Below, in pieces: positions 1 to 53,364 of a stretch of DNA of 53,364 nucleotides (position 1 is its first letter; each line of letters starts with the position of its first letter). Below the pieces are notes generated by a model. That model saw only the letters and a list, made by a program, of their open reading frames with translations, made no database searches and was not told where the DNA came from. Source of the stretch: Acidobacteria bacterium RIFCSPLOWO2_02_FULL_61_28 (lineage in GTDB: Bacteria; Acidobacteriota; Terriglobia; 2-12-FULL-54-10); the NCBI GenBank assembly GCA_001767035.1, contig MEKR01000188.1:1-53364 (forward strand), read 5' to 3'. The translations under genes were made by a program, and so were the position numbers.

Positions 1-740
1 GGCGGGCGGCGTTCGTCGCGGACCACTTGCCCGTCCCGGATGTGCAGGATGCGAAAGGCATGGCTGGCGACGTCCGGCTCGTGCGTCACCACCAACAGCG
101 TATTGCCCTGCTCATGCAGGCGACTGAACAGTTTCAGAATTTCCGCGCCGGTGACCGAGTCGAGATTCCCGGTCGGCTCGTCGGCCAGGATGATGGAAGG
201 GTTGTTCACCAAGGCGCGCGCAATGGCTACCCGCTGCCGCTGCCCCCCCGAAAGCTCATTCGGACGATGGTTTGCCCGGTCGCCCAGCTCGACCATCTGC
301 AAGGCGTGCCGGGCCAACTCCCGCCGCTCGGCGGCCGGCACCCCGCGATAGATCAGAGGCAGCTCCACGTTGCCGAGCGCCGTCGCCCGCGGCAGCAGAT
401 TGAACGTCTGGAAAACGAATCCGATTTCGCGGTTCCGGATGCGCGCCAATTCGTCATCATCGAGCTCACTGACAAGCTGGTGATTGAGCCAGTAGCGGCC
501 CGTCGTGGGCGTATCCAGGCATCCGATCAAATTCATGAGGGTGGATTTGCCGGAGCCGGAAGGCCCCATGATCGCCACGTACTCGCCCCGCCCGATCTCG
601 AGATTCACGCCGCGCAACGCGTAAATTTCTTCCAAGCCCATCCGGTAGGTCTTCGACAGGTCCTCGGTCCGGATGAGTTTTTCGTTCTGCGCTTCCGCCG
701 GGCGCGGAAGCACTTCGCGGGAAGGGGTGCTCGAGGACAT
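1..740 (-). CDS. ABC transporter ATP-binding protein (MacB/LolD type), 3' end runs off the window
   Basis: Manual translation of the minus strand from ATG at 740 (TGATG overlap with the upstream stop) gives Walker [10 protein letters not shown], signature [15 protein letters not shown], Walker [12 protein letters not shown] and H-loop VTHE. Absent from the ORF track because it is open at the edge. Confidence 0.93.
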
Positions 741-2170
741 CAGGACTGCCCGCCCGTCTCGCCGGGAGCGGAGTTGTCAACGCGGACCCGCTCGCCGGAC
801 TTCAGGGTTCGCAAGACCTCGTAGCTGCCGGTTACGATCTCATCGCCTTCCTGAAGCCCCGACAACACCTCGATGTCGGAAAGGCCGCTGATCCCGGTTT
901 GAACGGACTGGAATACGGCCCTGCTGTCACGAATCACGAAGACCCCTTCGAGGTCCTGTTGTCTCTGGGCATCGGAATCCGGAGGGGTGTCGGCGGCTTC
1001 GGTGACGTTCTCGCCTCCAGGCGGATCGAGATCGCGTTGCTGGCGGATGGTGAGCGCCTGGAGCGGAATCGCCAGAACGTTCTTCCGGGTTGCGGTGGTG
1101 ATTTCAGCCGTCGCCGAAAGGCCGGGGCGGAGGTTGGCCTCGGGATTCGCCAAGGTGATCACGACTTTGAAGTCCTTGGCTTGCTGGCTGGAGGTGGCGC
1201 TCTGGGCGGCCGCCAGGCCGGTCGAGCGGATCACTGCCGTGTTGCCGATCTCGGTCACCTGTCCGGAGAACGTGCGTTCCGGAAACGCGTCCACCTTCAC
1301 CTCCGCGGTCTGTTCGAGCCGGACGGCCGCGATGTCGGTCTCATCCACCATCACCTCGGTCGTGATGACGGAGAGGTCGGCAATCGTCATCAGCAGGCTG
1401 CCGGGCATGTTCTGCACGCCTACGACTGCATTCTCGCCCTCGCTGACCGGAAGATCGGTGACCACGCCGTCAATGGGGGCAACAATCGTATGCTTAGTCA
1501 GCGCATCGCTCACACGGTCGAGCACCGCCCGGGCGCGCCGGACTCGCTCCTGCGCGATCCGGGCTTGGGCGCGGGCTTGGTTCAACTGGGCCTGGGCTTG
1601 GGCGCTGCGCGCTTCCGCTTCCTCGACGGCGGCCACGGCCACGGAGTGTTCGGCATGGGCCTGCTCGAAGGCGGCCCGGGAAATCAACTGTTCTTCGTGG
1701 AGTGATTGGGCCCGCTCAAAGTCGCGCTTCGCGCGCTCGAGCTGTGCCCTGGCTCGCGCCAGCGCCGCCACGGCGGTCTTGCCATTGGCCTCCATGGACT
1801 CGACGGCGGCCTGCCCGCTCTCGACATCGGTCTCCGCCGCCGCCAACTCGGCTTGCTGGCCGCGCACGTCCGCCGCCGGCTGGATGGCCTCCAGGCGCGC
1901 CAGCAACTGCCCCTTGCGCACCCGGTCCCCTTCTTTCACGTAAATCCCGGTTATCTTCCCGAAGGCATTCGCGGTGATGTGCACATAGTCGCGGGGCCGC
2001 ACCTCGCCGGAAGCCATGACCACCGCGATCACATCCTGGCGGCGGACCCGAGTGGTCTGGACCGTCTTGGCGCCTCGCCGGTACCAAACAATCCCGGCCG
2101 CTGTCAGCAGGCCCGCGGCCACCAGGAAGGCCAACGGATAAATGATCCGCTTCTTCGTCTTCTGTGCCAT
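740..2170 (-). CDS. Efflux RND/MacA-type periplasmic adaptor subunit (HlyD family)
   Basis: N-terminal TM helix, lipoyl-like [20 protein letters not shown], alpha-hairpin, APIDGVV, LRPGLSA, C-terminal GLQEGDEIV. Start set at MAQKTKK rather than the longer ORF. Confidence 0.92.
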
Positions 2171-2399
2171 GCGAGCGGCGGCAAGAAACCTTTCCCCGTC
2201 GCGCGATTCGACGCGGGGAGTCCTTACTCCTGCCAACCCATTCCTTTCCCGTGCTCCCAAGAAAATTATAGCATCTGCGCGCGACCGTCCCCGCCCATTG
2301 GCCGAAGAAACAACACCCTGGAGCGAGTTTTCGGAAGAAATGCCACTCGGAAGGAGGCGACAGATAGCTTCCTGGGTCTCGGATTTGTGTCAGGAGATG

Positions 2400-2933
2400 T
2401 TAGAAAACGCCGGCCACGGGAAGGTCAAGGCCGGGAAAAAGCGGGCTTGCGACGGCTTCGCCGCAGGAGAACGTCCGGGTGAGTCGCAGCAGGCCGCCCT
2501 CGCGCGCGTAGAGTTCGATGGTCTGCGCCTCCGGGTCCACGAGCCAGCATTCCCGGACTCCAAACTGCGAGTACACCGCGAGCTTGCGGCGGCGGTCCTT
2601 CTCCAGGGTGCTGGAGGAAAGAACTTCGATCGTCAGGTCCGGCGCGCCTTCAATATGCTCTTTGACCGTATCGGGAATGCGCTCACAGCTCACAAACAGG
2701 ATGTCGGGCTGGAGCACGGTGTAGGGGTCGAAGATCGTGTCCACCGGCGAAACCAGCAGTAAGCCGAGCGAATGAGCCTCGACGTAGGTCAGCAGTTGCG
2801 CACACAGTCTCCCGACAATCCTCTGATGGCCCACGTTGGGCGAGGGCGTGATCACCAGTTCCCCGTCAAAGAGCTCGTACTGGTTGCGGCTCTCGGGCAG
2901 GAGGCGATACTGGGCGTAGGTCATTTTGGCCAT
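2400..2933 (-). CDS. Uma2/DUF820 family restriction-endonuclease-like protein
   Basis: YELFDGEL..PSP...HQ, QPDI, APDLTIEVLS, K..Y..GVRECWLVDP pattern. Confidence 0.9.
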   Translation of the reverse strand: MAKMTYAQYRLLPESRNQYELFDGELVITPSPNVGHQRIVGRLCAQLLTYVEAHSLGLLLVSPVDTIFDPYTVLQPDILFVSCERIPDTVKEHIEGAPDLTIEVLSSSTLEKDRRRKLAVYSQFGVRECWLVDPEAQTIELYAREGGLLRLTRTFSCGEAVASPLFPGLDLPVAGVF

Positions 2934-3045
2934 CGTTTATTTCATCGGCAAATGCCCAGCAGTGGTTTACGGCCGAGGGGACAAATGGGCACCGGTCCCG
3001 GCAGGCCGGGACCCTTCCCCCGGCGGGGAGCGACGGGGCTGCCGT

Positions 3046-4125
3046 TTAGGAATCCCGGATCACCCAATTCTCCGGCGGCTTCGAGAACTGCGCCTCGATC
3101 AATTGTCCTTCGCCCCGTTCCAGGAGGCGGGTGACCGTAGCGGTTTCCAGGAAACTTCCGTCGTGGAAACTAATCGTCAACCCGGAATGAACGGGCAGAT
3201 GCTTTTTCAGGGAAAACCAGATGCGGTCCGCGGCGACCCGTTCCGTCAGCACGGATTCCTGGAAGGGTTGGCCTTCCCTGTCTATTCCTTTGACGCGAAG
3301 TTCCAGAGTTAATCCGACGCTCTTTTCCCGCCGCCCCAAGGCCGGATTCGCAGAAGAGGGGGAAGCGGGCGCGGCCTGCTCATCGTCCAGCAAGCGCTGC
3401 ACCTCGATCAAAATGTCTCCGGAAAGCCCCAGACTTTCCGAGGTGACTGCACGGGTTTGGAACACCGGGGGCGCGCTGTCAAAGTGTGCCTCGGCCCACT
3501 TCTCCAACTGGGTGCGGATACGAAAGCCGACGCCGGGCAGTTCCTGCCGCGTTACTTCTGGAAACACGAGAAGAAACGAATCCGGAGTCCACCGCAGCAG
3601 GGAATCTATCGGGCGCGAAAGACGCCGGATCTGGCGGACCAGCTCTTCGGTGAGGGGGCGCGTCTGCGGGTCGAGCGAGAGTTTGTGGAGGTTCGGGACG
3701 GTCATCTCCAGAAGCGAGATCGGGGAGTGCAACCGACTGGAGTAGCTGGCGTGGCGGAGCAGGATGTCCCGGCAGACTTCGGGGTGATGGAACTGCGTAA
3801 TGGGATCGAGCCGCCGCGCGCGCGTGATCGCTTCCTCTTCGAGCAATTGCTCAATGAGGCGGCGCTGGTAGCGGGTCGTCGTCCAACTCTTGCCCACCAA
3901 GTACCCGACGGTCAGCAGCATGAGGAGCACAAAGCCGCCCAGCAACTGGTTCGGGTTGTCCAGGACTTGCGCCAGAGCGACGCTTTGCCGGAGTTGGCCG
4001 TACACGATCACAGCTACGCCCGCGGTGAGCAACAAGATGAGGACAACGGCAAAAATCCGCACCGAGCGGCCCACCTTGAGCAGCGAGTCGCTGGTCAACC
4101 GTTCGATTCGATGGTTTTCATTCAT
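3046..4125 (-). CDS. Membrane protein with two TM helices, a degenerate GGDEF domain and a C-terminal PilZ-like domain
   Basis: Two hydrophobic helices, then RRLDPITQ (DPLTG-like) and LLRWTPDSFLLVFPE (RxGGDEF position). The C-terminus LRVKGIDREGQPFQESVLT resembles acidobacterial PilZ domains. Start set at MNENH. Confidence 0.6.
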   Translation of the reverse strand: MNENHRIERLTSDSLLKVGRSVRIFAVVLILLLTAGVAVIVYGQLRQSVALAQVLDNPNQLLGGFVLLMLLTVGYLVGKSWTTTRYQRRLIEQLLEEEAITRARRLDPITQFHHPEVCRDILLRHASYSSRLHSPISLLEMTVPNLHKLSLDPQTRPLTEELVRQIRRLSRPIDSLLRWTPDSFLLVFPEVTRQELPGVGFRIRTQLEKWAEAHFDSAPPVFQTRAVTSESLGLSGDILIEVQRLLDDEQAAPASPSSANPALGRREKSVGLTLELRVKGIDREGQPFQESVLTERVAADRIWFSLKKHLPVHSGLTISFHDGSFLETATVTRLLERGEGQLIEAQFSKPPENWVIRDS

Positions 4126-4207
4126 AGCTGAAGTCTTCTCCTTCTGGGCCTTGCGACCCGTACCACCGATCTCTTGTCGCGGCTTGCAACCTTGGCTTCG
4201 ATGGCGG

Positions 4208-5290
4208 TCATGGCTGCTGCTTCTCAGCGGCGGGGATAGCCGGCGATGGCTCTTGGTCTGCCGCGTCCTCCAGAGGGACCGCTTCGAGCCCTTCCGTTTC
4301 CGCGATCTCCAGGAACGCCGCCACCACCTGAGGGTCAAAGAGCGTCCCGGCGCAGCGCCGCAACTCTTCCCGGCCGATGGCCGCGGATTGCCCCTTGCGA
4401 TACGGCCGGTCCTGCGTCAGGGCGTCATAGGAGTCGGCGACGGCGAAGATCCTTGCCCCCAGGCTGATCTGGTCTTCGCGCAGCGCGCGGGGGTAGCCGC
4501 TTCCCCCGTAGCGTTCATGGTGTTCGAGCACAATGCGGGCAGCTCCTTCCAGGCCGGGAATGCCCGCCACGATGCGGTATCCGGCTTCCACGTGATTCTT
4601 CATTACGCTATATTCCTTATCGGTCAACGGACCCGGTTTCAATAGGATTCGGTCCGGAACCACCACTTTCCCAATGTCGTGCAGCAAGGCCCCGAGCCGC
4701 AGGGCTTCCTCCTCTTCGGCGCTCAAGCCCATCCGCTCGGCGAGGCGGCAGGCATAGCCCGTCACGCGCCGCACGTGCGCAAACGTCTCCGCATCCCGCA
4801 TCCGCTGCATCTGGGCGAAGGCCTCGGCAATCAACCCCATCATGGCCTGGTTGTGATTGGCGAACTCGTTCAGCAGACCTTGCACGCGCAGCAGCTCCTG
4901 CTCGGTCTTGCGCTGCACTTGCTTCTTGGAGACGGCTTGCTGGACCGAGCGCTCCGCGGTGCTGAAATCGAGCGGCTTAAGCAGGAAGTCGGAAGCCCCG
5001 GACCGCAAGGCCTCGATAGCAACCTCGGCACTTGCCCTTCCGCTCATCAGAACCACCGCCGTTTCCGGATGCGTCTCCAGCACAGTGCGCGCAACTTCCA
5101 GGCCGTCCACGCCAGCCATTCCCACGTCGCTCAACACGGCCTGGGAAGGGCTCTCGCGGAATATGCAGAGTGCCGCTTCGCCGCTCGGCGCCGTGCGGCA
5201 TTGGTATCCCCGCCGCGCGAACAACTCCGCCATCCCATCCCGAATCCCCGACTCATCGTCCACGACCAAGATGCTTTGCTGCTCCAACAT
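4208..5290 (-). CDS. Response regulator with HD-GYP phosphodiesterase domain (RpfG-like)
   Basis: REC domain (ILVVDDE, SDVGM, KP) followed by HDIGK, HHERYGGSGYP and DALTQDRPYR. Start set at MLEQQ. Confidence 0.92.
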   Translation of the reverse strand: MLEQQSILVVDDESGIRDGMAELFARRGYQCRTAPSGEAALCIFRESPSQAVLSDVGMAGVDGLEVARTVLETHPETAVVLMSGRASAEVAIEALRSGASDFLLKPLDFSTAERSVQQAVSKKQVQRKTEQELLRVQGLLNEFANHNQAMMGLIAEAFAQMQRMRDAETFAHVRRVTGYACRLAERMGLSAEEEEALRLGALLHDIGKVVVPDRILLKPGPLTDKEYSVMKNHVEAGYRIVAGIPGLEGAARIVLEHHERYGGSGYPRALREDQISLGARIFAVADSYDALTQDRPYRKGQSAAIGREELRRCAGTLFDPQVVAAFLEIAETEGLEAVPLEDAADQEPSPAIPAAEKQQP

Positions 5291-5850
5291 AGCCTCGCTT
5301 CCTCCGCACTGCGACAGAGGGTCCTCGCACTCCAAATACCAATGGGGGAGATCACGATAAGTAACTAATATTAAATAGGTTACAAATGCATATTCCGCCG
5401 AAGAGCCAAACCGTCCGAAGGCGGGTCGGGCTTCCAGGAGAAACGGCAGTATCCTGTTAAGTATAAGTTTATCAATCAGATAGTTGGCCATCAGAGGAGT
5501 AGATCGGGGCCATTCGGTCTCCTTCTCGACTGTTCAGTTTTTGACATGCGGGGCAAACTCCCGGCGGGCAGGAGCCTCTTCCATCGCCTGGCCGGAAAGA
5601 ACCGAAGAGGGTGGTTTGTGGCCTAAACTACTAGGACTTCACCCCGATTTCCTCTTTTTATCTTCAAGAAGTCCCATAAGTATTAGTCCCAATATAGATT
5701 CTCTTTGGCGAAAGATTTTTTCGCTCCTGCCGCTTTGGGCAGGAGTATAATTGCCTCCGCTGTTCTCAGTTCCAGCGCGAACACGGCGAACTCATGCTCC
5801 AGCTCAACAGCAAGAAATAAGAAACTTTCTCGGTCTCCTGGGCGGGAAGG

Positions 5851-5878
5851 AATCCGAGCCGCGACCGTGAGGGAGCGG
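5851..5878. repeat. Palindromic REP-like element, family A (AATCCGAGCCGCGACCGTGAGGGAGCGG)
   Basis: Related copies at about 6016-6095, 6288-6312 and 24139-24238, and inverted variants at 9266-9292 and 44862-44887. Confidence 0.75.
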
Positions 5879-5903
5879 ACAATCCGGCCGCCAACGAGGA
5901 ACC

Positions 5904-8900
5904 ATGAGGAAAACGCCTGTCGCTGTTTGCTTCTCGTTGCTCGTTGTCGTAGCGACCATCTTCACGCAAGTCCCCAAAGGACAGGAGTCAGAAGTCAGGA
6001 GTCAGAAGTCAGAATCAGAGCCGCGACCCGTTCGGCAAGCTCAGGGCAGGCCGCAAGGGAGCGGTGGTTCTGAATCCGCGACCGTGAGCGAGCGGCCGGA
6101 AGTCGGCAAGCAGCTCGTTTTGGAAACCTACGGGCGATTGCCGCTGAGCTTTGAAGCGAACCACGGCCAGACCGACGGTAGCGTGAAGTTTCTCTCGCGC
6201 GGCAACGGCTACACGCTGTTCCTGACCGCGAACGAAGCAGTGCTAACGCTTCGCAGGAGTCAGGAGTCAGAAGTCAGGAGTCAGAATCAGAGCCCCGACC
6301 GCGAGGGAGGGGGCATTCATCCGAGCCGCACCAATCCGAGCAGTGCGCGCCTGCCCCGAGCGGAGTCGAGGGGTCAGCGAGTGGGCTATCCCCAGGTTAC
6401 GCAGATTCCCCCGATTGTCATCCCGAGGAGCGTTAGCGACGAGGGACCTGTACGTTCTTCACCATCTGTGCCATCTGCGAAATCTGCGGACCTGTACCGG
6501 CTTGCTGTGGATGAAACGGCGGTGCTGCGCATGAAGCTGGTCGGCGCGAATCCAAACCCGGCGGTAACGGGCCTCGCCGAACTGTCCGGCAAGAGCAACT
6601 ACTTCATTGGGAACGACCCCTCGAAGTGGCGCACCAACGTCCCCACTTACGCAAAGGTGAAGTATGAGGATGTCTACCCCGGCATTGACCTGGTCTATTA
6701 CGGCGCACCAGCCCCGGCTGGCCGGGGCCAGCGCCAACTCGAATACGACTTCGTGGTTGCTCCCGGCGCGGACCCACGCGCTATCACGCTCGACTTTGCG
6801 GGCGCGCAGCGAATGGAAATTGATCCGCAGGGCGAGTTGGCGCTCCAGACAAGCGCGGGTGAAGTCCGCTTGCACAAGCCTGTCGTGTATCAGGAGGTCG
6901 GCGGCATTAGGCAGATGGTGGACGGCCATTATGTGCGGAGGGGCAAAGAGGTCGTGGGCTTTGCGGTCGCCTCCTACGATCCGCGCCATCCTCTGATCAT
7001 TGACCCCGTGTTGGTTTACTCCACCTACTTGGGCGGGAGCGGCAACGACAGGGGCTTTGGCATTGCGGTGGATACTTCGGGAAACGCCTATGTGACGGGC
7101 GATACCCAATCGGCCACTTTCCCCGGAACCAGTGCCAGTTCCTTCCAGGCTGCTATCGACGGCGGCCTAGATGCCTTTATAACGAAGCTGAATGCGGCGG
7201 GCAGTTCCCTGGTCTATTCCACCTACCTGGGCGGGAGCGGCTCTACCAGTGGCAACGGCATCGCGGTGGATTCTTTGGGCAACGCCTATGTGACGGGCTG
7301 GACCGAGTCGGGCAACTTCCCCGGAACCAGTTCCAGTCCCATCCAGTCTGCTTTCGCTGGAGTCCAAGACGCCTTTGTGACAAAGCTGAATGCCGCTGGT
7401 AGCGCTTTGGTCTACTCCACCTACCTGGGCGGGAGCAGCGGAGAGAACTACCACCCACAAGCGGGCATCGCCGTGGACCCCTCGGGCAACGCCTATGTGA
7501 CGGGCACTACCTTTTCGAGGGACTTTCCCCTGGTCAATGCTTTCCAGCCCGCTTACGGCGGCAGCTGGGACGCCTTTGTGGCAAAGCTGAATCCTGCGGG
7601 CTCCGCTCTGGTTTACTCCACCTACCTGGGCGGGAGCGGCACCGACAAGGGCTTTGGCATTGCGGTGGATTCTTCGGGCAACGCCTATGTGACGGGCGGG
7701 ACCGGTTCGACCAACTTTCCCACGGCCAATGCCTTGCAGGCCGCTTTTGCAGGCGGCGCCCCGGATGCTTTTTCGGGCGCTGATGCCTTTGTGACGAAGC
7801 TGAATGCCGCCGGCAGCGCTCTGGTCTATTCCACCTACCTGGGTGGGAGCAGCGTCGACCAGGGCAACGGCATTGCGGTGGACTCCACCGGCAACGCCTA
7901 TGTGACGGGCGACACCCTTTCGGGCAATTTCCCGACGGCCAATGCCTTTCAGTCCACTCTTCGCGGCCACTATAACGCCTTTGTGACGAAGCTGAACGCG
8001 GCCGGCACCGCTCTGGTTTATTCTACCTACCTGGGCGGGGGCGCCGAAGGTGGCCACGGCATCGCCGTGGACTCCGCCGGCAACGCCTACGTGACGGGGA
8101 CCACGTTCGGTTCCACCGATTTTCCCACCGCGAACGCTTTCCAGGCAGCGCTTGGCGGCGCCGACGACGCCTTTGCGGCGAAGCTCGATACCAACGCTAC
8201 CGGCGTTGCCTCCCTGGTCTACTCCACCTACCTGGGCGGGAACAGCTTTGAAGAGAGATCTAGCATTGCGGTGGACTCCTCCGGCAACGCCTATGTGACG
8301 GGCTATACCACTTCGGCCAATTTCCCCACAGCGAATGCTTTCCAGGCAGCGTTTGGCGGTAGCACCGACGCTTTTGTATCAAAAATATTTTGTCAGCCCC
8401 CCAACAGCCCGCCCGTTATCACCAGTGTGAGCGGACCGACCAGCCCGATTGCGCTAGGCAACGCTGCGACCGTATCCGCAAACTTCACTGACGCTGACGC
8501 CCAGGACACGCATACCTGTACCTTTGCCTGGGACGATAGCAGCTCGAGCCCAGGCGCTGTTACAGAGCCGACGACTAGCATCCCCGGCCAGTGCATGGCA
8601 TCGCATACCTACGCCACCGCCGGTGTTTACGCTGTTGCAATCACGGTCACCGACAACAGCGGGGCCAGCGCCTCCACCACGTTCGAGTCCGTGGTGATCT
8701 TTGCCGCGAACGCCGGCTTCATTACCGGGGGCGGCTGGATTAACTCACCCGCGAGTGCTTATGCGGCCAACCGGAGCTTGAGTGGGAAAGCGAATTTCGG
8801 CTTTGTCTCGAAATACCAGAAGGGCGCGAACACGCCCACGGGTCAAACCGAATTCCAGTTCCCAGCCGCTAATTTCAACTTCCACAGCAGTGTTTGCGAA

Positions 8901-9155
8901 TGGCTGGTCGTGGCCGGGGCAATGGCGCAGTACAAAGGAAGCGGCACCGTCAACGGCGCGGGCAACTACGGCTTCCTGCTGACGGCGACTGATCGTCAAT
9001 TGCCCGTTGGCGGAGGGGTAGATAAGTTTCGGATCAAGATTTGGAACAAGGCGACCAACGCGGTGATTTACGACAACGTCGGAGGCTCAGACGACATAGA
9101 CTCGGCCAATCCGCAGGCGATCAGCGGCGGGAGCATCGTCATCCACAATCAGTAG
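5904..9155 (+). CDS. Secreted SBBP-repeat beta-propeller protein with PKD/Ig-like C-terminal domains; carries in-frame repeat insertions in its N-terminal region
   Basis: Signal peptide, YGRLPLSFEANHGQ domain, seven LVYSTYLGGS..GIAVDSSGNAYVTG..DAFVTKLN repeats, PKD-like HTYATAGVYAV. Confidence 0.9.
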   Translation: MRKTPVAVCFSLLVVVATIFTQVPKGQESEVRSQKSESEPRPVRQAQGRPQGSGGSESATVSERPEVGKQLVLETYGRLPLSFEANHGQTDGSVKFLSRGNGYTLFLTANEAVLTLRRSQESEVRSQNQSPDREGGGIHPSRTNPSSARLPRAESRGQRVGYPQVTQIPPIVIPRSVSDEGPVRSSPSVPSAKSADLYRLAVDETAVLRMKLVGANPNPAVTGLAELSGKSNYFIGNDPSKWRTNVPTYAKVKYEDVYPGIDLVYYGAPAPAGRGQRQLEYDFVVAPGADPRAITLDFAGAQRMEIDPQGELALQTSAGEVRLHKPVVYQEVGGIRQMVDGHYVRRGKEVVGFAVASYDPRHPLIIDPVLVYSTYLGGSGNDRGFGIAVDTSGNAYVTGDTQSATFPGTSASSFQAAIDGGLDAFITKLNAAGSSLVYSTYLGGSGSTSGNGIAVDSLGNAYVTGWTESGNFPGTSSSPIQSAFAGVQDAFVTKLNAAGSALVYSTYLGGSSGENYHPQAGIAVDPSGNAYVTGTTFSRDFPLVNAFQPAYGGSWDAFVAKLNPAGSALVYSTYLGGSGTDKGFGIAVDSSGNAYVTGGTGSTNFPTANALQAAFAGGAPDAFSGADAFVTKLNAAGSALVYSTYLGGSSVDQGNGIAVDSTGNAYVTGDTLSGNFPTANAFQSTLRGHYNAFVTKLNAAGTALVYSTYLGGGAEGGHGIAVDSAGNAYVTGTTFGSTDFPTANAFQAALGGADDAFAAKLDTNATGVASLVYSTYLGGNSFEERSSIAVDSSGNAYVTGYTTSANFPTANAFQAAFGGSTDAFVSKIFCQPPNSPPVITSVSGPTSPIALGNAATVSANFTDADAQDTHTCTFAWDDSSSSPGAVTEPTTSIPGQCMASHTYATAGVYAVAITVTDNSGASASTTFESVVIFAANAGFITGGGWINSPASAYAANRSLSGKANFGFVSKYQKGANTPTGQTEFQFPAANFNFHSSVCEWLVVAGAMAQYKGSGTVNGAGNYGFLLTATDRQLPVGGGVDKFRIKIWNKATNAVIYDNVGGSDDIDSANPQAISGGSIVIHNQ

Positions 9156-9391
9156 GGGAGTGGTGAGTAGTGAGTGGAGAGTAGGGGAAAACGGGGAACA
9201 GGGAACAGGGAACAGGGAACAGGGAAGAACAACCCCATTCCCCACTCCCTATTCTCCTAGATTGCCCGCTTGCTTACGCGCGCGGCTCGGATGATAAGAA
9301 CAGTGACGAGTGAAGAGTGATAAGTGACGAGCAGGGGAAAAACTCACTCAGCCTGTTCTTGCTCGTCACTCGACACTTGTCACTCATCACT
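9156..9391. repeat. Repeat cluster between convergent genes: (GGGAACA)n heptamers, a family-A REP (9266-9292) and an inverted (AGTGACG)n heptamer hairpin (9301-9391)
   Basis: Tandem gggaaca units; cagtgacgagtgaagagtgataagtgacgag ... ctcgtcactcgacacttgtcactcatcactg form inverted arms. Confidence 0.8.
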
Positions 9392-9399
9392 GCTTTTAC

Positions 9400-11592
9400 T
9401 TACCGCGCCAGCGGGTCGGGGCGAAGCTGGAACTTGACGACCTTGCTGGTCATCCCTTTGCCGCCTTCGGCGTGGAACGGCGTGCGGTTGGCCCAGGTGG
9501 ACCACAGCCCTTTGCCCTTCCAGCCGGCTCGCGGATCGTCAATGCGGCCATCCATCCCTTTCCCATAGAACCCCGAGGGATAGGGGACGCGCAGACTAAC
9601 GAACTTCCCGTTCACCAGCGCAATCAGCGATTCATTTCCATTGCCGGTGATCATGGGCACGTCCTTGCCCAGGCCGAACGTGTCAAACTGATCCACCCAG
9701 GTGTAGTAGGGGGCTTCGGCGCTGCCGGAGTCGGTAATGCCCTTGAACTGTGGGCCGGGCAGCGGATAGAGCGTCCAGCCTTCCGGACAGTGCTGCCCGG
9801 TGGCGGTCGGTCCGTTCAGAGGCCCTTTGCACTTGCGCCGGTCGAAGCTGGCAAAGTGGCCGCTGGCGAGCGCGGCCCAGACCACGCCCTGGAGATCAAT
9901 GTCCATGCCGCGCGGCGAGAAGCCTTGCACGGCCGCCTTGGGGTTGTTCCAGGGCACTTCGTAATATTCCGCCAGCGTTGTCGCCGGCGGATTCGGCCCC
10001 GGGTTCAGGCGCACGACCGCGCCCGGAAAGCCCAACTGCGTCCCCCAGGCGGAATCATCAATCGGGCTGGGCGAGACGGCGTAGAGGGTCGGGCTGATCC
10101 GCTTGTCCTTGGAGGGGTCCAGGGGCTGGCCGGGCTCCACCCAGGGGTCCTGTTTGCCATTGCCGTTGGTGTCGAGGATGAGCGGAGCCCAGGTCTGCGA
10201 CTTCTGCTCATCGCCGGTTTCGTCGTACATCTTGGTGTTCAGCCAGCCGACCACCTGGCTGCCGGCGACGCCGCCGCTGGTCCACAAGGTGTGGTTGGCA
10301 TCGCCGTCAAACTGCAAGTGGTGCGTGCCGAAGCAGGTGGCGATGAGCTTGAACTCCTTGGTCTTAGGATCGTACATGGAGAGATGCCGGCCGGAGGCGG
10401 CGATCGGGAAAAGCTTCGCCGAAGGGTGGCTCGATCCCTGTTTGCAGAAGTCGAGGTTCTCGGCCGGACGGACGCGGGAGGTGAGCCAGAGCCGCCCCTT
10501 GTGATCAAGCATGGGGTTGTGGGCGTTGGCCTTGCTGTCCCAGATGACTTCGTCGCCCCAGTAGGGCGACGGCGCAGCCGGCTTGGTCTCGGCGGTCGAG
10601 GGGGTATTCGGATCGCGGACCGGAATCTTGACCTGGCTCGCCGTGTGGCGCACGGGATCGAGCACGGGCACGTAATCCGCACTCAGCTCCAGCGCCCCGT
10701 AAATCGGCCCGTTGGCGTTCACCGAAGGGTTCCGGCGGTCCGACGAGACTTCATCGTGAAGATAAACCTTGGGGTCGGCCCAGTCCCATTGGGTGACCAC
10801 GATGTTGCGCTCGACGCCTTGCGGCCGGGGCGGGGTCGGGGGCACTTCGCCGGCGGCGATTCGATCGGTCCAGTCCGCGAACATCGCGAGCGCGCGCTGC
10901 TGGCCCAGATTGTTGATCGAGCCGACCATCTGTGCGCCCGCTTGTCCTGACTGCACGCGCCGCCGCCAGGCGGCCACCGAGGAATCAAAATGACCCAGGC
11001 TCTCGGGGATTTGGCGTGTCCCTTTGCTGCCCATTTGATGACACGACATGCAGCTATCGGTCTTGATGGTCCGCAACCACTGCGCCTGGCTCTTGATGTT
11101 TTCGGAAATGCCGTTTGCGCCCGTTCCGGGAAACTCGCTCTTGTCCGGGACCTTGAGGAGTGAATACCAATAGACGGCCGGGTAGTATTGCGCCGCGGCG
11201 CGCGCGTTGGGCGCCACTTCCGCCTTCAGGTTCACGAGCTTGCCCGGCTCCGATTGGACCGGGGAGGAATCCACCAGGCCGTAGCCGCGCGCCCACACTT
11301 TGTAGCTCGCTTTGGGGAGGTCCGGCAGCAGGTAGCGCCCGCGATCATCGGTGACCACGGTGCGGCTGAACCGGGTCGGCAAGTCGGTGGTTTCCGCGAT
11401 CACCCAGACGCCGGCTTCAGGCCCCTTGGCGCTGGTCACCACGCCGCCGATGTCGTCGTTGTCAATCCGCACGGCTCCGTTGGTGGCTTGGGAGCCGTAC
11501 TGGGGCGCGCTCATCCCGACGCGCGAAACGGCCAAGAACAACGCCAACCCAACCACCCCGATGCTTCCATACAACACTCGTTTCGTCCTCAT
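9400..11592 (-). CDS. Secreted protein with a carboxypeptidase-regulatory-like domain, a c-type heme motif and a probable beta-propeller
   Basis: Signal peptide; GGVVTSAKGPEAGVWVIAET..TDDRGRY..ARGY domain; CMSCH heme-binding motif; propeller-like WLTS/WT repeats. Confidence 0.8.
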   Translation of the reverse strand: MRTKRVLYGSIGVVGLALFLAVSRVGMSAPQYGSQATNGAVRIDNDDIGGVVTSAKGPEAGVWVIAETTDLPTRFSRTVVTDDRGRYLLPDLPKASYKVWARGYGLVDSSPVQSEPGKLVNLKAEVAPNARAAAQYYPAVYWYSLLKVPDKSEFPGTGANGISENIKSQAQWLRTIKTDSCMSCHQMGSKGTRQIPESLGHFDSSVAAWRRRVQSGQAGAQMVGSINNLGQQRALAMFADWTDRIAAGEVPPTPPRPQGVERNIVVTQWDWADPKVYLHDEVSSDRRNPSVNANGPIYGALELSADYVPVLDPVRHTASQVKIPVRDPNTPSTAETKPAAPSPYWGDEVIWDSKANAHNPMLDHKGRLWLTSRVRPAENLDFCKQGSSHPSAKLFPIAASGRHLSMYDPKTKEFKLIATCFGTHHLQFDGDANHTLWTSGGVAGSQVVGWLNTKMYDETGDEQKSQTWAPLILDTNGNGKQDPWVEPGQPLDPSKDKRISPTLYAVSPSPIDDSAWGTQLGFPGAVVRLNPGPNPPATTLAEYYEVPWNNPKAAVQGFSPRGMDIDLQGVVWAALASGHFASFDRRKCKGPLNGPTATGQHCPEGWTLYPLPGPQFKGITDSGSAEAPYYTWVDQFDTFGLGKDVPMITGNGNESLIALVNGKFVSLRVPYPSGFYGKGMDGRIDDPRAGWKGKGLWSTWANRTPFHAEGGKGMTSKVVKFQLRPDPLAR

Positions 11593-11923
11593 GTCTGCTC
11601 TCCTCTCTTCGCTTCCCGCGGCTCCCATCGGGAGCGCAGCTCGGCATTCTTTGACCATTCCTCGGACGGAGTCTCACCCCAGCGCCTTGGCTCTGTCCCT
11701 GCTCACCATCTGTTTCCGATTGCGGCAACGCATCGGCCTGGCTCGGTACGATTCCAGAATTTCCCGCCTCGGGTCCCGCCTGCTGGTAGTCTACACCAGC
11801 CGGGTTCGTTTTGGCCCGATTTCTTCACGTGGCCAATGGCCCCCCGCTGGCCCCCCTGATCTTAATTGAGGAGCCACGGCCCGGCATGTTAGAACATTCC
11901 GGTACAATGCGACCAGGAGAATT

Positions 11924-13218
11924 ATGGAAACGCTCCAGTCCGCTCTGGGAATAGTCGCTCTGCTGCTGATGGCCTGGGCCTGCAGCGAGAATCGCCGCGC
12001 GGTCTCCCTGCGACAGGTTCCGATGGGCCTGGGGCTTACGTTCCTGCTCGCGGCGCTGCTGCTGAAGGTCCCGCCGGCGCGGGCGGCCTTCGCGTCGGCC
12101 AACCGGGTCGTGGATGCGATCGCGGCTTCGACGCGCGCGGGAACGGCGTTTGTGTTTGGCTATCTCGGCGGCGCCCCCCTGCCGTTCGATTCGAAAGTGC
12201 CGGGCGGCGAATTCATCCTCGCACTGCAAGCCCTGCCGATTGTCCTGATCATGAGCGTTCTGACGTCGCTGCTCTATTACTGGCGCATCCTGCCGCCGAT
12301 TGTCCGCGGCTTCGCCTGGGCGCTCGAGCGAACCCTGGGTGTCGGCGGGGCGGTCGGCCTCTCGACGGCGGCCAACATCTTGTGGGCATGGTCGAAGCGC
12401 CGCTGCTGATCCGCCCGTACCTCGACCGGCTGTCGCGCAGCGAATTATTCGTCGTGATGACCGGCGGCATGGCCGGAATCGCCGGGACGGTGCTGGTCCT
12501 CTATGCCACGATCGTGGGGCCGGCCGTGCCGGAGGCGGCCGGGCATTTCCTGATTGCTTCGGTGCTCGGCGCGCCGGCGGCGATCTTGATCGCGCAGATC
12601 ATGGTCCCCCCAATCATGGCCCCCAAAGTCGTGGGCCCCCAAGTCGTGGGTCAAAAGACGCGGGAGCGGCCCACCGGCGGCGCGTTCGATGAACCCCAGT
12701 CCGTTGCCGGCAGCGCCATGGACGCCATCGTGAAAGGCACCAGCGCGGGTCTCGAACTTCTCTTGAACATCGTCGCCATGCTGGTCGTGCTCGTCGCGCT
12801 GGTGCATCTGGCCAACACGATCCTCGGGCTTCTGCCCTCGCTCGGCGGAGAACCGCTCACGCTCGAACGCGGGCTGGGCATTGTCATGGCGCCGGTCTGC
12901 TGGCTCATGGGCGTGCCCTGGCGCGAAGCGGCCACGGCGGGCAGCCTCATGGGCATCAAAACGATTCTGAATGAATTTGTAGCCTACCTGCGGCTGGCGG
13001 CGCTGCCAGCGGAGGCGCTCTCACCCCGCTCCCGCGTGATTATGCTTTACGCGATGTGCGGCTTTGCCAATTTCGGCAGTTTGGGAATCATGATTGGCGG
13101 CCTGGCTACCATGGCTCCGCACCGCCGCGACGAGGTCATGGCGCTCGGCGTCCGGTCCATCGTCTCGGGCACACTGGCGACCTGCCTGCTGGGAGCGATC
13201 GTCGGCATTCTGGAGTAA
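11924..13218 (+). pseudogene. nupC: Concentrative nucleoside transporter (NupC/CNT family) split by a 1-nt frameshift near 12380
   Basis: Two overlapping ORFs join into the CNT motif AANIF(V)GMVEAPLLIRPYL. The sequence aac atc tt gtg ggc lacks one T. C-terminal CGFANFGSLGI motif. May be a sequencing error. Confidence 0.8.
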
Positions 13219-13228
13219 TTTAGGTCAA

Positions 13229-13278
13229 CTGGTAGCCACGGCGAGCGCTTTTCTCGCCGTGGGCTTTTTCTCAATACA
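13229..13278 (+). repeat. GTAG-type REP (family B), 50-bp direct repeat of 14401-14450
   Basis: ctgGTAGCCACGGCGAG-cgctttt-CTCGCCGTGG-gctttttctcaataca, 49/50 identical to 14401-14450. Confidence 0.9.
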
Positions 13279-13446
13279 TGCTTTGATTGTCCGGCCCCTG
13301 CGGGGCCGTGATCCCGTTGATGATTCCGTTTCCTGCGTTCATTTCCTTCGGATTCTTTTCATTGAACCGTACCGGGACGATGCGTGTCTTGCGTTACAAT
13401 ATTACGATTCTTGACGAACGCTCCAAATTAGGAGGCTGGCAAACCC

Positions 13447-14337
13447 ATGCCAGAAGAAGGTAAACCCAAGAGTGATGGCACCGACCCCGAGCCAAATGCG
13501 CGAGTTGAACTTTATGTTCCACCCTCCGTAATAGAGAGCTATAAAGCCCAGCAAGCAAAGTCCCATGGCCTCGAAAAGCGGAGATTTGCCGTTGAAATTC
13601 TTACATTCCTCGCCATCGTCGCTTATGCCATCATCGCGTATTATCAGTGGTCTTCCCTGCGCGAAGCTACCCAGGCTTCTAAGAAGAGCGCCGATGCTGC
13701 CACTAGTGCTGCCAGGATCGCCGGAGATACCCTGAAATCCGGCAATGAATCGTCCAAAAACATCTTGGCTGAAATGGGGAAACAGAGCGCGGCGATGCAA
13801 AAAGCCGCCGATGCTGCCAAAAATCAGGCCGATACCAGCACGAGAGCGCTGAATGCTACTATTGCCCAGTCCCGCTTGGATCAGCGCGCTTGGCTCGGAA
13901 CGCCTTTTACCATTGAGCCGGAATTTAGAGACAGCGGGAAACGTGTGTATCTGAAGGTTGGAGAAAGGCCAAACTTCGCCGTGCAGATTGCGAACTCTGG
14001 GAAAAGTATAGCTAGGAACGTGACTGTGCAAGTTGATTTCAAAATTATCGGACGGCAAGAGCCGTTCGCTCCAACCTATAGAGTGCCGATTCCAGGAAGT
14101 AGTGTAACGGTATTGCTTCCTGGCGCTCACGTCTCTATTGGCACTGGCGTAATTCCCGCCGCAACAACGCAAAATGAGGTAGATGATATTGTTAGCGGAA
14201 GTAAGGTTCTTTATGTATATGGGAGTATCGTATATGAGGACATTTTCAGGGAATCCCACCACTCCAATTTTTGCCTGCATCTCGATCCAAAATTGACTAA
14301 CTTTGCCGTATGTCCCACTTATAACGATGCCGACTAG
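13447..14337 (+). CDS. Hypothetical single-pass membrane protein with an Ala-rich linker and a beta-rich C-terminal domain
   Basis: 296-aa ORF preceded by aggagg; TM helix ILTFLAIVAYAIIAYYQW; visibly lower GC than its flanks. Confidence 0.7.
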   Translation: MPEEGKPKSDGTDPEPNARVELYVPPSVIESYKAQQAKSHGLEKRRFAVEILTFLAIVAYAIIAYYQWSSLREATQASKKSADAATSAARIAGDTLKSGNESSKNILAEMGKQSAAMQKAADAAKNQADTSTRALNATIAQSRLDQRAWLGTPFTIEPEFRDSGKRVYLKVGERPNFAVQIANSGKSIARNVTVQVDFKIIGRQEPFAPTYRVPIPGSSVTVLLPGAHVSIGTGVIPAATTQNEVDDIVSGSKVLYVYGSIVYEDIFRESHHSNFCLHLDPKLTNFAVCPTYNDAD

Positions 14338-14403
14338 GGCCATCAGGATGACAAGCCCCAGTGCCACAACGCCGACTTGGCGGTTCTGGCCCATACCTAG
14401 CTG

Positions 14404-14490
14404 GTAGCCACGGCGAGCGCTTTCCTCGCCGTGGGCTTTTTCTCAATACAACCCCACGGCCAATTGATACTGCCAATTGACCGTGGCTAC
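14404..14490. repeat. REP doublet (REPIN) upstream of the RAYT
   Basis: GTAGCCACGGC...hairpin...CCCACGG..CCGTGGCTAC: two inverted GTAG-REPs. Confidence 0.85.
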
Positions 14491-14508
14491 CATGCTATGA
14501 TTTGCAGC

Positions 14509-14949
14509 ATGTCGGGCGTGCATCGGCTTCGGCTGAGCGACCGAATTTTCTTCGTCACCGTGAATCTCCGCCGGCCGCTTCCGCGATTCACGGAAGCAGA
14601 GTTCCCACTGATCCTGGCGACTCTTGAGGAATCCCGCCGTCGGCTGGGATTTGCGCTTTGCGGATATGTGCTGATGCCAGACCACTGGCACGCGCTCTTG
14701 GGGCCTCGCGCCCCCCTCACGATCTCCCGCTTGGTCCAAGACGTGAAATATGTCTCCGCGCGCCGCTTGAACCGCCAGCGCCAGAGCCACGACCCCCTTT
14801 GGCAACACCAGTTCTGGGATCGTTTTGTGAGGCATAACAGAGAGTTCGGACAGCGACTCCATTACATGCACTTCAACCCGGTGCGAAAAGGCTTGGTGGC
14901 GAAGCCGGAGGACTGGCGGTGGTCCAGTTGCCGGAATTTCAGCTTGTAA
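14509..14949 (+). mobile_element. REP-associated tyrosine transposase (RAYT, HUH Y1 family)
   Basis: FFVTVN, GYVLMPDHWHAL (HUH), WQHQFWDRFVR, YMHFNPVRKGLV..PEDWRWSS; flanked by GTAG REP doublets on both sides. Confidence 0.92.
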
Positions 14950-15022
14950 GGAATCTGAACGAGCGGCGTGTCCCATCCAGATTGATTATGTCGAATTGCC
15001 GGATTCCTACCGAGGGTGAATG

Positions 15023-15114
15023 GCAGCCTCGGCAATTTTGCTTTTCCAATTTGCCGTGGGTTTGTTCCCGGGGTAGAAAAACCCACGGCGAGATACGACA
15101 TTCGCCGTGGCTAC
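15023..15114. repeat. REP doublet (REPIN) downstream of the RAYT
   Basis: Degenerate GCAGCCTCGGCA..TGCCGTGGG followed by CCCACGGCGA..TCGCCGTGGCTAC. Confidence 0.8.
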
Positions 15115-15267
15115 CCATCCCCCCTGCGCTTCAATTGCTTTTTCCCTCCTCCGGTGCTACCTTAAATTTCTATGGGGGAACGGCACGATCTCCCCATTGC
15201 GCGTGGGATTTCGGTGTTTTGCTTCCATGTAGCAATTCTATAAATCCAATTTGGAGGGTAAACGAGC

Positions 15268-16686
<1,419 letters not shown>

Positions 16687-16699
16687 GGGGAATTTTGCC

Positions 16700-16903
16700 T
16701 TGACACACGAGGAACTGCGGGATCGGGTCACCGTTATTCCAGAGGTTTGCGGCGGACAGCCTTGCATCCGGGGAACGCGAATTCCGATCGCTGTTGTCCT
16801 GGATGCGCTCGCCGAGGGCCTTTCTCCGGAGGAAATCGTTGACCACTATCCTTCCCTGACAGTCGAGGACATCCGGGCGGCCGTGGCGTACGATTCCGTC
16901 TGA
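16700..16903 (+). CDS. DUF433 family putative antitoxin
   Basis: PEVCGGQPCIRGTRIPI..VL..LAEG.S.EEI..YPSLT.EDI.AA. Confidence 0.85.
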   Translation: MTHEELRDRVTVIPEVCGGQPCIRGTRIPIAVVLDALAEGLSPEEIVDHYPSLTVEDIRAAVAYDSV

Positions 16904-16953
16904 ACCTTTACCTGGATTATTCATGAGTAATCACAACAGGAAAACGACTGCCA

Positions 16954-17159
16954 CATTTTTCTCTAGCCCAGGCGTTCACGCCTGGGTCGAAGGGAGCCCC
17001 CGAATTTCTTAGCCCCCTTCAGGGGGCTTGCCAATCCTTGCGGCTTCAGCTCTCGTAAGGTCGAGGGGCTTAAGCCGTTATCGAGAAGCCCGCTGAAGCG
17101 GGCTTTGTACGTCTTCGCAACATTCGACCCCGCCCTGAAGGGCGGGCTAGAGAAAAATG
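16954..17159. mobile_element. MITE/REPIN-like element (family C) with perfect 16-bp terminal inverted repeats and four internal hairpins
   Basis: catttttctctagccc ... gggctagagaaaaatg; hairpins cccaggcgttcacgcctggg, agcccccttcagggggct, agcccgctgaagcgggct, cccgccctgaagggcggg; inverted half copy at 52190-52268. Confidence 0.8.
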
Positions 17160-17256
17160 CCCGTCAAGGCACTGGTACGACTGAAATCATGCCCTGACGA
17201 AAGCCAACATTTTCACTCCCCAGTCTTTCAATGTCTTTCTTGTCCAAGGAGAAACT

Positions 17257-17973
17257 ATGTCATCCAGTCAGGCCGTCACTTACAAATATCTCGGCCACTC
17301 CACGTTTCTGTTCACCACGCCGGCGGGCAAGAAGCTGATCATTGATCCTTGGCTCAAGAACAACCCGGCCTGTCCTGCCGCCGACAAGACACTCGCCGCG
17401 CTCGACACCATGCTCATCACCCACGGCCACTTCGACCACATTCAGGACGCCGTGGAGCTGGCCCAGCAGCACAAGCCGCAGATCGGCTGTATTTTCGAGA
17501 CCGCTCTCTGGCTCCAGCGCAAGGGCGCGCAGAACGTCAGCCCGATGAACAAGGGCGGATCGCAGAAGTTGAATGACGTGCGGGTCACGATGGTGGACGC
17601 CCGGCACAGTTGCGGCATCCTGGAGGACGACGGCTCGGTCACTTACGGCGGCGAGGCCGCCGGCTACGTGGTCGAATTCGAGAACGGCTTCCGCATCTAC
17701 CACGCGGGCGACACCACCGTCTTCGGCGACATGAAGATCATCGCCGAGCTGTATCAGCCGCACCTGGTCTTGCTGCCGATCGGGGACCTGTTTACGATGA
17801 GCCCCAAGGAAGCCGCGTACGCCTGCCGCCTGATGCAGGCCAAGCGAGTCGTGCCGATGCATTACGCGACGTTCCCGCCGCTCATCGGCACGCCGGAGGA
17901 GTTGCGGCAATTGACGAAGGATTTGGGGACCGAAGTGATCGCGCTCCGCCCCGGCGAGACCGGAAAGCAGTGA
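17257..17973 (+). CDS. Metal-dependent hydrolase, metallo-beta-lactamase fold (UPF0173-like)
   Basis: YLGHS, IDPW, THGHFDH, HAGDT, LPIGD.FTM, PMHY.TFP. Confidence 0.92.
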   Translation: MSSSQAVTYKYLGHSTFLFTTPAGKKLIIDPWLKNNPACPAADKTLAALDTMLITHGHFDHIQDAVELAQQHKPQIGCIFETALWLQRKGAQNVSPMNKGGSQKLNDVRVTMVDARHSCGILEDDGSVTYGGEAAGYVVEFENGFRIYHAGDTTVFGDMKIIAELYQPHLVLLPIGDLFTMSPKEAAYACRLMQAKRVVPMHYATFPPLIGTPEELRQLTKDLGTEVIALRPGETGKQ

Positions 17974-18132
17974 CGAGTGACCAGTGATGAGTGACGAGGA
18001 GATTTTTTCCCTCGCAACTTGCGGTTGTTCACTGCTGCCTGCTGCGGAGCCCCTGCGGACGGTCGAGCGCCTGATTGGGGAGCAGGGGACAGCTAGCTCT
18101 TCTGGCTACTGGCTCCTGACTTCTAACTTCCG

Positions 18133-18312
18133 GGTAGTGTCTCAGTTTGAATTTTCTGGACCGTAAGGGCACGGTTTCAACCGTGCCGTAACAGCGCATT
18201 CTCCAGCGGTTTTAACCGCTGAGGGATGCACCTCAGGGGCTGAAGCCCCCCCGTCGGCGGCGGTTTTCGGCATGGCTGAAGCCATGCCCTTACGTCAAAC
18301 TGAGACACTGCC
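18133..18312. mobile_element. 180-bp MITE with 18-bp TIRs and an 8-bp target-site duplication
   Basis: TIRs ggtagtgtctcagtttga / tcaaactgagacactgcc (17/18 match); AACTTCCG directly repeated at 18125-18132 and 18313-18320. Confidence 0.88.
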
Positions 18313-18393
18313 AACTTCCGGTTCCCCTCGAAATTCCCGCCCCATCTGTGGTAAATTTTCTGCAATATGTTTTCATAAACGGAGGAGGTATTT

Positions 18394-19320
18394 ATGCGTC
18401 AGAAAGTAACGGTAGTGGGATCGGGCAACGTCGGGGCTTCGACGGCGTTGCGGCTCGCCGACCGGGAGCTGGCCGACGTGGTGATGACCGACATTCTGGA
18501 AGGAATCCCCCAGGGGAAAGGGCTCGACATTCTCGAGGCCGGGCCGGTGGTGGGTTCCGATTCCCGAGTGCTGGGAACGAACGACTATAAGGACACCGCC
18601 AATTCCGACATCGTGGTGGTGACCGCCGGGTTTCCCCGGCAGCCCGGCATGAGCCGCGATGACCTGCTGATGAAGAACTACGACGTCCTCAAGGCGACCA
18701 CCGAGAAGGTCGTGCAGTATTCCCCGAACTGTATCCTGATCATCGTGACCAATCCGCTCGACGCCATGTGCCAGGTGGCGCTGCGGGTGAGCGGTTTCCC
18801 GAAACACCGCGTCATCGGGATGGCCGGAGTGCTCGACTCGGCCCGCTTCCGGACGTTCATCGCGCAGGAGTTGAACGTCTCGGTCGAGAACGTGACCGCC
18901 TTCGTCTTGGGAGGCCACGGCGATGAAATGGTGCCGCTGGTGCGCTACTCCCAGGTGGCCGGCATTCCCCTCACGGAATTGCTCAATGCCGAAACCCTGG
19001 CCCGCATCGTGCAGCGCACGCGCAAGGGCGGCGGGGAGATCGTCAATCTGCTGAAAGCCGGCAGCGCCTTTTACGCCCCTTCGGCGGCCATCGTCGAGAT
19101 GGTCGAGGCGATCTTGAAGGACAAGAAAAAGATTCTGCCCTGCGCCGCCTACCTCGAAGGCGAGTACGGCATCCAGGGGCTGTACGTCGGGGTTCCGTGC
19201 AAACTCGGCGCGCGCGGCATCGAGCAGATCATGGAAGTCAAGCTCGCCGACGACGAACGCGCGGCCTTGCAGAAGAGCGCCTCGGCGGTGCGCGAGCTGG
19301 TCGAGGTCATTAAGGTGTAG
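18394..19320 (+). CDS. mdh: Malate dehydrogenase (LDH-like)
   Basis: [40 protein letters not shown]; RBS ggagg. Confidence 0.97.
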
Positions 19321-19537
19321 CCGGTCCCGCGGCGCGGATGGCCTGGGCGCGCGCTTCCAGTTGCTCGGCTTCGCTGGCGCGGTTCGTTTGGCGCAGCAGC
19401 AGGGCGCACTCTTCGAGGCTCGCGGCCACGTTCGGGTGATCGGGGCCGAAGGCGCGTTCCAGAATTCCCAGGACGTGCCGAGAGAGCCGCTCCGCGAGGG
19501 GGTACTTGCCTTCCGAAGGAGGGCACGGCCGCGTCAT
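19310..19537 (-). pseudogene. Remnant C-terminus of a tetratricopeptide (kinesin-light-chain type) repeat protein
   Basis: LGILERAFGPDHPNVAASLEECALLLRQTNRASEAEQLEARAQAIRA is a typical terminal TPR unit; no convincing 5' region. Confidence 0.55.
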
Positions 19538-19695
19538 CAGCGGCAGGCGCGCGATACAGGAACCATGAAACCACAGTAGGGGAAAATCCCCCTTCTTCAA
19601 AAATTGATCCAGGTGACAGTTGGAGCTGCAAGAAATCCGTCCCCCTGCTCCAAGTAAGACACTCACAGAAATCTCTACCCATCGGAGACGGATTT

Positions 19696-22632
19696 ATGAG
19701 AAACTGTGTTGGTATCCTTACGAATCCTGGTGGCAGCCGCCGGCGGGACGGGTGTGCGCCAAATGGGGGGCCTGTGAGACGGTTGCGACTACTTTCCTGT
19801 TTTGTGTTCCTGAGCGCCATGGTGTTGTTCCTGGTGTCGAGCGCCTGGGCGGCCACGGTTGCCGGACGCGTTTCGGACCCGGAAGGCGCGCCCATTCCCG
19901 GCGCGCAGGTGATCGCGCAAGGCCCGGAGGCCGGCGTCTCGAAGACAGCCGTCACGCGGGAGGACGGCAGCTTTTCGCTCGACCCGCTGCCGGCCGGCGT
20001 CTACACGCTCACCGTGCGCCGCGCGGGATTCGCGGAGCTGGTGCAGCAGAACGTCCCGGTGGGCGAAAACGGGGACTCGGTCCAGCTCAATCTGCGGTTG
20101 CGCTCCAACCGAGAGCAGGCCGTGAGCATGGGGATGGAGGAACTCAACCCCAACATCTTCATCGTCAAGCTCGATACCAATGAGATCGTCCGGCAACTCA
20201 GCACGCGCGGCGCCAACACCCAACTGGTCACCGAATTTCGCCCGCAGGAAAATTCCTTCGGCGCTCCCTATGGCTACCCGCTGCGGCGGGTCGAGTTGGC
20301 GCGGCCCGGAGGGCTCCTCCGCAGTTTTCACGGCTCGCTCTACGAAACGCACCAGAACAGCTCCCTGAACGCCCGCTCCTTCTTCACGGTGGGGGACCTT
20401 CTGCCTTCGCGGCGCAACGATTACGGCGCGTCCGTGGGCGGGCCGCTCGTGAGAGACAAATTGTCCACCGACTTTGCCTGGAGCCAGACGCGCGATTCCG
20501 GCTACGTCAACGGCAACATTCAGGTGCCCCTGCTGGAAGAGCGGATTCCGCGCTCGGCCGATCCGGCCACCAACGCCCTGATCGCCCGCCTGCTCACGGC
20601 TTATCCGAACCAACTGCCGAACCTGCCGAGTGTCGCCGCGCGGCAACTGAATACGAATGCACCGCGCGACGTCCGCAGCACGGGCTTCTCTACGCGCCTG
20701 GACTACCGGCCCCGCACGGCCGACCAGGTTGCCTTCGAACAGCGGTACTACGACGTGACCGAGGACCCTTTTGAGCTGGTGATCGGGCAGAACCCGATGA
20801 CCTTCCTGCGCCCCCAGAGCTATCACTTGACGCACAGCCATACGTTCTCGCCGCGCACGGTGTCCCGCCTGGGACTCAACTACGACCGCCTCGCGGTGTC
20901 TCTCGATGTCACCGACCGGTACAAGAATTTGCTCGCGCCGCTGGGATTGGCGACCGTCCCTGAGATCACCTTCGGGCGCAACGGCGATTTAACCGGCCTC
21001 GGTCCCGGCACGAATTATCCGCGACGCCGGATTGAGAACCGCTTCCACGTCGCGCCGGAGATCACGCAGGCGCGGGGCGATCATACGCTCGCCTTCGGAT
21101 TCCTGGTCTCGCGGTATCAGATCAACGATTTGCAGAGCGAGAATTCCCGCGGCGTCTTTGATTACACCCGGAACTTCGGACGCTCCGCCGTGGAGAACTT
21201 TCTGCTCGGACGGCCGAGTTCGTTCAAGATCAATCTGGGGGATTTCTACCGGGGATTCCGCAACTGGGAACAGGCCGTCTATTTCCAGGACCGCATCCGC
21301 TTGCGTCCCAACCTGACGATCTCGCTCGGCATGCGCTATGAGATGATGACGGCGCCGGTCGAAGTCAACAATCTGACTCCGATCACCTACCGGACCGATG
21401 CCAATAATTTTGCGCCGCACTTCGGCTTTGCGTGGAACCCGCGCGGAGGAAAGACGGCCATCCGCGGCGGCTACGGAGTCAGCTTTGGCGCGCTGTTCCC
21501 CTTGCTCTACCAGCGTGCGCGCTTCAATCCGCCGGCCGTCAAGGTGATTTCCGTGGACAACAATCCGAGCCTGGTCAATCCCCTGCAAGGGCTCGATCTC
21601 TCGAGCAGCGGGAACGAACGCTCCGGGCTGAACGCGCTCAGTCCCGACCTGGTTGTGCCGTACACGCACCTGTACACGCTGTCGGTCGAGCGCGAGCTGC
21701 CGGCGGGCCTGTTCTTCCGCGTGGGCTACATGGGCAGCCGCACGATGAAGCTCCCCTGGGAGGTGATTACCAACCGCGCGGAGCCGGACCCCGATCCGCG
21801 CCGCAACATCACCGCCACCATCAACGAGCGGCGGCCCGATCCGCGGTATCTGGAGATTGACACCGTCACCAACGGCGCCACCGCGTACTATGATTCGCTG
21901 AATGTTTCCGTCGAGAAGCGCCTCAGCCGGACCATGACCTGGAGCGCCCGCTACGTGTTCAGCAAAGTCATGGACACGGGCGACACCACCTTTGCCGACA
22001 TCGGCACCGGACGCCACAAGAGCATGATGCCGTACGATATCGTCGGCGACTTGAAAGGGGTCTCGCAGTTTGATACACCGCAGGCGCTCACCCTCACCTA
22101 CCGCTTCCAGCTCCCGGCATTCGGCGGGCAGGGCGTTCTGGCGCACGCGCTGGGCGGATGGAGATTCCTGGGCACCTATTCCTACCGCACCGGCGTGCCG
22201 TACATGCTCCATACCGGCTCCGATGCTCCCGGCTTCGGCAACGTGGACGGCGTGGGACAGGACCGGCCTCACATCTTGAACCCCAGCATCCTCGGCAAGG
22301 GAATCAACCATCCGGACACGTCTCAGTCCATCCTGCGCCGGGAGTACTTCGACCCGAACATCCCCGTCGGCGGACGCGGGAATCTGGGCTTTGACACGTT
22401 TCGGCTGGACGGCACCAACAATTTGAATTTCGCCGTGGAACGGGAATTCGCTCTCCGCAAAGGCGGCGACCAGTTGCCCGCGCTCCAGTTCCGCTCGGAA
22501 TTTTTCAATTTCCTGAATCACCCGCAGTTTGACACCTACGCTCCGCACTGGGGCAACGAAATCTTCGGAAAAATCACCAATACCGTCAACCGGGGCCGCA
22601 TCATCCAGTTCCTTCTGCGAGTGCGGTTTTAG
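19696..22632 (+). CDS. TonB-dependent receptor-like outer-membrane protein (carboxypeptidase-regulatory N-domain plus Oar-like barrel)
   Basis: GRVSDPEGAPIPGAQV, NARSFF, YFQDRIR, NNFAPHFGFAWNP, RSEFFNFLNHPQF, terminal F. The true start may lie downstream. Confidence 0.9.
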   Translation: MRNCVGILTNPGGSRRRDGCAPNGGPVRRLRLLSCFVFLSAMVLFLVSSAWAATVAGRVSDPEGAPIPGAQVIAQGPEAGVSKTAVTREDGSFSLDPLPAGVYTLTVRRAGFAELVQQNVPVGENGDSVQLNLRLRSNREQAVSMGMEELNPNIFIVKLDTNEIVRQLSTRGANTQLVTEFRPQENSFGAPYGYPLRRVELARPGGLLRSFHGSLYETHQNSSLNARSFFTVGDLLPSRRNDYGASVGGPLVRDKLSTDFAWSQTRDSGYVNGNIQVPLLEERIPRSADPATNALIARLLTAYPNQLPNLPSVAARQLNTNAPRDVRSTGFSTRLDYRPRTADQVAFEQRYYDVTEDPFELVIGQNPMTFLRPQSYHLTHSHTFSPRTVSRLGLNYDRLAVSLDVTDRYKNLLAPLGLATVPEITFGRNGDLTGLGPGTNYPRRRIENRFHVAPEITQARGDHTLAFGFLVSRYQINDLQSENSRGVFDYTRNFGRSAVENFLLGRPSSFKINLGDFYRGFRNWEQAVYFQDRIRLRPNLTISLGMRYEMMTAPVEVNNLTPITYRTDANNFAPHFGFAWNPRGGKTAIRGGYGVSFGALFPLLYQRARFNPPAVKVISVDNNPSLVNPLQGLDLSSSGNERSGLNALSPDLVVPYTHLYTLSVERELPAGLFFRVGYMGSRTMKLPWEVITNRAEPDPDPRRNITATINERRPDPRYLEIDTVTNGATAYYDSLNVSVEKRLSRTMTWSARYVFSKVMDTGDTTFADIGTGRHKSMMPYDIVGDLKGVSQFDTPQALTLTYRFQLPAFGGQGVLAHALGGWRFLGTYSYRTGVPYMLHTGSDAPGFGNVDGVGQDRPHILNPSILGKGINHPDTSQSILRREYFDPNIPVGGRGNLGFDTFRLDGTNNLNFAVEREFALRKGGDQLPALQFRSEFFNFLNHPQFDTYAPHWGNEIFGKITNTVNRGRIIQFLLRVRF

Positions 22633-22669
22633 GGCTGTATCACAATTGCTGTATAGCAGGTTCGCCGAG

Positions 22670-22759
22670 GTAGCCACGGCACGTTTTCTGTGCCGTGGGC
22701 TTTTGGCCGTGGGCTTTTGTCGGAACGAACCCACGGCATCAAGAACCTGCCGTGGCTAC
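22670..22759. repeat. Family-B GTAG REP doublet (REPIN)
   Basis: GTAGCCACGGCAC..GTGCCGTGGG ... CCCACGGCA..TGCCGTGGCTAC. Confidence 0.88.
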
Positions 22760-22821
22760 TCCCATTCCCGAATCCCCTGCCGCTTGCGCGATGAGCGCGC
22801 TACTGCTACACTCGCCTCACT

Positions 22822-24663
22822 TTGCCGGACCAGTCTGCTTCAATCCGGCTGCCGCTGCGCGACGATGCCGATGCGCGCGTCGCGGAATTGCTGCGCAACA
22901 TTGCCGAAGCCTGCCGCCGCCAATCGAGCGAAGACTACAATCAATCGAACAAGCGGTTAGCGGAAGAATTTCTGGCGCAGATTGAGCGCGATTTCCCCGG
23001 CCGCTGCATAGCGCGCCGCCAGCCGATCCCGACCTTTCACATTCGTACCACGGACTCGAACTACATCTTCACCGTGCCGGGGCGCTCGGAGAATGAGCTG
23101 GTTCTGGTGGCGCACTTCGACACCTGGCGCGGGCCGGGGGCCGACGACAACACCACCGGCGAGGAGGTCTTGAAGCAATACCTGCTCGAAGACCTGCGGC
23201 GGGCGGAGCCGCCTCCGCTGACGCATACTTACATTTTGGCAGGGTCGGAGGAATGCGGACTGATCGGGTTCGTATCGCAATGCCTGCTCGCCGCCGGTTT
23301 GGTGGCGGCGAATCTCTCCTACCAATCCGGCAGCGTGATCGAAGCGCTGATCGCGCTGATTGCCATTCCGCTCGCCAAGTACCGCTTTGGCGTGGCCGGC
23401 TCGCGCGTCTATGTCCAGAGCCTCAGCCCGGACGAGCTGGCGCGGACGCAGGCCGTCATTGCCGTGGACTCGGTCGGCGAAGGGCGCATGTATGTCCCCA
23501 GCACGAGCCTGGGCGCCGATTTTGTGCGCGCCTTCATTCCGTTCCCCGGCTACGACCGCTTGAATGACTTGCTCGAAGAAGCCGCCCATCTGCACGGCAT
23601 CAAGTACAACCGCTTTCTCTCGGGCGGCACCACGGACCACGTCTCGTGGCTCGAAGTCAACAACAGCCTCCTCGATTGGGTTCGGGAACACCTCGGAGGA
23701 AAGAAAAAATTAAAGGTCCCGGCGGCGGCGCTCATTACGATGTGTCCCGGCAAGGCCTCGCCGTTTGTCTTTGGCGGCAAGATTCACACGCCGGCCGATA
23801 CGGCCGACCGCGTCTACCCCGAGCCGCTGCGCCAGACGCTCCACGTCCTCGACTACTTCTTCCACATCTTCGAAGGAGGCGCGAAACCGAGCGAGCCTCG
23901 CACGCCGGAGGACTGCCACTACGCCCGCCTCTACGCCGCCGGGAGCGAGACCTATCTCGTGCTCAAAGACGCCGTCGAGCCGAATCGCCGCAACCTGAAC
24001 ATGATCTACCGCGTCGAGGCCGGGATCACCGAGGACGGGCCAAACCGCGTCGCCCGCGTCCGCATCGGAGCGTGTGTTAGGTGGGGCGTGGAGACTTCGA
24101 TGGACGAAGAGATCGCAAACTTCCTGGCGGGGAAAGAAAATCCGAGCCGCGATTCCGAGCCGCGACCCACGGCAAGCCGGGGCAGGCCGCAAGGGAGCGG
24201 TGGTTTGAATCCGAGCCGCGACCGTGAGCGAGCGGTCCTGACTGCCTGCCGGCGCATTCCACTTACAGAAATTCACGTTGAAAACGGCCCCACGTTCTGG
24301 CGGCGGTTTGGGTTGATTCGGAGCCTGCGGGCGGCGGCGCATTCGGTTGTCGGCCACGTCGCGGAGTGGATGGGCCGCTACAGCTTCCTGATTTACTTTC
24401 TCGCCGCCTACCTGGTTGCGGAAGCGTTCAACATGGCGATGGACGCCGCGTTCTGGGCTTCGCCAGAGTTCGCCGTTCAGTTCTTCCGCTTCTATTGGGC
24501 GACCATCCCGTTCACGGTGGCCCTGGAATTCGGGCTGATTACATACCTCTTTGTGGTGGCCATTCCGACGGTGATTGACAACAGCTATCGGCATCTCAAC
24601 CGGGCCGACAATCTGCTGAGCCTGAAGCGGGCAAGAAAGCAGGGAGCAGGGAACAGGGAATAG
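22822..24663 (+). CDS. M28 family zinc peptidase with membrane segments; in-frame repeat insertion at about 24139-24238
   Basis: AHFDT, GADDNTTG, GSEECG, DSVG, TDH and IHTPADT metal-ligand motifs; hydrophobic helices. Confidence 0.75.
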   Translation: MPDQSASIRLPLRDDADARVAELLRNIAEACRRQSSEDYNQSNKRLAEEFLAQIERDFPGRCIARRQPIPTFHIRTTDSNYIFTVPGRSENELVLVAHFDTWRGPGADDNTTGEEVLKQYLLEDLRRAEPPPLTHTYILAGSEECGLIGFVSQCLLAAGLVAANLSYQSGSVIEALIALIAIPLAKYRFGVAGSRVYVQSLSPDELARTQAVIAVDSVGEGRMYVPSTSLGADFVRAFIPFPGYDRLNDLLEEAAHLHGIKYNRFLSGGTTDHVSWLEVNNSLLDWVREHLGGKKKLKVPAAALITMCPGKASPFVFGGKIHTPADTADRVYPEPLRQTLHVLDYFFHIFEGGAKPSEPRTPEDCHYARLYAAGSETYLVLKDAVEPNRRNLNMIYRVEAGITEDGPNRVARVRIGACVRWGVETSMDEEIANFLAGKENPSRDSEPRPTASRGRPQGSGGLNPSRDRERAVLTACRRIPLTEIHVENGPTFWRRFGLIRSLRAAAHSVVGHVAEWMGRYSFLIYFLAAYLVAEAFNMAMDAAFWASPEFAVQFFRFYWATIPFTVALEFGLITYLFVVAIPTVIDNSYRHLNRADNLLSLKRARKQGAGNRE

Positions 24664-24728
24664 GGAAGAAACCGGAAGCAGAACCATTACCGATTCCAGA
24701 TTCCATTTTCTCTAATCCCTGTTCCCTA

Positions 24729-26513
24729 CTACGGCCGATACCGCCGCGAGGGGTGTCGGCACGGAAGCCAATCTTTGCGGCGCAGAGTCCGGACCTGGTT
24801 CCAGTCTTCGGCGCGGCAGGCCGGAAACCAGAAGGCGCTGTCGGCGGCCCAGGCCAGGCCGGCGGCGCCGAGCAGCCGCAGCGGCAGCCGCTTTCGCAGA
24901 GCGTAGTCGCGCCAATCCATTCCCCATGGGAAATCGTGCACAACGCGTAGGCCCGCGCGCCGCAGCAGCCGCGCCAGCTTCCACGGTCCCAGCAGGTGCA
25001 CGTCGCCGTAGGTCTTGTACTCCTGGAGGAAGCTCGGGTTCTTCCAGCGGATGTAGCGGTCTGCGAGCCACACGGGCAGGTACTGCGGCCCGTAAAGAAA
25101 CGTGTGGCCTTCGAAGGGATAGAGCCGGTTCGGCGTGGTCAGCAGCAGGAGGCCGTTCTGCCGCAGCACGCGGCGAATTTCCTGAAGGAAACGCAACTGC
25201 CAGTCCTCGCCGCCGACCAGGTGCTCGATGACGTCGAAGGCGACCACGATGTCAACCGAGCCGTCCGCGAGCGGCAGGCCCGTTCCCGAAGCCCGGATCA
25301 GGCTCGCGCGTTCCGGCTGCGGCAGGCCGTGAATGACCGCGTGGGCCATCTCCAGGATCGCGGGAAAGAAATCCGAGCCAATATAAAACCCCCCTTCTGC
25401 GGTGACGATCTGGCTCAGTCCGCCGGTGCCGCAGCCGATGTCGAGCACTCGCTTGCCGCGAAAATCAATCCGGATGCGGGAGCAGAACGCTTCGACCAGC
25501 TCGAAGTTCCGCGCGAGCGTTTCGGTCCAGTAGCCCACCCACTTGGCGATGGCCGCCTCGTTCTCCCGCCCGAACTTCAGTTCCGCGTAGTGGCGGGCGC
25601 GCTGCTCGAATTGCGACCGGGGAGAAAGTTGCGGCGCCGGCGGCGCTTGCTTGGAATGCTTCCACGGGCGTGGCTTGCGCCGGCGCGCCTGCTCCCAGTT
25701 CTCTCGGCGGCAGGCCGAAACCCAGAAGCAAGCGGGCGCGGCCCAGCCGAGTCCCAGCGCGCTCAACAGTCGCAGGCAGAGGCGCTTGGGGAACGCATAG
25801 TTTTCAAGCGGCTTCCCGCCGGGGAAATCCGGGATCAGCGTGAGGCCGGCCTTCTCAAGAAGCTCCTTCATCTTCCAGGGGGTCAGCAGGTGGACCTCGC
25901 CGTAGGTCTTGTATTCCTGGAGGAAGCTCGGGTTGCGCCAGCGGATGTAGCGGTCGGCGAGCGGGACCGGGAGGTAATGCGGGCCGTAGAGGGCCGTGTG
26001 CGGCTCAAAGGGGTGGAGACGGTTCGGCGTGGTCAGCAGCAAGATTCCGTCCGGGCGGAGCACCCGGCGGATTTCCCGCAAGAAGGCCAGTTGCCAGGAT
26101 TCGCCGCCGACCAGATGCTCGATCACGTCGAAGGCCGTGACCAGGTCCACGGATTCATCCCGCAGCGGCAAACTCGTGCCGGAGCCGCGCAGGAGCTGCG
26201 CCGGGGGCGAATGCGGAAGATCGCGGATAAACGCCTGGGCCATCTCCAGCACCGCTGGATAATAATCCAGGCCGATGTAGGAACCGCCTTCCTCGGTGAC
26301 CACCGAGGCCAGGCCGCCGGTCCCGCATCCGATGTCGAGCACGGTCTTGCCGGCAAAGGCCACCTCCGTTTGCGTCGAGAGAATCTCGACCAGCTCGATG
26401 TTCCGCCCGGCGGTCTCGCGCCAATACTCCACCCATTCCGAAATAGCCGGCTCGTTCTCTTTGCCGAACTTGATTTCGGCGTAATGGCGGACTAAATTCT
26501 CGAAGTTGGACAT
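24729..26513 (-). CDS. Tandem-duplicated class I SAM-dependent methyltransferase
   Basis: Two similar halves, each with VLDIGCGTGG, AFDVIEHL and LLLTTPNR. Start set at MSNFEN. Confidence 0.88.
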   Translation of the reverse strand: MSNFENLVRHYAEIKFGKENEPAISEWVEYWRETAGRNIELVEILSTQTEVAFAGKTVLDIGCGTGGLASVVTEEGGSYIGLDYYPAVLEMAQAFIRDLPHSPPAQLLRGSGTSLPLRDESVDLVTAFDVIEHLVGGESWQLAFLREIRRVLRPDGILLLTTPNRLHPFEPHTALYGPHYLPVPLADRYIRWRNPSFLQEYKTYGEVHLLTPWKMKELLEKAGLTLIPDFPGGKPLENYAFPKRLCLRLLSALGLGWAAPACFWVSACRRENWEQARRRKPRPWKHSKQAPPAPQLSPRSQFEQRARHYAELKFGRENEAAIAKWVGYWTETLARNFELVEAFCSRIRIDFRGKRVLDIGCGTGGLSQIVTAEGGFYIGSDFFPAILEMAHAVIHGLPQPERASLIRASGTGLPLADGSVDIVVAFDVIEHLVGGEDWQLRFLQEIRRVLRQNGLLLLTTPNRLYPFEGHTFLYGPQYLPVWLADRYIRWKNPSFLQEYKTYGDVHLLGPWKLARLLRRAGLRVVHDFPWGMDWRDYALRKRLPLRLLGAAGLAWAADSAFWFPACRAEDWNQVRTLRRKDWLPCRHPSRRYRP

Positions 26514-26541
26514 AAGTCGCCCTTCGATTCTACTATCGGTT

Positions 26542-27456
26542 ATGGAACTTGGACCACCGTTCGGCCTGCAACCCTTTGAGGTGCTGTTTGACAAGAGCGA
26601 GTTCAATCGCGTCTTGCCGCCGGGCTTGCTCGCGTTCGTGGGGAATCTGGGTTTCCCGCCCCGGCCAGCCGGGGAGCGCCCCTGGGTCTTCGCCAATTTT
26701 GTGCAGAGCCTTGACGGGCTGGTGAGTTTCGGCGGCCGGCGGCACAGCGGCGAATGGGTGGCGCGGAGCCGCCACGACCGCTGGATGATGGACCTGCTGC
26801 GCGCGCACGCTGACGCGCTCCTCTGCGGCGCGCGGTCGCTCGCGCTCGAAACGCTCTCGGGCTCCATCCCCGGCGGGCCAGTCTATCGCATTGTCCACCC
26901 GGAGCTGCTCCGGTATCGGCAGGAACGGCTGGGCCGCAAGAAGCTCATCGTCATTCTCGTGACCGTCAGCGGAAACTTGCGCCCGGCGGACTACCGGCTT
27001 TTTCACTCCGAGCACGTCGAGGCATGGATCGCTACAACCCCCGACGGACGCGCGCGCCTGGGCGATCCCGGCAAAGCGCGCGTTCTGGTCACCGGACAGG
27101 GAAGCGTTTTTGACCTGGGAGACTTATTGCGCCGCCTGCGGAGCGAGCACGGCATCGAGTACCTGTTGTGCGAGGGCGGGCCGACGCTCTATGGCCATCT
27201 CGTTCGCGGCGGTTGGGTGGATGAAAAATTCATCACGGTCGCGCCGCAAGAGATTGGCCCGGGCATTCCTCCCGAGCAGGAACTGACGGATTGGGAAAAG
27301 GCCGGCGGGACCCCGATCCGTCCGACGAGCTTTGCGGGGACCGGGTTCACCATCGAGGAGGCGCGCTGGTATCGCTGGGTGAGCTGCCGGAAGGCGGGCG
27401 ACCACGAGTTCAGCCGGTACCGGGCGGCGTCGGTGGGAATGCCAGTTCTTCCTTAG
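26542..27456 (+). CDS. RibD C-terminal / dihydrofolate-reductase-family protein
   Basis: RPWVFANFVQSLDG, LRAHADALLCGA, LLCEGGPTL, DEKFITVAP. Confidence 0.85.
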   Translation: MELGPPFGLQPFEVLFDKSEFNRVLPPGLLAFVGNLGFPPRPAGERPWVFANFVQSLDGLVSFGGRRHSGEWVARSRHDRWMMDLLRAHADALLCGARSLALETLSGSIPGGPVYRIVHPELLRYRQERLGRKKLIVILVTVSGNLRPADYRLFHSEHVEAWIATTPDGRARLGDPGKARVLVTGQGSVFDLGDLLRRLRSEHGIEYLLCEGGPTLYGHLVRGGWVDEKFITVAPQEIGPGIPPEQELTDWEKAGGTPIRPTSFAGTGFTIEEARWYRWVSCRKAGDHEFSRYRAASVGMPVLP

Positions 27457-28259
27457 GGTTTCGCTTCTCCGCGTCGCGCCCTCGGCAGATGATCTTCGAG
27501 CAGATGGTCCTCGCAGACCACCGACTCCAGCATCAGCGCGTTCCTCCCCGTCGCCAACTGGAAAACCCTCTTTCCATTCCAGGGTTTCGCATAGGTCTTC
27601 GGGTCTTCAAAGGTGAAGTCAATTTGCAAGATGTCCTGTGCAGTGCGCCGGATGCGCTCCACGATGTGCATCGCGTCGCTTTGCGGATGCCCCATCGTGT
27701 CAAGCCAGGTAAGCCCGTTGAGCGCGATCGTATCCACGACCAGCGTGTCGCCTTCATACTTGCCGGTCGAGTGCCCCATGTAGGTGTTGTACATCCCCTC
27801 GGGATGTTCCTGATTCATGTGGACTCGGCGGATGCCGTTGCCCGACTCAAACAGAATGTACACGACGCCGGGCGTTTGAACGATCTCAAACGGGTGGTTG
27901 ACCGTGAACGCCCGTGTCGGGCCGTAGGGAAGACAGTGGATGGTGGGGTCGAGCGGCTCGTGTCCACGATCGAACGGATTCCGCAGATACCCCGAGCGGA
28001 TGGCTTTGTATTTCGCCGCCGCTTCCGGGAGCATCTGCGGCTCCACGCCGTTCACCGTTATGGCGAAGCCCGGCCCCTCTCCGGGAGCCAGCACCCGCTC
28101 ACCACCCCGCGTGAGTCTTCCCCACACTCCAGAGAGGTTCGGGATCGAGGTCTTGGTGGTTCCCGACTCCGGCTGCGCCGGGGTCTGAGCGAGGACCACC
28201 GGCGAGAGGGCGAGCGCCCCGGTCAGCACAACGAACGAAACCAGTAAACGATTTCGCAT
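27453..28259 (-). CDS. Secreted hypothetical protein (PNLSGVW ... DP..CLP.G ... G.S.G.YEGDTLVVDT family)
   Basis: Signal peptide and conserved-looking motifs HIVERIRR, FEDPKTY, VCE. Confidence 0.8.
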   Translation of the reverse strand: MRNRLLVSFVVLTGALALSPVVLAQTPAQPESGTTKTSIPNLSGVWGRLTRGGERVLAPGEGPGFAITVNGVEPQMLPEAAAKYKAIRSGYLRNPFDRGHEPLDPTIHCLPYGPTRAFTVNHPFEIVQTPGVVYILFESGNGIRRVHMNQEHPEGMYNTYMGHSTGKYEGDTLVVDTIALNGLTWLDTMGHPQSDAMHIVERIRRTAQDILQIDFTFEDPKTYAKPWNGKRVFQLATGRNALMLESVVCEDHLLEDHLPRARRGEAKP

Positions 28260-28276
28260 GTTGCCCCCCCTTGTTC

Positions 28277-29086
28277 TCAATGCTCGTTCAGCTCGATGTA
28301 GGTCCCCCACGGATCGGTGAAAAAAGCGATGCCAACACCCGTCTGCGGGTTTTTGCTATAGGGCCTGTCGAACTTCATTCCGCCTGCTTCGAGCTTCTTG
28401 CAGTAGGCCTCGAGGTTCTTCACCTCAAACCCGATATGATCGAGCAATCTTCCTTTGGTTCCCACGGTGGGAGTGTCAGATTTGGAAAACGTCAGGTTTA
28501 CGCCGGGCATGTCCGCCGCCTGGTTTTGGCCCCGCATTCCGGGCTTGGCGCCGAACATTTTGGCGTACCAGGCCTGGATTTCCGGAATGGCGGCCTCCGC
28601 CACATAGAAATGGATGTGGTGCATCGCCATCGGAACAGCGAGCGACTTGTCTTCGAGAATCTCAATCCGCATGTCGTCCGGGGAGTACACGTAGGCCTGT
28701 CCGGGGATCCGGCCCGGCTCCACTTTCACGCCCGCGGCCTTCCATCGGGTAACCGCCTGCTCGGTGTTCTGCACCCGGAACCCGATGTGATTCACCACCG
28801 TTCCCACCATGCCGCCGGAGGACGGCTGTGCGCCGGCCGCCAAGTGGAGATAGACATAGACGCCGGGGATTTGCGAGACCTCGAACTGTCCCACTTTCAT
28901 CGGCGTGCCCCCGAGCGCGGTCCAGAACTTCTTGTTGGCCTCAACATCGCCTGTATTCAAATGCAGATGTCCCATGGCCGCGCCCGCTTCATTCGGAGGC
29001 GGGTACTGGAGAACAGGCGCTTGCGCCCACGACGCCGCCAGCGGCCACAGCACGACCAGACTCAGCATGGAAATCAATCGTTTCAT
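28277..29086 (-). CDS. Periplasmic VOC (glyoxalase-fold) protein, two domains
   Basis: Signal peptide; GHLHL, NHIGF, HHIHF, DHIGFEV, DPWGTYIEL. Confidence 0.87.
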   Translation of the reverse strand: MKRLISMLSLVVLWPLAASWAQAPVLQYPPPNEAGAAMGHLHLNTGDVEANKKFWTALGGTPMKVGQFEVSQIPGVYVYLHLAAGAQPSSGGMVGTVVNHIGFRVQNTEQAVTRWKAAGVKVEPGRIPGQAYVYSPDDMRIEILEDKSLAVPMAMHHIHFYVAEAAIPEIQAWYAKMFGAKPGMRGQNQAADMPGVNLTFSKSDTPTVGTKGRLLDHIGFEVKNLEAYCKKLEAGGMKFDRPYSKNPQTGVGIAFFTDPWGTYIELNEH

Positions 29087-29198
29087 GGATCGCTCCTTCC
29101 GTGTCAAGAGATAGAAAGTCGCCCATCCGCCTCGTTCATGAACCATCCCGGTTTCGTCATGCCCGGACGAATTCGTGTGCCACTATACTACTCAATTC

Positions 29199-31787
29199 TC
29201 AATCGGCAAAGTAGTCTTTGAGGTCCTGGCGGTCGCGTTCGAGCCAGGCGATGTTGGAGCGAATGAGTTCGAGCGTCTTTCGAATGGCGCGTTCCGTGCC
29301 GGGGACGCGGTGGCGGCGGAAGAAATCTTGCGCGTCTTCCAAATGCCGGCGGTCCGTGAAGCCGCTGGTGATGGCGATCATGCGGGAGAGCAGCCCGATC
29401 CCCCCGCCGTGGTACCGCTCCACAAACATCTTCCAATTCTTCTTGAGGCATTTCCAGGCCAGGTCGCGGCCCAGAGGATGGGTCGCGGCGCTCGCCAGCA
29501 CAATGGGCGTGTCCTGGAACCGCACCTGCTCGGAGAGGGAATATTGCAATACCGCCTGGATCAGCTCCGCTTCCCGGAAACTGCCGGCGGCACGCAGCAC
29601 CCGCACCTTTTCCTCATGCAGATCGGTCGAATGGTAGACCTCGAGCAGCCCTTTCCATTCCGTTTCGCCGCCGTTTTCGGCGACCAGCGAATAGACGGCC
29701 TGGCGCAGATTGGGATCAAGTTCTCCGCCCCGTCGGAAGCGGGCAAAGCGGCTGCGCGCTTCGCCAATCGTGGCCCGGTCGCCATAGCCGCCGAAACCTC
29801 GCAACGCCAGCGCGCGCAGGAGCACGTCCAAGTGCCCGTCCGACGGCCTCCTCTCCCATCCCTGCTTTTGGGCGACAGGCTCGAACAGTTGCCGAGCCGC
29901 TTCCTGGAACTTGGGCCGGAACCGCTCGCGGGAGAGCAAATTGTCAAGTGAGTCCAATACGGCGGCGATGCCGGTCCAGACGCTGAAGTCGCTCTCATTT
30001 TCATAAGCTCGGAGAACGCGCAACGCTGCGGAAGTCTTTCCATACCCGGCGCGCGCCAGGGCGAAGGCGTCATCGAGCAGCCCCAGACGGTCCACGGTCG
30101 GCAAGGCCCCGGCTGCGACCGCCTTCGTCAGCCGGCCCCAAAGCTCTTCCGAGTACGCCACGCGGTAGAGGCCGCTCTGGCCAGGATTGAGCTTGATCCA
30201 TTGCCCATCGCTCGCCGCGAGGCGCAGCCGGTGCCGCTGGCCCTTCATGGACTCAAAGACGGGCCGCGAGGCGCCCTCGACCCACACGCCCAGGGGAACT
30301 TGCCAGCGCAGGTTCTGGGGGTCGTGTCTGCCATCCGCCAGAAACCGTTTCTGTTCCACCTCGAGCAGAAGCTCTCCGTTGGATTGCTTCTCTCGCACGA
30401 TCAGCACGGGGTAACCGGGCTGGCGCGTGTAGCCCGCCATGATGCCGCGCACCGGCTTCCCGGACTCTTTTTCGAGCGCCTTCCAGAGGTCGTCGGTGGC
30501 CGCATTGCCGAACGCATGTTTCCGCAGATAGTTGTGCAGCCCTTTGCGGAAGCTCTTCTCGCCCAGGTAGTGCTCGACCATCCGGTTGACGACCGAACCC
30601 TTGCTGTAAGAGATGGCGTCGAAGACCTCGCGGATTTCGTACGGATTCTTGACCGGAACCTCGACCGGATGCGTATTCCGAAGGGCGTCCTGGTGCAGCG
30701 CGGCCAGGTAGTCGTCGGCCACGTATTGCGTCCAGGTCTGCCATTCCGGGAAGCGATGGTCCGTGGCTTTTGGCCCCATGTAGGAGGCAAAGCCCTCATT
30801 GAGCCAGAGGTCGGTCCACCATTGCATGGTGGTGTAGTTGCCGAACCATTGGTGGGCCAGCTCGTGGTCCACAACTTCGGCGACACGCTGCCGGGCCGAT
30901 TCGGAAGAATTCTGCGGGTCTACCAGCAGCGCGGTCTCGCGGTAGGTGACCAGACCCCAGTTCTCCATGGCCCCGGCGGCAAAGTCAGGCAGCGCCACCA
31001 TGTCGAGCTTCGGAAAGGCATACGGAATGCCAAACCAGTCGGCGAAGTAGGCGAGCGTGTGGCAGCCCTGCTCCAGAGCAAAACGGCCCTGCTCGCGCTT
31101 TCCGGGACTGGTCCAGACGCGGACGGGAACACCGTGCCGGTCCTTGTCTTCCAGCAATTCAAGTTCGGCGATGACGACGGCGAGCAGGTACGTGGACATG
31201 CGCGGGGTGGTTTCATAGCGAATGGTCTTCCAGCCCGGCTCGGCCCGCGCTTCTTTCCGGATCGGCATATTGGAGAGCGCCGTCAAGTTCTCGGGGACCG
31301 TCAGCGTCACGCCGAAGGTCGCTTTGCGGGCCGGCTCGTCCCAGCAGGGGAAAGCGCGGCGGGCGTCGGTGGCCTCGAACTGCGTGGCGGCGCCCCAGCG
31401 CTTGGCTCCGTCCACCAAGTACGATGTGCGATAAAAGCCGTGCATCTTGTCGTTCAGCTCGCCCTCGAACTCAAAGATCAGCTCGGCGGGGCCGCGCTTC
31501 AGTTTCCGCCCCCCCTTCCCAAAGTCGAGCGTGATGCTCTCCAGCTTCTTGTTTGGCTTGATCTGCCGGGCGTCGAGCGGCTCGGACCCGGCCGGGGAGC
31601 AAATTTGGGCTTTCGTGATTTTCAGATCCAGGGCGTGCAGCGTGATTTTCGAAACCGGCCTGCGAATGATGACCGTGATCCGCTCCGATCCCTGAAACGT
31701 GAAGTCTGCGAGATTCGGCTGCAGCGCGATTTCGTAATGAACTGGCTCAACTTCTTCCGGTAACAGGTATGGATTGCGATCCCTCAT
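29199..31787 (-). CDS. pepN: M1 family aminopeptidase with ERAP1-like C-terminal domain
   Basis: TQFEATDARRAFPCWDEP, GAMENWGL, HELAHQWFGN..WLNEG, YSKG. Confidence 0.95.
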   Translation of the reverse strand: MRDRNPYLLPEEVEPVHYEIALQPNLADFTFQGSERITVIIRRPVSKITLHALDLKITKAQICSPAGSEPLDARQIKPNKKLESITLDFGKGGRKLKRGPAELIFEFEGELNDKMHGFYRTSYLVDGAKRWGAATQFEATDARRAFPCWDEPARKATFGVTLTVPENLTALSNMPIRKEARAEPGWKTIRYETTPRMSTYLLAVVIAELELLEDKDRHGVPVRVWTSPGKREQGRFALEQGCHTLAYFADWFGIPYAFPKLDMVALPDFAAGAMENWGLVTYRETALLVDPQNSSESARQRVAEVVDHELAHQWFGNYTTMQWWTDLWLNEGFASYMGPKATDHRFPEWQTWTQYVADDYLAALHQDALRNTHPVEVPVKNPYEIREVFDAISYSKGSVVNRMVEHYLGEKSFRKGLHNYLRKHAFGNAATDDLWKALEKESGKPVRGIMAGYTRQPGYPVLIVREKQSNGELLLEVEQKRFLADGRHDPQNLRWQVPLGVWVEGASRPVFESMKGQRHRLRLAASDGQWIKLNPGQSGLYRVAYSEELWGRLTKAVAAGALPTVDRLGLLDDAFALARAGYGKTSAALRVLRAYENESDFSVWTGIAAVLDSLDNLLSRERFRPKFQEAARQLFEPVAQKQGWERRPSDGHLDVLLRALALRGFGGYGDRATIGEARSRFARFRRGGELDPNLRQAVYSLVAENGGETEWKGLLEVYHSTDLHEEKVRVLRAAGSFREAELIQAVLQYSLSEQVRFQDTPIVLASAATHPLGRDLAWKCLKKNWKMFVERYHGGGIGLLSRMIAITSGFTDRRHLEDAQDFFRRHRVPGTERAIRKTLELIRSNIAWLERDRQDLKDYFAD

Positions 31788-31941
31788 GCGGTGCTCTCCT
31801 CGTAACTGGGGCGTGGCTCGCCGTCCGCCGGAGCGTTCTCTTGCCAGGATAATCCAGTGGGCCGCGCGTTAACGGGTCCGCCCAACTCTCGAATATACCC
31901 GAAACACCCGGCGGGAAAAAATTGTGGAGCAGGGAGAAAAC

Positions 31942-32002
31942 CGAGTCAACCGCTCCCAGCTCAACTTTCCCACAGAAGGTTAAGAGGATGAAAGGTGGAC
32001 CT
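31942..32002. repeat. att-like imperfect direct repeat of 33082-33143, including the tRNA-Ala 3' core GGTGGACCT
   Basis: cgagtcaaccgctcccagctcaactttcccacagaaggttaagaggatgaaaggtggacct versus cgagtcaaaccgttccacgctcaacttttccagagaaggtcaaacggatgaatggtggacct. Confidence 0.75.
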
Positions 32003-32331
32003 TGGTAGACGATTTCAGAACTCTTTCGATGCGGGACTTTATCCCGGAACTACCCAAGTGTCCCCAGTTCTTGACGGCCTGAGCCTACCGAAAAAGTCCC
32101 TGGAATCGTTTTGACCCCTCCAATTTGTTGAATTATAATTCCCCTGCTACCGGAAAGGGCTTTTCGTGCCCAAAGGGAACGATTTCGGAACAGTCTTTGG
32201 GGGGGCAACTGGGGCGTGATAGCCGAATGAACGAGGGGCTCAATCTTTTCTGTCTGGTTGCGCTGACAGTTGTGTGCGTTTGGACCTGGAGTGGCTTTGC
32301 TCGTCAAAGTCGGATGAGAGAATGATCGTTC

Positions 32332-33018
32332 ATGAAGATCTGCATTATTTCAGACGTTCACGGCAATTATGACGCCCTTTCGACCCTGCCCGCCGAATAC
32401 GACGAGCTTTGGGTGCTGGGAGACCTGGTGAATTACGGCCCCCAACCCGCCGAGGTCGTAGACTACGTTTCGCAAAAAGCTTCGGTCGTCGTCCGTGGCA
32501 ACCACGACCACTGCATCGCGTATAACGAAGACCCACGGTGTGCTCCGCGCTTTCGTGCCATAGCAACCGCGATGCGGAAATTCACAAACGAGGTGCTCAG
32601 CAAAAGCCAAAACCAATTCCTACATGCCCTGCCGCTCCACGCGGAGGTCAAGCGTGGAAACACGAGCTTTTGCCTGGTTCACTCCGTTCCATCCGACATG
32701 CTCTACGGACATTACGACGAAAACTTCGAGGGCTGGCTCGTTGAAGTGGACAGCATAAATGCCGACGTTCTGTTTGTGGGACACACGCACAAGCCATTTG
32801 TGAAAATGGTTGGGGGGCGCACGGTTTGCAATCCCGGCAGCCTCGGACAGCCTCTCCACGGAAAACCGGAGGCCCGTTACGCTATTTGGGAAGACGGCTC
32901 GATCGAGCTCAAAGGATTCGACTATCCCGTGGAAGAAACCATCCGCAAAGTCATGGCGATGCCTGTGGAGGATAAAATCAAGCGGGAGCTCGCCAAGGTG
33001 TTGCGGAAGGGCAAGTAA
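32332..33018 (+). CDS. Metallophosphoesterase (calcineurin-like, YfcE/PrpA type)
   Basis: SDVHGN, LGDLVNYGP, RGNHD, GHTH, NPGSLG. Confidence 0.92.
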   Translation: MKICIISDVHGNYDALSTLPAEYDELWVLGDLVNYGPQPAEVVDYVSQKASVVVRGNHDHCIAYNEDPRCAPRFRAIATAMRKFTNEVLSKSQNQFLHALPLHAEVKRGNTSFCLVHSVPSDMLYGHYDENFEGWLVEVDSINADVLFVGHTHKPFVKMVGGRTVCNPGSLGQPLHGKPEARYAIWEDGSIELKGFDYPVEETIRKVMAMPVEDKIKRELAKVLRKGK

Positions 33019-33133
33019 GTCCCGAAGGATTTACCTCTGGCGCGGGATTGGTATCACTCCGCTGGGTGTACGACGCGACTGCGAGTCAAACCGTTCCACG
33101 CTCAACTTTTCCAGAGAAGGTCAAACGGATGAA

Positions 33134-33209
33134 TGGTGGACCTGGGGGGAGTCGAACCCCCGACCTCTTCAATGCCATTGAAGCGCGCTCCCAACTGCGC
33201 CACAGGCCC
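33134..33209 (-). tRNA. tRNA-Ala(GGC)
   Basis: 76 nt GGGCCTGTGGCGCAGTTGGGAGCGCGCTTCAATGGCATTGAAGAGGTCGGGGGTTCGACTCCCCCCAGGTCCACCA; anticodon GGC, G3:U70 pair, encoded CCA. Confidence 0.97.
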
Positions 33210-33367
33210 ACGGTCGAGTTGATTGCCCTATTTGTAGCATCTTTCCCGAAACGGTGTCAAACCCAACGGGGCTGGGAATTCCGGCTGTCTGCTCGGCGCC
33301 TATGAATCGGGTCCGGCGGCTGCAATGGATATTGCGCGGGGGATTGGGCATCAGTAGACTGAAGGCG

Positions 33368-34285
33368 ATGCACGCTCACGACGTAAAGACGGGGTCGGTC
33401 TTGAAGTGGTCCATCGCGCTCATGCTGGCGCTGGCTCTGGCAGAAGCGGCGGCGGGGTATATGGCCAATTCGCTCGCGTTGTTGAGCGACGCCGGACATA
33501 ACTTCACCGATTCACTCGCCCTGGTTCTCGCCTGGTTCGCCTTGTATGTGCAGTCTAAACCGGCGACCGAGAGCAAGACCTACGGCTACCCTCGCGCGGG
33601 CGTCCTGGCGGCGTTCGTCAATGCGCTGCTGCTGGTTGCCATCGCGTTGTATGTTTTTTACGAAGCCTATCACCGGCTGCGGACTCCCCATGCGGTGGAC
33701 CCGCAGTGGATGATGGTGGTCGGCGGCTTGGGGTTTGTAGTGGATGCCGGGGTCTCCCTGGCACTGCTGCGGCAGATTCGGGGCGACGTGAACGTCCGCA
33801 CCGCGTTTCTCCACACTGCCGCCGACGCGGTCTCAACCGCCGGCATCGTAGTCGGAGGATGGCTGATTGCCAGGACCGGCGTGTCCGAGATTGACCCGCT
33901 GCTCGGCTTCTTGATCGGCGGGCTGATCCTCTGGAGCAGCGTGGACATCATCAAGGAGACTCTGAATATCCTGCTCGAAGGATTGCCGCGCGGCATGGAA
34001 CTCGACACCGTGGTCACCGCGGTGCGCCGCGTTGAGGGAGTCGAGAACGTCCACGACGTTCACATTTGGAGCCTGGGTTCCCGTACCCACGCCATGAGCT
34101 GCCATGTGGCCATCGCGGATATTCCGCCGTCGGAGAGCAACGAAATTCTGCGGCGCATCAACGCGCTGCTCGACCAGGAATTCCAGATCAGCCATACCAC
34201 CATCCAGTTTGAACATGCCGTGTGCGAGCCGAGTCCCAAGTGCTACGATCCGGCAGAGCCGGCCGCCGAGAGGAAAGGCGCATGA
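33368..34285 (+). CDS. Cation diffusion facilitator (CzcD/ZitB-like)
   Basis: SLALLSDAGHNFTD, TYGY.R, AFLH..AD, VHDVHIW, HTTIQFE. Confidence 0.93.
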   Translation: MHAHDVKTGSVLKWSIALMLALALAEAAAGYMANSLALLSDAGHNFTDSLALVLAWFALYVQSKPATESKTYGYPRAGVLAAFVNALLLVAIALYVFYEAYHRLRTPHAVDPQWMMVVGGLGFVVDAGVSLALLRQIRGDVNVRTAFLHTAADAVSTAGIVVGGWLIARTGVSEIDPLLGFLIGGLILWSSVDIIKETLNILLEGLPRGMELDTVVTAVRRVEGVENVHDVHIWSLGSRTHAMSCHVAIADIPPSESNEILRRINALLDQEFQISHTTIQFEHAVCEPSPKCYDPAEPAAERKGA

Positions 34286-34328
34286 GCCGGGATGCAGTTT
34301 CTACCTGGATTTATGGAGAGGTGGTTCT

Positions 34329-34676
34329 ATGTCTAAGAATCCGAGCGGGCCAAGAATATTCCTGAAAACTTGGAGCGGAAAGTCTACGTTCGAGTATCAC
34401 GGGACTGTTAAGGACGGAATCACGCTGCATTACGGGAAAGGGCATAAGAATCGCCTAGAAATAAGAGGGGCCGACATCCTCAAGGCAATTGCTGTTTTTA
34501 AGGGTAAAGAGGTATCCATTGGTACACACCATAGTAAGCCACCAGTGGGGAGCTTTGGCCACTGGTTCCAAAGAAACGTGACGAAGACAAGTGTCGCGTC
34601 GTACTTGGGGCCGATTTTTATTGCGGAGGGCTATGCCGAACGTGGTTCTCAGCCAGATTTGATCCTATTTCTCTGA
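34329..34676 (+). CDS. Hypothetical protein
   Basis: Lower-GC ORF with a gagg/ggag RBS-like sequence before MSKNPSG; no recognised motif. Confidence 0.6.
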   Translation: MSKNPSGPRIFLKTWSGKSTFEYHGTVKDGITLHYGKGHKNRLEIRGADILKAIAVFKGKEVSIGTHHSKPPVGSFGHWFQRNVTKTSVASYLGPIFIAEGYAERGSQPDLILFL

Positions 34677-34713
34677 GATTAACAAAATTGGGTGTAAGCT
34701 TCCCCATGCGTTC

Positions 34714-35268
34714 ATGCTCAAGCGATTCATAGAGTACCTGAAGTATGGTGCCGGACGCCCACCTGGAACTATGTGGGCGATGGAAAAGTGCTACTTTGTC
34801 TTGAGACACCACTATCCTAACCTATCCGAGGATGCGTACCTGCTTCTTACGCTACGATCGCGCTATCCCCTAAGAAGAGACGTTGGCGAGATTGCTTCCC
34901 GTTGTCAGAATCTGGATGATGCGATACTTGAAGCTGTGCGACTGGATTTCGGCGACTTTGTTGTGCAGATGTTTCGACCCGCCTTAGAAGCGTTTCCGTT
35001 CTGCTCTGCGTGTCAAGAATACCGCGCCCTAAGTTTGACCGACACGCTCTGTTATGGATGTCGGAATTTCGGTGATTTAATTCCCTGTAACAGATGTAGA
35101 CTTTATTGGCCGAAGAACCAGAAATTCTGCGGACAGTGTGGTGCGCCGTTAGCCGTAGAAAAATCCGTGACTCTAATTCCCTGTAACAGATGTAGACTTT
35201 ATTGGCCGAAAAACCAGAAATTCTGCGGACAGTGTGGTGCCGCTTTGGTCGCGGCGCAAGAGGAGTAA
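34714..35268 (+). CDS. Hypothetical protein with repeated CxxC zinc ribbons
   Basis: Six CxxC pairs; LIPCNRCRLYWPKNQKFCGQCGA occurs twice. Confidence 0.7.
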   Translation: MLKRFIEYLKYGAGRPPGTMWAMEKCYFVLRHHYPNLSEDAYLLLTLRSRYPLRRDVGEIASRCQNLDDAILEAVRLDFGDFVVQMFRPALEAFPFCSACQEYRALSLTDTLCYGCRNFGDLIPCNRCRLYWPKNQKFCGQCGAPLAVEKSVTLIPCNRCRLYWPKNQKFCGQCGAALVAAQEE

Positions 35269-35370
35269 AAACTCTGCCACCTGAATCTGAGAGGATTCAC
35301 CTGGAAGAAATCCACACATCGTTAGGGTATATCAGCAACGGAGAGGCAAGAGATAGGCCAGCACTGCTCA

Positions 35371-37842
35371 ATGCTTCCCGACACCATCCAGCAGTTAGAG
35401 TTCGACGGAGTGCTCGCCCTGCTCCGTCGTTATGCCGGAAGCCCGTTGGGAGAGGCCAAACTCCTGGCGCTGCTTCCCGCGGCGGACGAGGCAGAACCTG
35501 TCGAGCGGTTGCGCCTCGCCGCCGAGGGCAGGGAGTATCTGCGCGTCAGCCGGGGAATCGCCCGGGGAACCGCCGGTCAGGGAATAGAAGCCGCGCCTGC
35601 CGGCGCGCTGCCGCTCGATTTCTCCGGGTTCACCGATCCAGCGGAGGTCTTTGGCAAGCTCGGCGTCGAAGGAACGATTTTAGAAATTCCCGAGGTCGTC
35701 CAACTACTCCGCCTGGCCGAGCGGGCTACCGACGTCCGCCGGGCGCTGCTCGCGGCGCAGAGCCGCTTTCCGCATCTCGCGCGCGAGGCGGATCGCGTGG
35801 CTGACTTCCATTTTCTGCTCCAGGAATTCCACGGAAAGATTCTTCCTTCGGGTGAGCTCGACGACCACGCCAGCCCCGAGCTGCGGCGCATCCGGCGCGA
35901 GATCGAGAAGCAGCGCGCCGTGATCCTGTCGTCGTTGCGCGAATTCTTGCGGAGCCAATCCGAGGAAAGCCTTTCGCGCGAAGAGATCATCACGATTCGC
36001 GGCGACCGCTTTGTGGTCCCCGTCCGGGCGCAGAAGAAAGGGCAGGTGCGCGGCGTCGTGCACGGCTCCAGCTCGAGTGGCCAGACGATGTACGTCGAGC
36101 CGCTCGAGACGATTGAACTTAATAACGAGCTGGTCCGGCTGCGGGAAGAAGAAACGCAGGAAATTCACCGCATTCTGCGCGAGATGACCGCGCGCCTGCG
36201 CCAGCGGTTGCTGGAATTGTCCGAGGCGGCCGAGGCCATCGGCGTGCTCGATCTCGCGTTCGCCTGCGGGCGCTATGCTCTGGACTACGACTGCGTCATC
36301 CCTAGCTTCAACCCCGCCCGGCTCGTGCTCCGCGACGTCCGCCACCCGTTGCTCGAAGCCCTGTTCCGTAAGAAAGGCGGCGCGGTGGTCCCGTTCTCGC
36401 TGACGCTCGAAGACGGGAACCACGTGCTGGTCATCAGCGGGCCGAACACCGGGGGGAAAACCGTCGCTTTGAAGACAGTCGGATTACTGGCGCTGATGGC
36501 GAAGGCGGGCCTGCCGGTCCCGGCAGCGGAAGCCGAATTCCCTTTCTTTGACCGAATCCTGGCCGACATCGGGGACTATCAGTCCATTCAGGAAAGCCTC
36601 AGCACGTTTTCCGCGCATCTGGTCAACATCGCCGCCATGCTGGACTCGGCCACGCCCGACTCGCTCATCCTGCTCGATGAATTGGGAAGCGCCACGGACC
36701 CCGAGGAAGCTGGCGCGCTGGGCGTGGCGATAGTGGATCGCTTTCGCTCCGCCGGAGCGTTTACCATCGCCTCAACGCATCACCTGGCGCTCAAAGCCTA
36801 CGCCATGAATACCCCAGGCGTGCGCAGCGCGAACATGGGGTTTGACGAGCAGACCCTCGCGCCGACCTATCGGTTGGAGATAGGCCGGCCGGGAAAATCG
36901 AGCGGCCTGGCCATTGCCCAACGCCTGGGCCTGCCGCGCGAAGTCCTCGAACGCGCCCGGCAAGCGATGAGCGTGGCGCATCAGGAAGTCGAGCGTTTCC
37001 TCGTGCGGCTGCGCGAAGAGGAAGCGGCAGCAACACGACTGCGCCTGGAAGCGGAGGAGAAAAGCGCCGCCCTCGAACAACGAGAGAAGGAGTGGAACGA
37101 GACCGTTCAGAAACGCGAGGCCCAGCGCGCGGCGGAGTGGGAACGCCAGCTCGAAGCCTTGTGGCATTCGGTCGAGGAGCGAGCGGAAGAAAAATTGCGG
37201 GAAATCAGCGCGCGGGCCGCCAAGGCGTCACGGCTTCGTGAGCCTAAGAAGGAAGCCGCACAAGTTGCCTCGCTCCTGCGGCAAGAGGCCAAAGAAGACC
37301 TGCGGACCACGCTACTGAGTCACTGGGGTGGAGGAGGCGAATCCGCGCCCCGGCCCGCCGATGCCGCCCCTCGCCCAGAGCCGCAGGTCGGCGACACCGT
37401 GCGGCTCCAGAGCTTCGGCAAGCAAGGGGTCGTGCGCAGCAAGTCGGGGAATTGGCTCGAAGTGGAGGTCGGGCATCTGCGGACCAAAGTTCCGGCGGAC
37501 GACGTGGCGGAGATCATGGCCGCGCCCCGGCTCGCCGGGGGCAAGTCTCTTGCTCCAGGCAGGATCAGCGTGCACGTCGAACGAGTCGCGGAAGGCTCTC
37601 TTTCCGAAATCAACGTCATCGGCGAGACCGCGGACGAAGCCCGGCGGCGCGTGGACAAGTTCCTGGACAATGCGTTCCTGGCCCAGATGGCGCGCGTCCG
37701 CGTGGTGCACGGGAGCGGCAAGGGAATCCTGCGCCAGGCGCTGGCGGAGATGTTCGCCGACCACCCCCACGTTGAAAAGTTCTTCCCCGCCCCCCAGGCC
37801 GAAGGCGGAGCCGGGGCCACGATTGTCGAATTGAAAGTTTAG
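35371..37842 (+). CDS. mutS2: Endonuclease MutS2 (with KOW-like and Smr domains)
   Basis: SGPNTGGKT, DIGDYQSIQESLSTFSAH, LDELGSATDP, STH, C-terminal VVHGSGKGILR..GGAGAT. Confidence 0.96.
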   Translation: MLPDTIQQLEFDGVLALLRRYAGSPLGEAKLLALLPAADEAEPVERLRLAAEGREYLRVSRGIARGTAGQGIEAAPAGALPLDFSGFTDPAEVFGKLGVEGTILEIPEVVQLLRLAERATDVRRALLAAQSRFPHLAREADRVADFHFLLQEFHGKILPSGELDDHASPELRRIRREIEKQRAVILSSLREFLRSQSEESLSREEIITIRGDRFVVPVRAQKKGQVRGVVHGSSSSGQTMYVEPLETIELNNELVRLREEETQEIHRILREMTARLRQRLLELSEAAEAIGVLDLAFACGRYALDYDCVIPSFNPARLVLRDVRHPLLEALFRKKGGAVVPFSLTLEDGNHVLVISGPNTGGKTVALKTVGLLALMAKAGLPVPAAEAEFPFFDRILADIGDYQSIQESLSTFSAHLVNIAAMLDSATPDSLILLDELGSATDPEEAGALGVAIVDRFRSAGAFTIASTHHLALKAYAMNTPGVRSANMGFDEQTLAPTYRLEIGRPGKSSGLAIAQRLGLPREVLERARQAMSVAHQEVERFLVRLREEEAAATRLRLEAEEKSAALEQREKEWNETVQKREAQRAAEWERQLEALWHSVEERAEEKLREISARAAKASRLREPKKEAAQVASLLRQEAKEDLRTTLLSHWGGGGESAPRPADAAPRPEPQVGDTVRLQSFGKQGVVRSKSGNWLEVEVGHLRTKVPADDVAEIMAAPRLAGGKSLAPGRISVHVERVAEGSLSEINVIGETADEARRRVDKFLDNAFLAQMARVRVVHGSGKGILRQALAEMFADHPHVEKFFPAPQAEGGAGATIVELKV

Positions 37843-38103
37843 GTGGGGCTGTCCGAGAATTGTGGCTTCACCTATTGGCAAGCGGGAAGATGCAGTAGTG
37901 CCACCGTTGGTGCTGACGACTGGCTCGGTCAATTCGCTTTCGATTGATCTGGCGCCCCTCTCGGTGGTCGAGTCGCTCGGGATCGAAAGATGAAAAAACG
38001 GCCCCAACGGAGGCGAGGGAGTATACTGGCTTGCGGCCGGGAAGGTAAAATGGAAATTCTGGCTGAGGTGATCGTGTAAACTCCGTGTCGTGGAGGTCCG
38101 AGA

Positions 38104-39153
38104 ATGAAGCGCCTTCCGCGAGACCCAATTCGATTCGATATATTCAATGCCTACGCCGTCTACGGACGGGAGGAACGGCTCTCATTACGTGATCCGGCAG
38201 CGACTGGAGGGTTTGTGAATCAAATACGAACCTCGATTCAGGGGTCGCTATCGAATGACGCGCTCCTGTACGGACGTAGAACGGAATCAATGTTTGAGGC
38301 GATGATTGCTAGCATCGGCGAAGTCGAAATTCTCAAGCAAGAGGATTCGGGCGAAATTTACGTATCAAACGACGCGCTGAAGGTTCCAGACTTCCGATTG
38401 GTTTTGGCAGATGGAAGTCAAGTCCTGGTAGAGGTTAAAAACCACCACCAGGGGACAGACGCGATGAAACCGTTCGAGCTAGACAAAGATTACCTGGACG
38501 GCCTTGTGGGATACGCGAATGTAATGAAATGCGACCTCTTTCTTGCCGTTTATTGGTCTCGGTGGAACCTCTGGACTCTAGTACCACCACAAGCGTTTCA
38601 CGAGAACCGCAACAAGAGGGAGCTTGATCTGCTTAACGCGATGAAGGCGAATCACATGGCAAGCCTTGGCGATTACAGCATAGGGACGCGTTTCCCCCTC
38701 AGCATTGTCATGTATGCGGACAAAGCCGAATCACGATTTCTTGGGCCGGACGGGTCCGGAGATTTTAGGATATCGAACGTCGAAGTCTATTGTGCCGGAA
38801 CATTAGTTGCAAAGCCGGAGGAACGCCGCATCGCGACCTACCTGATGTTCTACGGGAAATGGCACTACGAATCGGATGCCAAGATCGTTAAAAATGAAAT
38901 CGAATCGGTCGAGCACAGATGGGTCCCGCAAGAGGATAACAACCAAGGGTTTGAAATCGTAGGCTCGCTAGGAGAGATGTTTTCAACGTATTACAGATTC
39001 TTCACCCAGGAGGAGGGCAGAGTCGAAAGACTGCAGGTGAATTTCACTCCCGGCTCGCTCGGCCAACTCATTCCCAAAGACTACAAGCGTGATGTGCTTC
39101 CCCTCTGGCGATTTAGGCTGAAACCCTCAGTCCCGTCAGGCGGGCAAGAGTGA
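38104..39153 (+). CDS. Hypothetical protein with a PD-(D/E)XK nuclease motif
   Basis: E-helix (TESMF) then PDFRLVLADGSQVLVEVK; lower GC; RBS ggagg. Confidence 0.7.
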   Translation: MKRLPRDPIRFDIFNAYAVYGREERLSLRDPAATGGFVNQIRTSIQGSLSNDALLYGRRTESMFEAMIASIGEVEILKQEDSGEIYVSNDALKVPDFRLVLADGSQVLVEVKNHHQGTDAMKPFELDKDYLDGLVGYANVMKCDLFLAVYWSRWNLWTLVPPQAFHENRNKRELDLLNAMKANHMASLGDYSIGTRFPLSIVMYADKAESRFLGPDGSGDFRISNVEVYCAGTLVAKPEERRIATYLMFYGKWHYESDAKIVKNEIESVEHRWVPQEDNNQGFEIVGSLGEMFSTYYRFFTQEEGRVERLQVNFTPGSLGQLIPKDYKRDVLPLWRFRLKPSVPSGGQE

Positions 39154-39305
39154 TTGTTTTGGAAAAACTGGGGGGGAATGGGGACAGCCTAAACTGCGCG
39201 TTTTTTTGCAAATAGAGAATTTCTAAAACGCCTGGAATCAGCAAACAGTTTGGAGGCGCGGGCGGCCCAACCTGTTGTAGCATGGTATGAACATCAGGCG
39301 AATCC

Positions 39306-39539
39306 ATGAGCAATCAACCAACCAAAAATGACGACATGGCGGACGAGATAGACTTCAGCAAAGGGGTTCGCGGCCTCCATCACATCCCGCCTGGCGCAAA
39401 GGTGTTTTTGCCCGCCTCCATCGAGCGGAGCGTCTGGGAATACTTCTCGGAAAAGGCTGAAGAGAAGGGCGTGGAGCTTTCAGAGCTTCTCACCGAGGTC
39501 CTCCAGCGCGATATCGAGATCAACGAGGCGCTGAAGTAA
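39306..39539 (+). CDS. BrnA/CopG-like putative antitoxin
   Basis: DDMADEIDFSKGVRG followed by RHH-like V..YF...A...G...L. Confidence 0.7.
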   Translation: MSNQPTKNDDMADEIDFSKGVRGLHHIPPGAKVFLPASIERSVWEYFSEKAEEKGVELSELLTEVLQRDIEINEALK

Positions 39540-39719
39540 TTGCGATTCCGGAGCCGACTCGTGGATCATCGTTAGGCTGCATGGGAACCTTCCTCGATTA
39601 AAAACACCTCACAACAACCGTAATGACAAGCCATCCGCCCCAGCGATCCGGCAAGGCACACCGGCGGACAAAGCGTGGTAGGATAATTTTCTCAATAAGA
39701 TGCCTTCGGCGAGGTACGA

Positions 39720-41153
39720 ATGCCCTACCACGATCTGCGCGAATATCTCCAGGTACTAGAGAAAAAAGGTCTGCTCTGCCACGTCACGGCGGAGGTGGAC
39801 AAGGACTGGGAGATCAGCGCGGTGTGCCGGCAGGCCTTCCGGACCATCCCCCAGGCGCGCCGCCCGGCCCTGATGTTCGATCGCATTAAAGGGCACACCA
39901 TCCCGCTGGTGGTCGGCATCCTGGGCGGTTCCCGCGAAATTTACGCGACGGCGCTCGAGACGGACCAGGCCGGGGTCTGGGAAAAATGGCAGCGCGGGAA
40001 GAATCCGATTACCCCTCGCTTGGTGAATAGCGGGCCGTGCCAGGAAGTAGTTCAGATGGGCGACGAGGCCAACTTCGAGATGCTGCCCGCGCCGGTCTGG
40101 ACCGTGGGGCAGGACCCGGGTCCCTATCACACCTCTCCGTTTGTCATCTCCCGCGATCCGGAGACCCGCATTCCGAACGTGGGGACCTACCGTCTGCAAG
40201 TCAAAGGTCCCCGCAAGGGTGGATTCATGATTAACCCGCAGCGCAACATGCGCCAGCACCTGCGAAAGAATGAGGCGCGGGGCTGCGGCACCGATGCCGC
40301 GATCGTGTTCGGCACCGATCCGGTCATCGGCCTGACCTCGGTCAGCCCGTTTCCGTATGGGGCGGATGAGCTGGCGGCGGCGGGAGGAATCCGCGGGGAG
40401 CCGGTCGAGGTGGTGAAATGTCTGACCGTGGACCTGGAAGTCCCCGCCACGGCCGAAATCGTCGTGGAAGGCCGGGTGCCCTTCCAGGGTCTCGAAAAAG
40501 AAGGCCCCTTTGGCGAATATGCGGGCTATATGGGCGCGGGCGGAAACAATCCCCTGTTTGAAGTGACCTGCATCACGCACCGGCGCAACCCGATCTACCA
40601 GGCCTTCCTGAGCCAGATGCCTCCCAGCGAATCGAGTTGCATCAAGGCCTTTGGACGCGAGATGGAAATCCGCCGGCACCTCAAAAATAATTGCGGCATC
40701 CCGGTCGAGGACGTCTGCCTCACCGAAAGCAGCGGCGCCACCGCCTACCTAATCGTTTCCATCAAAAAGCAGAACCGCTTTCAACCGCTGAAAGCGATGA
40801 TGGGAGTTTGGTCGCTCAATATCGGGATCGGCAAGATCATGATCGTGGTGGATGACGACATTGACGTGCGGGACCCCTGGCAGGTCGAATGGGCGCTGAG
40901 CTTTCGCATGCAGCCGGCCGAGGACATCCACATCTTCCGCAACATGGACCCCACTACGCTAGACCCTTCGCAGCCCCCCAAAGACGGGAAGCCGGTGCCG
41001 CCCCCGGAACAGGTGAGTTCGAAGGTCGGCATTGACGCCACCCGGAAATTCCCTTACCCGCCGCTCGCTGTGCCGCCCAAGGAGCACTTGGAGCGAGTTG
41101 CCGCCAATTGGGCGCACTACGGAATCCGCGAGGTCAACCCGCAGGGGTCCTAG
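39720..41153 (+). CDS. UbiD family (de)carboxylase
   Basis: DLREYL..LE, NVGTYR, VPATAEIVVEG, EGPFGEY.GY, VVDDDID, IDAT. Confidence 0.93.
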   Translation: MPYHDLREYLQVLEKKGLLCHVTAEVDKDWEISAVCRQAFRTIPQARRPALMFDRIKGHTIPLVVGILGGSREIYATALETDQAGVWEKWQRGKNPITPRLVNSGPCQEVVQMGDEANFEMLPAPVWTVGQDPGPYHTSPFVISRDPETRIPNVGTYRLQVKGPRKGGFMINPQRNMRQHLRKNEARGCGTDAAIVFGTDPVIGLTSVSPFPYGADELAAAGGIRGEPVEVVKCLTVDLEVPATAEIVVEGRVPFQGLEKEGPFGEYAGYMGAGGNNPLFEVTCITHRRNPIYQAFLSQMPPSESSCIKAFGREMEIRRHLKNNCGIPVEDVCLTESSGATAYLIVSIKKQNRFQPLKAMMGVWSLNIGIGKIMIVVDDDIDVRDPWQVEWALSFRMQPAEDIHIFRNMDPTTLDPSQPPKDGKPVPPPEQVSSKVGIDATRKFPYPPLAVPPKEHLERVAANWAHYGIREVNPQGS

Positions 41154-41296
41154 GGTCGGGCCTCCACCCAGGCGCCGTCCCGATCAGGTATAATTAGCAC
41201 GTTAACGCATGACGGATTCTAACCGGGCCAGCAAATTCGAGAGCTAGGGTTTCAGCCGAGACGGTCGCACGCGCGGTCGGGGGAGGACCGAGCGGA

Positions 41297-41719
41297 ATGG
41301 ATAGAACTCAGCTTCAGCAACTCGCCGAGCTTCGCGTAGAGGACGCCGAGGTTCTGCTCGCGGCAAGCCGATGGGCGGCGGCTTACTACCTGCTCGGCTA
41401 CTCCATTGAGTGCGCGCTGAAGGCTTGCGTCGCCAAGCAGTTCCGCTTCAGTCCATACGAAGTGCCAGATAAGAAGGTTGTCAACGATTTTTATACGCAT
41501 GATCTTGGCACATTGCTCAATCTCTCAGGTCTCAAGTCGGAGAAAGAGAGGCGAGCCAGGACCGACTCGGCCTTTGAAATCAACTGGAACATAGTGAAGG
41601 ATTGGAACGAAACTTACCGTTACTATTTGGGTGGCACTGAAACGGACGCTCGCGGAATGTACGAGGCTGTCACAAATAGTACGTCAGGGGTTCTACCATG
41701 GCTGAAAACACAGTGGTAA
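41297..41719 (+). CDS. HEPN-domain-like protein
   Basis: DAEVLL....AYYL.GY.IECALKA ... THDL..LL ... W.E..RY. Confidence 0.75.
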   Translation: MDRTQLQQLAELRVEDAEVLLAASRWAAAYYLLGYSIECALKACVAKQFRFSPYEVPDKKVVNDFYTHDLGTLLNLSGLKSEKERRARTDSAFEINWNIVKDWNETYRYYLGGTETDARGMYEAVTNSTSGVLPWLKTQW

Positions 41720-42102
41720 AGGAACAGCTCACGGAAGAGATGATCGAGGCTGGCGCCGAGCTGACGGCTAAGCTCGACGAGATGGGTTTGCCTATTGCGG
41801 CTGCTATGTGGTTCTTCATGCCGGAGATCAACGAATGGCGTCTTCTATTCGCCTCTGCCGAAGTATCCTCAGTGGGGCCACGCAGCGTCTACAAAAAGAT
41901 CCAAGAAGCCCGGCAAGCCCTCGGTCCGAAGGTCGAGGCGTCGCCGTTCTCAGCTATCGGCCTCCTGGACGCGAATGATCCACTTGTCCAGCTTCTTCGG
42001 ATCGCCCTGCGTACGGAAGGCGGGGTGTCGCGCATTCGCTTCTCGAAGAATGTGATCAATGGGCATTTCATAGAAGATGCGCTGATTTATCGCATCGCAT
42101 GA
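41698..42102 (+). CDS. Hypothetical partner of the HEPN protein
   Basis: Overlaps the upstream stop by 22 nt; AAMWFF...EWRLL, DALIYR. Confidence 0.65.
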   Translation: MAENTVVKEQLTEEMIEAGAELTAKLDEMGLPIAAAMWFFMPEINEWRLLFASAEVSSVGPRSVYKKIQEARQALGPKVEASPFSAIGLLDANDPLVQLLRIALRTEGGVSRIRFSKNVINGHFIEDALIYRIA

Positions 42103-42304
42103 GGCAGCCTAACCTGCGGCGGAACCCGAAAAAAACAGACTCCAGACAGAGGCTAATTGCAACCTGTTTGACTCCGAGTGAGGTTGAATCCACCGGCCGG
42201 CTGGGGGTATGATTTTGCTCGGCGGCTCAGGAAAAACCTGGAATTCATGACCTCCACGTTGGCCTCGCGGGGCGAGGAACCTGCGCGATCCTGGATTCAA
42301 AGTG

Positions 42305-42338
42305 CAGGTCCCTCGTCGCTACGCTCCTCGGGATGACA
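42305..42338. repeat. Free-standing palindromic element (family D, reverse of TGTCATCCCGAGGAGCGTAGCGACGAGGGACCTG)
   Basis: Reverse complement matches 6416-6450 inside the SBBP gene except for one indel. Confidence 0.85.
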
Positions 42339-42375
42339 GCGGAGCGGCACGGATACAGGGCTTCCCAAAACCGCG

Positions 42376-43701
42376 CTAGTTACCCTTCACTTCGACCTTG
42401 GCGATTCCGTTGACGCCGCTGGTTGCCAGCCACAGGTTGCCGTCCTTGGCCGCCACCATGTTGCGCACGACACCGCCGCCCGAGGGGATCAGCCAGGTCT
42501 GGAATTTTTCCGTCTTGGGGTCAAAGCGCACGACCGTGTTCTTGCTCACTCCGGACTCGCTATACCAGAGGATGTTCCCCACGGCGGCAATTCCGTACGG
42601 TTGAGATTTCGCCCCGCTCGGGGAAGGCCATTCCTTGGCCGCGCCGGTCTTGGGGTCGTAGCGGCCCAGATAGCCCCGCGAATAGTCGCTGTACCAGATG
42701 GCGTCGTCGGGAGTCACGGCGATGCGCCGGGGGCGCGTCTCGGGATTCGGCAGAGTGTATTCGCGAATCTCCATGGTCTCCGCATCAATGCTGGCCAGCT
42801 TGTTCGTGCGGAACTCGCAGAAGAAGACCACGCCCTTCGAGTTCACCGCCATCCCGTAGGGATTCGCGCGCGGGGTGGGCGTCGGCACCACCTTCACCTC
42901 GCCCGTCTTGGGATTGATCCTCCCCACCATGCTCGCTCCCTGCAAGGTGAACCAAACGGTCCCGTTGTGGTCAATGATGGGAGTATGCGGATCGCGGGCC
43001 TTGGGGTCGGGCATCTTGTATTCGGTGACCTCGCCCGACTTCGGGTCGAGCTTGCCGACGTAGGACCCCGATTGCGCCGTGAACCAGATGTTGCCCTCCT
43101 TGTCGGCGACCAGACCGTGGGGTCCGGACCGCTCGGTCTTCAAGCGGTATTCCTTGAACTGCTCGGTCTTGGGATCAAACCGCCCCATGACGTTGGCCAT
43201 CTGCCCCGTGTACCAGACCGAACCGTCGGGCGCCACGAGCGGATCGTGCGGCCGCGAGCCGGGCGTGGGCACGGTCCATTCTTTGATCGAGACCTCGACG
43301 CTGCCGGGCAGCAACACGCCGGCCGGCCTCGGCTGACCCAGGTAATTCCGGGTCATATACTCGACCACCACCGGGACATCATCCCCCGTCAAAATCGCGC
43401 CGTAGGCGATCATCCGGTTGATCGTGGCCTGCCAGTCCTCGCGCGTGTAGCGGGCTGCGACCACCCGCTCGAGCGGGTGGCAATTCGAGCATACCTTCTC
43501 CACGACCACCTTCCCGTTTCCTTCGGGCAATTGCACGGGAGCCGCGCCTGGACGGCGGCCCTCTCCCGGGCCTTGGCTGAAAGCCGGAAGCGCAGAGTAG
43601 ACCGCAGTGTAGAGCGCAGTGTAGAAAAAGACTGCTGCGAGCAGCGACGCGCTGTGGACTCGGCCGGAAAGCAGTTCCTTGCCACCAGAGATTGCCTTCA
43701 T
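42376..43701 (-). CDS. Periplasmic cytochrome c domain fused to a Vgb (virginiamycin B lyase)-like beta-propeller
   Basis: LPEGNGK..V..CSNCH, then repeats PHD/PHG/PYG..G.VWFT...GR.DPKTG. Confidence 0.85.
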   Translation of the reverse strand: MKAISGGKELLSGRVHSASLLAAVFFYTALYTAVYSALPAFSQGPGEGRRPGAAPVQLPEGNGKVVVEKVCSNCHPLERVVAARYTREDWQATINRMIAYGAILTGDDVPVVVEYMTRNYLGQPRPAGVLLPGSVEVSIKEWTVPTPGSRPHDPLVAPDGSVWYTGQMANVMGRFDPKTEQFKEYRLKTERSGPHGLVADKEGNIWFTAQSGSYVGKLDPKSGEVTEYKMPDPKARDPHTPIIDHNGTVWFTLQGASMVGRINPKTGEVKVVPTPTPRANPYGMAVNSKGVVFFCEFRTNKLASIDAETMEIREYTLPNPETRPRRIAVTPDDAIWYSDYSRGYLGRYDPKTGAAKEWPSPSGAKSQPYGIAAVGNILWYSESGVSKNTVVRFDPKTEKFQTWLIPSGGGVVRNMVAAKDGNLWLATSGVNGIAKVEVKGN

Positions 43702-43803
43702 AATCCCTCCTCCGTCATTTCTTCGATTTCGATGTTCGTTCCGCCGTTACTGGCTTTGATTCTATGCCAATCCCCACGGCGTTGCAATCACAAATCGGCG
43801 TGT

Positions 43804-44313
43804 CTAGTCCTCGGTCGGCAGATCGGGGATGAGTCCCTTCCGGCGGGCTTCTGCCTGGATCTCGGGCGGCATCTGCCGCGCATCCACAATAAAACCGTTG
43901 ACGGAAATCATCCACGCCATCGGATTCTTTTCCAGCAACTCCCGGCGGCAAAATTCCGGGTGCAATGGGTGCAGGTGAAGAAGTTCGCCGATGAGCTTGA
44001 ACTTCCCCGACAGCGTGCTCATCGAAACGCCGGTCAGATGGGCGAGCTGGTCCCCCGTCAGGTGCGGGCGCTGCGTCGGGTCGGACAGGAAGTTAATCTT
44101 CCCGACCGTGTAGATCACGGCTCCGGCCCAGGTGCGCAACTCACCACGGAGCAGCGGGGAGGGACGCTTGCGGGCCAGCTTGGCGACCAGCTTGCGGCAC
44201 AATTCGGCGTATTCCGCATCCAGGTGCTCGGCGCAAAACGGGTCGGTCCGCTCGATAATCTCCTGGGCTGTGTGCTGAAGATCGCTTGGGATCGGAAGAC
44301 GGGTGTTTTTCAT
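43804..44313 (-). CDS. DUF6398-like hypothetical protein
   Basis: KLARKRPSPLLRG...WAGAVIY..G.INFL.D ... NP..W.I.VNG.IVDAR..P.EIQ.EA..KGLIP. Confidence 0.75.
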   Translation of the reverse strand: MKNTRLPIPSDLQHTAQEIIERTDPFCAEHLDAEYAELCRKLVAKLARKRPSPLLRGELRTWAGAVIYTVGKINFLSDPTQRPHLTGDQLAHLTGVSMSTLSGKFKLIGELLHLHPLHPEFCRRELLEKNPMAWMISVNGFIVDARQMPPEIQAEARRKGLIPDLPTED

Positions 44314-44343
44314 CGTTGCTCCAGTGTGTCGGCTCTGCTTCCC

Positions 44344-44757
44344 TCAGCCCTGCAAATACACCGCGGAGGAGTTGAAGGCTTCCTCCGGCGTTGCCACAAA
44401 CGAACCCGAGGCGCAGACCGAAGGCGCGTACTTTTCCGTGCTGTACTTGAAGAAGGCATACTCCCAGCGGTTCCTGCTCCCGATGTAACCGAGGCGGCAC
44501 AGTTGCAATGGGTACTCTTCCTCCTCCACGTACCGGCAAACCTGGGGAATTGTTTCTTCGCCGGGCGCGGGCTCGACCACGGCAACGTATGCATATCGCC
44601 CGTGGAAGCGGAGCAGAATCTTTCGAACGCGATTCTTCCAGTGTTGCGTAACGTGGCGCAGCAAGCGGGCTGCAAGCTCCTGCTGAACGCTCTCCGGAAC
44701 GGGTTGATTGCTCGGACCCCTTTTCCAGGTTTTCCAACTCTTCCGTCGTGGGGTCAT
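44344..44757 (-). CDS. Hypothetical protein
   Basis: RFHGRYAYV, LCRLGYIGSRNRWEYAFFKYSTEKY; co-oriented with the downstream gene. Confidence 0.7.
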   Translation of the reverse strand: MTPRRKSWKTWKRGPSNQPVPESVQQELAARLLRHVTQHWKNRVRKILLRFHGRYAYVAVVEPAPGEETIPQVCRYVEEEEYPLQLCRLGYIGSRNRWEYAFFKYSTEKYAPSVCASGSFVATPEEAFNSSAVYLQG

Positions 44758-44902
44758 GAAGCTCTTCCTTACATTCGTTTGCGGTCTCTTTCCCGGTGAC
44801 GCAGAGCATACCAAATCGCGTGTTTGAACCCAAGCGATACGTAATGGGGAAGCCAAACCAACGCTTGCTTACGCGCGCGGCTCGGATCAATTTGCACGAA
44901 CA

Positions 44903-46171
44903 CTATTGGCCGAGCGCCAGCGAAGCGTCGGGCGGGACATCCCAGGCGGCGAACTGGCGGGCGAGATATTTGGGGAAGGCGGCGGCGGCGATCATGGCGG
45001 CGTTGTCGGTCGAGAGCGACAGGCGCGGGAAATAGACCGGCGGGCAGGCGGCGCTCCAACGCTCCGTCGCTCGAACTTGTGGAGCGCCGCGCGGCTGTGG
45101 CTCCGGAGGGCCAGCGCGGAGCCGCGAGAAGCGTTCGCGCAGGAGCGAGTTGGCGGCGACGCCGCCGGTGACGAAGATCGAGTTCACGCCCTCGCGCTCG
45201 GCGGCTTCGAGCGTGTGCTCGACCAGGTCGTCCACCACGGCGCGTTGAAAGCTCGCCACCAGATCGAGCGTCGTGCGCGAGCTGTGCGCCAGCAATTCGT
45301 CGAAACCGGCCGTGGGATTCTCGCGGCGAAAGGAGTTGCGTTCGGCGATCTCCTCCGCCAGGCCGTGGGATTCGACGTAGCGCAGCACCGCCGTTTTGAT
45401 TCCGCTGAAGCTGAAGTCGAGCGCATTGCCTTTCGTCGTTTTCGTCACCTTCATTTTGGGCTTGGTGAAGGCGACCGCGCCGGAATTGCCGTGGCGGGCT
45501 AGTCTGTCTAGGACTGGACCGCCGGGATAGCCATAGCCGAGCAACTTGGCTACCTTGTCGTAGGCCTCCCCGGCCGCATCGTCGCGCGTCCGGCCGAGAA
45601 TATGATACGAAAACACCGCCGAAGAATCCGAGAGAACCGAATCTTTTTTGGTCTCGCGCTCGGCCACCGCCAGCAGCGTGTGCCCGCCGCTGACGACCAG
45701 GGCCAGGGCAGGGAACTCAGGGTCGGGGCGGCCGGCGAGGTGTTCTTCCAGGATCACCGCATGGATGTGGCCTTCGAGATGATTCACCGCGACAAGCGGC
45801 TTGCCGAGCGCCAGCGCCAGCGACTTGGCGTAGGTGAGGCCGCCCAGCAAGGAGCCGACCAGCCCCGGCCCCTGCGTGACGGCGATGGCGTCGAGTTGGG
45901 AATAGGAGAGGCCGGCGTCCTCGACCGCCTGGCGAACGATCGGCACAATCGCCCGCAGATGCTCGCGGCTGGCCAGCTCCGGCACCACGCCGCCGTATTT
46001 CCCGTGCGTCGCCATCTGCGAAGCGACCACGCTCGAGCAAATGCGCACGCCATCTTCGATGACCGCCGCCGCCGTCTCATCGCAGGACGTTTCAATTCCC
46101 AAGATACGAATGGGTCCCAGGATGCGAACGGGCGGAGTGGATCGTGTTGGAGTCTCGTTGGGTTCCGTCAT
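44903..46171 (-). CDS. tsaD: tRNA N6-adenosine threonylcarbamoyltransferase TsaD, with an in-frame palindromic insertion
   Basis: [67 protein letters not shown]. Confidence 0.96.
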
Positions 46172-46188
46172 CCGCTCCTGTGCCGCCA

Positions 46189-46360
46189 CCTTCCATCTCT
46201 ATCCTAACCGAAGTGTCCCATTACCGTTCAGGGCCAGCGGTCAGGTCTGGAGGAGTTACCGCGGGGATCCGACTTTTCCGGCCCCCAGATGTCCGAATCC
46301 CCGGTTGATCGGTCACAGGGGCGGAGTGCCAAGGCAGGGTACTGGGAGACCACTGGAAGG
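46189..46360 (-). ncRNA. Candidate 6S-like structured RNA
   Basis: About 170-nt nested pairings ccttcca/tggaagg, tcccattacc/ggtactggga and ggggattcggac/gtcggatcccc (G.U pair on the minus strand) around an unpaired centre. Confidence 0.35.
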
Positions 46361-46415
46361 GAATTGGCAGGGAACTTTTCCCTGCTTCTCCAAATCCGTT
46401 TCGCATCTGCACTTG

Positions 46416-46428
46416 TAACTCGCTGATA
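46416..46428 (-). promoter_or_regulatory. Putative IHF binding site
   Basis: TATCAGCGAGTTA matches WATCARNNNNTTR and lies about 25 bp upstream of the sigma54 motif. Confidence 0.55.
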
Positions 46429-46453
46429 CAAAACAGAATATTTAAGAATCGGC

Positions 46454-46470
46454 TTGGCACACTGGTTGCT
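46454..46470 (+). promoter_or_regulatory. Sigma54 (-24/-12) promoter
   Basis: TTGGCAC-actgg-TTGCT, an exact TGGCAC-N5-TTGC match about 110 bp before the OmpA-family start. Confidence 0.75.
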
Positions 46471-46581
46471 TCTCCCTGCACGACGACAAGACGCAAGGGT
46501 TCCCAATCGAGATCGGACCCTCGGTCCTGTCGAGCGCCATCCCTGAGGTGGCGGAGAGAGATGCGGATTCAGGAGGACGAC

Positions 46582-47385
46582 ATGGAAGCAAGGAATGGTT
46601 TTTGGCGAGCGGCGACAATCACAGGAATGGCACTTCTTCTGGTTGGGGTGAGCAGCGGGTGTGTGGCTACGAGAAAGTTCACCCGCAGCAGAGTGAATGA
46701 AAAAGCGCAGGAACTCAATGCCCGGGTTGATACGACCGACCAGAACGTTCAGACCAACACCAATCAAGTCCAGGCGCACACGGGCCAGATTGATGAGCTC
46801 AATTTCGTCACACGGGACCACTCGGGAAAAATCTCCACTTTGGACAGCGGGTTGAAGCAAGTGGATCAGAAAGTGGATCAGAAAACGCAAGAGGCGATGA
46901 GTGTCGGCCAGGGAGCGCAGGGCACGGCGGACAAGGCCGTGGTCCAGGTCACTTCTCTCGGCGAGAAGTTTGAGAACCGCAACAATTACATCGTTCTGTC
47001 GGAGGAGAAAATCAAGTTCAAGTTCGACAGCGCCACTATGGATAAGACCTATTTCCCCGCACTCGATCAACTCGCGCAGCGGCTCAAGGGCACCCCGGAC
47101 GCCATCCTCGTGATGGAAGGGCGCACGGACTCGGTGGGCAACGATACCTACAACATCCGGCTCGGGGAAAAGCGCGTCGAGGCGGTCATTCGCTACCTGG
47201 TCGTCAACCAGGGCGTTCCCATGCACAAAGTCTACCGGATGAGCTTTGGGGAGGACAATCCTCTCACCCTGAACAAGACCCGCGAGGAGCGAGCCGAAAA
47301 CCGGGCGGTGGTGATGCGCGTCATGGGGCCTAGCTTCTCCACAACGTCGGGAGGGATGGTTTCCTCCGCCGCGCCGACCCCCTAA
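46582..47385 (+). CDS. OmpA-family lipoprotein with an N-terminal coiled coil
   Basis: Lipobox SSGC; FKFDSA, EGRTDSVG..YN.RLGEKR..AV..YL, SFGEDNP, NRAV; RBS aggagg. Confidence 0.9.
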   Translation: MEARNGFWRAATITGMALLLVGVSSGCVATRKFTRSRVNEKAQELNARVDTTDQNVQTNTNQVQAHTGQIDELNFVTRDHSGKISTLDSGLKQVDQKVDQKTQEAMSVGQGAQGTADKAVVQVTSLGEKFENRNNYIVLSEEKIKFKFDSATMDKTYFPALDQLAQRLKGTPDAILVMEGRTDSVGNDTYNIRLGEKRVEAVIRYLVVNQGVPMHKVYRMSFGEDNPLTLNKTREERAENRAVVMRVMGPSFSTTSGGMVSSAAPTP

Positions 47386-47442
47386 CATTCGCCACGGCCA
47401 TTCCTCGCGCACGCGAGGGGAGCCGGAAAAAGGAGACGACTC

Positions 47443-48306
47443 ATGAATACCTCAGTTCCATCTCGAAGCACCTGGATTGTGCTGGGAGCGTTGCTGCTCT
47501 TCGTTCTGGGCGAGGGCATCTATACGGTGCGGCTCAGCCACCGCATTACCGAAAGCGGGAATCGGCTCGAAAGCACTGTGAACATGCAAGGAGAAACCAT
47601 TCAGAAGCTCGCCCGCAGCATCGAGCAGGCCGACGCGCACTACGGTGAATTGCAAGGGAACTTTCGCACCGCCGAACAGCGGCTCGGGAGGACCCAGGCC
47701 GATCTCCAACGCGCCCGCCAGCTCTCCGACCGCCTGGCGCAGCAACACAAAGAGGCGACCGAACAACTCAGCCAGCTTCGGCAGGAGCAGGTGGCCACGC
47801 AAGGAACCGTGGGGACTCTTTCCTCGGACGTCTCGGGCATGAAGCAAGAGGTCAGCCTGACGAAAGACCAACTGGCCTCCACCCGCTCCGAGTTGCAGCG
47901 CGTGGTCGGCGACCTCGGCGTGCAGAGCGACCTGATCGCTCATAACCGCGACGAGCTGGGCGACCTGCGCCTGCGAGGCGAGCGCGACTACCACGAGTTC
48001 GACCTGAAAAAGAGCAAAGCCCCCGTCCGCCTCGGCTCCCTTTCCCTTCTGTTGCGGAAAACCGACGTCAAGCGGCAGAAGTACACCCTAAACTTGGTTG
48101 CCGACGACCGCACGATTGAGAAGAAGGACAAGACCACCAACGAGCCGGTGCAGTTCTATCAGGATGGCTACCGGCAGCCGACCGAGATTGTGGTCAACCA
48201 AGTCTATAAGGACCGGATCGTGGGGTACATTTCGGTCCCCAAACAAAAGGCGTCCCGGCCCGTTACGGCCTCCTCCGGACCAGGGAGTCCGAAGAGCACG
48301 TTGTGA
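47443..48306 (+). CDS. Membrane-anchored coiled-coil protein with a beta-rich C-terminal domain
   Basis: N-terminal TM helix, long heptad region, GERDYHEFDL..NEPVQFY..EIVVN..GYISVP. Confidence 0.85.
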   Translation: MNTSVPSRSTWIVLGALLLFVLGEGIYTVRLSHRITESGNRLESTVNMQGETIQKLARSIEQADAHYGELQGNFRTAEQRLGRTQADLQRARQLSDRLAQQHKEATEQLSQLRQEQVATQGTVGTLSSDVSGMKQEVSLTKDQLASTRSELQRVVGDLGVQSDLIAHNRDELGDLRLRGERDYHEFDLKKSKAPVRLGSLSLLLRKTDVKRQKYTLNLVADDRTIEKKDKTTNEPVQFYQDGYRQPTEIVVNQVYKDRIVGYISVPKQKASRPVTASSGPGSPKSTL

Positions 48307-48689
48307 CCCATGCTGCCGGAGGAATACCTTCGCGGCAGCTTCGGAGACCGAAAGGAGGACGCGTGCAAGACCGGAAGCAGAATCCGCCAGCGGGGGGCAG
48401 ATCAGACAAGTCCGGGACAACGGCCTGGAAAATCAGGATCGAGAACGAGGATCTCCACCTTCTGAAACAGATTGCGGAAAAAATCGCGGAGCCGGATCGA
48501 GGTTTGATCCCGAAGCCAACGGTCACCGCCCTGATTCAGAAGGCGATCAAGAACTACATTGCGGAGGCCTTGCGGCGCTACCGAGGCAATCTGGAGGGCA
48601 AGCAACTCCTGCTGGTCCGCGCAGAAACCAAAGAGCAAGCCCGGGCCGCGGCTGCCTCCGGAGGCGGCGCTTCGCTCAGCGCGTCCTGA
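48303..48689 (+). CDS. Small hypothetical protein, possibly ribbon-helix-helix
   Basis: GTGA overlap with the previous stop; KIRIENEDLHLLKQIAE..TVTALIQKAIKNYI. Confidence 0.55.
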   Translation: MTHAAGGIPSRQLRRPKGGRVQDRKQNPPAGGRSDKSGTTAWKIRIENEDLHLLKQIAEKIAEPDRGLIPKPTVTALIQKAIKNYIAEALRRYRGNLEGKQLLLVRAETKEQARAAAASGGGASLSAS

Positions 48690-48749
48690 TTCGGAATGGA
48701 TTTTGGAACAACTCCACCCGGAACGCCTCAACCATGGAAGGAGGAAGCA

Positions 48750-49844
48750 ATGGAAAACCAAGAGATGCAGACTCCCTTAACGGGCCAATGGAACGACTTT
48801 TCGAAGAGGGTTCAGCAACTGTCGGTGGAATCCGCGCGAGCGCTGGAGTCCGCCGAGCAGGCTCGGTCGGAAGCGACCCATGCGCGGTTCGACGCCGAGG
48901 CGTGCACTGCAAAACTGCACAGCCACCGCCGCAGCCTGGCGGGACTTTGGAGCGTCGTGGCGGTGGTCGCCCTCGCCCTGGGCGGCGTAACCTGGTACGG
49001 CTATCGCACCGCTCAGCGCCACGACAACTGGTTCGCCAAACTTCCCGCCTGGGAGCAAACGCTCCAGGGGATAGGCGATCGGATCAACGCTACCGAAACC
49101 AAGCTCGGAACCTGGGCTGGCGATTGGAAGGGCGCAGGAGAGCGCCTGGGGAAACTTGAAAAACGGGTTACCGCCAACGTCCAACTCGTCCGCAATTACG
49201 CGAAGGAACAGGCCAATGAAGTGCACCGCCAAGTCCTAATGGAACTCGATAACCGCACGGAATGGATGCAGACTCGCCTGAGCCGGGTCGAGTCCAGCCA
49301 GGAATCCCAGCGCGCCCATATCGTGGAAGTTCAAGAAGAGGTGGCGCAAGTGCGCCGGGAAATGCACCAGCAAATCGCACAACTCGAGCGCGAAACCGGA
49401 CGCGAGCTGGACGGGGTGCACCAACGCGCAACCGCAACCAGGAATGATGTCGCCGCAACCCGGAATGATTTGGACCGGATGACTGCGCAGCTCAGCCGGG
49501 ACCGCGTGGACTTCGAATTGGCCAGAAACAGGAGCCAGGAACTGGTCGCGGGCATTTCCATGACCGTGAAAGACACCAACGTCCGTTACCAGCGGGTCGA
49601 GGAGGGTTGGGTGCAGTTGGTTCCGGAAGGCCGTTTCCTGTGGATTCGCAGCCAAGGCATCCAGCAGCCGATGATTTTCTACTCGCAGCGGGACAGCCGT
49701 CCCTACGAGATCGTATTCACGCGAGTTAGCAGAGATGGCGCCATAGGTTACCTGGTGCATCCGGGGGGACCACCAGTAGCCTCGGGCGCCAGCGGGCCTC
49801 TTGTCGGGGAGGATCTCTCCGCTTCCGCCATTGAGGCCCGCTAA
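48750..49844 (+). CDS. Membrane-anchored coiled-coil protein, probable distant paralog of 47443-48306
   Basis: TM helix, coiled coil, RDRVDFEL..QQPMIFY..YEIVFT..GYLVHP; RBS ggagg. Confidence 0.82.
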   Translation: MENQEMQTPLTGQWNDFSKRVQQLSVESARALESAEQARSEATHARFDAEACTAKLHSHRRSLAGLWSVVAVVALALGGVTWYGYRTAQRHDNWFAKLPAWEQTLQGIGDRINATETKLGTWAGDWKGAGERLGKLEKRVTANVQLVRNYAKEQANEVHRQVLMELDNRTEWMQTRLSRVESSQESQRAHIVEVQEEVAQVRREMHQQIAQLERETGRELDGVHQRATATRNDVAATRNDLDRMTAQLSRDRVDFELARNRSQELVAGISMTVKDTNVRYQRVEEGWVQLVPEGRFLWIRSQGIQQPMIFYSQRDSRPYEIVFTRVSRDGAIGYLVHPGGPPVASGASGPLVGEDLSASAIEAR

Positions 49845-49976
49845 GCTCGGCCTCAGAGCATTCTTTCCCCCTGTGCTCTGAGGCCTTTCCAGCAGGAGAA
49901 CAGCGATTGCCCCTATGCAAGCGCGGAGGACAATCCCTCCCGGCAAGGTTTAAGGTTTAAGGAGAAAAAAACAATC

Positions 49977-50696
49977 ATGACAAAACGGTACTTGATCTAC
50001 GCGGTGTTCGTGGCATTGGTACTGTTCGGTTCGAGACTCGCTCGAGCCGAGGACGGTGAAGACGAAGGGCGGGGGGAAAAGCTCCTACACTCGGACCTGG
50101 TGCGCGTGACGGAACTCAGCACGGCTCTTCCGTTGGGCCCCTTCCTTCCTGCCGGAAGCGACACCCTTCGGGAAGGGGAAGCCGAAGTGCGGCGCAAGCG
50201 AGAGCTGGGAGTGAAGGTGGAAGGCGCGGTGGCATCGGCTGCCTACGGAGTCTTGTTCTGCCCCTTCGGGCACCCACAGAGTTCCTGTCTGGCTTTGGGG
50301 TCCCTCTTCACGGATGTCGAAGGGAAGGGAGAAGCCCGGCTCGATTTCCTGGCGGCGGGGAACACGTGGGCGGGAGTGATGCTACTCACTCGGGACGCCA
50401 AGAACCAGTTCATCAGCGGCTTTAACTTTCCGCCGGCGGAGGAAGTCACCCCGGCCGGCGCCGGCGAAGTCGAAGTGGAACTGAGCGGCCGGATCGCCTC
50501 GCTGAATCCCGCCAACACTTCGTTCCGCTTAGTAGGCTTTCCGGTGGACATCTTTGTGGGTGCGTCCACGAGGTTCAAGAAAGTCGGCGGGTTCGCGGCC
50601 TTGTTCGTGGGCCTGCAAGTAGAGGTGAAGGGATTCAGCCGCCCGGACGGGACCATTTTCGCCACCGAGGTGAAAGCCGAACAGGACGACGATTAG
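49977..50696 (+). CDS. Secreted protein with a C-terminal DUF5666-like domain
   Basis: Signal peptide; ELSGRIASL..F...G..V..T.F....L.VG.QVEVKG...DG...ATEV. Confidence 0.75.
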   Translation: MTKRYLIYAVFVALVLFGSRLARAEDGEDEGRGEKLLHSDLVRVTELSTALPLGPFLPAGSDTLREGEAEVRRKRELGVKVEGAVASAAYGVLFCPFGHPQSSCLALGSLFTDVEGKGEARLDFLAAGNTWAGVMLLTRDAKNQFISGFNFPPAEEVTPAGAGEVEVELSGRIASLNPANTSFRLVGFPVDIFVGASTRFKKVGGFAALFVGLQVEVKGFSRPDGTIFATEVKAEQDDD

Positions 50697-50703
50697 AAGC
50701 GAG

Positions 50704-50738
50704 GTAGCCACGGCACGTTCTGCGTGCCGTGGGCTTTT
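50704..50738 (+). repeat. Single family-B GTAG REP
   Basis: GTAGCCACGGCACG-ttctg-CGTGCCGTGGgctttt. Confidence 0.85.
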
Positions 50739-50783
50739 GCCAGAGAAGACGATAGGAGTTTGATCCCCCCAAGGAGGAACACC

Positions 50784-51473
50784 ATGAAGCATTGGAAACT
50801 GATCGGAGCGGGTGCGGGGATCGCGGCGGCAGCCGCGCTTTCCTTTGCCTTTCTCGGCCGCCGGGATGCCACCGTGTCAGCCGACAACGCGGGGACCAGC
50901 GCCCCGCAAGACAAATCCTTTCTTTCGCGACTTTCCCGTCAGCCGGAGTTGATCACGGTGCCGGCGAACACCAAACTGCCCATCCGGCTGGAACACGCCA
51001 TCAGCACGGAGAAAAACTCCCCCGGCGATTCCTTCACCGGATCGTTGGATGGGCCGTTGATGGTGGACGGCAAACTGGTCGCGCCTTCACACAGCAAGGT
51101 CGTCGGCCAGATTACCCAGGTGAAGGAGTCGGGACGGGTGGAAGGCCGAGCCAGCCTGACGATGGTGGTGCAGAAGTTGGTGGTGGACGGCAGGGAATAT
51201 GATCTCAACACCGTGCCCATCACGCGCATCGCCCGCAGCACCAAAAAGAAAGACGCCGCGATCATTGGCGGCGGCGCAGCGGCGGGAGCCGTCATCGGCG
51301 CGATTGCCGGCGGCGGCAAGGGAGCGGCCATCGGCGCCGGAGTGGGCGGAGGTTCCGGGACGGGTTACGTGCTCGCCACCAAGGGGGCACCGGTCGCCTA
51401 TGGCCCGGAGGCCCGCTTTGTCTTTGTTCTCTCGAACCCCGTTGAACTGCCGGTTTACAAGCAGTCCAGTTAA
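50784..51473 (+). CDS. Membrane-anchored beta-rich protein (TrbI/VirB10-like fold) with a glycine zipper
   Basis: VPANTKLPIRLEHAIST..GDSF, SKVVGQI..V.ESGRVEG, GGGAAAGAVIGAIAGGGKGAAIGAGVG. Confidence 0.75.
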   Translation: MKHWKLIGAGAGIAAAAALSFAFLGRRDATVSADNAGTSAPQDKSFLSRLSRQPELITVPANTKLPIRLEHAISTEKNSPGDSFTGSLDGPLMVDGKLVAPSHSKVVGQITQVKESGRVEGRASLTMVVQKLVVDGREYDLNTVPITRIARSTKKKDAAIIGGGAAAGAVIGAIAGGGKGAAIGAGVGGGSGTGYVLATKGAPVAYGPEARFVFVLSNPVELPVYKQSS

Positions 51474-51474
51474 G

Positions 51475-52131
51475 CTACCGCGGCGGCGTGGCGGGGCGGC
51501 GCTGCAAGTCAATTTGCTTGAGTTGTTCCAGTTCCGCCTTGAGCTTCTCGAGTTCCTCGGTGAGTTGCCGGATGCGTTCCTCGCGGCGGGTCAGGTCGGC
51601 GCGCAGCCGCTGCAATTCCACCTGCCGGATCCGGTCGAGTTCCTGGTTGATCTCCTGAATCCGCGCCTCCCGCTGGCCGAGGTCGGCACGCAGCATCTCG
51701 ACTTCCCCCTGTTGCTGCGAGAGTTCGGTCTGTTGCCGCGCCAGTTCACTCTGCTGGCGGATGAAAAACTCGGCGGGTGACCGGAAGAGGCTGTTGGGAT
51801 ACTGGCGGATGAGTTGTTCCAGCAATTCCGTGGCCCGGGCCGCGTCCCGCGCCGGACTCTCCGGGAACGCGTGAGCCAGGGCCAGGCGAAACAGCGCGCG
51901 GTCGGCGTTCGGCCCCAGCGGCGTCGCCCGCAGGTAAGTGTTGTACGCTTCGATCGCCTGCCCGTAGTCGCCCGACTCGAAGGCCCGTTCCCCCATCTCG
52001 AAATAGTTGGGAGGAGGCGGCGCTACGGGCGCGCTCGGCCTTCGCTGGCAGGACCACGGCAGCGGGATCAACACCACGCCCAGCAGCCCCGCCGAAAGAA
52101 TCCGCCTCGCTGTCTGATACTCCCGCTTCAT
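51475..52131 (-). CDS. TPR lipoprotein with a C-terminal coiled coil (BamD-like N-terminus, QseG/YfhG-like end)
   Basis: Lipobox-like PWSC; YFEMGERAFESGDYGQA TPR; LEQLKQIDLQRR. Confidence 0.75.
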   Translation of the reverse strand: MKREYQTARRILSAGLLGVVLIPLPWSCQRRPSAPVAPPPPNYFEMGERAFESGDYGQAIEAYNTYLRATPLGPNADRALFRLALAHAFPESPARDAARATELLEQLIRQYPNSLFRSPAEFFIRQQSELARQQTELSQQQGEVEMLRADLGQREARIQEINQELDRIRQVELQRLRADLTRREERIRQLTEELEKLKAELEQLKQIDLQRRPATPPR

Positions 52132-52189
52132 TCCTTCAGCATAGCACCGCTAACACACGCCGGAACGCGAAGATGGAATCGGGTAGTGC

Positions 52190-52268
52190 TTGGCAAGCCC
52201 CCTGAAGGGGGCTAGAAAAATCCGTGGCTCTCGGAGACCCAGGCGTGAACGCCTGGGCTAGAGAAAAA
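52190..52268. repeat. Half copy of the family-C element
   Basis: Reverse complement of about 16956-17033. Confidence 0.8.
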
Positions 52269-52354
52269 ACCGGGGGGCGGTTGTCCTGCGCCGATTCCCC
52301 ATGAGGGTCGAGCCGGTGTCGCCGCCGAGGATTTCGCGGGGCGCGGCGGCCGGT

Positions 52355-52633
52355 TTACGGCGCGGCCATTTCCGGCCAGCGCCACTGGGTCCACTGCTGC
52401 GCTTGCGATTCGTCCAGGCGCTCGACGCGCTCGATGCCGACCGTGCTTTCGAGTTCCCGCACGATCTGGTCCACGGTGATCGGTGGGGCTTCGACCAGCA
52501 CGGTGGCGCGGTGGTGATCTCCGACCGGGGCGCACCAGACGGCCTCAATCAGCAGGCCCCGGCGCGTGAAGCAATTGAGCGCGCGCATCATCGCGCCCGG
52601 AATGTTGTGAAAGTAGATGGCAAGTCCAGTCAT
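52355..52633 (-). CDS. ACT-domain acetolactate synthase small subunit (IlvM-like)
   Basis: HNIPGAMMRALNCFTRRGLLIE ACT motif, directly downstream of the large subunit. Confidence 0.75.
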   Translation of the reverse strand: MTGLAIYFHNIPGAMMRALNCFTRRGLLIEAVWCAPVGDHHRATVLVEAPPITVDQIVRELESTVGIERVERLDESQAQQWTQWRWPEMAAP

Positions 52634-52643
52634 AAATTAAAGG

Positions 52644-52725
52644 CAGTGACAAGTGAAAAGTGACGAGTGACAAGAAAAAACCGCTCCACGAGCGCCGGTT
52701 GTCTATCACTCGTCACTCATCACTG
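52644..52725. repeat. Inverted (AGTGACG)n heptamer hairpin
   Basis: cagtgacaagtgaaaagtgacgagtgaca ... tatcactcgtcactcatcactg; same family as 9301-9391 and 17968-17997. Confidence 0.75.
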
Positions 52726-52729
52726 TAGT

Positions 52730-53364
52730 TCACTTCTTCTCCTCCAGCAGCATATCGGTCAGCGCCGCTCCGGCGGGGACCATCGGGTAGACGTTGGCTT
52801 CGGCGGGGCACTCGACCACGAGCTGCGCCGCGCCCGGGGTGGCCAGGAACTCGCCGAGCATCCGCTCCATGTCCGCGCCGCAGTTCATGAGCGTGCCGGG
52901 GATGCCGTAGGCTTCGGCGATCTTGACGAAGTCCGGGTTGTCGTACAAATCCACTTCCGAGTAGCGGCGGTCCCAGAACAGTTGCTGCCACTGGCGGACC
53001 ATGCCGAGGTACTTGTTGTCAATCACCAGAATCTTGATGGGCAGCGAGTACCGCTGGACCGTGGCCAGCTCCTGAATATTCATCTGGAAGCCGCCGTCGC
53101 CGGCGACGCAGATCACCTGGCGATGGGGGAACGCAAGCTGCGCGCCAATGGCGGCGGGCAGGGCAAAACCCATGGCCCCGAGGCCGCCCGAGGTGATGAA
53201 CTGCCGGGGGTTGGCGATGCCGGAGGCGCGCTGCGCCGCCCACATCTGGTGCTGGCCCACGTCGGCAGTCACCAGCGCCTCCGGGTCCATTCTGTCGAAG
53301 AGCAATTCGAGCACCCGGGTGGGCGACGGTTTGCCGCCCTCCAGGTTCTCCTTGTGCTGCGGAT
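52730..53364 (-). CDS. ilvB: Acetolactate synthase large subunit, 5' part outside the window
   Basis: DVGQHQMWAAQ, TSGGLGAMGF, GDGGFQMNIQEL..N.YLGMVRQWQ, VYPMVP. Confidence 0.95.
   Translation of the reverse strand, partial: PQHKENLEGGKPSPTRVLELLFDRMDPEALVTADVGQHQMWAAQRASGIANPRQFITSGGLGAMGFALPAAIGAQLAFPHRQVICVAGDGGFQMNIQELATVQRYSLPIKILVIDNKYLGMVRQWQQLFWDRRYSEVDLYDNPDFVKIAEAYGIPGTLMNCGADMERMLGEFLATPGAAQLVVECPAEANVYPMVPAGAALTDMLLEEKK

Follow-up and report, generated by a model that had tools for sequence, protein, structure and literature searches.

Short interspersed repeat families in frame within a predicted secreted-protein gene of an uncultured acidobacterium

BIMEs of Escherichia coli are extragenic and are built of REP variants that bind gyrase and IHF, and the STRR heptamers of heterocystous cyanobacteria are tandem 7-nt arrays dispersed at many sites. 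Rickettsia palindromic elements (RPE), about 150 bp in length (PMC10969869), occur both between genes and in frame within genes, which stay functional and carry an extra peptide compatible with the fold, according to the passages of PMC10969869 and PMC3733652 that treat them (Ogata et al. 2000, 2002). REP and REPIN sequences with RAYT transposases are described as short, high-copy, mostly extragenic, persistent in lineages and often paired (Di Nocera et al. 2013, PMC3733652; Bertels and Rainey), and the first of these sources also reports GTAG/CGTC REPs lying wholly inside ORFs of known proteins. In Haemophilus, heptamer repeats have been described as switches of phase variation.

We analysed a window, the whole stretch of 53,364 nucleotides, from the 3.86 Mb metagenome-assembled genome (199 contigs) of an uncultured acidobacterium of soil and groundwater. 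One gene in it holds two in-frame repeat clusters. Their 11 units belong to five families dispersed over the genome, namely AGTCAGR heptamer arrays, A (A1/A2), B, D and E. Like RPE, these families lie between genes and in frame in ORFs, to which they add peptide, and many unrelated genes are affected (36 here). By description they are set apart from RPE by units of 23-51 nt that are weakly self-complementary and stacked in mosaics of five families, and by a free-living soil and groundwater acidobacterium as host, where the RPE host is an obligate intracellular alphaproteobacterium. They share with REPs and REPINs that they are short, high-copy and predominantly extragenic, but A, B, D and E neither flank RAYT genes nor show a GTAG/CGTC tag, and their stems are weak. 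Fixed combinations with constant linkers (A1::B-linker-A, heptamer-A, array-D-array) recall BIMEs in sequence layout; however, the mosaics here lie inside coding sequence and are predicted to be translated, whereas BIMEs are extragenic. The 545 arrays of period 7/14/21 in the genome, 297 of them intergenic, resemble STRR heptamers but differ in phylum and unit sequences, in being joined to further kinds of repeat unit and in their presence inside genes. The Rickettsia-like reading of an earlier note on this DNA was largely right, with the corrections that the mosaics are recurrent, the palindromes weak and the repeats that flank RAYT genes different ones. In-frame REP insertions are already in print, and the present case is a crowded example of a known habit. 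Our literature searches found no paper on these acidobacterial families, which does not prove that none exists.

Two repeat clusters in one reading frame

The 1083-aa protein matches DUF7948 at residues 83-369 (E 1.9e-66; 287 aa matched by a 214-position profile), SBBP (E 4e-67) and PKD_4 (E 3e-09) in Pfam. Its N-terminal segment was read, by eye rather than with a predictor, as a putative Sec-type signal peptide. Cluster 1 extends from 5982 to 6098 (117 nt, 39 codons) and cluster 2 from 6254 to 6490 (237 nt, 79 codons). The unit map, made by local alignment to the consensus of each family, is given in Table 1.

Table 1. Features of the gene, its repeat units and related elements in the window.
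Feature	Position	Strand	Description
Gene	5904..9155	+	1083 aa (ORF, Pfam): N-terminal signal-like peptide, DUF7948, seven SBBP repeats, PKD domain
N-terminal segment	5904..5981	+	MRKTPVAVCFSLLVVVATIFTQVPKG; charged start, then hydrophobic stretch
Intergenic A1 unit	5852..5878	+	27/27 to A1 consensus; 26 nt before start codon, likely 5' leader
Heptamer array H1	5982..6013	+	AGTCAGR units; peptide QESEVRSQKSE; TRF period 7/14, 87-100% matches
A1::B composite	6014..6064	+	Peptide SEPRPVRQAQGRPQGSG; 49/50 to composite consensus
Short linker and 5'-shortened A1 unit (6074-6098)	6065..6098	+	Peptide GSESATVSERP; 19/20 over 6076-6095
Heptamer array H2	6254..6283	+	Peptide RSQESEVRSQ
Degenerate A1 unit	6286..6312	+	23/27; peptide QSPDREGGG, a third frame of the A unit
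5' fragment of A unit	6319..6332	+	First 11 nt exact, 100%
A2::B composite, B inverted	6334..6384	+	B core 6349-6372; 44/51; peptide NPSSARLPRAESRGQRV
E-left	6388..6415	-	Inverted copy of 9-mer array family E; 23/28; peptide PQVTQIPP
D unit between E arms	6416..6453	+	35/37 to D consensus; peptide IVIPRSVSDEGPV
E-right	6464..6490	+	Three 9-mers ATCTGYGNN; 25/27; peptide SVPSAKSAD
Exact 10-nt direct repeat	6444-6453 and 6488-6497	+	GGACCTGTAC; brackets E-right only
Intergenic A2 unit	9266..9288	-	1 mismatch; 111 nt past gene stop
Other free intergenic A copy	about 44862
Other free intergenic D copy	42304-42338
RAYT gene	14431-14949		NF047646, 107.8 bits; another on contig C95
Junction-spanning peptides of the predicted protein			TLRRSQESEVR, SARLPRAESR, SVPSAKSADLYR

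The earlier note had placed at least five repeat families in frame in one secreted-protein gene, and the positions are confirmed, far beyond chance: with up to three mismatches the A1 27-mer has 118 genomic copies, as against 0 for a reversed control pattern. Both heptamer arrays that it had seen were called by TRF with period 7/14 (5982-6019 and 6254-6290), and the free intergenic copies that it had listed for A and D were found; the one just upstream of the gene is an exact copy among 19 identical genomic 27-mers. The 12-mers of H1 are present 20-52 times in the genome, and where conserved parts of the domain separate the clusters, BLAST coverage falls to 0-6 hits. Over 47 nt, H2 and the unit that follows it match 5982-6028 at 91%. 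Neither AGTCAGR array of the gene is a hairpin arm, both being one-sided, and the A units are read in three different frames.

The nesting proposed by the note holds in part. The element that it described inside a family-A copy is the B unit at 6028-6051 (core 23/24), which forms the centre of A1 in the A1::B composite, but the related inverted copy at 6349-6373 likewise lies inside another unit, an A2. The D unit does stand between repeat arms, and these turn out to be an inverted pair of 9-mer tandem arrays (E-left and E-right), 73-81% complementary. Pairs of E arrays are seen at other places in the genome as well. Beside these inverted arms, a comparison with MITEs has to reckon with a direct repeat at E-right only and with B, for which no target duplication is visible inside A in the A::B composites and unit alignments.

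The reading frame is open throughout, as had been stated: none of the 199 codons at 5904-6500 is a stop, and the other five frames contain 4-10 stops. When shuffled, cluster 1 remains open with a probability of 0.30 and cluster 2 with one of 0.07. The codon-usage score per codon is -0.17 in cluster 1 and -0.10 in cluster 2, compared with +0.29 in the domain core and +0.21 in the rest of the gene; from their codon usage, the inserts look non-coding by origin. The Pfam match to DUF7948 covers both sides of cluster 2 in a single frame, and cluster 2 is internal to the gene whichever start codon is used. The open frame and the continuity of the domain suggest that the inserts are translated, with cluster spans of 39 + 79 residues.

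In an AlphaFold2 model (54 sequences), the core blocks have pLDDT values of 80-98, and the block means are 37-57 for residues 121-203 and 25-52 for residues 1-75. The insert is flanked by strands at residues 111-117 and 205-212, and cluster 2 is predicted to split DUF7948 between these two β-strands as a disordered segment.

Unitigs of four other public runs (X3, X4, X5 and X7) show 0 differences over 5856-6009, 6273-6445 and 6443-6616; 6042-6280 is spanned by one X4 unitig alone, with 19 differences. Contigs of these runs gave exact pieces over most junctions but no population variation that could be used; they list no heptamer-number variants, although contigs drop rare variants. Joints in mapped contigs, with short sides of 20-39 nt within repeats, were treated as cross-mapping from other loci or organisms.

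The families across the genome

Copies were counted genome-wide by fuzzy pattern, family by family, in coding against intergenic DNA, as the note had suggested. With gene calls from a home-made codon-usage caller (coding fraction 0.80), which leave the intergenic shares approximate and under which some 'internal' B matches may be chance, 77 of 121 copies of A1 are intergenic, 45/68 of A2, 47/87 of B, 16/19 of D and 17/25 of E, so that the families are 54-84% intergenic in a genome with about 20% intergenic DNA. Internal copies are found in at least 36 genes, and all 21 genes with internal copies that were checked belong to recognisable Pfam families. In UbiD, amidase and SelA the units are located within a domain or interrupt it, whereas RNR, Lhr and a GlcD/GlcF-like protein have them between their domains; an aminotransferase and a Mur-ligase with internal matches have no extra length.

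The B insert is mostly 24 nt, intergenic composites included, and it is found in the middle of A units and of D units in either orientation. E has a unit length of 9 nt. There are about 32 A1::B composites, mostly of 47 nt (23 + 24). A1::B, A1::B-linker-A, heptamer-A and array-D-array are mosaic blocks that recur elsewhere in the genome, the A::B-linker-A block for instance at 24157-24235 of the window and in a paralogue on contig C164. Since the blocks recur as mosaics elsewhere, fewer events are needed, and the pile-up by separate nested insertions that had been proposed for this gene is not supported in that form. The D-between-E arrangement is uncommon, with E-like arms at one other of the 19 D copies, on the upstream side only, and several D copies are flanked by inverted heptamer arrays. 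Downstream of that other D copy there is no ATCTGYG match, and an E-like tail was seen there by eye. Within the taxonomic family of this organism, 12 of 13 genomes have a near-consensus 27-mer of family A, compared with 3 of 27 genomes of other families; this conservation may point to selection that acts directly on the DNA or RNA, as opposed to neutrality.

Of the palindromic character that the note had ascribed to the repeats, a part remains. Fold z-scores against shuffles are -1.0 for A1, +0.5 for D, -2.1 for A1::B and -2.2 for the whole of cluster 1; only the latter two fold better than shuffles, and the units are weakly palindromic. Rfam 15 gave no match in 5700-6700 at E values up to 1, and over the whole window its single match was a tRNA. 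The genome has 9 Y1-transposase loci, all of them free of A, B and E units to a distance of 1.5 kb, and one D unit is 1.4 kb from one such locus. Heptamer arrays flank the sole PF05635 gene of the genome. Beside the RAYT genes stands a different repeat family, which carries GTAG, and a RAYT link for A, B, D and E was rejected; no GTAG or CGTC end tag was seen in the A1, B, D and E consensus sequences.

Homologues and the cluster-2 segment

The span of the segment that holds cluster 2 could be delimited in 71 of 119 database homologues and in 108 of 160 loci. It is 101 aa long here, compared with a median of 41 aa in homologues, and the idea that repeats settle in tolerant segments and create new peptide is borne out by this length and by the in-frame repeats there. 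Any of the families is inside the ORF at 5 of the 160 homologous loci; homologues of repeat-free genomes with the same peptides, which the note had named as evidence against insertion, were not found. Heptamer arrays occur in the segment of other homologues at 5 of 108 loci, as against 1 of 108 controls, and are thus recurrent but uncommon at this place. The gene was matched in 31 of 41 whole genomes of relatives, mostly as two matches on either side of the segment, which cover query residues about 60-150 and about 200-399 where both were listed for one gene; one match, in genome G003, extends over residues 64-399 in a single piece. No close ortholog was found in the sampled relatives, which include no other genome of the same genus. 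Metagenome locus L148 was dropped, its match being poor when inspected.

A metagenome scan did not recover the contigs of P0006 or P0008, and the comparison with the ortholog P0006, and with P0008, which resembles it, is therefore at the protein level. P0006 has the same unit order as the gene studied here and differs by gaps of exactly 16, 8 and 6 residues, each at repeat units. The 16-residue gap takes in the degenerate A1 unit (6286-6312) and the A fragment (6319-6332), and the 6-residue gap lies within the D unit (6416-6453). At 6334-6384, P0006 reads NPSRARQQAV, which is A2 without the eight residues LPRAESRG of the B unit. As 24 is a multiple of three, B adds exactly eight residues, as it does between the gene and P0006. 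The peptide SAPSAKS recurs at the cluster-2 segment in P0006, P0008, P0021, P0027 and P0033, and two paralogues in the genome have other combinations of A, B and heptamers there.

Origin and significance of the inserts

We think it probable that intergenic repeat blocks settled in two tolerant segments of the gene and are translated in frame, most likely tolerated rather than useful. A genome rich in short interspersed repeats, which combine into mosaic blocks mainly between genes, would have supplied blocks to the linker that joins the signal peptide to the first conserved motif and to a surface segment between two β-strands of DUF7948. Both segments may accept almost any peptide, and only frame-keeping, stop-free arrangements would have survived, giving 39 + 79 residues of hydrophilic, presumably disordered peptide. 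We infer neutrality for this peptide, and mobility and selfishness for the A, B, D, E and heptamer families. Turnover would proceed by gain and loss of whole units, such as the 24-nt B unit at the centre of A2 and a 48-nt A-unit block between similar A-unit starts, and the differences from P0006 also fit unequal recombination between adjacent A units.

Could cluster 1 instead lie in a 5' leader, with a start at GTG 6084 or later and only cluster 2 coding? The public gene call P0001 (1023 aa) begins at 6084, downstream of cluster 1, and the non-coding-like codon usage of cluster 1, its folding beyond shuffles and the 30% of trials in which shuffled cluster 1 stays open agree with a leader, in which it might influence expression or the structure of the mRNA. 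However, AGGA stands 7 nt upstream of ATG 5904, and no Shine-Dalgarno-like motif precedes 6084. P0006 and P0008 retain the typical charged-then-hydrophobic N-terminus, read in the frame of the domain across the repeats, and the homologues whose N-termini were inspected have similar hydrophobic ones 25-60 residues before a YGKLPLSFE motif. Initiation at 6084 would leave the protein without such an N-terminus. The downstream start that the note had raised as an objection is irrelevant to cluster 2 and, for cluster 1, appears quite improbable to us. We give equally little credence to repeats kept for function, either as a heptamer slippage switch, in which one 7-nt unit turns the gene off, or as fast-changing surface sequence. 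The period of 7 is not a multiple of three, the gene has two arrays, the protein is predicted to be exported, the content of the segment varies among orthologs and paralogues, A is read in three frames, and there is the Haemophilus precedent. Against contingency loci, the arrays here share the 7-nt unit but have 4.4-5.6 units of two alternating variants and would be poor slippage substrates; contigs, blind to rare variants, show none in length. Most copies are intergenic, and the same families occur in housekeeping UbiD, SelA, amidase and RNR, in which switching makes no sense.

The units may also be immobile, conserved DNA or RNA sites, for instance for nucleoid or regulatory proteins or for transcript stability, spread by recombination and gene conversion, with the copies in the gene derived by exchange with the intergenic neighbours at 5852 and 9266. 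The near-identical family-A 27-mer in same-family genomes, the fixed blocks with constant linkers that recall BIMEs, the similar A-unit starts at both edges of the 16-aa difference from P0006, which unequal recombination would produce, and the lack of a transposase linked to the families among the 9 Y1-transposase loci all speak for such sites. Dozens of copies at unrelated sites, unrelated genes included, would still need a route to new sites, the occurrence of B mid-A and mid-D in both orientations resembles insertion, and no Rfam family matches; we regard immobile sites as possible but unlikely. That the repeat-rich stretches are chimeric joins in a metagenome contig is extremely improbable: assembly from a metagenome into so many contigs invites the suspicion, and repeats recruit depths of thousands from other organisms, but the unitigs of the four runs agree over three stretches, the independent ortholog P0006 has the same unit order, and the frame is kept across both clusters.

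Within the preferred reading, settlement of intergenic blocks in tolerant segments, the occurrence of B without target duplication, in both orientations and always mid-repeat would fit either a single-strand, hairpin-directed Y1-transposase mechanism or recombination. We speculate, while holding it to be distinctly unlikely, that B is an active 24-nt mobile unit that inserts either way and without target duplication into the centres of A1, A2 and D, coding sequence included, moved as single-stranded DNA by a Y1 (IS200/IS605 or RAYT-like) transposase or by the heptamer-flanked PF05635 element. If that were true, B and the heptamer arrays would continually furnish many proteins of the acidobacterial family with new loop sequence. 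The presence or absence of the 8-residue B inside A2 offers a handle on how tiny units move.

The settlement of repeat blocks proposed here would extend to free-living soil and groundwater Acidobacteriota what is best known in Rickettsia, the colonisation of genes in frame by repeats from between genes. The form is unusually dense, since a single gene holds eleven units of five families and at least 36 genes of one genome are affected. It would account for many odd low-complexity peptides in predicted acidobacterial proteins, such as SRDREGA, SRARQQAV, QESEVRSQ and SAPSAKS, and it advises caution with gene callers, which may trim true starts at such repeats. The repeats would serve as natural markers of protein loops that tolerate any sequence.

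Repeat units in the reading frame of the SBBP gene

The SBBP gene (ORF 5904..9155, forward strand) encodes a protein of 1083 residues, in which Pfam recognizes a DUF7948 domain (residues 83-369, E 1.9e-66), seven SBBP beta-propeller repeats (E 4e-67) and a PKD domain. The DUF7948 match stretches all 214 profile positions over 287 residues, so that the domain contains about 73 extra residues. The repeats sit in the 5' part of the gene. Profiles of 12-mer frequency in the genome and of BLAST coverage both delimit sharply bounded blocks of repeated DNA, with single 12-mers occurring up to 161 times in the genome, and the unique DNA between the blocks coincides exactly with conserved parts of the domain (6100-6250 and beyond 6500).

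Five families were defined from copies gathered across the genome: family A, with variants A1 and A2 and a core of 27 nt; family B (24 nt), which occurs in both orientations; family D (about 37 nt); family E, consisting of three 9-mers and frequently found as inverted pairs; and heptamer arrays, which TRF reports with period 7/14 at 5982-6019 and 6254-6290. The unit map in the table was obtained by aligning the region locally to each family consensus.

Repeat units in and just upstream of the SBBP gene (X::Y, unit Y inside unit X; (-), inverted)
Feature	Position	Match to consensus or extent
A1, intergenic	5852-5878	27/27
Cluster 1	5982-6098	117 nt, 39 codons
Heptamers	5982-6013	no consensus score
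A1::B	6014-6064	49/50
Shortened A1	6074-6098	19/20 over 6076-6095
Cluster 2	6254-6490	237 nt, 79 codons
Heptamers	6254-6283	no consensus score
A1	6286-6312	23/27
A fragment	6319-6332	first 11 nt exact
A2::B(-)	6334-6384	44/51
E-left	6388-6415	23/28
D	6416-6453	35/37
E-right	6464-6490	25/27

The repeats that the earlier note had recognized in the gene are borne out by the TRF arrays, the 12-mer and BLAST blocks, the consensus matches and the genome-wide counts, and the intergenic copies that it named were found in place. The element at 6349-6373 is indeed an inverted B, but it is not free and sits inside an A2 unit. The units had also been described as palindromic, which applies only to A1::B (DNA fold z-score -2.1) and to cluster 1 as a whole (-2.2), both of which fold better than shuffled sequences; single units are barely palindromic (A1 -1.0, D +0.5). 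Further downstream, at 6704-6728, about seven extra residues (APAPAGRG) encoded by a small G+C palindrome (GCCCCGGC..GCCGGGGC) precede the conserved QRQLEYD motif. Additional residues are also present there in the database homologue P0006 and in a paralogue on contig C164, and the site may be another repeat site.

The frame stays open throughout, as had been claimed, with no stop in the 199 codons of 5904-6500 and 4-10 stops in each of the other five frames. DUF7948 sequence in the same frame borders cluster 2 on either side, so that any synthesis of the protein must read through it. With cluster 1 the position of the start codon matters. The public gene call (P0001, 1023 aa) begins at GTG 6084, but ATG 5904 is preceded by AGGA 7 nt upstream and encodes a charged-plus-hydrophobic N-terminus. 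P0006 and P0008, the two nearest relatives in the database, retain this N-terminus across the repeat block and in the frame of the domain, and comparable N-termini are found in further inspected homologues; on these grounds translation very probably starts at ATG 5904. The codon-usage score per codon is negative in cluster 1 (-0.17) and cluster 2 (-0.10) and positive in the domain core (+0.29) and the rest of the gene (+0.21), which fits an origin of the clusters in non-coding DNA that is now predicted to be read through.

An assembly chimera could produce a similar arrangement, and 6042-6280 is spanned by just one unitig, from public run X4, with 19 differences. Across 5856-6009, 6273-6445 and 6443-6616, no differences are seen in unitigs of four public runs, X4 among them, one of which shares its study with a possible source run. 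Because of these exact matches, and because P0006, from a separate assembly, has the same unit order, a chimera is unlikely. The metagenome runs containing the stretch are from groundwater and soil, and the closest loci among public genomes belong to Terriglobia or Acidobacteriota MAGs.

The insert-bearing segment in DUF7948

An AlphaFold2 model of residues 1-399, based on 54 aligned sequences, has a confident core (block pLDDT 80-98). Cluster 2 is located between the predicted strands 111-117 (EAVLTLR) and 205-212 (AVLRMKLV), and residues 121-203 (block mean pLDDT 37-57) lack regular structure except for a short helix on heptamer-coded residues. Residues 1-75 are likewise of low confidence.

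Whole-genome searches gave matches in 31 of 41 relatives, mostly as two pieces around the cluster-2 segment. Where both pieces of one gene were listed, they cover query residues of about 60-150 and about 200-399; a single piece (64-399) was found in one relative, G003. Taken as the stretch between the GYTLFLT motif and MKLVGAN, the segment spans 101 aa in the SBBP gene, the longest seen. The median is 41 aa both in database homologues (IQR 37-49, maximum 95; delimitable in 71 of 119) and in homologous loci (IQR 38-51, maximum 92; delimitable in 108 of 160). Any of the five families occurs at 7 of the 160 loci, and inside the ORF at just 5; the peptides attributed to the repeats are absent from homologues of repeat-free genomes. 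The longest homologue segments are made of peptides from the same or similar repeats (SRDREGA, SRDRKGAV, SRARQQAV, GPLASARGS and SAPSAKS, assigned by eye from the unit frames), and the same segment holds A1::B-linker-A2 in the C164 paralogue and heptamers plus A1 in a paralogue on contig C102. Period-7 DNA runs are present in the segment at 5 of 108 loci, versus 1 of 108 same-length controls. Judged from these comparisons, the segment is a recurrent home of repeat DNA, strongly in this lineage and just occasionally elsewhere. A second DUF7948 loop, after '...AIRLAF', is empty in the SBBP gene; in P0006, P0008 and a third homologue, P0063, it holds A-type peptides (SRARKQAV, SRDREGAV) along with other inserts. 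More than one DUF7948 loop thus accepts repeats.

Residues 1-232 align to the ortholog P0006 with 63% identity and clean gaps (BLASTP). A gap of 16 residues in P0006 corresponds to the degenerate A1 and the A fragment, a DNA stretch of 48 nt bounded by similar A-unit starts. Another, of 8 residues (LPRAESRG), matches the B unit within A2 to the residue; P0006 has NPSRARQQAV at this point. A gap of 6 residues falls within D. P0008 has another layout, with A1 in a different reading frame, and the copies of the A unit in the SBBP gene itself use three frames. Whole units are thus gained or lost with the frame kept.

Occurrence across the genome and related genomes

The genome (3.86 Mb, 199 contigs, of which the window is C188, 60.8% G+C) contains, by fuzzy pattern, 121 copies of A1, 68 of A2, 87 of B, 19 of D and 25 of E; the A1 27-mer is found 118 times with at most 3 mismatches, versus 0 for a reversed control. 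The earlier note proposed counting each family in coding and intergenic DNA. With a home-made codon-usage caller (coding fraction 0.80), all five patterns are enriched between genes, where 77 of the A1, 45 of the A2, 47 of the B, 16 of the D and 17 of the E copies lie. When coding signal is required before the unit and 30 or more codons after it, 36 genes have one or more internal copies, and all 21 of these genes searched with Pfam encode recognizable families. A unit lies inside or splits the domain in UbiD (233 residues aligned to 204 profile positions), an amidase and SelA (two stretches each), and lies between domains in a ribonucleotide reductase, an Lhr helicase and a GlcD/GlcF-like protein. 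Certain others (aminotransferase, Mur ligase) are without extra length, and these matches may therefore be chance or replacement. Among related genomes, family A turns up in 12 of the 13 others from this taxonomic family, with 4 to 74 copies per genome, and in 3 of 27 from different families within the class, with 1 to 4 copies per genome. Tandem arrays with a period of 7, 14 or 21 number 545 in the genome when counted without overlap, 297 of them intergenic, with ACGAGTG, AACAGGG, AAGTCAG and AATAGGG as main units; a 709-aa ORF (C182:12796-14922) contains six arrays in frame.

Mosaic blocks and candidate routes of movement

Units do lie inside units (A1::B, A2::B), as expected from the nested insertions proposed in the earlier note, but the same composites recur across the genome. 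Composites in which a B core separates two A halves number about 32; most measure 47 nt (23 + 24), and B is found in either orientation. Different small hairpins are also seen at this central site of A, and B is central in D-like units as well. The A1::B-linker-A block of cluster 1 is found again at several loci, including 24157-24235. Period-7 arrays lie near 33 of 189 A units versus 104 of 2000 random intergenic positions, and D units are often located between inverted heptamer arrays. Given this recurrence, the SBBP gene probably received a few mosaic blocks and not ten separate insertions. These blocks are similar in spirit to the BIMEs of E. coli. The copy at 24157-24235, where a small hairpin interrupts the A unit and a linker leads on to A1, lies in a 613-aa M28-peptidase-family ORF (22822-24663), about 120 codons past the M28 domain.

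Nine Y1-transposase matches were found in the genome, and the 1.5 kb around each of them contains no units of A, B or E. ORF 14431-14949 passes NF047646, the NCBIfam model for RAYT (REP-associated tyrosine transposase; 107.8 bits, cut-off 80). This ORF and a Y1-transposase ORF on contig C95 are flanked by another, GTAG-bearing repeat (up to 180 genome matches per 12-mer), which forms inverted stem-loops on both sides of the RAYT gene (14401-14442, 15047-15118 and 13229-13270; 12-mers up to 178-180 times). The arrangement resembles a classical REP/RAYT system that is distinct from the SBBP-gene families. A third Y1-transposase-like ORF (C183:8588-9535) lies amid still other repeat families (stem-loops, 12-mers with 28-106 copies), and the genome therefore has at least three further repeat systems. 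B shows no visible target duplication and favours central positions within other repeats; both traits would be compatible with single-strand, hairpin-directed movement. The single PF05635 gene (23S rRNA intervening-sequence protein family; C192:17413-17727, L210) is flanked by directly oriented GGGAAYA heptamer arrays, with more, inverted arrays downstream; this heptamer family differs from that in the SBBP gene, and a tie between gene and arrays is a lead only.

Published in-frame repeat insertions include the RPEs of Rickettsia and, in several species, GTAG/CGTC REPs (PMC10969869, PMC3733652). Rfam contains no family matching the present repeats, and no description of these particular A, B, D, E and heptamer families was found in the literature searched. 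The reading of the SBBP gene as carrying in-frame repeats in tolerant segments is largely right, except for the palindromic character and the separate nested insertions. The interest of the gene lies in the density of the pile-up, its mosaic organization and the clean 8-residue B difference between orthologs.
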